From Peribolospora baueri (Eukaryota): a stretch of DNA of 64,000 nt. Where the stretch lies: assembly GCA_029717555.1 (NCBI GenBank), contig JAMDHS010000025.1, positions 1 to 64,000 on the forward strand, written 5' to 3'. A model generated the notes under the pieces. It saw only the letters and a program-made list of their open reading frames with translations, was not told the DNA's origin and ran no database searches. Shown here one piece after another: positions 1-64,000 of the stretch. Each line of letters starts with the position of its first letter. Position 1 is the stretch's first letter. A program made the translations under genes and the position numbers.

Positions 1-50
1 GAAGGGGGAGGGGTGGGGGGTGGGGGTGGGGGGTGGGGAGGGGGAGTGGG
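1..50. repeat. G-run tract with G-quadruplex potential
   Basis: Multiple G4-G6 runs separated by single T or A. Confidence 0.75.
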
Positions 51-1732
51 CTCTTGGGACGGGAGACGAGATGCAGATATGTGAGGACGGCAGGACGGGA
101 GAAGAATTCAGGAAGGGCTGGACCGGACCGAGAGAGTATGATGAAGGGTTGCGATGTTGAGGGCCGCGGACCTGGCCGGGCCCGGTATTGCTGACACTAG
201 TTGGAGGGACGCCTTCGCGGGTCCCAGGGTCGGAGAGCCAGCTCTCGAGCCGAGGGGAATAGACATAAAGGGCGGAAGGCGAGCCGGATGAGGAAAGGAG
301 AAGTGAGCACGTCGACGACGATCGAGGAGGAAAGAAGCGTGACGAGAATCCGTTGGGCGGTGGGTAGGGCGACGACTGGCCTTGAGCAGGGCCAAGCGAC
401 GACACGCCGGTTCCGCTACGGACATTCGGGATAGCTCAACGTTCCCGCCAACCTTGCCGCCCGTTCACAAGCGACGTTCAATCCCAGTAGGGCGCGCCAC
501 AAGGGCACGGCTTAGCACATTTGCACACCTTTAGATCGCTGTACGACGAAGCGGAAGCAGTTGGAAGACGTGAGGCGGTGTGAGGGCCCAAGACGAAAAG
601 CACGACCGCCTATGCCTGCCGTTTTCGAACTCACGGATCCATGTGGCAAGAGCAGTTGGGGTTCGGGCACGACCCATGCCCCCTCACGCCCTTTCCAGAC
701 GCCGGCGGTAGAGCGCGACCGGCGCCAGACTCGAGTCTCGTCTCATCCTCTCTGGCGCCGGATTGGCAGCAGCCGCCGGAAGCCTGTTCCTGAGACGGCT
801 CGGGGAGACGAGCGGAGCAGCAGCGAGGGGTGGCGCGGACGGGCGTGTCGTGCTGCTCCCGGTCGATCCGTCACGGGGTACGATAACAAGAGAAGGCATA
901 CGCGAACAAAGAAATTCCAATGAAAAAAAAAAACAAGCCGGCAGGCGATCGGGGTCAGCGAAAATTGCGGGGATCTCGGGACCTTCTTCACATGGAAACC
1001 CAAGTCACGACCGGCACGACGAGGCACCCGGAGCGCTCCGCCCCCGCGGCATCCGACCCCCCTTGGCCGCGCGCGCAGGTGCCTGGGGGGGAATGGAACG
1101 CGCAGCGTACGTTCCTACCTGGACCGGCGTTCCCTCGTCGCGCCCCCCGTCCCTGATCACCGAACGCAGGCCCCGGCCACTCGATCGCCTCGCCTCGCCT
1201 CGCCTCCGCAGAGCGAACGAGGTAGCTGCAAGCGACGCGCGATCGCGATCATGCACAACGAATGCGCGGCAAGCACGTGCCTAGTTTGTGTGGTACGGGC
1301 ATGTCCGCTCTCGGTGCACCGGCTGATCGGCGGGCGGCTGAGCGGGCGGGGATGGGATCATGGACGAGGGGCGCGGGGGGATAGGGGAAGGGAGAGATCG
1401 GGATCGAGAATGCAGAGGGCACGAGGGGCGAGGGCGAAAGCGAAGGCTTTGGCAGGCCGACGAGGAGGAAAGAGGAGGGAGCGGGGTCGGTCGACTACAC
1501 TCACCTCCTTCGTCATCGCCCCGGCCTCTTTAGAAAGGGTCATTGGGATGCGGGAAGGGAGGGAGAGTGGGTGGGAGGGCTGTGAGGCCGAGGTGGAGGG
1601 TTAAGTACGCGTTGGGCGACCGACTTGGGAGCGCGCAGGAGAGGGGGTGCGGAGTTGTGGACGGAGGGGGCAGACGGAAAGACGGAAGATGCGGGGGGCG
1701 GAGGGCGGTGGGAGCGGTGGCGGCGAGGGCGG

Positions 1733-1774
1733 CGTGGTGATGGTGGTGATGGTGGTGGTGGTGGTGGTGGTGGT
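1733..1774. repeat. (GGT)n/(GAT) trinucleotide microsatellite
   Basis: gtggtgatggtggtgatggtggtggtggtggtggtggtggtc. Confidence 0.85.
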
Positions 1775-4493
1775 CGAGGGAAAGGAGACGGTGGAGGAGG
1801 GGGAGGATTATATCACATATCGAGTTCATCCTGGGCCTCCACGCGCTCCTACCTCTGCGGGCGGGCGGTGTGTGGGTGGGTGGCTCGCGATTGGTGAGGG
1901 CGGCGTGGCGCCGATCTCATTCCATCCATTCATCCATCTCTCCATCTCTCCATCTCTCTCTCTCTGTCTCTCCGTCCATTCATCCATCTAACGCGTGCGT
2001 TCACCCCAGTCGTGCTCGCGTGGACGGGGATCATGATCATGTGTCGTACCCGTATGTCCTCGCCCGTCTTCCACTCACCCTCCCTCCGTCCTGCCGTGCG
2101 CCGTGGCGTCCGCGGTGCGTGACGCAGAACGAACGAAGGAAAGCGACGGAGCGGAGAGAAAGCAGGGCGAGCAGGAGTCCCGAGACGGGTCCGCTGAACG
2201 CGTGGTGTAGTTCGAGAGTAACGTTAGAGCATTTACGACGGGCGACGGGCGACGGCCACGGCCACGGCCACATCCTAGATGGACGACCAGGTCGGGTCGA
2301 TGATGCCCGTCGGCGACTTCGGCGCATTCTATTTAGCTCAGCAGGTCGGGTCGGCTCGCTCCCCTCGACGGTGACCACGGGCGCAACGTCGGCCGCCGTG
2401 ACCGAGGGCGAGCGGCCAACAATGGCGATGGCGAGCAGCAAGGCACACAACGACCCACGAAGGAAACAACGAAATGAACCGACGACGTCGCCATCATCAT
2501 CCCCGCCCCCTTCCCCTTCGGCCCCACTCAATGTCTTTTGAGCTAACCTTGCGCCTCCAACCGACGTCATTCCCCTCCCTTCCGCAAAATCCGCCGGAAG
2601 GCCAGTGAGCTCGGCGACGCAAACGGGACGTTCCGATGCCGCCGTGGACAGTGGCCAGACAGGCCGAGTCGAGTCAGCCCGGAGATGGGGACAGACAAAA
2701 CCAGCGAGCCAACGACGGGATCGCGCGGGCAAGTAACCAAATATTGTCCAACCTTTTTTTTTTCTCAGCCCTTACTTCATTCGCCCACGATTCTGTCGTA
2801 GATGGCCTCGACGACGGGACCGGGTCGCATTTGGTGACGCAGCGTATGCTCTCTACCTGCCCGCCGTCGGTGGCCGCCGGCAGTCCCGGACCCCCGGACA
2901 GCCGGCGGCCGTCGGACGGCGGCGGCTCCAGTCGAGAAAGAAAGAATATGAGATGGGACAAGCGAATGAACGTGCGTCGTCCGTCAGCCAGAGTCGAGCG
3001 GCGAAGCTTCACCCGTTTGCTCCGCTCCTCCCACCGAACAGCCGTCTCCGTCGGATATCTTGGAACGCTACTGTACTGTATTGTACGTACCGCCGGCGGA
3101 TCCAACATGGCCGGCGATCCACCCAACCCACTCCATGCGGCGGCTACTCTAGCCGGCCGGCCACACAGCCAGCAGCCGCCTGCGACGCCTCCCCTTCCCC
3201 GTAATTCGGTTGGGCGGGCGGGCGGGCGGGCGGGCACGACGGAAATCGACCGAGAAACGCGCGCCCCGATATGGGGGAGATAGCGATGTGGCTGTGCTCC
3301 CCGGAGGCGGACCGCCGCCGTCGTCGGCTAGCTGAGCACGCTTGCGGAGTGCTTAGAGGCCTTAAGAACGGACTCTGATCTGTTCGGTTCGTGCAACTGT
3401 GGACACTGTACACTACACGGTCACCGCCAGTCGAGGGCGCGCGCGACCAAGCCGATGAGAGCAGAGCGTATGCTGTGGAATCCGAATCCGTGCGTCGACA
3501 GAAAGGACCAAAAGGGGGAAAAAGAAGGACGAAAAGGGACCGACGGATGACGCCCGTGCAGTCTGGGGCCTCCATCCGTGCCTCCCTCCATCCTTCCTCG
3601 AGATTCACTTCCGCGCACGCAGGCACATGCGAATGAACCCTCCTCTCTCTCTCTCTCCCACAGCACAGAGTTACCGCACCGGCGGGTGGACGGATTTGAA
3701 ACATACGCAGGGCGTGACTGACTGACGTAGACGTACGTACGTACCTTGGGCTCGAGTAATAATTATACTTGCCCAGGTCATCATCCTTTATTGCCTTGCT
3801 TTGCTTGCGCGGGTTGATTCCTCGCTCATCTCGATCTCGACTGCGCCGCGTCTGCAAGCCATCGCGGAATCGCAGCTCGGCAAGCAGGGCGTCGCACCGG
3901 TCCTATATTTCATTCGTTCTTCGTCCACCTCCGCGGCAGCGATCGAGAGGCGGCGACAGCCGAGCCGGACCGGGTCGACCCGACCCGTCCGTCCGCTCAT
4001 TCAGCGGTCGGCGGTCGGCCTCGACGGGATCAGGCTGGGCTGGAAGGCCACTCCGTCTTTCGATTGCCCCGTCTTCCTCCAATCTGTCGCCTCGCCTCGC
4101 CCGCGCCCACCCACCACCTTCCGTCTCCCACCGGCGCGAGGAGCAGTCGCGCGCCACGTGCGTGTTCGAAGCGTCCACTCCACCACTGTACGTGGCGTGT
4201 ACGTCGAAGGCAATACAATACTGTCCTGTACATACATTCCATTACACTCGGTCCGGTTCGGTTCTTGTGTCTCGATTGGCGGCGCGCTTGTTTGCGCGTC
4301 TCAACGTGGCACACACACGGCCCGAGCGCGGTGCAAAGGAAGCAAGACTTGCCGGCCTGGGGAGCGGCTTTGTGGCCGCATCCACTGTGCGTGCGTACGA
4401 AACGTGAGCGAAAGAAAGAAGAAGAATAAAAAAAAAGCTTGTCGTGACATTGCGCATGCACGTCCGACATGTCATGTCGTTTGCCGCCCACCC

Positions 4494-4565
4494 ACTTGCA
4501 CTTGCACTTGCACTTGCATTTGCACTTGCGTTTGCACTTGCACTTGCACTTGCACTTGCGTTTGC
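4494..4565. repeat. Hexanucleotide microsatellite (TGCACT)n, about 11 imperfect copies
   Basis: acttgcacttgcacttgcacttgcatttgcacttgcgtttgcacttgc... Confidence 0.9.
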
Positions 4566-5416
4566 TGGCTGCCGATGCGACACTTTCTTTGGCTTTGGAA
4601 ACGAACGAAGGACCGGAGGTCACGGCGCTTGACCATCTCGGCATCACTAAGTGCGTACGTAGTCCGGGTAGACAAGGCGCGCTAGGATCTGGGGGCGAGA
4701 TCTGGGGTCGGTTCGGGGGGGGGGTGGGGAAACACGGTTCCACGACGCCGGGGTGGTCGGAAAAGGAAAAAAGTCGGGACGAGGATCGCGGAGCGGGTGC
4801 GGATGGCGTCGGGTCAACGAAATGAGAGCGCATGGGTACGTACACACGTTACGTTGCGCATGCACGCAGACGCTTCGCTTAACGACACCTCCCACGTCGC
4901 TCCCAAGGTCATACATGCCGAGTCCTTCGGGTGTCTAGCGAGGGAGAGGAAAGGCTACTCGAGCTCTCTCTCTCTGTGACACACACACATACACATACAC
5001 GGCGCGTCTCGGACGACGCAAGTGACTAGTGACTGACTCGCACGACGACGGACGTCGCCGACGCCTCTGATGACTGACCCACGCTCATCTCCCCCGGCGC
5101 TTATCTTCGCGCCCCGGCACAGGCACAGGTGACCCACCCCACCCGCCGACACCGGCCCGGACGAATCGAAGCGAATCGAAGCGAGCTCGAGCGACCGCCA
5201 AGCCACCGTGAGCCTTGGGTGGGTTACCCCCTAACTTCCGGCCGAAACTTTCTTTTTTACTCGTCCAAAGTACCGATCGATGGAGCTGGGTGGATATAAT
5301 CGTCGCCTAGTCTTCCGCCACTGCCGTCTGTCTAGGTCTGCAGGATCACAGAGTCGAGTCACGACGGCTCCCTTTTGACACGACCTCTCGAGCTCGAAAA
5401 AGCCCATTCCATTCCG

Positions 5417-7413
5417 CTACAGGTATCCTCCCCTCCTCCTAGTGATCCCCGACCCGGGCGGGGCACCAAACTCGACGCCACTGGGCGAACCGACGCCGTA
5501 GCTCGGATTCCTTTCCTCCTTCACCACTCCTAGAGAGGAGGAGGAGGACTGGTTCGGTGGTGGCCTCCACACTCTTCCTCCCGCTCCCGCTGGACCGCCT
5601 CCAGCGCTGAGGGAGGGAGTGGCAGAGGCGTAAGAGCGAGGACCGCCGACGGAGCGCAAGGCCCTCACGATGAAAGCGTGGACCTTGACGGTAGGGTAGA
5701 AGACCGGCAAACGAGAGGGGAGGAACGGCGGTAGCGGTCGCGGTGGCGACGTCGGGACGGCCGGAGACCGGTTGGCCGCCCGGCTCGCTGGAGGAGCGGC
5801 GAAGGGCACGGGAGAGAGAGGGTATGGCTTCGAAGTCGTCGCTACGATGATGCACTTGGCACGCGACGAAGTAAGGTGCGATGTAAGTGAAGACAGCAGA
5901 CGCTAGAATCAAAGAGATGGCTCGCAAGAGCAAAAAAAGCGCCCGGATGTCTTCGAAAAACTCACGATGGGGAACACGAGCGAGAAGAGGACGAGGTTGA
6001 CGATCGGTGACGGGTGGAACCAAGAGATGGTGGTGCACGGGAGACCGAAAGCTGCAAAGTAGGCCCATCGAGACTCGACGTAGCGCACACGCTGCAGTCA
6101 TGCGGAAGCGCACAAGCCCAGAAAGCAAATCGAGCCGTGATCGATATCGATGGACGCGAGTTAAGTTGGTAGCACCGCGGAGAGCAGACGATCGTCCTCG
6201 ATCGTCCTCGCGCTGAACGACCGTTCCTGGGAGGACAGCTTACCTTCTGCAAGTCCCACCCTTTTCCAATCCAAACCTGTTCAAAGCAATCTGTACGCAG
6301 ACAGGGGCAGCAGACCAAAGCTCGTCAAGGGACCCTCCGGCGTATGCTCTTTCCAAATTCCGGCCCACACGTCCGATACCGGACTCACAATATGCGTCTA
6401 CGATGCTCATAAACGCAAAGCTCAGGACGGGTCCCAGGAACGGGATGAGATTGAGCAAGTAGCAGATCACGAGGTAGGACAGGATGAGGATGACACGGTA
6501 GGATTCGGAAACGACGCGCGGTAGGAGTCTGGGTGAAAATAAAGAAAAGATGCGCGAACGGTCGATCTGGTCAGCGTCCTCTGGTGGGCACGACATTGCG
6601 CTCTCCGTGCTTAAAAAGGAGACAGGCGGAGCGCACCCATGAAAAACGGCCGGCGGTGCACGCTGCCCGACCTTGACGGAATACACAGTCTGGGCCACCG
6701 TGACGCTCCAGGTGGAAGCGAGGTAGTAGGATATGCCGACACAGGGGTATAGCCAGAAAATCTGTGGGGATCAGGAGACAGGGCCGTCGGCATGCGACAC
6801 CTCGCACGGTCATGATCGAGTTCGCGAAAAATTCGACGGGTCGCGCTCCAACGTCGAGACTCCCAGCCATGCCCTCATCCGCTTTCCACCAGCCCTCACA
6901 TTGTAAAGCATCCCGACGTGGGTATCAACATGCTTCGCATGCCCCACGCGCACCCTCACGAACGCCTTGGAGTGGTCCTCAAAAGGAAGCGCCGGAAGCA
7001 CGAGAAGATCAAAGGCAAAGACGGAACTGAGGGCGACAAAGTTGAGCAGCAAGCACTTGAGAACCGGGAGACGGATGTCTGGAACACTTGTGGAGGGATA
7101 ACGGGGGACAGAAGACAACGTCGGCCCATCGCGCTCGTCGTCCGGGTCATGTTGGCCGCTTAGTCGGCACCGTCCGGAACACTCACTCGGTCATCAACCT
7201 CCAAGCCTCCCTCCACCCGCACGCATCCTCCAGCCCCTTGAGCGCCCATCTGGCGTGCAAGCGCATCGCCTCGGCCAAGGCCATCTGATTCGGATTGGCG
7301 GAGAAGTTGTCGGACCAGCCATAGTCGTAGTCCGACTCGATGGGCGCGCCCTCGACGTCGAGGTCGACGGGGGAGGTGGGGTCGATGGAGTACGTGGAGC
7401 GGTGGTATGCCAT
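5417..7413 (-). CDS. EI24 (etoposide-induced 2.4)-like multi-pass membrane protein, multi-exon
   Basis: ATG at 7413 (MAYHRSTYSIDP...GLEDACGWREAW). Hydrophobic exons LKCLLLNFVALSSVFAFDLLVLP and SESYRVILILSYLVICYLLNLIPFLGPVLSFAFMSIVDAY|CFEQVWIGKGW resemble the EI24 pattern. The last exon ...RLPVFYPTVKVH...GGYL ends at TAG 5417. Confidence 0.7.
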
Positions 7414-7810
7414 CCCTGGGGATAAGACGCCGAGAGGAGCGACGATTGTCGTCAACCGTCAACCGTCAATCGTCGGTCGTCGTCGTCGTCGTCGATGCCA
7501 GCACCGCCAGCGCGAGGGTCGCGGTTCACGAGTCTGCTGACTAATCAACGCTGAACCAACCCAGTGGAGACGGATATTTCCCCGCATGCGCCGTCGTCGT
7601 CGTGCAGATGGCCGCCTCGTCCGCTCCACCACCGTCGCCTCATTGGTATGTCGAGCTTGGATCTCCGTTTAGTTGCCCTCAGCCGCTCATGACTCGTTTC
7701 CTCGTGTATATTCAGAGACCAACTTTCTGCCCGGCCGTTTGAGAATCCTTAAAACCCTCCCCCTTCCCTAGTTCACGAACCGAAGACCGCCTTTCCTCAC
7801 CGCACTCAAC

Positions 7811-9473
7811 ATGTCCGATTCCGCCTCTACGACCGCCTTCATTGACCCCTCCACTCTCACCCTCCGCTCTCTCTTTGACGTCCAGGGCAAGGTCGTGCTT
7901 ATCACCGGAGGTGGCACCGGGCTCGGCGCGTACCAAGCCACGGCTTTTGCAATCAACGGAGCGAAGGTGAGACATGGAGCGAGAGATGCAACAGCCTCGG
8001 CCCGTCATATTTCTCGCTTGGATTGAAATTGACATTTTCCATTTCCATTCATTTCAGGTATACATCACTGGTCGCCGGGAGAACAAGCTCCAGACGCTGG
8101 CCACGGAATATGAGCAGAAGAAAGGCGCTTCCACCGGCACTATCATTCCGTGAGCTTCTCACCGGTCTAGTTGCGTCCTCGAGTGCCAACATCCAACCCA
8201 CTCTCGCCCTTCTTCCCTCATTATTTGCCTCCTTCTTCTATTCCCGCTTGCCCAGCTTGGTAGGCGACATCTCTTCGAAAGAGTCCATCGAAAAGCTCGT
8301 CACAGACTTTGGGGAGCTTGAACCCGGTCTGGATGTGCTGATCAACTGCGCGGGTATTGTAAGGTATCCGCCCTTGTGGGCTGAACCAGATGATGGTGAG
8401 CGATGAGAAGGAGATTTGCAGAAGGAAAGTGGCTTGACAGAGGCCAGGTACAGTCAGCTCAATCATATTTGCGCTCCTACACCTGTTCTCGATGTGCAGT
8501 GGAGAATGTTCAGAAGGCGCTCTGGTCACACAGATGGTGAGCTGTGTGACGCATGCCCTGGGTAGAAGAGGCAGCCCGCCTCGAGGCACGCCAAGCTAAG
8601 AGGTCATTCTCTGTTTTACTTCCTCTTTCAGGGAAGACTGGACGAAATCTTACGAAATTAACGTCAATGCTGTTTACTTTACGACCGTTGCCTTTATTCC
8701 TCATCTCCGCAAAGCCCCTGCTGGTGATCCTTCTGTGCTCAATATCACGTCTATAGCCGGCTATCACATATCCCGTGGCGGCGCCAACTCCTCCTACCAG
8801 ACGTCCAAGGCAGCCGCCAATTACCTGACGGAAAACTTGGCGAGCAGGCTGTTGACTTACAAGATCAGGGTGAACGGCATCGCACCTGGGTAAGTGATGT
8901 CACAGCGGGGAAGGCGGGCCGATGCCGGCACTTGCAGAGAGCAATATCATCTCTTCCCGCTCCACCCCTGGACTGTCTGACTTTTTCTTTAAACCTCCCG
9001 CCTCATTGGCCAGCCTCTTTCCTTCGGAGATGTCCAATCCTGACCCCGAAACGCTCGCCAAGACCAACCCCGGCGTTAAGGGTATCCCCAAGGGCGAGTG
9101 TAAAATGCCTAGAGGCCTTCCTTTTCCTACCGTATCTTCTCATTTGTGCCCGCTCGCTTCTCTGCAAGGTGCTCTCGCTCAATTGCCCATCCTATTTTAC
9201 ACTCCCCACACTCCCCTATATTAGGCCGACCGGGCACGCCTGAGGACATTGCTGGCCCGTCCCTCATGCTCGCCTCTCGTGCGGGAACTTACATCAATGG
9301 ACAAATGATCTGTGTTGATGGTGGCCGACTGATGGTCAGCAGCGATGAGTGACGGGTCGGCTGTTTTCAGAGTGGAAAATCATCTGAAACTGACCTTTTT
9401 TTTTTTTTTTTTCCCTTTTCCTCCATGTACATTTTCGTCCTCGATCCAGACCCTCTCCGCCACAGCGTTCTAG
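7811..9473 (+). CDS. Short-chain dehydrogenase/reductase (classical SDR), multi-exon
   Basis: GKVVLITGGGTGLG (TGxxxGxG), DVLINCAG, catalytic YQTSK (YxxxK), IRVNGIAPG and GRPGTPEDIAG...YINGQMICVDGG. Final exon TLSATAF* ends at TAG 9471-9473. Confidence 0.92.
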
Positions 9474-9696
9474 AGTGCGTCCTTCCGATGACAAGCCAGA
9501 GACGCAGAATGTAGCAATCGGATTTGCAAATCTCACACATGAAATCGTGACCAAACGAGAGGGAGATAATCACATTGCAGAGATGGAATGGTATCGATAT
9601 GCATGGATGCAAGTGATGTTCTCATGCGCAGCAGCACCTACAGGATAAACGAAACAGATAATCAAAGACACAATACCGACCATCCCCGAGGGATCC

Positions 9697-12600
9697 TCAG
9701 TCGCTCGCATACCTTCTCGCCGGCAAAGCCCTCCCCAGTAACAGGCACTCCTTGACCCATTCGACATCGACCACCTTCACCGTCTTCCATTCGGCAGATT
9801 TGGAGAGTCCCTCCGGGACGGGCATTTTGTCCTCTAGAACCAGCACCTCGTACTGGCGAGGCTCGAGCTCGGCGTCCGAAAGGCGCGTTACGCCCTCTAC
9901 ACGGGAGGCGCCCATCGCTGCGAGGATGTAGCGATGATCGTACTGCCGGTGAGAAACCAACGAATACCTCATCAACATCGAAGGAAAACCTGCACAGCGG
10001 GCGGGGAAAGCGAAACAAGAAAGGTTCGACGCACTTGCTTTTCCTTCTTGGTCATCAGAAGGAAGCTCAGACCGGTGAAAGGCCGGGCTACCGGACGGTC
10101 TCGATCGTCCAGAAGGTTAGACACGACCGGCGCTTTCGAGCCCCAGAACCATGATTGTGAGGTCGGCGCTTGCAGATGGGTGGACAGACCGGCAGAGAGC
10201 AGGTAGCCTTGCCACGGCCAGACGGTGCCCTTGGAGTGCGTGAGAGTCCGAGCGTCAGTGATGGCACATCTAGACCCTTGGTTGGCGCGCGAAGAGCGAT
10301 GGCTCACCTCAGTTATGCAATCTTTAAGCCACCTCGTGCTGACGCAGGGGATACTCAGCGCGAGCGCGATGAGGAACTTGGGTGTCTTGACCGCCGTATC
10401 CGCAAGGAGGAGAAGATCGCGACCCGCGAAGATCTGTGCTTCGCCTTCGTCGATGTTGAGACAATCGAACCCGACCGCCTTGGATCTGGGGTCCACCTCG
10501 GGCTGATGGCGATCGGTGGCCTGGTCTCGGTTCTTCAGGGTGGCAGTGGCACCGCGCAGTTGGTAGATCTTAGTGATGTCGGTTAAGACCATACCACCGT
10601 GTGCCTCGACTTGCTTTCGAAGATCCACTTTCTGCGTCGAGACCCCGTTCGCAGCCGGAGGCAGGGTCAGCATGAAGCAGAACTGTGAGAGCATGTCGGT
10701 CTGTCCAACTTGGCCGACCGGGGACGTCTGGCGTCGATGCGCTCTCGCCTTCGTTGGCGACACGAGTTGGTAGAAGGCAGCTGACGGATGTGCTTCAGGA
10801 TGCGCAGATGTCGACCTTCGATCATCGGGTGCCATTATGGAACTAGTGCTGACGATTTGAGCTCGTGCGAGCAGGCGGTCATTGAGGCACTTTGCCTTCG
10901 TTGGTTTGATGCTGAGAGCAGAGAGTGGCGCATCCACAACGGCTCCCGTGCGGGTCAACTGAAGAATGGATACCTTCACGATAGCGTCTTTGCTGAGCGC
11001 ACATCGGTTGCCGCTGCCTTCTGCCGGCAATCCAGGGCTGACAACCTCAAGGACCATGGCGTCCCATTCCTCCTTCCCTTCCGCGTACAGAACTTTGTCG
11101 CCGGGTATGAGCTGGCACCTGCGCAGCGCGCGGACTTGCACGTCTTGCACATCGCCGTCGTCGTCAAAGAGGACACGAACCGAAGGTTTCTCGCTCGCAT
11201 CGACGGAAATGATGGTACAAGGGTACCAGTCCTTACACTTCCAACGAGCAAACGCGCGGCTGGAACGAAAGTCGCGCGACGATGGATCCGACGAGCGTTC
11301 ACGATCGGAGTCGGCCGCTCTGCCACCGGATGCTCTTGAACTTACGAGCGAGTGCGCCCGGCAACGTGTGCCTTCCACTGCTACACAGACAAGAGCCGCG
11401 AATTCTTGAGCATACGCAGAATCCACTAGAATAAACGCGGCTGGCCAATAAACTCACCCCTTTGCTGAAGTTGTTCCTCTTCTCTAGGCATTCCTTCCTC
11501 ACTATCGCTCTCCGCATATACGCTCTTTCCCCTCTGTACCACCGCGGCCTTCGCCGTTCTGGATGGTCCGGTGCGCCTCTTCCGTCCCTGAACAACTTTA
11601 CTCCTCCCTTCCTGGAGTGCTGCGTCGTTCGGCAAGGCAGTCTCCTGATGGACGATGCAAAAGTAAGGCCAAAGGTAACGTTAACGTGAGACGCCCAAGA
11701 ACGAGCCATAGAGGAGCTTCCAACAAACCCACTCTTGTCAAATGCGTCGCCATGCTTGCCTTAGCTGCCGAAGAGAGCTTCTGCGGCGCGGCGTCCCCAT
11801 CGCTCTCATGCCGCGTGGAAGTTACGGCGGTCGAATCTTCATGTGCAGCCATCCCAGCGTGCAACATCCTCCGTCTCTTCACGCCACACGGCTCAAGAGC
11901 CACCATCTCCTTCCGTTTCGCCGACTGTCTGCTCGCTCGACACGATCGTTCAGTCGTTGCGGCCGCTGTGACTGGCGCCTCGTCGGCTTCGACAGCTTGC
12001 TCTACTTGACTGTTCGGAGCCCCGGGTGAAATCACTGGCTGAGGCAGCGCTTCCTTATGCACAGCCTGCGGCGACGACCGAGGTGAACTTGATCCTGCGA
12101 TGCCAGCATTAACTAGACTGGCTGCTGCTTCTCCTTCCTGATGCTGGTCGCTATCCGGAACCACCGTCGGTGGCGGCTGATCAACGAATGTGGCTTCGCC
12201 CGGGCTGGCAAGTAAAGTCTCCTCTAAGGGCATCGGATTCAGTAGGGCATCACGGCGAGGCGCGTCCTCGATGACTTGGATGCCACGTCTAGCGCAAAGC
12301 TCCCGATACAATTGGAGGCCTTCTTCTTCTGACAAGTTGGAGTACCTGTGGCGCTTAAGCTGGCGAGATGCGGGTATGGAGCGGCTCGAGCTCGCTCTGC
12401 TGGCGTCGGTGGCCTGATTTGTCCGAGAGATAATTGCGCCAACGTGCGAAACGTTCGCATCTGTCGAAGGTGTCGGGGCGATTTGATCGGTAGGTTGGCC
12501 ATGCGAAGACGTACTGCGCACGAGGTACGTATCTGCATTGGCGCAAGGTGAGCTGCTTGTTTCGATCATGGCCGAAGCGGGGCTCGCAGGTGCGGCCACA

Positions 12601-13952
12601 GCGACCTGTTGCCGTCGAATCGACTGTTGCGCATGTTCGATCTGATCTATTGAATCTCTAAGCCCGCCGCTAACCAAGCTTTGACGTGCCGCCTTGGTGA
12701 CACGTTCAGCATCGAGTTCGCCGGCGTGTGGTCCGCTCGCCTCTCCGCTCGCCTGTAGCTGCACCTCTGCGTGGTTAAACCGAGGAGCATAAAGGCAAGG
12801 ATCTTGGCTTCTGCGATATCGGGCCGACGTTGCTGTGGAGGTGTCCCTGTCCTCAACGCCAGTGGCCTGTGTGCCCGAGCGATTTCGCACAAGCTCCAGG
12901 CTAATAACTGAATCAGAGAGTTCCGGATAGCGCTGCGGAGTGTCCTCACGCCGGTCTCTATTCGGGGTAATTTTATCGCGGGGGGTGTTGCCGCTGTTAC
13001 TAGCCCTTATTTGCGCTAAGGGGTCGTCCCCCATACTGCTCCGCGGGTAATGACTGACAAAGTTGGGATCGCTCTCCTCCGTCCCTTCTCCGCTATGCGA
13101 GGCGGCGCCGTCGACTGAGTCCGATTTCGCCTCTTGTAGCATCTTCCAGCTCGCATATCTTGAAAAATTGGAGTTTTTCATCAAAGGACCCACCTCGGCG
13201 ACCATTTTTCCGGGAATTGCGTCCGCAATAGCCGCCTTTCTGCCATACGTGGTGGGCGCTGGCGCAGGTTCGGATGCGTTAACGGAGGATTGGGACATAA
13301 GTGCAGGAGAAGAAGAACAGTCCGAGCTCTTCTCGACGGACGTGGCCGACAGAGACGAGAGGCTTGCGTGAGCACTTGATACTCGTCGATGATCCACTGG
13401 CGGCATCACTGCGCCGGGCCGGTCGATCTGACGGAGTGCCCAAGTCGATCCACTGGACAACGCCACCTTTCCATCCCGCACCTTCCCTTCTTCCACTCGC
13501 CCCTTTCCCTCTGGCAGGTTCTCCTTCTGTGACCCTCCATCCTCCCTGTCATCTTGCTGACCGATGTTGACTGCCCGTGTGACCTGCGTCTCTGCGAATA
13601 TCGATTGGCTAAGGCTGAGACGGAGGTCCACGGGTTGGGAGGAAGGTCCAGCAACGGGAGAAAGGTCCATGATAGTATCCACAAATGGTCGCTCGCCGCT
13701 GCTTGATTCGTTGCCGTTGGTGCTGGAGGGTATCAAGGGACCGACGGACGTTGGTGAAATTAAAAGCCAGGCTACGCAGCCTTGCGGTTGAACAACTGCA
13801 GAACAGTGAGATGGCTCTGCGAGCGCTGTACCATCTTGCCTGCGACCGATCCCTGGGAGCCCTGCTGCTGGAGGCTGGATGTCGAAGTCGTGCTGACGAA
13901 TGGAGCTTGACATGAGACCCGCAGACGGTCGCCCATCTCGCTTCCCGGCCAA
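9697..13952 (-). CDS. Rad9/Crb2/53BP1-like DNA-damage checkpoint mediator (disordered SQ/TQ-containing N-terminus, Tudor, tandem BRCT). Start codon uncertain (in-frame ATGs near 13913 and 13670)
   Basis: Tudor-like FARWKCKDWYPCTI...VRVLFDDDGD, BRCT1 LLADTAVKTPKFLIALALSIPCVSTRWLKDCI and BRCT2 VVDVEWVKECLLLGR, with a long low-complexity N-terminus containing scattered SQ/TQ. Confidence 0.78.
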
Positions 13953-14007
13953 AGCGATCGATCAGCCGCTGGTCGTCGACGCCTGGCGGACGGCACGTGC
14001 GGGCGGG

Positions 14008-14025
14008 ACGCGTTAATGGACGCGT
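14008..14025. promoter_or_regulatory. Pair of MCB (ACGCGT) elements upstream of the checkpoint gene
   Basis: ACGCGT at 14008-14013 and 14020-14025, just 5' of the minus-strand Rad9-like ORF. Confidence 0.45.
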
Positions 14026-14272
14026 CGGAGTGATCCTGACCCCGGGCAGTATCTTGCTCGACTGTTCTCCAGCAATAATATGGCGAAGGGTCGGGTCAGG
14101 TCACGAAGAGCACCTAAAAGGTTCTTCTTTGTTCATGTAATGCCGAACTTTGTCCGCAACTGATAATACTCGAGACTAATGAATTTCATCAACGGTTTTA
14201 GGAAAAGCGAACATTTCAGTTTCAGTTCAACGCGGGAAAATCACAACGAGACGATGACCGACGCCTTCACTC

Positions 14273-14337
14273 CATGAGCCACAACGCTTTAGAACCACAA
14301 CACTTTTGAACCACAACACTACATGAACCACAACGCC
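14273..14337. repeat. Four-copy ~16-17 nt tandem repeat (core GAACCACAAC) overlapping the Argonaute stop codon
   Basis: atgagccacaacgcttt / agaaccacaacactttt / gaaccacaacactacat / gaaccacaacgc. Confidence 0.85.
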
Positions 14338-17300
14338 TGCAGGGTCACGACAGCAAACAATCCGGCACGTCTGTCAACACGTCCTTCCAAACTTCAAGAT
14401 GAGGAAAGATCAGGGATGCAAGAAGAGATGACACGTACCTGGACGAAATTGGGGCCTGCGCCAAGCCGGTCGAGAATATTACGCATGTCAGCGTCGCTCA
14501 AGGGACCGGAGGGCTGCTTGCCCCCTTTGTGCTCCGAGTCGTAGTCGTGGTAGATAAGCGGGCGAGCCTGTTCAAAAGGAGCGAGTTCGTTCGACGACGG
14601 TCAAATCTCGTGCAAAAGTGAGAAACAAAACGCAAAGACTCGCTGACTCGCCTTTTCGCACAGGATATCGGCGTAGTAGGCAGGGGGGACGAGAGATACT
14701 GTGCGATCGAAGGCATCACGGACGCAATTCCGAGATAGTTAGCATGGATGGACAACACTGTCAAGTGTGAAGGTCTCTCAAACTAATCCAGGTTCTAACG
14801 TACCCGCCCTCGTCGCCCTGGTGTACGAATAGCACAGCGAATTGCAGAGGCGCTGCATTTCATCGCTCGTGAACTTGCTGTCGTTAACGAGACAGATATA
14901 CTTAAGGAAAGCGAAGAGGTTGGGTCAGCATCGGACAGTTATGGGTGGGAACGAGTGAGTACAGTCACTCACATGCGTGGGACGAGCGCTGGAATGCGTA
15001 CAAGAATGAAACACAAGCCCAAGCACGCGTTCAGAACCAAACGCTAAGTACGGTATGCCTGTCTCTCAATTTACTTACGTGCCAACGAGACCCTTGTTGG
15101 GAGAAAAGCGAGCTGGACGTCAGCGTCACGTCTCATTGAGAACGCCGTGATCCGAAGCTACTCACTCCGTGAGCTTGAAGGTAAAAATCGAATGCGAAAG
15201 GATGAACTATGCCGGTGTCGGCCCTGCGAGAAAGAAAAGAGAAAGCCATTAGCGACGTGCTCGAGCAGAGGAAGTCATTACCAGATTGATTTGCTGCGCG
15301 ACGCGCGGGGGAAAAACGTACACAGTGCCCGCGGGCAGATTGCCACTACGATCGTTTTCTCTCTCGTTCCTCGCGAAGAGGCGGATATGGTGCTGACAGG
15401 TACGTTAGGACACAGCAGGGTTTAGCACTTGAAACCTTCTTGCTCAAGGGAAACAGTCAGCGTAAGCTCACTCTCTTGCCGCAGACAATGTAGGTCAACT
15501 TGACATCGTGAGTAGGATCCAGCGCACGATAGGCAGCACGAATAGCTTTCACCTCCGTGTCGACAGCGAGGGCGTACTGACCCTCGCTCACTCCATCACG
15601 GAACATAATGATGGAGTCAGGCAGTCCTCTCGTATTGGCTTGGAACCTAGAGGCAATGAAGCAAAAAAAAAAGCGAGAGAGTCAAGCCTCGGTGTTTCCA
15701 TAGACGTCGTTGTGTAAGGCCTAAGTAGGAACCGATGGGCTTACTTTTTGAGGTGGGCGGTCATAATTTGTTCCATCTCCAAGATGATCTCCTGTGACGC
15801 CTTTCTGTCGGAGGGGTTCCTGATAAACAAGTTGCCAGTGGAAGCCTATCAGTCCTCCTCCTATCGCCTCCCACACTGACGGTCGGTGGAGCTTACCTCT
15901 GAGGGCGGACTTCCACGTTATACAGGAGCCTGTCCTTGTCAACCGTAGCCACGCTTCCGGCAATGCTGGGATAACCCGAGCCGGGTCCGGGATGGGTCAC
16001 GTCGGCGCCCACAAGCATCGTCTTAGCGTTGACCTTGGGCTGAAAATAGGAAAAAATGAACAGATCGTTCAACTGTCCAGTAGCAGCGAGCGACTTACAA
16101 GGTCCGAAGCTCCGATTACGACTCCGTTCGAGCCACCGAGCTGCGAGGCGAAGTTGCGAACGTTGCTCAGTGTCTATCCGCATTCGCAGTGAGGAGGACG
16201 CTCTAACCTTTGCGTTGATTTTCATGCAAATATTTGCTAGGTACTGTAACAGCGGATAGTGCAGTAAATTCAAATTTATGCAGTGTCCAAAGCACATTGT
16301 GGGTAAGGACACTGCTCACCTGCTCTTGTCCACGTTGGTCCGTTGCCTTGCGAGCTTGCATGCACTGAGTAAGGACCGGTATCTCAAGTTCGAGGCTGTC
16401 ATGGAACGTAGCAAGTCGCACATTAATCGTCAAACTCAGCAATACCCAGGAAAGCCGAAGCAAAGATGATGAAGAGACTGACGCTGAAAACGGGACAAAC
16501 GAAGATGGGAAATGAAAGCGTCAGTAAGTTTCGATTGACAACTACATGATACCGATAAATACTTACCCGCTTTTCTTTTGATGGACTCGTACGGATAAGT
16601 GTCCATGCTCGCTAGGAGACAGACGATCAATTGAGGGTATCTCCCTTGGAACTGCAATCAGAATTGAACCCAGGCGACAGAAGAAATGAAACAAGTAGCT
16701 TCACCCGCAAACCAAACCACCTTGCTGGAACTTACGGCGTTACGGGCAGCGTTGGCGACTTGCTCCAGGCAATTGGCGGGCGCAAAAGTAGCTTGACGGG
16801 GAAGAGGAGGAGTGACGTATGGCGCAACCGCCATGTCGATCCCATACCTATCCATCACTTTGGTGAGGGTACTGACGAACCCCTGAAGGACTGGCATAGG
16901 TTTGCCGCTGAAATCGACTACCGCCCAGCTTGTAAGGGTCTTACCCGGTCGGAAGAACACCTTATCCTTAAGATTCCAGCTCCTGTGCAAAGGCGAATGA
17001 AAGGGTGAGGTGAGAAAAAGGCTTGAGTGAACAAGGTGAAGTTTACTGCACACCCGTTCATAATCTGTGCTCTGGAGCTCCTGCCCTTGTAAGTGACCAT
17101 GGGCGGAGGCAAGACGCGGCCCCGGAGTTGCAGCTGCAAGACGGGCAAACGTCAGCAGACAGATGACGGGCTGTTCTCGCTTTAACTTCCACTCACCATC
17201 TCCGCTTCGACGTTGACACCCCACTGAGCAATCTTGTCATCGCCTTCATAGTTGAGATCGGAACGTATCTCAACGATCCTCCTTTGGCGATCAGCCGGAC

Positions 17301-19441
17301 GCTGTGCGGCTACTTTGATCATCTCGGCTGTCTGGATCGGTAGGAGACGCGTGGGCCCGATGGGCGCTCCGGGGACAACCTGCACAACCCGACGGTGAGC
17401 CAAGTCATATATGGGTGAGTAACGGATAAGCTCCTTCGCTTCAACTGCAAAAGATCGTGCCACGCCATTCAAAACTGACCTCAAGATGCTCAATGGGCAC
17501 CAGGTTTTTGGCGTTTCCGAGCTGAACGTCACAGCCGCAATTCCACACGTCAGTGAGCTAATTTCAGTCGAACGCACGTGATGGAGCTGTGACTTACCAT
17601 CACACACGGAAGGTCAGGGAACCTGACCTTTACATTGTACTTCTCCATGAAGTAGTTCTGGATGCTTATCTCCCTTCCATCACGCTTTTCAAACGTCCCC
17701 GTTGCGGGGATCGAAAAGCCCTTAAAGCGTTCGATTTTGTTGGTGTCCCTGAACACAACGTATCAAGGGGAAGAGCCCAAGGTAAGGTCTCAACGACCTC
17801 GAGGAGACAACTCGACTGCTTCTGCATACCTGTGCGTCACCCTCATCGGCGCGTCCCTGAGTCTCATTGCCAGGTCTCTCTTTTCAAAATCTGTAAGTGT
17901 GATTTCCTTCCGAGGTCCTCCCCGAGGTCCTCCACCTCTTCCGCCCCGACCTTGGTATGGACGGCCCCTTCCTCCGAAGCCTCCGCCACCTCCGCCGCCC
18001 TCAAGTCCGGCGTCGACAGGCCTATCCAACATCTTGGAGATGAGAGTCATCAGGCTTCCCGGAGAGAGAAAGGCCGAAAAGGCGACATCTGTGGGACAAG
18101 CAATGTTGGCGATAAGATTCACCATTTTGAGAGGCTTAAGAGGTCGGGAAGGACATCAGAACTCACCGACGTTCACCACAAGGCCGGACACAGTTGGACG
18201 AACAGATTGGAAGAGGCCTTTCCAAACCTCAGCGCCCCTAGAGATGGGCACCCTGGCTCGTGGGTCAAAGAAGCGGCGGCCGCCCGCACCGGCGACAGTG
18301 TATTTCTGTGCCGGAGCGTGACGAAGGCTATGAAGGAGAGGACGTGTCCAGAAAGCCAAAACGCTCAGAGACTAGAGACCGAGGAACCACATACGTCGAC
18401 GAAGAAGACACGTTCAACCCACAGGATGTCGAGCGCCTGAAGGCATGTGGCTACGCGCTCATTGACAGCACCACCGCCCGCCATGATCGTGCGCCTATCT
18501 GCTTTACAGAACAGGTCTAGCACGCTAAGGTCGATTTCTGCAACTTTGGTGATCGTCACGGCGAAGGTGCGCGAGCGAGGCGCGCGCCGGCGTCCCTGTT
18601 CCGCGAGGCCACCGCCTTGATGACCAGTCGTCGCCGAGTGTACTTCTTTTGGAGGGAGAGCTACGTCGAAAATCCTTCCGCCGTCAGCTCCAAACTCGGC
18701 GGGGAGGGCCAAAACGGTGTACGCGTTACGACGCCCATCGAAGGCAATGGAGGCGCCGATAGCCTTCGGCAGCTCAGTCGTGTTAAAGTGCTGGGCTATC
18801 AGGTGGTCCATGACCTCATGCGCGATCTTTGGGGGCAGGTCGAGAGTGTCTTTCCTGCTCAAAGCGGCAAAACCGTGATCAAGGACAATAGGGAAGACCG
18901 AAAAAAAAAGCCTACTCACGTATCGTCGCCTGTAGGCTTTATGACAACATCGTAGTGATACACTGTCATGCCATCGCCACCGCCATTGCCACCGCCGCCG
19001 TCACGACCGCCGTTTCCAGGACCGCCACGACCGCCACGACCGCCACGACCGCCACGACCGCCACGACCGCCACGACCGCCACGGCCGCCACGACCGCCTC
19101 CTCTGCCCGCGGCAGGTGCGGTGGGGGTGACGGCGCCAGCGAGAGTGACTCTGTACATATTGGCAATGAGGTCGATGGGACGGCCGGAAGTTCCACCGCC
19201 GTCGGGGCGAGGGGCAACATCTGATAACGAAATTAAAAAGGACCCGAAAACAAAACATCGGTGAGGCCTGAACGTCGACGTTGCAGGAGCGTTCCCATAT
19301 CGCGCCATGACCAGGGAGAGCGTCTCCTATGGAACAAAACCAACCGGTCAAAGCAATGCTACGTATTTCCCTCGCCTTCTCCTCGGCCTCGTCGGCCTTC
19401 CTCTGCCGCTCCAACCCGTCGAGGGACGTCGGCGCGGCCAT
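14319..19441 (-). CDS. Argonaute (QDE-2/Ago1 family), many exons
   Basis: N-domain RPDGGGTSGRPIDLIANMY, VYHYDV, AFDGRRNAY and GAEVWKGLFQSVRP. PAZ ISIQNYFMEKYNVKVRFPDLPCV. MID QYLANICMKINAK. PIWI GADVTHP, SQEII, MFRDGVSEGQY, HHIRLF, GNLPAGT, DFYLQAH, GTARPTHY, VSLVPPAYYADILC, and C-terminal ALWFM*. Confidence 0.97.
19021..19098. repeat. 9-nt coding tandem repeat (ACCGCCACG)n encoding an RGG box in Argonaute
   Basis: Seven perfect units plus one variant unit. The minus strand reads (RGG)8. Confidence 0.95.
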
Positions 19442-19954
19442 GTGGCTTGAGAGCGAAGAGCGAGTAAAAGGACGCGAGTCACTGAAAAAATTCAACTGCG
19501 GGGAGAGAGACCGCGGCAGGTACCAGTTTGTGGTGGTGGGGCGGAGGAAGGCGGGTCTTCAACGGGAGCAGCCTTTTAGTGCTTATTTTTTTAAAACAAG
19601 ATAAGCGCGCTGGGCGTAGTTGGCGATGCCCGCGCCCCATTGTTCCCGTTCGTCCATGCCAGCGTGCCCGTGTGAATAAGCAAGGGACCTGCCAGACAGC
19701 ACGTGACTGAGCCGAGCTCCGATCCATGGATAACCAAGATCTTTCGCACATACGCGTCTGGGACAGCACGTGAGAGCTCATCTCGATGAGGCAGAGGTCG
19801 AAGCGCAGCGCTCTTAGTCAGCAAGACTGGCTGGCGGCATGTCTCGTGATGCGCCCGTCGTTCTCAACGCCTCCCAAACTTTCTTGACCTTGCGCGCTGG
19901 CTTTCCATCCCACGCTCATCCACACAGGTAAGGAACGCTCCTGTTCGTGCAATT

Positions 19955-29517
<9,563 letters not shown>

Positions 29518-32271
29518 CGGCTGAGTTAGGTCGAATAGGGGGGGTACTCGCCTGGTCGGCGACGTCAAGGCCTGATTCGCGTGATCGTCATGGAAGGAAA
29601 GAAGGCCAGTCCTTTCCTCGCTTTGATTCAGTCCATTGGGCAAAGAGGGTGTCAGTCGGGCAACAAAAAGTGTTTCACCAAGGCGTTTTGACGGGTCGGT
29701 CAGACGAAGTGTATGTACATATGTGGTAGATAGACGCCGAGAGACGCCGAGGGTGAGACGGGTTTGGTTTGTACGATGATATCGCCGGGCTGGGGATGGC
29801 GTGGAGGAAGGAAGGAGGATGGAATAGAAGGAAAGGATCGTCGTTCTGGTCGGTCATAATAGGAATGAATGGATGAACACACAGATTCGTGGATGAAGGA
29901 AGACCGACTCGACTCGGACAAACATCCGATCTGCCCGGGCCGATCTCTCTCTTTATCTCTTTCTCTTCCCTATCGGGCACGTCCGACGTTACCGTATGTC
30001 GAGGATGGCGGACGGATGGAGGGATGGATGGATGTATACGTGCAGTGCGGCGCGGCGACCGGAAGGACAGGGATGGCCGTGCCGTGCTGAATCGGGAACT
30101 GCCGCTCGAAGGAAGGAAGGAAGGAAACGAACGAGGGCCGTCGGTCATCGTCGGTCGCCGTCGTCGGTCGTCGTCGTCGGGGCCTGAGATGGAACAGAAG
30201 AGAAGAGATGGCGGGAGAAGGTCGGTACGGTTCGGTTCGGTTCGGTCTCATTTATCGGCGACCCATCCGACTAGAGCGAGACGCGAGATGGGAGGGGGAA
30301 GATGATGGCGTGCCATATCGAGAGAGACAGAGACGAGATCGAGATTAGACGTGTTTCTAATCTGGATTGTAGTGTGTGTGTACGCAGACATATTGGGTGA
30401 CTGCGGTCGTCGTCCTTCTCTTCAGATCACATCCGTCCTCTCCGTCCGAAAGCGAAGGGCGTGGAAGAGGACACTCGACCGGGACGGCACGCCGGCAGCA
30501 TGGATGCTGCCTACGGAAAGCGTACGCGACGAGATAGATAGATAGCAAGCAAGCATCGTCGATCGCCGTCTAAGCATAGACCGACCGACGACGACGACGA
30601 CGGCAACACTCTGTTTCACCGCCAAGGGCGAGAGAGAAACCCATTTGGATCCGCCGATCGACGAGACGGCCTCGGCTCGGCGTTTTGTTTTTCCTTCCAT
30701 CGCTTCTTCCTCTGCTCTCCTCCCCGACGCTCGTCGGCACCCCGGCTCGTTTGTTTTTGTCTTGCACTCCGTCCATCTTCGTCTTCGCCGCCCTCTTTCC
30801 GCGCACGTATGTATGTATGCATGTATGTATGTACCCGGCCTGCCTGCTTGCTTGCTATTCACATCCATCCATATGAGCCATCGCTCCCCTCGCCCCTCTA
30901 GCGCGGGTGTGACGTGAACGGGAAGGACCGAATGGTCATTGTGACGGCGTCGTCGCGTCGCATGGCATGACATGTCATGCCATCGGATCGCATGCACTTG
31001 CTTGCTTGCTTGCGGGTGCGATGCAACTCTAACTAACTGCCTCGTGCGTGCGTGGTTTGCTTGGCGTGCAATGAAGGTCGTGTCATGTCGTGTCGTGTCC
31101 TTGCTTCGTTCCTTCCTTCCCTCGCTCCCTCACCACCCAGTTGGCCGGATCAGATCGCCGGCTGCAACGGACGTTTGTTTTCCCTCCCCCTCAATATCAT
31201 CTCATCTCACTCATCTCATCTCGCCTAATCAAATCCGAGGTCGGCCCGGCGTTCACTTAGTTTGTCCGTTTAGTCGGACTGCGGAAGGACGGAAGGAAGG
31301 AAGCAAGACAACGAAAGGAGGCGCGCATCCCCCTTCCTTCCTCCCTCCTCCTTCTCGCCTTGCTTCCTTCCACTCCATCTCACTCCATCTCCTCGTCTCG
31401 TCGCCCGCCACCCCACCTCGTTCCTCGCTCGTCCTCCCTCAGTCGGCACCGCTTCCCGCGCCACGCCACGCCATGTGTGCCAGTCACTCGCTACATGTGT
31501 GTGTGACTGTGGCCGGGGGGGGTGTGTGTGTTTGTGTGTATGTGAATGTATGTATAAATGATGTATGTAGCTAGATGGGATAAACGGACGATGAATGTAT
31601 GCGCTTTCCCGCTGTCCAAAGCAAAGTATCCATGGCATCGGCAGCAGCGAGATTGATTGATTGAGGAACGAGCGGAACGGTCGTCGTGCTCGTCTTGGCC
31701 GTCGCCGTGCCTGCCCGCCGCCTCCTCCACCCACATCTCTCTTTCCTCCATCTTTCCTTCCTCCCTTCACCATCACCACCCTTCTTCCTTCATCACCCTA
31801 TAATCCCCTCCAATAATCCTCCTAAACCTCCTCCTCCCTCCCCCCTTCATTCATTCTGGACCATATCTCCCGACGACCACCACAACCACTCCCACCCGGC
31901 CGCCCACCGTACCCATACCTATAACAATCCCGCCACCGCCAAGCCATCCCGCCTTTTTTCCCTTTCCCTTTCCCTTTCTACAACCCCTCCATCCTCCTCC
32001 CACCCTCGCTCTACCCTCTCTACGCCTCTGCTGCCCTTTCCTATCCCCCTTCCTTTTCCTTTTCTTTTTCTTTCCTTTTCCCTTCCCTCACCCTCTTTAG
32101 CTTGGCTGGATCCAACGATCTCTTCTTTCTCTTTCTTCACCTCGCCCGGCAGCACGGCATAGATTGCGCTCGACTTGGACTAGGCTCGACGGGCGTGAGG
32201 GACGTCTCTGTCAGTCGTCCCTCGAGCAGACCAGCAGACCCCAACTTCCGCACATCCCACCGCCTCCCACC

Positions 32272-33659
32272 ATGCCCGCCGACGATCCCAACCGCCTCAC
32301 CGCCCCACCGGTGCGCCTCCCTCCGCGCAGGGGCTCCGACTCGTGCCTCCCCTCCCGCTCCCGCCCTCACTTCATACACTTGCCCCCGCCCCCCACCCTC
32401 CTTCCCACTCTCGCCAACCGAGATCGACTCCGATCGCCGGCGGCCGCAAGGCGACGACCCGCGCCTGGCCTCGTCGACGAAATCGGCCAGGACAGCGATG
32501 GCGACGGCGACGCGCACGACCACGGCGTGGACGGTGGCAGTAGAGCCGCTGCCATCCGCCGATGGAACAAGGAGACCGCCGCCGCCGTCGCTGCTGCTGA
32601 TGCTGCTGCTACCGCCACCGCCGCCAGCACCGCTTCCAGGGCTCCCGATGGTCCTTCTTTCTCTTCAGGCGCCCCTGCGATCGGCACAGGCATGGCCACC
32701 GGCGGTGGCGCGCACCTACGCCGGGCGCGACTGCTTCATCATCAGCACTCGCGCTCCGACGACGATCTCCTTTCCGCACCCCCCGCTCACCGATACGCCC
32801 GTGACGCCGGCGGAGCGTCGAGGGAGCAGGAGCGCATGCCGATCCCCGTCATCGTCCAGGCAGATCAGCAGCGCGCCGAGCGACACCGTACCGGCGATGA
32901 GGGCCAGCCGAGCGACGCGCATGTCCGCATCGTCGTTCACGACCACCTCGACCTCGACCACCGCTACGACGACGTGCCGTTCGAGCGCGGCTGCGCCGCC
33001 GATCCCGCCGAGCGCTCCCCCTCGCCCGACCAGCAGCACCGCCGACACGCCCACTCCCCCTCCTCCCAATCCACCGCCACTGTCAGTGCCCGCCGTCGTC
33101 GCGGCGGGGGCGCGCCGCGCGATCGGGAGGTCGCCTGCGAGACCGTCTTCAGACGCTCGGAGCCTTGTGGGTGTGGCGGTGAAGGGGACGGGGACGGGGA
33201 GCACTCTCGACGCGACGACGATGAACAGGAGAAGGAGGAGGAGGAGGAGGGGAGCACGGACGGCTCGAACAGGTCTCACACCCCTCGGCTCGAGGGCATG
33301 GCGGCTCAAGTCGATGATGCCAAAGTGAATGTGGTCGACGCCGCGCGGTACCACCAATCTCATGTGCGGTGGGCCAGCGACGGCGCCGACGCCGACGTTT
33401 CCCGCAAGAGGTTCGCCATCGTCGGCGTGAGCGGTGGCGGTGGTGTGCCCGCGGACGACCACGACCTCTGTCCCGATCCTTTTCCGCCTCTGAGACAAGG
33501 TGCCGAACATGAACGACTCTCGCCCACCTCCGCTTCTGCTCCCGCCGCCCCCCCCCTCACCGCCGCTGCGACTGGGACGGGCCCCGAGACGTCCCAGTTT
33601 CAGCGGTTTCAAGTACCCTCGGCTGTCGCCACCACTGCCACCACCACCACCAGGACGAA

Positions 33660-33692
<33 letters not shown>

Positions 33693-36600
33693 CACAGCTA
33701 CGGCTACGGCTACGGCTACGGCGGCCGCCGCGGCGCCATCCTCTTCCCTCTCCGCTTCCGCGACTCCCTTTGCTCTTCATGGCGAGATGAACCGCCGGAA
33801 AGACTTTGTCGCCCCTTCCAACTCCACCCATGTCGCCCCTTCCAACTCGGCTCACGTCGCCCCTCCCAGCTCCGTTCACGTCGGCACGACCACCGCCCCC
33901 CGCGGCGACGGCACTTCGACGCCTGGATCGGTTAGCGTGCTCGTCGGCGACCAGTCTTACATGGACGCATCCAGCCTCACCGCCGGCTCTCCCACGCCGG
34001 ACTTTGCTTCCCACGGAACCGATCCTCTCGACGCCCGAGCCGGCGGCGGCGGCAGCAGCGCGCCTACTGCCACCGAGGTCATGGCCGCCATGAGCCTCAA
34101 CACCCGTCATGGTGTCGGAATGGCCATCTCGCCCGGCGTGTCCGCTGCCACGGGCCATGGCCTCGCGATCGGCGTCGGCGAGGTCGACGACAACGACCAC
34201 GACGGCGAGGAACGCCGAGACGGCAACGGCAACCGTGGCGCCGTTCGTTCGCGTCTGTCGTCCAGGCGCGGATCGCCTCCTCTCGCGCCCATCGTCGCCA
34301 TGGCCACAACCACCCGTGGCCGCGGACTCCCGGACGACGTTTTCGGCGGCGCCGCCGCCTCCGGCCATATCCCGCCTTTCCCCTCCGTCTCCGTCGCACC
34401 CGTCGACTTTGCCGCCCTCTCGGCCGTGCCGATGCAGCACACCCACACCACCACCACCCTCGCCGACATCGGACGCGCGGCCGCAACGCAGGTCGGCGAT
34501 GCCCAGGCCGCCGTCGGAATGGCGGCCCTCAGCGGCGGACTCGACCCGCTCGCCTCGCTCGGCACCGCCGCGGCCGCGGCCGGCGCGCTCCAGAGCGTCG
34601 TCAGCGCCGGCCTCAGCATGGGCCTCGGCGTCCCCGGCCTCGCTTCCCGGTCGGCCGTCTCCCCCTCCGCCGCCGCCGCTTCCCTTACCCTCCAACCTAA
34701 CCCCCATCCGCAAGCCCACCCGTCCGCCGTCGTTCACCCCAACGCTCACGGTCCTCCCTCTTCTTCTTCTCATACCTCCCCTGGCCCCCCCTCGCATTCC
34801 ACCCTCCACGACCGCGAACGCGCAGTCTCTGCGTGCTCCTCGCCCTCTCTCGGGGAGAGCCACCGAGTCAGCTTTAGTAGCGACTCGCTAGGCGGAGGCG
34901 GCCGGAGGAGTAGTGGCGCCGGCGCTGGCGCCGGTTTGGGTGTGACTGTGACTGGAGTGGCGGCGGTGAAGGGGCGCGATTTGGTGGACTCGCGCGATCA
35001 CGACGATGACGGGGACGAGGTGGACGCTGACGATGGCGATGGCGATAACGATGTTGGCTTGATACGGCGCAAGACGACGGGAGAGGTGCGCAACGAGGGA
35101 GAGCGCGAGCGTAGGTGGAGGTCGAGGGCGAGGGGCCTCAAGTCTCCCCTCGGTCGCTCCAACACTTTTTCCTCTGGATCCGCCTCCCCCGCCCTCCCCT
35201 CCATCCCCGGCACGCCCACCGTTCCCCACGACCCCTCGAGGAGCGCCAGCGGCCCCGGTAGTCTCGACGGAACCGGTGCTGGCGCCGCCGTCGGCGTCGG
35301 TGCCGGCACCGGAGCCCGATCCGGAGCCCAAACCCAAGCCAGCTTCGGGAGCGAGCACGAGGGCAGCGTGCCGGCTCTGCAACCGGACGAGTCGAGCACG
35401 GACGGGGACGAGAGCGGCGCCGCCGTCTTCACTCCCGGCACCTCCTCTCTCCGTCCCTCCTTCCCTGCCGTTCGCCCCGCCCTCAACCGGCTCGATAGCT
35501 CTCACGCCGTCGTCGGCGAAGGCGAAGGCGACGGCGACGTCGTCGGAGACGGAGAGCACTACGCCGTCGCTGGTCCCAAGTTGCCTCCCAATTTCGACCC
35601 TTGCCCCGCCCTCAGCGGCGGCCTCATGGGCGTCGGCAGAGGAGGCCATTTCGGACGAGGCGTGCGCGACAAGGTCGCCGACGTCCTCTCCCCCCTCATC
35701 CGCGACGTCCCGCTCGAACTCGACCGCGATGGAGAGGGCGATGGTGATGGCGGCGGATGCGAAGGCTTGACCATCGGCCTCGCCGAGTTTGGATGCCTCA
35801 ACTCGCGCTCCATGGAGCTTATGCCCGCCCTCATCTCCCACTTTGCCAAGCGTGATGAGCGGGATCGCAAGAAGGCGGCGGCGGCGGAGGCGGACAGCAA
35901 CGACGACGAGCACGAAGCTCGGCAGCAGCAGCAGGACTACTTTGGCAGGTCGGCCTGGAAGGCTCGTCACAAGACCACTAGTAGCTCCCGGCTCACCTTC
36001 CAGATCACCCACGAGGACTCCACCCAGGCCGACTTTCGGCCGCTCATCCAGACGCTCAACTCGCACCCAGAGTCATACCTCAACCCGCAATGGCTGAGCC
36101 ACCACTCGCCCTCGTTGACCAACCACGTCTTCCCTTCCATGGTCGCTCGCCCCTTTGCCTCGCGCGTCCTGCCGCCCAACAGCTTGCACGTCGGCATGTC
36201 CCTCATGGACCTCCATTGGTCTCACACCACCCGTGACCCCACCGAGTCCCTCGCCACCGTCGCCCACACCGAGCTCACCGCTTTCCTCACCGCCCGCGCA
36301 CAAGAGTTTAGGAAGGGCGGCGTCCTCGTCCTCGCCTTTATCGCCCGTCAGGACGACCCCGAGATCGGCTACCGGCCCCGCTCCACGGCGCACCAAGATT
36401 TCGGTGGTGGTGGTGGTCGTGGCGGCGCCCCTCCCGCTGCCGGTGGCCTCGCCGCACCCTCGTCCTTCACCTCGTCCATGCGAAGGCAGAGGTCCGGCTC
36501 TTCCCCCGCCGCGCATCCCCCACCGCCTCAGCGGTACGGCCCGGACCTCTGGACGACGCTGAACAACACCTTGGCACCGTGCATCCAACGTCTGGTATCG

Positions 36601-37122
36601 TGTAACATGCTCAAGTCCGACGTTGCCCGTCACCTCCTCGGCCTTCCCCTCCACCCTCGCACCCCTCGCGAAACTCGCTCCGTCCTCCGCTCCGTCAAAC
36701 ATCTTTGGAACCTCGAATGGTCGTGCGGACTGGGCTCGGACTTGTCCAACACCAACGCCAACGCCAACGCCGCCTCGCCCCTCCCCGGCACCACCTCGTT
36801 TCCTTCCGACGCCCAGCGCGCTCCCGACTCGGTCGTCCCGCCCTCGGAGGAGGACACGCTGCGCATCCCTCACCCCGCCTCGCTCGCCCTCGCCGCCGGC
36901 ACGCTCAGCCGAGTAGCGTACGCCGAACACGCGCTCCAGTTCATCAAGAACATCTACGAACACCACTTTCGCGCCGTCCTCCGCGAGCACGGTAGGCTCA
37001 GCAAAGGGGCCACTGAGTTTGTTCTTGATAGCCTGTTTGACACCGTGCGCGAAAAGGCAGAGGCTGGAGGCTTGGAGGAGCTTGAGATGGAGCTGTGCGT
37101 GCTTGCCCTCCGCCGAGCTTGA
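32272..37122 (+). CDS. Large intronless protein (~1616 aa): low-complexity N-terminus plus C-terminal SABATH/Methyltransf_7-like domain
   Basis: Single ORF, first ATG at 32272 (CACCATG context). C-terminal motifs LAEFGC, FQITHEDSTQADF, ARPFASRVLPPNSLHVGMSLMDLHW and FLTARAQEFRKGGVLVL occur in SABATH order. Confidence 0.75.
33808..33882 (+). repeat. 24-nt coding tandem repeat, three copies (VAPSNSTH/VAPSNSAH/VAPPSSVH)
   Basis: gtcgccccttccaactccacccat followed by two diverged copies. Confidence 0.85.
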
Positions 37123-37482
37123 ACGCCCGCCGCTGCCCAATCCTTTCCTCCCTTCATCTACGTCCGCCCGTCGCAAGCGCCCCCAATTTTTCTTGATTCT
37201 GCGCTTTCTTGGCCCTCTTTTTTGGTTTTCCGATACGCTACGCTAGGGCTTTTGTCGTCTAAGAATCATCCGCGTCACCGGCTATCTTCTTCCCTTTCCT
37301 CGTCGCTTTCAGGGCTATTTTGGTTTTCTTTGGGTCTCCGGGTCTCATCTCTATTCGCGTTCCCTGTCTTCGTCTTACTAGTCTGTCCGTCCGTTCGTCC
37401 GTCCCGCCGCAGATCCCATCTATCGTAGCCGCATCGTTCGTGTCCCCGCGTCTTTTTCTTCCCAACACGCTCCTCTAGTCAT

Positions 37483-37535
37483 CCCTCCCCCCTCCTCCCC
37501 CCCCCCCCCTCCCCCCCCCCCCCCCCCCCGCCCCC
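37483..37535. repeat. Poly-C tract (G-runs on the minus strand)
   Basis: About 50 nt of almost pure C between the converging SABATH-like gene and the phosphatase pseudogene. Confidence 0.9.
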
Positions 37536-37747
37536 AATGCCCCACTTCCCCTCTTTATTCGTTCGTCTCGCCGCCTCAACTCATTCCACGTCCCATGTTT
37601 TGCCACGTCTCCATGTAAAACTATTTTCCCCCTTCCATACATACATCCATCCATCCATCGAGCCGACCGTGGGGGCGTCGTCGCTCGCAGATTGTCGAAT
37701 GACAAATTTTGTCGTCGGATCGTAACGCAACCAACAGCTAGCGGGCT

Positions 37748-40700
37748 TCATCTTCCCATCTCCATCCATCCGTCAAAGGCGAGGTCAGGTTTGATGGACA
37801 CCGATGCCGGCCTGGAGTGAAAGAAAAAATAAAGGGGGCGCCGGAGTGAGTGACGGCTCACATGTTCGGGTTCCCGCCTGTGTTCCGAGCTGACTCCGAC
37901 GCCGGAATCCATCATTTCAGCTCGTGTCCACGACCAAAAAAGAAAAGAAAATAAAAGAAAACGCAACGCCGCAAGAAGAAGACCTGCACGCACCCGTAAC
38001 AAACGAAATCAAAGTTGGCTGCCGCGGGCGCCTTTCCGACGTTGCGGAGGAACGAAGGGAGCGGGCAGAGGCCGTCGGCGCGGGCGCGGGCGCGGGCGGG
38101 GCAGCCTTGGTCCTCGTCCAGTGGGATGATGGCCTCGTTGATTTGCGCGCGGACGTACTGCTCGGGTCTGCTGCGCGCGAAGTGGAGGGGAGCGGAGGAG
38201 AGGAAGGATGTGGAACGGCTTCGGTTAGACTAGACGGTCGAGAGAGTCGAGTCGAAAAATAAAATTTGCGACGCGACGGCGAGACGTGATTCCCGACAGA
38301 AGAAAACGAAAGGAAACGCAGACTCACTGCTCGCCCTCGGAGCACTCGATGACTTCGGGAACGAAACGGGCGCCGAAGGGGACGATATAGCTCGTCTTGA
38401 ACTTGCAGTTCGGGTCCATGGTCGTCGAGGATAGGTTCCCGGCCGTCGAGGCGAGGGAAGGCGGGTTAGGGGTGTAGGCATGGGCGATAGAACGCTATGT
38501 GAGATGTAAGAGCAGAGGGGACCTCGGCTCACAGTAGAATTGTGTCATGTTGAGAGCGGCGAGCACGGAAACGATCACGTCTGCCGTTCCCATAGGTGTG
38601 AGTGGTCACAGAAAGAATAATGAGCGTCCCTTCAGCGCTTGCGCCGCGGGGACCCCCGTGCGACTCACAGTCATGACTGAAATCGAAGTACAAGTTCTGG
38701 CCAAGGGGGAAGTACACGGAGCTCGAGTCGAGCATCGTATTCTGTGTGGTGACCGCATTAGTGGAATTGACGGTCCGTGGCGTTGAAGGTAAAGGGCGTC
38801 TTTGTAAGACGACGGTAAAGCTCCATGGCCCAGCCTGTTCGGAATCGCGGTTCCCAACATGGACCTACGGTTATATGCCGGCGGAAGGGCGAGGAGCAGG
38901 ACGTGAAGTGGAACGTGACGGGGCTCACCGACGCCCTGAGCACGGCCGCTGGGGTTGGAGAATCCGTAATCACCGTGGAAGGTGAGGTCGAGGGAGTACG
39001 CATAGCCCTCCCACTCTTCCTGGGTGAAGAGGGAACAGAAGGAGGAGTAGCCGAGGGCGACCGCTGTGAAGGGAGAAGGTACAAGGAGGACAAGTTGGGA
39101 ACGAGCGGGAGGCGATTTTTCGGACCGGAATGGCGTTCGGCTTGGTACCCACTCTCGTATGCGCAGAGAGACTGCATTCCATACGCGAGGGTGGTATTGA
39201 GGTTGAGACCCGTCACGTAAGCTGAAGGCGAGCGACCGCGTCCTTGAGGTAGAAGGGCTCCCGCTACGCCGTGGAGGAGGAGCGAGCGTTGCGCAAGCGA
39301 AAACAGCGATCGATGAGAACACTCGGACTCGACCGTGGCACACTCATTGGCGCCGCCACATCTTCGTCGGACGACTCACTTGCTCCGCCTGTTTATCTCC
39401 GAGCCAGAGATTGTTCAAGTTGTCTCTGGGACAAGGGCCGGGTCGAGAATGCGGCTCAGATGAGTGGCGGCGTGGGAAGGGGACCAGAAAAAGATTGGAG
39501 TGCGCGACACTCACGTATCGTAGGGCGCCAGAGTGTTATTGAAACCTTTCGCGGGCGTGTCCCCAGACTCGACGATGACCTCGAGGTCCACCTTGTCGGC
39601 AAAGTCGAGGCCGAAGAAGCCAGCGAGAAAGTAGCGCGCCGAGTCGAGCACGCGCTGCTCCGACGTCGTTCGGGCCACGGGCTTGTGCGTCTGGTTGGCC
39701 AGTATGTAGATGTGACCGTAGTTATAGAATGCGGCTATTCCCGAGTCGAAGACTGTAGGTGGGGAGCGGCGCAAGAGCAAAACACAGGTCATGGCCAGCG
39801 AACATTGAAAGATATAGACTAGACTGCGGGGCTCACGTTCCTGGGTGCCGATGGGAACGAGAATCTCGGCCTACATTGAGAAGAAGAGGAGAGGTAGAGT
39901 GTGATAAGGGATGAGCCATCGAGATGTCCAGTTAAATTAACTAAAATAAGGAGGAAAGCGGAAGACCGCCGGGAGTGAATGGAACGGATGTACGCACTCC
40001 CAGCTTGTACGTTCACTTGTTCAAGAGCTGGAGCGGACCGTGCGCCTTGAGCTGACGGGGGCAAGAATTGGAATGAGCAGGGAGTTCATTGGGACCGGAA
40101 ACTGTGAAGTGGGACGAAAGGTTCGATGGAAAAAGGAGGGCATGGACAAACTTACATTAGTGTTCTTGACGGCCTCTCCGAAGGCAGGTGCGCCTGAGGG
40201 AGAACGAGCGGTTGAGCGCTTGTGGCGGAAAAAAGGAACAGAGGTCAGTCAGGTGGAGGTGCTTACCCCTCGGTAGAGCATGAAGTCGGGTAACTGCCGG
40301 ACAGGGAAGGATCAGGCGGGGCAAAAGTGAGCAGCGATCCAAGAAGCGACGAGACGACGCCGTCCAGTGACTACGATGCTGCCGTTGGAAGGACAGCCGG
40401 ATCGACCGACCTAGCACCGTGTCGATGCAAGACATGGACCTGCTTGATCTCGCAAGACTCGTTGAGGACCTTGTATTTGGCCGTCTCGGGGAAGAGTGGG
40501 CTCGAGAAGTAGGGCGAGGTATTTCCCAGGGACTCGAAGATGTTGAACGTCGTCTCCCGCGAGGAGGAAGGGGACGAGGACGATGGAGACGACACCGTCG
40601 CCATCGCCTCTCCAACCCGCGGCTCAGATCTTCTCGAGACACGCGAACCGGCCCTTGAAAAGAAATGAGGGGGACAGACAGCAGGAGGAAGTACAAGAAG

Positions 40701-40977
40701 AAGTGAACCTCCACCCAGATCGGATCCTACCATCCCGCCATACTGCTCGCGCCACCGCGAAGGACGAGGCGGTCTCCACTCACGCCTGAGCCAAGAACGG
40801 CGCCGGGCCGGTCGAGGTGGGACATGGATAACCAATGTCCGTGGGGAAGGAGCCAGCGCCGGTGGGAGTTAAAGAAGAAGCCTTGCGCTGGATCTCGAGT
40901 GGTCCAGCCGACACGCGCACCAGACCGTCCAAGTAGGCGAGAGCGAGGGCGAAGAAGAGGACGCCGCGAAGGGGCAT
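37748..40977 (-). pseudogene. Secreted histidine acid phosphatase / 3-phytase pseudogene
   Basis: Signal peptide MPLRGVLFFALALAYL, CEIKQVHVLHRHGA-, GFNNTLAPYD, MQSLCAYE and LYFDFSHD. Lesions: in-frame TGA at 40013-40015, frameshifts near 39220 and 38772, a lost splice acceptor near 38443, and an altered RHGxRxP motif. Confidence 0.85.
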
Positions 40978-41735
40978 CGAGATGGGGGATCGCTTGCTCT
41001 TCGACGCCAGCGAAGAGGCGGATGAGAGGTAGACGGGGTAGAGAAGAGAAGAGAGAGTGGAAAGGGACATCAGAGGGCGCACTGTGCGTCTCGCTCGCGC
41101 CTATAAATAAGGACCTTGTGTTGCAAGATATGACTGTAGCCAGGGACGATGAGATTGGCATGCGCTATCTTTTCTCTCATCTCCTTTAGACGTTCATGAG
41201 ACATATGGCACGGGTGCCGGAAGGGGATGTGTGAAGCAAGATTACAAGGACGGTGGTTGGAAGTTGGGATGGGTCGCGTGAGTTATCTGATCTACAGCAA
41301 CTACATCCTTCCAACGGCGCCTTGGGCGTCTGTGGCGCTCTGCTTGCTCCTTCGGAAAGGGGCGGACGAACTACTATAACAGGTAAGCAGGGAGAGGTGG
41401 CTTGCAAACGGACGGATGGGGGCGCATGAGCCGCCGCCGTTCATGCTTACGGTCTATCATCGCCAAGAGGGAAGGACGGCAGAAGGAACGACTGACGAGC
41501 GTCTCGGGTGATGGACGGCCCATTCTTACAAAGTGTTTGATTCTTATAAGGTGGATTGAGTGGAGGGGGGCAAGCGAGCACGGAGTGTCTGCTTGACGAT
41601 CTATGGAGTACACTGCAAGTCTACAGAAGCGTAAGGGGAGAAGACAGCCTCTCTCTTTGGCCGTGCCAGCGCCGCGCCTCTTGCCTCACCCACCACGTCT
41701 CCCTCTGTGGTGGGCGCGCAACAGGGCAGTCCAAC

Positions 41736-42757
41736 TCAATGCGCCTCCTCCTTCTCTGGAGCTGAACCAGTCTCGGTGACAGGCTCCCTCTTCGTCTTCT
41801 CGTCATCCGTACGCGACTTTGCATCCTCCGCCGCTGCCTCGTCCGCGTCCATGTCGTCGATTTCTGAGCGGATTGGGATGAATGGGGAAGGAAGTTAGAG
41901 GCGGAGGGGGGGAAGCCATAATCAACATGCGTGCATGGAGAAAGACCATTGACGTCGGCTCCTCCATCCTCCGTCCTTCCCTAGCCAGTCAACGGCGCCG
42001 TTGGAGAAAAGAACAGGGAGCCACTTACCCTCAGCATAGACGTCCGGATGCTCCCTGAAGCAATCCTGCATGGCCTTGAACTTTTCGATGCAGTCCACGC
42101 CCTTCGGCTCAGCCTCGGAGTAAACGAAGCAGCTGAACGCGGCCTTGAACTGCTCCCCGCAAGGCCCGTGAGCCATACCACCAAGACAAGGGCAGTCCCA
42201 GTTAATCGTGTCCGTCTCCGGGTCGTACGCCGATTGTTGCTGTGCGGGCGTCTCCGACCCGTCTCCACCGTCCTCTTGCGAGTCAGGGCCCTTGGGCTTT
42301 CCGTCAGGTGTTGCCTTCTTCTCCGCCGCCTTGTTCACCTTCGACGACGGGGCATCTGGAGAGACTCCTACAAGCGTAAAAAAAGGGCCGAGCCGGATAA
42401 GGCAGGCCATGCCATGTCAAGCCATGTCAGACGGGCCTCCGGACTACCCCTTCGCGCGAAGAAAGACAAGTAGAGTGCGGCGCATTCCCGCTCACTCTTT
42501 TCGTCGTCAAGCCGTACGCTATCCCTACTCAACCCCGACAGTGTAAGAGCGGCTGCTACACCAAAGCCGCTGAGCCATGCTAGCCGGGTCGTCGTCGAAG
42601 GGGAGGGGGACGACGATGGTCCGGTAGAAGAGGAAGCGTAGGTGCGGGCACGGGCACGCAAAGAGACGGACGCCGCTCGCGGGCAGCAAAATGTTGGGCC
42701 CGCAGTGGTGACGGCCGTCCGGACTGCAGAGCGAGCGAGTCGAGGACTAAAAGACAT
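41736..42757 (-). CDS. MIA40: Mitochondrial intermembrane space import and assembly protein 40
   Basis: [57 protein letters not shown] (CPC plus twin CX9C), an Arg-rich presequence and a hydrophobic anchor. Three exons, stop TGA at 41736. Confidence 0.96.
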
Positions 42758-43020
42758 GACGGGCGGGAGATGGAGGTGAGGATGAAAGCGATGGTGATGG
42801 CGCATGCCGAGCTCGAGCTTCGAATCTTCTCTCGGCCGAGACGGTGATCAACCTTCCGATCGCCTATTGCCGCGCACTTAGACGGCGATAAGACGGGTCG
42901 ATCATATCGGCGGTTCGGTTGTACGGTCTAGCCGCTCGCCGAGAGTGGGGGTGAGGGGCCGAGGGAGGCTTCGAGGGGGCCCTCCTTTCTTGTCTCCCAA
43001 TCTCATCATCCTCCACCCAC

Positions 43021-46000
43021 ATGGCTTCGTCACAGAAGATCAAGATCGCCATTGGTGAGCTGGATCAGCCAGCTGAGAGAGAGAAAGAGAAGGGTTTGAG
43101 AAGCACGGTAACTGCACAGATCGCACGCTCATCTTGTTCTCCGTCGTGTGACCCTCCCTTATCTCTGTAGACCGCGGTGGGGTGAGTGTCCTCGCTAGTC
43201 ACCCCGCTGAATAGCTCTACTTCGAGGAGTATTCATCCCATGCCTTCCCTTCCTCCTCCCGTGCCTCTTCTCCACACAGACCTTCACCGACTGCCTTGGC
43301 ATCGTGCCAGGTCGGAAGGAAGGTGAGCGGCGAGACTTCCGCGTGACGACCTTGTGTCCAACTCCTCGGCCCCAACACGCCCAGGAGTGCTCCTTCTCAC
43401 TAAATCTCTCTCTACCATGGACCATAATTCATCTTTCTATTACCAGGCGACATCCTTGTCAAACTGCTCTCCCAAGATCCGAAGAACTACAAGGACGCAC
43501 CGCGAGAAGGCGTGCGACGCATCCTCGAGATTGCCAGGGGAACAAAGATTGCCAGGGAAGAGCAGATTCAGACGGACGATGTTGGTACGTATGTGCATGG
43601 ATGAGGTTTCGGTTTTGCTTCGGCAGCAGGACATCTCCACCTCTCGCTGATGTCGTCGCTATCTACCGCCTCCTTAACCTAGAGTGGATTCGGCTCGTGA
43701 GTCAGACAATCATCCGTGTGATCACTTGCGGTGCATGCTCACCTACAAGGCTTATGTCCTATATTGCAGAGCACGACGGTTGCCACGAATGCGCTACTGG
43801 AACGCAAGGGAGAGAAACACGCCTTGCTTATTACCAAGGGTTTCAAGGTGTGAATTAAGCACATCGCTCGTTGGTTACGTTACAAATAGACACCCCCAAT
43901 TGAGGCAGAGTGTGCTGACCGCTCACTTCTGTCCCTCTTTTCCGTTGATACCCGATCGTCTCTAGGACCTCGTCCAGATCGGTAACCAGTCCCGCCCCCG
44001 GATCTTCGACCTCGCGATCCGCAAACCGGACGTTCTCTACTCCACAGTGGTGGAAGTCGACGAGCGCGTCACACTCGTTGGCTACACGTCTGATCCCAAT
44101 GCCGAGGCAAACGCTGTTAAGTTTGATGAGGAAGGCAAGGTGTTGAGGAAGTACAAGGACGGAAAGGAAGAAGACGTGGACGGGGCGAGCGAGGAGTGGA
44201 AGGGGGAGATCATCAGGGGTTTGAGCGGAGAGGCGGTTCAGGTTTTGAAAAAGCCTGGTTAGTACAGGCCGTCGGGCGACTGAGCCTGCTTGCGTCAGAC
44301 AGTATAGGCTAGGGTGGAAGTCGATGACTGGTTGCGCTTCTGTCCCCGTCTCATGTCACTCTATTCAGATCTTACCCAGGTGAAGAAGGACTTGCAGAAG
44401 CTGTACGACGAGGATTACCGAACGGTGAGCTACTTCCTCTATCGACATACCTCATTCATGTCCTCCGGTTTAATCCGTTCTTACTCTTCACGTCCACCAC
44501 GGCACCGGGCGACTAGCTCGCCATAGTCTTCATCCACTCGTACACGTACCCAGAGCATGAGCTCCAAGTGGGAGCGCTGGCGAAAGAGGTCGGCTTCAAG
44601 CACGTATCCATCTCTTCGCAGCTTATGCCAATGATCAAGATGGTTCCTCGTGGAACTAGCACTACGGCTGATGCGTATTTGACGCCTGTCCTCAAGGCTT
44701 ACATCGATGGTGAGGCGCCTCTTTCTGCGCAAGCTGGCAGTCCCAAGAAAGGCATGTCGTGCGGCCATCGAGAGCGATACTTATTTCCGGATCCGCCTTA
44801 CCTCCCTCTCCCCTCTTTTAGGCTTTTTCGACGGTTTCGATCCTTCCCTCCGTTCTGGAAAAGCTGGCACGCGCGTCGAGTTCATGATGTCTGACGGGGG
44901 ACTGACCGAGGTTGATCGGTTCTCGGGCCTCAAGTCTATCATCTCTGGGTGAGCTGCCGTCTTACGTTTCCTTGCTACTCACGTTTCCCGTCCCCTTTCA
45001 CATATGCGACGAGTTTTTTCTAATGCCCTTTCTGGACCACCCTGTTCATTCAGTCCCGCCGGCGGCGTAGTCGGCTTTGCCTTGACTTCGTGGGATGAGA
45101 AGAACAAGACGCCGGTCATCGGTCTGGACATGGGAGGCACCTCCACTGACGTTTCACGATTCGATGGTCGTTACGAACACATCTTCGAGACCACCATCGC
45201 TGGCGTGTCTATCCAGGTACGTCTCAGTGCGAATCCTGTACGTGATTCTAAAGGCAGGAGTTGAGCATGGTATACGCGTTGTTCATCTACGCAGTCGCCT
45301 CAACTCGACCTCAACACCGTGGCGGCAGGCGGCGGCTCCCGGCTCTTCTTCCGCAACGGCCTCTTCAACGCTGGCCCTGAGTCTGCCGGAGCCCACCCAG
45401 GCCCCACATGTTATCGCAAAGGAGGGCCTCTGACGATCACTGACGCCAACTTGGTCCTCGGTCGACTCGTCCCGGAACACTTCCCTAAGATCTTCGGGCC
45501 GAACGAGAACGAGGGATTGGATCTTGAGGCGAGCAAGGGGGAGTTTTCAAAGTTGAGGGAGCAGATCAATCGCGAGACGGGGAAGGATCTGAGCTTGGAT
45601 GAGGTGGCTTGGGGGTGAGTTGAGAAGCACCCTTCTTTCTTTTCCGTCTACCACGTCCTACTCCCGAGCCAGAGAGCGTGACATCTGCCTTTCTTTTCGG
45701 TGCGATTGAATCCCGTCGCATCTTCTCGTCTGCCTCACAGGTTCATCAAAGTGGCCAACGAGACGATGTGCCGGCCGATCCGTACCTTGACCGAAGCACG
45801 CGGCTACTCTACGTCGAAGCACATTCTCGCCTCCTTCGGTGGCGCGGGCGGTCAGCATGCGTGTGCGATTGCTTCTACGCTCGGGATCCAGACGGTACTC
45901 GTGCACCGATACTCGTCCATCCTCTCCGCGTATGGCATGGCTTTGGCGGACAGGGTGAATGAGAGGCAGGAGCCTTCATCCGAAACGTGGGACGGGGAGA

Positions 46001-47072
46001 ACGGGGAGGCTCTGAAGAGGATGAGGAAGAGGATCGATATCCTGGAGAGAGAGGCTCGTGTAGTGCTCACCGGTCAGGGATTCTCGGAGGAAAGAGTCAA
46101 GAGCGAAATTTACCTGTAAGCGCTGACTTGCTGTCTCGAAGTACATGGTTCTTTGCGGGCGGGAACGCCGGAGGGGTCGACAACTGGTTGGGTAGTGCTG
46201 ACTTGATTCGCTCACATGCCCTTCCTGATGTGCCACAGGAATATGAGATACGAGGGCACGGATACTTCGCTGATGATCCTCAAGCCCGAATCCGACTGGG
46301 ATTTCGAGCGAGAGTTCGTCAATCAGTACAAGCAGGAGGTGGGTCCTTCGTGTGCTTTTGGGAGGCCGATGGCTCGTTCATGCTCACCCGACGGTCTTGC
46401 TGACCATGCTTTGCCTCCCCTGTTGTCACTTTCCTATCTTCTATCTCATTTGCTCGCTCTTTCTTGATCTAAGTTCGGCTTCCTCCTAACCGACAAGCGC
46501 ATCGTCATCGACGACGTGCGCGTACGAGCCATTGGAAAAACATTTGACAGCCTGGGCGAAAGCGTGTTCGAGGAAACCTCCAAGACCGACTTCAAGCCTA
46601 TTTCCTCGTCCGCGGGAGGAGAGAACGACCTGAAGAGCGAAGGGCAGAAAAGCGTGTATTTTGAAGGTACAGGGAGGGTCCAAACGCCCGTCTGGTCGAT
46701 TGCTCGGATGAAGAAGGGCGATCTCGTCGAAGGGTGAGTGAAATTCCCCGACCTGCCATTGAATCCACTTCATTGCCCTCGCTAGCAGGAGCGATTTCAA
46801 CGCGTGCTAAGCCCATTGGCTTCATCTTGTTTCCTGCTCGACCTCCTATTTTACACCTGCGCAGTCCCGCCATCCTCCTCGACGAGACGCAGACCATCGT
46901 CGTCGATCCCAAGTGTACGGCCAAGATCACGAGCAAGCACGTGTGGATTGACGTCCGCAAGTAAGTGGTCCGTCCGTCAAAGTGGGACTGGAAAGAGGGA
47001 ACGTGCAGGCGTCGTCATCGTTCTGACGACCGACGAGAGAATGCATCAAGGAAACGCTCGGAAGGGACGTAG
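43021..47072 (+). CDS. 5-oxoprolinase N-terminal (hydantoinase-A, ATP-binding) half only, multi-exon
   Basis: [102 protein letters not shown] and [14 protein letters not shown]. Ends either VWIDVRK* (unspliced, 46964) or VRKKRSEGT* (spliced, 47072). Confidence 0.9.
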
Positions 47073-47357
47073 ATTTTGGGCATCGGTCTCGTTTTGGCTT
47101 TCCATCTGCCTTCCCCTGCAATACCGATTGTTTTGCAAGTTGAACCGTCGTAGAATACCAGAATGCAATGCCATTCAGCCTGCTTCATCCCGAGGCCTGC
47201 CTGTTAGATCGGGGGTAGGGCAGCCCTGGAACAGACGAGTCAGTTCAAGGTACTATGAGGCACCTAACTTCCTCGCATTGAATGCTATCAACGTAGAGTA
47301 GGTTGAAAAAGACTAGACGGTATCCTTTCAGACATGGGAAGAATCCTCGGACTAGAA

Positions 47358-48575
47358 TTACACCGCTCCCGCTGTCATTGCCTCGCGCTTCTGTGCATCT
47401 GAAAACTCCTTGTTTCCCCGAATGAGCCCTTCACCGCTCGCCGACGTCGCCCCAGTTGGTGGAGGAGCACCGGAGAAGTATATCCTCCTGGCGACATCTT
47501 CCACCGTCCAGTCAAGCCCTGCAAGGAGGTTTTCGCCCGTCACTGCGCTGCACGGCTGGATGCGCCATGCGTGGGAGGTGATGCTGGGGAGAGCGAGGGC
47601 CTTCATACAACAAGAAGAAATGGCAGCGTGAACGATGGAACGGGAGCAGGAGGATCGGTACAGATATACGAAAAATCGGAAAAGAAGATAGGACGGCGAG
47701 CCAAAGCCGGATCGGCTCACCTCCTTGATCTCGTCCGGCGACATGGACCCGCGAATGTCCTGCTTGTTGGCAAAGACGAGTAAGGTAGCGCCGGCTAATC
47801 GCTGTCGTAAGGCCATCCATAAAGTCCATCCAAGCAAAGGGAAAAGCAAGTGAACAGCATCTTGAGCTTTCTAGCCCTTTCCCATGCGACGCCCTGTTAG
47901 TCCTCCAGCCCCAGTCCATAGACACACCTCCTCTGTCAACAAAGCTCCCAGCTCGTCCTTGCAGTCTTGCATGCGCATCCGATCACCCGAATCAACCACC
48001 CATACAATGGCATCTGTCTGCTCAAAATAATTTCGCCAGTAGGGACGGAGTGTGCGCTGGCCTCCTACGTCCCCTTGAGGGAGAAGGAGGAACGTTGAAC
48101 GTGGGGATGGGAATAAAGGACGAGGTGCCTTGAGCAACGAGTAGGACTAAAAGAAACTGGAATTTAGGACAAGTGGAAAGCTCCACAAAAACTCTCACAG
48201 ACGTTAAGAGTGTATCTGAACGCATGGGGAGCAAAGCCAACGGGGTAAAGAAGGTGGGCACGGGTTAGCGAAGCGTTCACGGTGGGCCAGTTCACAAGAT
48301 GAGCTCACCCGCGGTGCACAAATGTCTTGATGTTAAATCCAAGCGTGGGGCTAATAGTAGAAATGTCCTCGCCGTTGATTTTTTTTATGATCGTCGTCTT
48401 GCCAGCATTGTCGAGGCCTAGGAAGAGGATGCGCATTTCCTTTTCTTTCACTAATACGTAGGCAGGGCGAGACGAGGCGGAGAGGGGAGGTTAGCTTGGC
48501 TCAGTGGGCCGTCGGGGAGGGCACTCTCAACTCTCACTCACTCCGGTTCTTGCGAATGACGGTGAGAAGACCCAT
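47358..48575 (-). CDS. ARL2: ADP-ribosylation factor-like protein 2 (Arl2/Alp41/Cin4)
   Basis: [68 protein letters not shown] and CSAVTGENL. Confidence 0.95.
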
Positions 48576-48877
48576 TTTTTCCGTCCTCGTCTTGTTTCGC
48601 ACTTCTTTAGGGACGGTCGCCGCTTCTCTATCTACCTCGACGATCCAAATTGCAACGACGCCCTGCAGCTGATCGATGGTCACGTGAATGTTCCTTGGCT
48701 GCACCGTCGAGACCTTTCATACCAATATACCAATTCATCACATCATGGATGAGTTGTTCTCGCAATTCGATTAGCCTGACTTGCAAGACCACGAGCAGGA
48801 TGACCTTCCCGTTGGGCACTAGAGCCTCCTTCATTTTGAAGCATGTAAGATACAGAATGACAAGACAGGAGATTTTT

Positions 48878-51800
48878 TCACTCGTTCATCAACGCGCTAG
48901 CCTCGTTCCAGATCTTTCGAGCGTATGCGTCCTCTGGCAACGTGGAGAACACGTTCGCTTGGATGACCTCTCGATTCGTCGACAGAGGCACATTGAACTG
49001 CGAGAGATAAACGGCGCGAAGGGGAGAAAGAAGCGTTATGTCAAAAACAGGGACTCGCCATCGAGAAAAGGAGACAAGGCCGGGTGAGAGAGAGAGCATC
49101 ATAAGACCGACACTCACCCTTCGAACAAACTCCTTGTACCATCCCCGCTTCCACCACGCCTGCCACTCTTCCTCCTCTCCCACAGCCTCCTTCATATCCT
49201 CTTCAACGAGCCCGGCAAGACCGGCCATCACGGCAACGAGGCCCTTTCTCTGCTCGCCCCTGATCGTTTCAAGCTGAGTGCGCGCCTCGCTCGCTGTCGT
49301 CGTACCAGCCGCGGCCGCGGCAGCAGCAGCTTTGAGTGGGTTCTCAGGAAGGCTGGCTGGGAGAGAAGAAGGGAGTGCAGTCTCGTTGCTGCCCGTCGTC
49401 TCCTCGTCCTCCATTACCTCGTCGCCCGCCGCTGCCGCCGCAGCTTCGGCGGCTCGTTTGGCTTCACTCTCCTCGGCCTCGCGACGCTCGAGCGCCTCGA
49501 GCCTGTCCCTCACCTGGTCCACTCGGCCATTCATCTTCTCGACCGTCATCCTTAGCAGGTCCCACGCGCCAAATCGGCTCCAATCATGCTTGATCGGCTG
49601 CTCATTAGCGAGCTGGGTAGCGACTGGTGGGAGGAAGGGAGACGTAGGGATGGGAAGTAGGAAGTCGATGACGTCCGTGGGCTCGATGATGCGGTACTGC
49701 AACAGCTTGTCAATAACCATAAAGCACCATTGCTGCGAGGTGGACCAGAATCGCGCTACTCCGCTCAGGAATGCTTGACGATGAACCGGGGTCTCCGACA
49801 GGGAGCGTAGCAACGTGTGGTACCTAGAAGAAGTAGCGAAATAAAAGGCTGAGGTCCACTAAACTCTTAACTATGCTTTTGGCTAGGGCCTGAACTCACC
49901 TCTCGACTACGTTAAGGAAATGCGAAAAGCTCCTACTGCCGATCATCAAAACGGACTGGATGACCATGTCGCGGAGCAGCAACTCCGCTTCTGCCTCGTT
50001 TTCCACGACTGTGGTATCGTCTGGGCCCGGCTCGGTGGTCGGCAGGAGGGAAGTCTTCATGGCTTCGAGCTTGGTCGTCATAACGTCTACGGGGGTCTTG
50101 GACCGAAGCGCAGTCATAAGCTCGTCCACCGTGCTGTGGCAGGGATGGGCTGGAGGGAGATTTGCAACATCCTGCCATTAGGACGGCTTGCCTTGTTGTC
50201 ATGGACTTTTGCCAGTTCGACGACTTACCCGAATCTTCGTATGAGAAGCTAGGGCCCGCAGCCTCAGCAGGGAGAACGGGTCCCACAAGGCTATCGGGGA
50301 GAGTCTCCTTGATGCGATCGTAGTAGCTCAACCGGACCTCTAACTCGATAACGCGAGCTATGAAGGCGCGTTTAGGGTGACTAACAGGCAGCGAAAGGTC
50401 GGGCAGCCTAAACGTCAGGAAGTCAGAGATAGTCAGATTCTGGTCGATGGGAATTATTCACGTCGTCTAGAGGACGTGGTACAGCACAAGACGCACCATT
50501 CCTTCCAGCCCCAGGAAAAGTTGAAATTGCTGAGGTGAACGCTGAACCAGTCTGCCAAACGTCTTATGCACTCAACGTCCATGTTGTCCTTTCCGCTCGG
50601 ACCGCCGCGACCGAGGCTGGCATAAAGCCTGCGCACAGATTTTCCGAGCGATGGCGCAACGGTGGAGGGAGAAGCCTTGCAAATCTCGACAATCAGAGAG
50701 GTGTAGTAGAGTTCTTTCTGCGGGGCCATGGGAAGGAGCAACATAGTGGAGATAATTGTCTGCACGAAGCGAGGTATTAAAACGATCAATCAAAGTTTCA
50801 ATGTACCTTGCCTTCAGACAGTTGCGCCACTCACTTCGACGAGAAGATCTTCGAGCACCCATCCTGCTTTGGAGCCCTCTTCCGAATGTTTTTCAGCGCC
50901 GAAGCTGCCTCCTTGCTTGTTACGGAACGTCCCCACTTTGAGCCAGCGAGGTAGCTGGAACAGGATTTTGGCACATTCTTTGCGATTCACTTCAAAGATG
51001 TCGATAATGTCGCTGAGAATAGCCCGAAGGATGACGTTGTCCGGCGTGGCAATGCGAGCAAGAGACTACCACAAACGGGAAACGAGCGAGACAGGTAAGG
51101 AGATGCCCCTCCAAGTCGTGTCGCGAACCATAGGCGCTGGACTCACCTCGCTGAACCAACGGGCGGCCGTACCGACCCTCTTCGCCCCCAGCTCCGTTCG
51201 TCTCTTCCGACTGCGCCTCTGCGCGGCCCCGGGCCGCTCCTTCCCCGGAGCTACGGTACCCACATCTGCCAGCGCCTTCGCGACCGAGCCCCCTCCCAAG
51301 AAATCATCTTCCTCTTCGGGCGGAACGAGCACCTCGGGAAGATCGATAGGTTCGGGTAAGCCGGTCTCACCAGTGTCACCATCCGCGTTCGTAGAGGGCA
51401 GGGGTTCAAGGATCAAAGGAGCCAGGTCACTGGGACGAGGGATGAAAGTGGGACGGGCAAATCCGCTCGCGCGAAGGTCTCGCAAAGCCGCGACCAAAGT
51501 GTCGAAAGACTGTCCGCAAAAAAAGGAAATGCTGGTTAGAACTCGTTTATCTTACGAAGAGAGCGAGGCAGGTACGACTTACTTCTTCCGTCTGCGAACT
51601 GCCACCACTCGGGCTTGTCAGTTCCGTCTGTGCTTCCCTGCCCTGAGCATATGCCTCCACGGCTTGAACGAGCGCGTCCGTCTCGATGGGTGAATACACA
51701 TTGAGATCCTGACCGGCCAGTATCAGCGTCTCAATTATCATGACGGCAGTGCGATCGCCACGCGACAGAGTAACTCCAGGCTCCTCGAACACGGCGGCAA

Positions 51801-52796
51801 ACGACTGAAGGAGGGTGAGCAAAGACTTTGGGGTTACCAAATTGGCGGAAAGGAGATAGGCGAACAGGTGAAGCTGAAAAATGATAGCGAAGGGTCGTTA
51901 GCGAGGGGTTCTGAAGATTTGCAGAGCCTTATAGATGCGGAAGATCCCTCTGAATAGAGCTGCACTTACATTCAGTCGCACGTTCCTCCACAGTCTGGCG
52001 TCGAGATACCCTCTAAATGCCTTGACCAGATCTTGCAAAACGTCCTTGCCAGACACTTTTACCTCGTGATTTTCACTCGCAAGCGGCACTTCGTCGCCTT
52101 CCGAAGGCGGAGGAGGAGCGTTCGGTCGCAAGAGAAGGGCGAGAAGGGCGGCAATGTGGACTAGCTTGTAAGGCTGCTCAGTCGTCCTAAGGCATCCAAA
52201 TGCAAGGGATAATCCGTAGATGCACATAACGCGTAAGAATCGAAATGGAACACTATTGAAGCATCTCGAAGAGGGAGCGTTCACTCACATCACCCGGAAG
52301 TTTCGAAGCACGGCCGACGGCATCGAGGGGTATTGGTTCTCGATGTAGTTGGCCATCAACGGCAAGTGCTCCACCGCGTCGAAATCCTAAACAAGAAATG
52401 ACGGCCATCATTTAGGTGAGTCTCGCTTTCGGAACACAGGGCTCTTCTACCGGCGGTGCGAACGAAAGTAGGCGGGAGGGTATCAAGTCTAACGGTTATG
52501 AGAGATGACGATTGACAACTCTTACTCACATCTTCCTCTCCCAGCTGGTACATTGTGTCCCTTACTTTAGTAATCTGGTCATTCCTCCTAGAATCTCCAT
52601 ACCCTCCGTGAAACTCCCTTCGTCCACCGCGTCTGTCTTTCCTGCGCCCGCCTCCACCACCGCCGCCGCCGCCGTAGGAGCCGCCATATCCGTTTCCACC
52701 GTATCCGTCGCCGGCGAACTGCATCCCACCGTACCCGCCGTGGGCAAAGACGCCGTAGGCTTGTCCCTGAACGGGTGAGTCGTAATAGGTCGCCAT
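48878..52796 (-). CDS. Nuclear cap-binding complex large subunit (CBP80/Sto1/NCBP1), multi-exon
   Basis: TEQPYK, WRNVRL, LYYTSLIVEICK...TVAPSLGKSVR, DWFSVHLSNFNFSWGWKEW, LSYYDRIKETLP, IGSRSFSHFLNVVER and IDKLLQYRII, with a basic/Gly-rich N-terminus. Confidence 0.92.
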
Positions 52797-52998
52797 GATC
52801 GTCCTCTAGAGAATCTGAGCCCTGCCTTTTTGACTGCTTGGTCTTAAGCGATCGAGTGGAAGATGGGACAAGCACCAATTTGGGGCTGGAGGAATGACCG
52901 CAGCAGTCACGTGGTCAAAGCATCACCTTCGCAGTCGGCTCCATTTCCACCTCCACTACCACGACCAAAGGGAAGCACAAGACAAACGCTAGGTAGCC

Positions 52999-53528
52999 AT
53001 GTCGGGCACGAGCAGAAAGGCGTATCGGGCATGCCTTAAGTGCCACTTTGTGCAGTCGGCCGTGGAATTTCGCGCGCAGGGGTGCCCCAACTGTGAGGAC
53101 ACGCTTCAGGTGAGTTGGGCTACCTGTGCGGGACCGCAACGCCGCTAGTTTTCCAGGTGGCACGACCTGATCAAGTCAGTTCACCTTCGATTTTCCTTCT
53201 TCGTCATCTCGATACTGGTGGTGTTATATGATTTTTAGATGCAAGGCAATCCAGATCGCGTCTCCGAGTGCACGACGAGCATCTTCGACGGCACGATCGC
53301 TATGATGCAGCCGGAGAAGAGCTGGGTGGCGCGGTATCAAAAACTAGGTAAGTTGCCTTCGGTTATCTGACGGACGCACCATGAGACCGTTCTTGAAGCG
53401 TGAAGAGGAGGATTTCAACCTAACTTCTATTCGTCTGTCTTCTGCGCGTCGGGTTACGTCGTCATCCAGGTGGGAAGGTACCCGGCCTTTACGCCGTCCG
53501 GGTTACAGGAACCCTACCGGAGGAATGA
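52999..53528 (+). CDS. SPT4: Transcription elongation factor Spt4, three exons
   Basis: RACLKC...GCPNCEDTLQ|MQGNPDRVSECTTSIFDGTIAMMQPEKSWVARYQKL|GGKVPGLYAVRVTGTLPEE*. Confidence 0.96.
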
Positions 53529-54186
53529 CATCGTCAGCCGAAGAAAGCAAGCGGAGGCCCTGTCAACGACCTGATCTCCATGTGCTCAAATTGAAGCCAT
53601 GGTCCTCTGGCACGCTTGGTTACCAGAGAAGCTCGACGGTTTCGTACTTCTCCAGGCAAGGCTAGGACTTTCCGACTCTCAGCTCTACACCTTGTACTTT
53701 AGCATCCTGTATTGGAAATCATCAACTCGGTTTGGATCAACCTCGGCGCCTTCAAGTGACTGTCGGAACAGGGCCTGTCCGCAAGACGGGGCCGTACTAG
53801 CGGCGTCGCCGAGAGACGACTCATCCAAGCTCGAAACTCGGTCCTCTTGTGTTCCCCTAGGTGCGAACCCTTTCTGACAGCCTGCACAAATATGTTGACT
53901 TTGGAAGCTTCTCCGTTCATATCACTCACGAGGCACATGAGGCACGCGGCCAAGCGTGCCCCTTACCCTTTGCCTCCAGGCCGGAGGCGGTTGTAATGTT
54001 CGTGACCAAACGTCAAGGTGCCTCTATCAAATTTTAGAGACCGATCCCAAAGTGTAGCCTTTCTTGTTCGACGTCGTACCTGTTCTTGCACCACGCGTAC
54101 AGCTAATTCCTTTCACGACAGCGGTCACCTCTAAAGCAACCTCGGCGATGCTCCCGTTCGATGGTACGGAGGCATCGAAAGACAGC

Positions 54187-56666
54187 TTAACTTGATGTCT
54201 CTGCCCGCGTACACACGTCAGTGCGCCCGCGACCACAATCTCGACCTTCCCCCTCCATGTCCAAGACCTGCCCAGCCCGCAACAGATAGGAGGCCCAAAC
54301 AAGCATGCGATGCCGATGAGCAAAGCGAGACACCCGTCTGGCCGTATCTTCTCGTGCTCGCACTCACCTTAAAGAACCCACAACCCTTGCCCTCGTTTTG
54401 TGCGCTGGAGTTGCACTGCCAGAAGTACTCAAAGTCTTCTTCGTCTTCCTCCTTCCCCTTCTCTCCTACTTCCCCCTCCCATCTCCGACCATCCCCGTCG
54501 CCGGATCCATGTCCGGCTACATATGGCCCTAAGCTCGTCGCAGACGCGGGAAGGACACACGAAAGCTTGACACGACTGCCCTTCCGGGGCGAAACAGATC
54601 CAGCCCTCTCCTTTTTCCTCCTCTTCTGTGAAGCTACTTTTCTCCGAGAGTCGGGCCTCAGGACGGTTGGTACGCCACATGGACAGCGTGGGGTTGTGGA
54701 GGGCGCAAAGTCGGGTCTGTAGAAGCTGAGCGGATTAAATCGTCGAAGGGCGTCGGATCATGACCAGTCAGTCCAAAGGGGTCCCATACGAGATCAGGAG
54801 TTGGTAGGACTAGCGCCGAACTTTGGCTAACCGGAAAGTGATGTTGATCCTCTCCGTCCTCCCCTCGCCCTTTCGGCGCTTCTTCTTCCCAGGAAGGTCT
54901 CGTGTTTGAGCAGTGTCCTCTTTGTCGTCGTCATCGAAAAGGACTGGTCGGAAGGCGTCCATGGATTTCTGCCGGGGGATGGTGTGTTTACTGGTCACGA
55001 CGAATGGTGTCCGAGGTGGCGTCAGCACCAATTGCATAGACTGCCAGAATAGAAGGGGTGGTGAAAATCTCACTAGTATTCTTGACAGCCCGCGTGCATG
55101 ATGATGAGCTGCACCGTCCATTCGAAGACAGACCCAAACCCAAAAACAAGTCATGGAGGGCATGGGTCAGTGACAGGTGATGAACACGCTACTGCCGGGG
55201 ACCCGGGCACGGACATACAGAGTTGTGCTCCAAAGGTATGTTGTATGTCCTAACGTCCCGAAAGGAGGGTATGTCCTCCGCCTTGCTTGCCACGGTGCGC
55301 AACCGAAAGATACGGGTACAGCCGAGGGACAGGCTGGCAATGGTGCAGCGCGGACCGAGGTAGGTCTGCTGATCCGAGTGATAGCCCACGGTCTATGATG
55401 ACGGAGAAAGGGCAAGTAAACGTCGCGCACGAAGAAGAGTAAGCAAAGACTGTGCGTCATAGGAAGAAGACATGGGATGAGGGAACAAAGGAGACAATAA
55501 AAAACACCACGATCCCTACCGACTCGGCGCCCTTGTAGCAATTAGTCGCAGAGACGTTGGCCTCCCAGGGTCCGCTCCACTCGCACTGATACCTTTCCCT
55601 CTTTGAGAGCTCGGCATTCACGAATGGCTCTACCAGTCGTGCAGCAGCGCGAAGGTAGGGCGGGAAGATGGGAAGTTCGCCGTTGGGAAGTAGGGCGCGG
55701 CCGTTATACCTGAATTCAAGAAAATACGAGACGAAATGAAGGCATTTTGGGCGAGATGAGAAACGTTGAAAGAGCGGTTCCATGCCGTATCACTCACCAG
55801 TAGTGCGCGGCTTCCTTCCAATTCTCCGTTTTTTCTCCCTTCCGAACTTTCCTGCTCGTCTCTGGCCCCTCCGCCCTCATCTCTCCCTCCTCGTGCGCCG
55901 TGGGTTCCAAGCCAGCATTCACCCTCCCCTTCTCCACCATGCCCTCATCCCTGACATAAAAGCCCGTAGCATGGTTGCTCTCCACTAACCGATTGTTGAT
56001 GTACCACTGATTCCTTGTCCATTTTTGGCTCTCCTCCAGCAGCTCGAAGTATAATTTTGTGGCGAGCGGAGAAGGGAGGAAGTGTGGGTGCAGGGTGCAA
56101 GGGAGGGCAGAGGAAACGGAAGTGGGTGTGATTAAGGTGACGGGAGGGAACAAAGAGGGGCTGCGTGTCGGCAGGGACGAGGAGGGTGACTGGGCGGAGG
56201 CGCGGAGGAGGTCGAATGCGTTTCGGAGGGACCTCGGTTCCTTCCCAGGCGAGTGGCCTGATCGCGAATGAGACACTGCTTTTGTACTTTCGTCCTCGTT
56301 ATCGTTGAGTCTAGCAGAGGAAAGCCGAAAGGCTCCTACGACGTCCGCCTTTGTGGAAACCGTATCTGCCACGGTGACAATCCTCTCCGTCCTTCTGGTG
56401 ATGGAATGGCCTCCGCAAGTGCTCTCATCCGCCTTCTCATGACCTTCATTCCTTCCTCTGCCATCGCCAGGCCTGGAGAAAATCGTTGCAGGGAGGTTCT
56501 CAACGTGTCCGGCGTCCCTCCGAGCCTGTTCATTCAAAACGCTTTCCGTCGCGCGTTCCACATCCCCGGCCGCACGTTCGAGGTGACGGGCAAGCTCGGC
56601 AGGGTCTGCGTGTTCGAAGATGGAGACGAGCAACGCCAAAGCCGCGTCGGCGTCGTGTTCGGACAT
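54187..56666 (-). CDS. CUE domain + AlkB-family 2OG-Fe(II) dioxygenase + GRF zinc-finger protein, multi-exon
   Basis: CUE-like ALLVSIFEHADPAELARHLERAAGDVERATESVL. AlkB NCY, VGYHSD, IASLSLG, LEHNSLIIMH, YKHTIP and RINITFR. GRF-like PRCPCGVPTVLR...YFWQC...GCGFFK|VLD. Stop TAA at 54187. Confidence 0.88.
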
Positions 56667-56919
56667 GAGTTTCCTGGAAGGGGCGGGTTGAAACACGTTC
56701 GAGGGTTAGGCGTGGCGATCCGTGAGACGGGTAACGAGACGGGCACCTGCAGTGGAAGGAGACGTAGAAGAGAGAGAAAAAGACAGAGAGTAATCCGAGG
56801 TGCACCGTGCGCGTTAAGCGGGTAGCACCGCAGCAGCCGCACGTGCGCCGCGAGACGCAGCTCGTCGACTTAAACACGGCCGACGTGCAACGAAGAGATA
56901 AGACAAGGACAGAACCGCC

Positions 56920-57498
56920 ATGGCCCCCTCAGCCACATCGTCCTCCCCTTCGGGGCCGTCGCTTACGGAGATGCAGAACGAGGTGTCACAGCTAGAGATC
57001 CTCATGCAATCCTTGCAGGCTCAATCCGCGTCGGCTTCCTCTTCATCTGCAGGACAACCAAGCCTCGCTCCTTCCGACGACCCTCGTCCCTCCGAACTGA
57101 ACGTCAGTTCGTCCGCACCGACGGCTCCTATTGTCGACTTCTCCTCGCTCAGCCCATCAGACCTCGCCCTCCTCCGTCCTTTGTTGTCTCTCACCGGGGC
57201 TCAAGAAGCCGCCGCCGCATCGGCGTCACGGTCAGGCTCGGGCGAGGGAGACGGCGATGGAGAGGGAGAGATGAGTGTGCGAGACGTGTTAGCGCGCATG
57301 GACGCCGCTCAGGGCGCGGCGGTCGGGTTGGAAGGGAGGTTGGACGCGCTCCTGAGCAAGCTGGACGGTTTGTTGGGTGGATTGGAGGCATTTGGTGGCG
57401 CACGGGAGGCTGAGGCGCACGAGGGACGGCTGGAGGAAGAGAGGAAGGAAGGGGGGGAGGGAGCGGAGGCAACCGGCGAAGAGAGCAGAGACGCTTAG
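56920..57498 (+). CDS. Small hypothetical protein (192 aa) with a predicted C-terminal coiled coil
   Basis: GCCATGG start, single exon, amphipathic segment VRDVLARMDAAQGAAVGLEGRLDALLSKLDGLLGGLE. Divergent from the AlkB gene. Confidence 0.7.
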   Translation: MAPSATSSSPSGPSLTEMQNEVSQLEILMQSLQAQSASASSSSAGQPSLAPSDDPRPSELNVSSSAPTAPIVDFSSLSPSDLALLRPLLSLTGAQEAAAASASRSGSGEGDGDGEGEMSVRDVLARMDAAQGAAVGLEGRLDALLSKLDGLLGGLEAFGGAREAEAHEGRLEEERKEGGEGAEATGEESRDA

Positions 57499-58774
57499 AC
57501 CGCGATCGAGCTGTCTATCGCTTCTGAAGATTCTTCTCGACCTGCACATAGTAGAGGCCGTCTCGTCCCCCTCTCCTTCTGGGGGCAGCGCACAGGAGGC
57601 TGTTGCTGGCGGGCTCCAAGGGCGGCGCTCGACATCGATTCAATCCACTCGGCGACTCATCAGCATGTGCAGCAAATCGCTACGACAGACAACATTCATG
57701 TTCGCCTGCGCGCTGTGACCTCCCTTCGGTGGTCCATCGCGTCAGAAAGGAAGATCGCTGCCCAGCCCAGACTCTCTCTGCAGCCCCGAGCAGCAGCCAC
57801 ATTCGCTCGAAGAGGAGCTTCGTTTCTCCGATCCGTCTCTCAACCTGACCTGCACGTCTCTGCCCGCGCTTTGTACGGCCAGCGAGAACGTACCGCGCAA
57901 CATCGAGTGCTCCTGGAGTGTTTTTTCCTTCCCGTCACCTCTTCGTTCCGCATGTTATCAAAAAACGAAGACACACGTACAAAAGTGTATAAGAGTGCAA
58001 AACAACAGCCACGAGGTTCGCGAGCTTGCTTGCATGACTCGAAGAGTATACAAGGGGGGTGGGTGTAGCACATCGTGCCAGGGAACCGTACGACCGTGTG
58101 CATCGCCGCCTGGAGGAGGTTGCATCCGGCGAGACTCTAGCCATAATACAGTTCTTGTAGCCACGTCTGTCTGTTCATCCACTGCAGGCCACACACACAC
58201 ACACACATTCTCTCTCTCTCTTTTTTTTCCCTTTCCTTTCCCTCACAAAGTTGACAGAAGCACGAGCTGGCCAGAGCTGCTCTCTATCGTAATCGGCACC
58301 GGGTGAGTGGGGTAAGCCGGATCATATGCATGTGCCGGGCAGGCCTCGCGAGAACGACGTGGCCGCAGCAAGTCTCGAAGCAGGCCGGCGGGAGCGGCGG
58401 TGAGCGGCAATGAGCGGAGATGATTTGCCGGGTGGTTACGTCAGGCGACACTCAAAACTGATTTGAAACGCGAAAAATAAGTGTGCCGGGCTGGAAGCTA
58501 TTAGGCATTTCAACTTTCTTTGAAGTTGTTTGAAATCGTTTCGGTTTTTCTGTCCCCAGTGCGGCTGCGGTCGGTTCGCCGTCGAGAGCCGGGTCGCACA
58601 CTGATCTTCTTGCCCTCGACTGACTCGAGCCTCGCCGTCCGACCACCGTCACCATATATCTATCCCTTCTCCCCACCACCACCGTCTCCGTCTTCTTCCA
58701 TCGTCCGCCTCGGGACTCGCCTACCTCTTGCACGCTTCCCCTCCATCTAGACAGCACCCATCACACGCAGCGCC

Positions 58775-60827
<2,053 letters not shown>

Positions 60828-63277
60828 ACACTGGTCGGTGGAGGTGGGCGGATGTGTCGGGAGAGGGCCAGCGTCTCGGGTGGGCGTTCAGCGCGGTGGC
60901 GCGACGCCATGGACATGAGACATGTGGACGTTGGTCCGGGTGCAAGGACGGAGCTGCAGACGTTCCGTCGTGTGGGAGGAGGGATCGATTACTGGCTGGA
61001 AGTTGACCTGTGTTTGCTCTCAGCGCACTCGCTGTGGGACACGGACCCGATGCAGAGCATAGGACGCTGGACGGCTAGCTGGCTGGGCTCCAGTACACCC
61101 AATCGGCATTCCAAAAGCGCTTGCCACGAAGTTGAACGTGGGCTATTCTATTCGTTGCTGTGCTTGCTACTTCCCGGCGTCGTTCGTTGGTGGAATTCAA
61201 TTGAAGAATCTTTTGCCTATGAAATCGGTCATTGTAGCTTTTCGAGAGAGGAATATCAATAGAGTGGTTCGGTTTCGGACAAAGCGGCAGCCGGATGCTT
61301 TGGCTCCACGACGAAGCCGAATACGTCTGTCTACAGCGCACTCACAGATCGATGCGAGCAAAGCAGGGGACCGCACAGAGAGTGAGACGGACGACCGATG
61401 TTGCTCAGGTTCACCCACGGGTGCTGACGGACACTCCCTTTTTTTTTTACGTCGCCTGCCTGCCTGTGGGGACCTCTCCCCAAGCCTGCCCCCCTCTGAG
61501 ACGCCCGAGGCGTGGACGGGGACTTTTTACTTGTACAACGTGGTCGGTGAGAAAAGGGTCGCGGACGGATCCTGCCAGACTAAGACTCGCCGGCGGGGTT
61601 GGTCGTGGACATCGATCAGGCTGGTCTGAGGCGCGGGGCTCGGGCGTCTCAGGCTGAGTGGTGGAGCGGCCGAGGGCTCAACCTACGGAGAACAAGAACT
61701 GTTGGGAGCCTGTCGCCAGTAGCAGTCGAGCGCTGATCCAACGTGGCCAGGGCGGCGTCGACGTCAGCGGAATTTGCGTCGTTGTTGCTGCTACTGCTGT
61801 CCTCATGAACATACCAGCCAATCTCTCAGACCAATCACCAGCCACTTGCACTCCAAGGTTCTAGCCACCGTTGTGAAGGCGTGGCAAACCATGCGGGGAC
61901 TGTAGATCGAGCAAAAGAAAAGGAGGTGAGATCGCTTTAGAGCGCAGAGAGAAGATTGGACTGGGCAAGGCAGGCCTTGGCCGGCTGGGCGGAGAAGTAG
62001 AAGGAAGAACGGATGAGCGTGCATAGCTACAGGCGGCGGCTGTGGTTTATGTATGTATGTGCCTTTCGGCCGGGGGGAAAGCTTAAAAGGGTCAAAGAGG
62101 TTATAGTCTGCCCGAATCTGAAGATGCGGAGATTTCGAAATGCGAGAATGTGACAACACATTTATTTATGACAGGGGCTGGGAGCGAGGCGAGACGGAGC
62201 TGGAGTGGAACGGAAGCGGGAAAGAGATGAAGAGAAGAGAGGTGAGATGGAAACGGTCCTGGGCCAGGCGCTTGGGGTTGCTATGGGAAGTGAAGCTCAC
62301 CGCCGGCGGCAGCGCCTTGCAAACCATTCGGCGCACAAAGACCACCGCCACAGAAAGCTGCCAGGGGCCATCACATTGAAGGACTTAGTGTTGGAAGTGG
62401 GTGCGAAAGCCGAGATGGTCACATAGCGCATCATCCGGGCATCTCCGCCCAAAAGAATTCTGAACCGTTAACGTGGGGTTTGACCAGCTGGACAGGTTCG
62501 TTGGAACGTCGATGGCCCAAATAAGGAGCCAACTTCGGCAAGCAGCGATGAGCGGCAGCAGCTGCACACAGGACGACCGCATTGCGTCGTCCCTCGAAGG
62601 ACAGGCCGGCGCCAACCACGACGCGCCCAAAGCTATGAGTAAATGTCATGCACGACGACTGGGAATGAAATGAAGTGGACGGACGGATGTAACCCCGCCT
62701 GTAGACCGTGCCCGCGCACGAAAGGACAGACGGAAAGCCGATCAGGATGGCGCAGACTGCCCGGGCGACTGATCATGTCGCGGAACGGTGAGAAGGCGGG
62801 AGCGATCAGCCGTGTCGGGTGTCCAAGGTTAACAGCGATGAAAAGGAGAGAAAAAAAGTGTACGGGAAAAGAGGGGAGACACGACTACGGCGATGAAGAG
62901 GCTTGGACGCGAGAAATGGACAGATCTTGACGAGGAGATTCGCTACTGCATAATCGCGAACACTGTCGCGCATTGGTCCGTGCACTTGACTATGTTGCAA
63001 CGTACAGTGCCTTGCGGTGAAGGGAATGAGGAACGGTGCTGCCGAGGAAGGTGGATGAATAGCCTGACCACTACCGCAGTCAGCCCACACCTAACAACCC
63101 ATCGAATGGCTGGATTCAACTGCGAGAATTGCGAAATCACTGAATACATTCTAGACTGGATGTCGAGACGAGCCAGTACGCGCGTGAGCCTTTCTGCCGA
63201 ATTGACAAGGGTACGACGTCAAAGCAAAGGACCCAAACTACCCACATGTACATATGCACGCAGGAATCCCTCAATGC

Positions 63278-64000
63278 TCAGCGGTCTGATGTGAGAAGAA
63301 GGAGAACCGGTTAGCACGTAAGGGTAAAGTACGGAACGTAAAGATCACTGATGGAATAAAACTCACAAAATTCGAGACTCTCGTCGCTTCTCTTCACCAC
63401 TTGCTTCCACGCCTCTTCAAAGTCCGCCGGCAGGATAACGTATCTATCGAGGACAAAAAAGACCAAGACGGCCGCATGAGACGGGAACAAGCGATCGCAA
63501 ACTCGTAGCCGTCAGCCGCGAAAGCTCACCTGTTCTTCCGGACCGCTGCAAAGGAGGGGCATTAAGTGACTTGTGGTGAGCAGGAATTCGTTCTGTTACG
63601 AGACAGAAAAACCGAAGTCGCATACCTTGGAGACCAGCCGCTTGACAGATGGACGCAATTTCTGCAGAGGAGAGCTTATCTGGTCTTGACACATCTGTCG
63701 GTGGAGAAAACATTGCGAGGTGAATTACGTATTCGGATGAAGCTGAGCGATGCCGGCGGGAGGAGGGTTCCTCACAGTCTTCGAGATCGACGTCCGGCGC
63801 AAGGTTCATCTTCCCGGTGATGGTCTGGAAGATGAGTCGCTTTTCACGGCGATTCGGGTTCGGGAATTCGATCTTGCGGTCCAATCGACCTGGACGGAGG
63901 AGGGCGGGGTCAAGCGTGTCCGCTCGATTGGTAGCCATGATGACCTGGGTGAACAGGACGGACAGGACGAACAAACGTTAAGTCGAACCGAGGTCTCTAC
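63278..64000 (-). CDS. RPT3: 26S proteasome AAA-ATPase Rpt3, 3' part (gene continues beyond the window)
   Basis: [69 protein letters not shown]...EF|YR*. Confidence 0.95.

What the first reader, a model, noticed from the sequence alone, without database searches (positions are those of the whole stretch)
43021..47360. Apparently split eukaryotic 5-oxoprolinase: intact hydantoinase-A half that stops at the A/B domain boundary
Seen: I can splice all exons in frame from [19 protein letters not shown] to HVWIDVRK with no lesion. After the GTAAGT donor at 46961, the only plausible continuation (branch CTGAC, acceptor AAG at 47050) gives KKRSEGT* at 47072. ARL2 ends convergently at 47358, leaving no room for roughly 550 more residues. 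Established: eukaryotic OXP1/OPLAH is a single ~1290-aa fusion of hydantoinase A and B, where this position is followed by a DP(I/V)xLSxFxHRFMxIAEQMG motif. Separate A and B subunits are typical of prokaryotic hydantoinase/oxoprolinase relatives. Inference: gene fission into a two-subunit enzyme with the B half elsewhere in the genome, or a stand-alone ATP-binding A subunit. The clean frame argues against simple decay.
Basis: partly seen in the sequence, partly recalled or inferred. Interest (0 to 1): 0.8.

Follow-up and report, generated by a model that had tools for sequence, protein, structure and literature searches.

The report
Normal basidiomycete split oxoprolinase, A subunit
This is an intact fungal gene for the ATP-binding half of 5-oxoprolinase; the enzyme is encoded as two separate genes in many basidiomycete fungi, so the "split" is real but is that group's usual arrangement, not a peculiarity of this genome.

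Summary
A 16-exon gene at 43021-46964 (+) splices cleanly, all introns GT-AG, into a 767-aa hydantoinase-A-type protein. It ends at an in-frame TAA (46962-46964) at the A/B domain boundary. No hydantoinase-B sequence lies anywhere in the 64-kb window.

This is not an unusual break. The protein aligns end to end with annotated 765-800-aa A-only proteins of all three basidiomycete subphyla, and 29 of 29 aligned ones stop within about 10 residues of the same point. It keeps 156 of 157 columns that are invariant in 36 homologues. Stand-alone B-only proteins of 570-690 aa are annotated in many Ustilaginomycotina and Pucciniomycotina. In 18 species picked for having both, A ends and B begins at the same linker of the fused enzyme. 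A-only proteins form one clade (SH-aLRT 99) beside fused ascomycete enzymes.

Best reading: one ancient fission in the basidiomycete stem, with this gene as the A (ATP-binding) subunit of a two-subunit 5-oxoprolinase. The B gene of this organism could not be sought because no genome is held. Interest is low: a new member of an annotated kind. My paper searches found no description of the phylum-wide fission.

The parts
43021..46964 (+). Whole gene for the hydantoinase-A-type (ATP-binding) subunit of a split 5-oxoprolinase: 16 exons, 767 aa, start ATG at 43021, stop TAA at 46962-46964
   Evidence: Spliced model, all introns GT-AG. blastp matches: 63.6% to P0006 (residues 2-779 of 781), 62.5% to P0004 (2-783 of 786), 63.5% to P0054 (9-768 of 769), and 56% to residues 13-768 of fused P0086, which is 1372 aa
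43021..43322 (+). Exons 1-3 (43021-43054, 43171-43181, 43280-43322), including an 11-nt micro-exon; together they encode the first ASKHA phosphate motif DRGGTFTD (residues 12-19)
   Evidence: homologue alignments begin at model residue 4-7
43683..43696 (+). Exon 5, a 14-nt micro-exon needed to keep the frame between exons 4 and 6
   Evidence: AG|...|GTGAGT; the frame is restored only when this exon is included
43966..44709 (+). Exons 7-9, Hydant_A_N region (PF05378)
   Evidence: exon 7 scores 31.7 bits (cut-off 25.2, E 1.6e-7); exon 9 scores 23.2 bits (E 6.6e-5)
45054..46115 (+). Exons 11-13, Hydantoinase_A core (PF01968), holding the second DxGGTxxD motif (DMGGTSTD, residues 354-361) and GGAG (residues 523-526)
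   Evidence: 53.0, 109.6 and 88.1 bits against a cut-off of 22.9; motifs located
46239..46964 (+). Exons 14-16, the C-terminal region that corresponds to Hydant_A_C (PF19278) in homologues; ends ...HVWIDVRK followed by TAA
   Evidence: The single exons gave no Pfam hit, but they align to the C-terminal parts of homologues that carry PF19278
46961..46966 (+).
46965..47357 (.). 393-nt space between the stop codons of the two convergent genes; holds no hydantoinase-B coding relic
47358..48490 (-). It is not part of the enzyme and is listed only as the boundary
   Evidence: PF00025 on three exon pieces (E 8.8e-17, 1.3e-19, 5.9e-12). The ARL2 subfamily itself was not tested

Best explanation
The locus is an intact, expressed-type gene for the A (HyuA-like, ASKHA-fold, ATP-binding) subunit of 5-oxoprolinase in a basidiomycete fungus. 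In the stem of the Basidiomycota, the ancestral fused eukaryotic enzyme (A-B, about 1300 aa) was split once, in the short linker between the two domains, into two unlinked genes. One encodes an A protein of about 770 aa and the other a B protein of about 580-650 aa. The window gene is this organism's copy of the A gene and ends at its natural stop codon.

By analogy with the two-subunit bacterial members of the family, the A protein most likely binds and hydrolyses ATP to activate the lactam. It would work only in a complex with the separately encoded B protein, (alpha-beta)2-like, to open 5-oxoproline to glutamate in the gamma-glutamyl cycle.

Shown here: the gene's integrity, its domain content, its natural end, the same architecture across the phylum, B-only genes in relatives, and a single clade of A-only proteins.

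Inferred: that this organism has a B gene, that A and B assemble, and that the substrate is 5-oxoproline.
For: Gene integrity. 16 exons with 15 GT-AG introns give a 767-aa ORF. The protein keeps 156 of 157 columns that are invariant in 36 homologues (29 basidiomycete A-only, 7 fused), and the one change is L to I. Both DxGGTxxD motifs and GGAG are present. Pfam PF05378 and PF01968 score above their curated cut-offs on single exons.

Natural end. An in-frame TAA lies at 46962-46964. 29 of 29 aligned A-only homologues end 0-10 residues past the same last strand, whereas 7 of 7 fused proteins continue into a linker and the B domain.

Phylum-wide architecture. In the top 120 hits to exon 13, the named basidiomycete proteins come from Ustilaginomycotina, Pucciniomycotina and Agaricomycotina. 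They carry PF05378/PF01968/PF19278 but never PF02538, and most are 765-800 aa. The fused hits (1287-1388 aa) are ascomycetes and animals.

B-only genes. A 628-aa Tilletia maclaganii protein was the top stand-alone B representative. Searching with it listed PF02538-only proteins, nearly all 564-690 aa, named from Tilletia, Ustilago, Sporisorium, Moesziomyces, Malassezia, Meira, Exobasidium, Rhodotorula, Microbotryomycetes, Puccinia, Melampsora, Cronartium and others.

Same breakpoint. I chose 18 species because both halves were listed for them. In 16 of the 18, A aligns up to residue 768 of fused P0086; one runs to 777 and one annotation is truncated at 618. In all 18, B starts at residue 771-784. 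The window protein also ends at 768. The A and B genes sit on contigs of different lengths in most of these species.

Single origin. The 36 A-only rows, including the window protein, form one clade (SH-aLRT 99). That clade is sister to 5 fused ascomycete proteins inside a fungal clade (SH-aLRT 100), rooted on animals. Six named top fused representatives are from a zoopagomycete, an aphelid, insects, a stramenopile and a trypanosome, and none is a basidiomycete.

Two-subunit precedent. The closest solved relatives include caprolactamase CapA (6YRA) and the acetone and acetophenone carboxylase subunits. Passages read in PMC8453981 state that CapA matches the N-terminal ~730 aa of oxoprolinase, that CapB matches the C-terminal ~550 aa, and that the crystal shows an (alpha-beta)2 heterotetramer.
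Against: This organism's own B gene was not seen. No whole genome is held, and the window has none. Loss of B, with A kept for another role, is therefore not excluded.

There is no expression evidence for the window gene, and no enzymology for any basidiomycete A/B pair was found in the papers I searched.

The 18 species pairs were chosen because both halves appeared in my hit lists, so they show co-occurrence but not its frequency.

B-only proteins of Agaricomycotina were not among the 120 rows, which was ranked by similarity to a Tilletia query. The B half there is presumed, not shown.

No Tremellomycetes appeared in either list.

PF19278 was not detected on the window's single C-terminal exons.

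The tree is a quick search with SH-aLRT support only, and 14 of its 40 inner branches are unresolved.
Confidence: 0.85

Rival explanations
1. Stand-alone A protein. In this organism the B gene has been lost, and the A protein is kept for a different ATP-dependent role, or as a partner of an unrelated protein.
For: No B sequence lies in the 64-kb window, and the rest of the genome could not be searched. Other scan notes describe HyuA-type ATPases fused to unrelated partners in bacteria (leads only).
Against: The A protein keeps 156 of 157 columns shared with the fused enzymes, as expected if it still works within the same enzyme. B-only genes accompany A-only genes in at least 18 basidiomycete species. 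B-only proteins are 58-63% identical to an ascomycete B half, more than the A halves are (51-56%).
Confidence: 0.08
2. Recent lesion, decay or misassembly. A formerly fused OXP1 was truncated at about 47 kb in this genome or in this assembly.
For: The gene ends exactly at the A/B boundary, with a convergent gene 393 nt away.
Against: 29 of 29 orthologues from independent assemblies show the same end point. There is no frame defect, no N in the window, and no B relic downstream. The protein groups with A-only proteins, not with fused ones.
Confidence: 0.01
3. The pair is not a 5-oxoprolinase. The basidiomycete A/B pair could act on another lactam or hydantoin, as caprolactamase and N-methylhydantoinase do, and the 'oxoprolinase' label would be annotation transfer only.
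For: No basidiomycete enzyme has been assayed in the papers I searched. The family contains enzymes with other substrates.
Against: The A-only clade is the direct sister of fungal fused enzymes of the OXP1 type within an opisthokont tree. No fused basidiomycete copy that could serve as the true OXP1 appeared in the top 120 hits or among the 6 named fused representatives. Identity to the fused ascomycete enzyme is 56% for A and 58-63% for B.
Confidence: 0.06

Closest known systems
Annotated basidiomycete A-only proteins labelled '5-oxoprolinase' or 'related to 5-oxoprolinase', e.g. Kalmanozyma brasiliensis (P0006, 781 aa), Ustilago trichophora (P0004, 786 aa), Thelephora terrestris (P0054, 769 aa), Tilletiaria anomala (P0017, 805 aa)
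   Same: They share the domain set (PF05378, PF01968, PF19278 and no PF02538) and have similar lengths. The C-terminal end point is the same within a few residues, and the alignments run end to end at 61-67% identity.
   Different: Identity is only 61-67%. The window protein falls in none of the three sampled subphylum groups of the tree, so it comes from a lineage not represented in my sample.
Fused eukaryotic 5-oxoprolinase (yeast OXP1, human OPLAH, EC 3.5.2.9; represented here by ascomycete P0086 at 1372 aa and bee P0105 at 1287 aa)
   Same: The A part is orthologous: 56% identity over residues 13-768 of P0086 and 50% to P0105. The ATP motifs and 156 of 157 invariant columns are shared.
   Different: There is no B domain on the same polypeptide. 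The protein stops before the linker and the DPIxLSIFxHRFM segment.
Bacterial two-subunit ATP-dependent lactamases of the HyuA/HyuB family: caprolactamase CapAB of Pseudomonas jessenii (PDB 6YRA), OplAB, N-methylhydantoinase
   Same: They have separate A (ATP-binding, about 700 aa) and B (about 580 aa) polypeptides. CapAB forms an (alpha-beta)2 assembly (passages of PMC8453981). P0006, a close relative of the window protein, matches 6YRA chain A at E 1.6e-41.
   Different: The bacterial A and B genes are adjacent in operons, and this state may never have been fused. Here the split is secondary, derived from a fused eukaryotic gene, and the two genes are unlinked. The bacterial substrates also differ.

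Membership tests
Hydantoinase/oxoprolinase A (HyuA-type) proteins | Hydant_A_N domain (PF05378) | tested here: met
   exon 7 scores 31.7 bits against a curated cut-off of 25.2; exon 9 adds 23.2 bits
Hydantoinase/oxoprolinase A (HyuA-type) proteins | Hydantoinase_A core domain (PF01968) | tested here: met
   exons 11, 12 and 13 score 53.0, 109.6 and 88.1 bits against a cut-off of 22.9, covering profile positions 62-290 of 291
Hydantoinase/oxoprolinase A (HyuA-type) proteins | Hydant_A_C domain (PF19278) | tested here: inconclusive
   Exons 14-16 scanned singly gave no hit. The spliced protein could not be passed to the Pfam tool. It aligns over its whole C-terminus to homologues that carry PF19278
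Hydantoinase/oxoprolinase A (HyuA-type) proteins | Actin-like (ASKHA) ATP-binding motifs: two DxGGTxxD motifs and a GGxG adenosine motif. The motif definitions are recalled from Kumar & Bachhawat 2010, which I did not read | tested here: met
   DRGGTFTD at residues 12-19, DMGGTSTD at 354-361, GGAG at 523-526
Fused eukaryotic 5-oxoprolinase (OXP1/OPLAH type) | A and B (PF02538) domains on one polypeptide of about 1300 aa | tested here: not met
   The ORF ends at the TAA at 46962. No B sequence is in the window
Fused eukaryotic 5-oxoprolinase (OXP1/OPLAH type) | Orthology of the A part to OXP1-type enzymes | tested here: met
   the basidiomycete A-only clade (SH-aLRT 99) is sister to fused ascomycete enzymes within a fungal clade (SH-aLRT 100). 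Identity to P0086 is 56%
Fused eukaryotic 5-oxoprolinase (OXP1/OPLAH type) | ATP-dependent hydrolysis of 5-oxoproline to glutamate | not testable with these tools
   Needs an enzyme assay
Basidiomycete split 5-oxoprolinase, A subunit | A-only protein of about 765-800 aa that ends at the A/B linker (residue 768 of P0086) | tested here: met
   the model is 767 aa and ends at P0086 residue 768, as do 16 of the 18 compared A proteins
Basidiomycete split 5-oxoprolinase, A subunit | A separately encoded B-only gene in the same genome | not testable with these tools
   No whole genome is held for this window. A B-only gene is present in at least 18 related species
Basidiomycete split 5-oxoprolinase, A subunit | Placement inside the basidiomycete A-only clade | tested here: met
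   inside the 36-row clade with SH-aLRT 99; the position within that clade is unresolved

The most novel reading that the evidence does not exclude
The A/B fission of 5-oxoprolinase may be a single, undescribed synapomorphy of the whole phylum Basidiomycota. It would be a secondary return of a fused eukaryotic enzyme to the prokaryote-like two-subunit state, with unlinked genes, kept for several hundred million years. The window protein would then be a deep, otherwise unsampled basidiomycete branch that already carries the split. This would give a clean rare-genomic-change marker for the phylum, and a natural experiment on why the fusion is dispensable.
Probability: 0.6. Interest if true: 0.35.

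Novelty: new member of a known kind. Interest (0 to 1): 0.2.

Why it matters
For annotation: an A-only '5-oxoprolinase' of about 770 aa in a basidiomycete is complete. It should not be flagged as truncated, merged with a neighbour, or treated as a pseudogene, and its partner should be sought as a separate PF02538-only gene.

For evolution: the split appears to mark the whole phylum and to have happened once, at the domain linker. None of my seven paper searches turned up a description of it (one search was badly posed), so a short comparative note could be worthwhile.

For enzymology: it shows that covalent linkage of A and B is not needed in eukaryotes, in line with the bacterial (alpha-beta)2 enzymes.

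None of this is surprising to a specialist who has looked at basidiomycete gene catalogues.

Tried and rejected
- Whole-genome search for the B half: not possible, because no genome is held for this window.
- RNA evidence for the 3' end: no RNA holder was listed for 46400-47500.
- Earlier scan notes: none for this genome. A word search returned only bacterial hydantoinase loci that do not bear on this case.
- A first automatic splice search with a narrow donor pattern gave a wrong model, and a first hand model had phase errors. Both were replaced by the model.
- Searching with an ascomycete B half for shorter proteins returned only B-only fragments at 69-86% identity. They come mostly from short metagenome contigs and are probably pieces of fused ascomycete genes, so this was uninformative about basidiomycetes. 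The useful route was the representative search, then a cluster look-up, then a search with the Tilletia protein.
- Paper searches: '5-oxoprolinase' + 'Basidiomycota' gave 5 papers, none about gene structure. In one of them, the Armillaria preprint, I read the single passage holding the term; it mentions only overexpression of 5-oxoprolinases. 'oxoprolinase' + 'hydantoinase B' + 'fungi' gave 3 papers. 'oxoprolinase' + 'gene fission' gave 0. 'hydantoinase' with gene fusions/fissions gave nothing relevant in the listing. 'oxoprolinase' + 'Ustilago' gave 6 papers, none relevant by title or abstract. A badly posed query for 'hydantoinase B' in Agaricomycetes returned unrelated papers.
- Complex prediction for A with B was not run. 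The pair exceeds the 1000-residue limit, the window supplies only A, and a split gene with solved homologues would pass by likeness alone.
- Structure prediction was not run, because sequence evidence was already decisive.


Full report
**The sequence.** I read 42600-48600 and listed its frames. Guided by tblastn of three homologues against the window, I built a gene model of 16 exons from 43021 to 46964 on the + strand.
- All 15 introns are GT-AG and 73-135 nt long.
- Two exons are micro-exons, of 11 nt (43171-43181) and 14 nt (43683-43696).
- The CDS is 2304 nt and gives 767 residues, from [19 protein letters not shown] to HVWIDVRK.
- The last codons read CGC AAG TAA, so the frame closes at an in-frame TAA at 46962-46964.
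That intron is not needed.
- The next gene is convergent. It is an Arf-family GTPase (PF00025 on three exon pieces) with its stop at 47358-47360, leaving 393 nt between the two stops.
- The window has no N.

**Is a B half nearby?** No.
- tblastn with a fused ascomycete protein (P0086, 1372 aa) and a fused bee protein (P0105, 1287 aa) matched the window only over their A parts, up to residue 782, at E<=1e-3.
- I built a profile HMM from 40 basidiomycete B-only proteins and searched it with filters off against all 1556 six-frame ORF pieces of at least 25 aa. The best E-value was 0.81.
- As a control, 10 of 10 60-aa pieces of the B half of P0086 scored between 5.8e-34 and 2.7e-9.

**What the protein is.** Single exons reach the curated Pfam cut-offs for Hydant_A_N (31.7 bits against 25.2) and Hydantoinase_A (53.0, 109.6 and 88.1 bits against 22.9). 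The three C-terminal exons gave no Pfam hit on their own. The spliced protein aligns end to end with annotated proteins that carry PF05378, PF01968 and PF19278:
- 63.6% identity to Kalmanozyma P0006 (residues 2-779 of 781)
- 62.5% to Ustilago trichophora P0004 (2-783 of 786)
- 63.5% to Thelephora P0054 (9-768 of 769)
- 56% to residues 13-768 of the fused P0086

In an alignment with 29 basidiomycete A-only and 7 fused proteins, 157 columns are invariant in those 36 sequences. The window protein keeps 156 of them, and the exception is L to I. In leave-one-out counts the other sequences do no better. [16 protein letters not shown] and GGAG are present. This is a gene under normal constraint, not a decaying one.

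**The key result: the split is the norm in its phylum.** I searched exon 13 against longer proteins.
- Among the 120 best hits, every named basidiomycete protein lacks PF02538. Most are 765-800 aa. The extremes are 637-882 aa, and a few shorter entries look partial.
- These proteins come from Ustilaginomycotina (Ustilago, Kalmanozyma, Sporisorium, Tilletia, Malassezia, Exobasidium and others), Pucciniomycotina (Rhodotorula, Rhodosporidiobolus, Microbotryum, Leucosporidium, Atractiella and others) and Agaricomycotina (Thelephora, Fomitiporia, Sanghuangporus, Rhizoctonia, Calocera, Dacryopinax and others).
- The hits that carry PF02538 and are full length (1287-1388 aa) are ascomycetes and animals.
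- In the C-terminal alignment, 29 of 29 A-only proteins stop 0-10 residues after the last conserved strand. 7 of 7 fused proteins continue through a 12-15-residue linker into DPIMLSIFAHRFMAIAEQMG-type sequence.

The premise that eukaryotic 5-oxoprolinase is always one ~1290-aa chain therefore does not hold for Basidiomycota.

**The B half in relatives.**
- A first search with an ascomycete B half for shorter proteins returned only close ascomycete-like fragments.
- A search of the 50%-identity representatives with one such fragment (P0123) put a 628-aa stand-alone protein on top (P0241, 60% identity, aligned 30-624).
- The cluster look-up names it as a Tilletia maclaganii protein on a 662,639-base contig. 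That species' A-only protein (P0080) is on a 460,142-base contig.
- Searching with P0241 listed 120 PF02538-only proteins, nearly all 564-690 aa (one of 966 aa). The named ones come from many Ustilaginomycotina and Pucciniomycotina, including the rust fungi.

For 18 species in which both halves appeared in my lists, I aligned each half to fused P0086.
- The A proteins end at residue 768 in 16 of 18. One runs to 777, and one annotation is truncated at 618.
- The B proteins begin at residue 771-784 in 18 of 18.
- The window protein also ends at 768.
- The B halves are 58-63% identical to the ascomycete B domain, and the A halves 51-56%.

These 18 species were chosen because both halves were listed, so they show co-occurrence, not its rate. 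Agaricomycotina B-only proteins did not appear among the 120 rows, which were ranked by similarity to Tilletia.

**One event or several?** I built a quick maximum-likelihood tree (LG+G4, SH-aLRT support only) of 43 A sequences, with fused ones cut to their first 820 residues.
- All 36 A-only rows, including the window protein, fall in one clade (support 99).
- That clade is sister to 5 fused ascomycete proteins within a fungal clade (support 100), rooted on two animals.
- Inside the clade, the window protein joins none of the sampled groups (Ustilaginomycotina, 16 rows; Pucciniomycotina plus Agaricomycotina, 19 rows).
- Its best identity is 67%, to Tilletiaria.
- 14 of the 40 inner branches are unresolved.

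Six named top fused representatives belong to Dimargaris (a zoopagomycete fungus), an aphelid, two insects, a stramenopile and Trypanosoma cruzi, and none is a basidiomycete. The fused state is thus ancestral, and the simplest reading is one fission in the basidiomycete stem.

**How it most likely works.** The family has well-studied two-subunit members. Sequence search of solved structures with P0006 found a fused N-methylhydantoinase (7HK5, E 5.3e-50), the 696-aa chain A of 6YRA (E 1.6e-41), and the A-type subunits of acetophenone and acetone carboxylases. Passages of PMC8453981 (read by term search) state the following:
- CapA of caprolactamase matches the N-terminal ~730 aa of eukaryotic oxoprolinase, and CapB matches the C-terminal ~550 aa.
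- CapA is the expected ATP-binding subunit.
- The crystal (6YRA) is an (alpha-beta)2 heterotetramer with a CapB dimer core.

By analogy, the window protein would be the ATP-binding subunit and would act only together with a separately encoded B subunit. This step, and the substrate, are inferred. No basidiomycete enzyme has been assayed in the papers I could search.

**What could not be done.**
- No whole genome is held, so this organism's B gene is unseen.
- No RNA run was listed.
- The scan holds no earlier notes on this genome, and a word search gave only unrelated bacterial loci.

**Novelty and verdict.** The gene is a new, fairly divergent member of a protein kind that is already annotated in dozens of basidiomycete genomes. 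My paper searches (judged from listings and abstracts, plus one passage) found no description of the split. The library lacks most subscription journals, and I did not read the paper on yeast OXP1 domain structure (Kumar & Bachhawat 2010, cited in PMC8453981).

Confidence that this is an intact A-subunit gene of the usual basidiomycete split enzyme is 0.85. Within that, I put the presence of a working B partner in this genome at about 0.8. Interest is 0.2.

Noticed in passing
window 43171-43181 and 43683-43696 (+): The gene model has two micro-exons, of 11 nt and 14 nt. The first ATP-binding motif, DRGGTFTD, is spread over exons 1-3. Automatic gene callers could easily miss these exons and mis-start the protein.
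   Followed up: partly
window ~41925-42416 (-): The upstream divergent ORF has a CHCH domain (PF06747, E 4.7e-8) with CPC and CX9C-like cysteines, so it looks Mia40-like.
   Followed up: partly
window 47358-48580 (-): The convergent downstream gene is an Arf-family GTPase (PF00025 on three exon pieces).
   Followed up: partly
whole window; tree: The A-subunit protein branches inside the basidiomycete clade but outside the sampled Ustilaginomycotina, Pucciniomycotina and Agaricomycotina groups. Its best identity is only 67%, and no database protein is near-identical. The organism seems to be a basidiomycete lineage absent from the named hits. The window is 57.9% G+C and rich in short introns.
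   Followed up: partly
hit lists (not in the window): No Tremellomycetes (e.g. Cryptococcus) appear among the top 120 A-only or top 120 B-only hits. Whether that class has the split, a fused form or neither was not examined.
   Followed up: no
window 48878-49858 (-): A long open frame of 326 aa lies beyond the Arf gene, with alanine-rich and acidic stretches. It was not identified.
   Followed up: no
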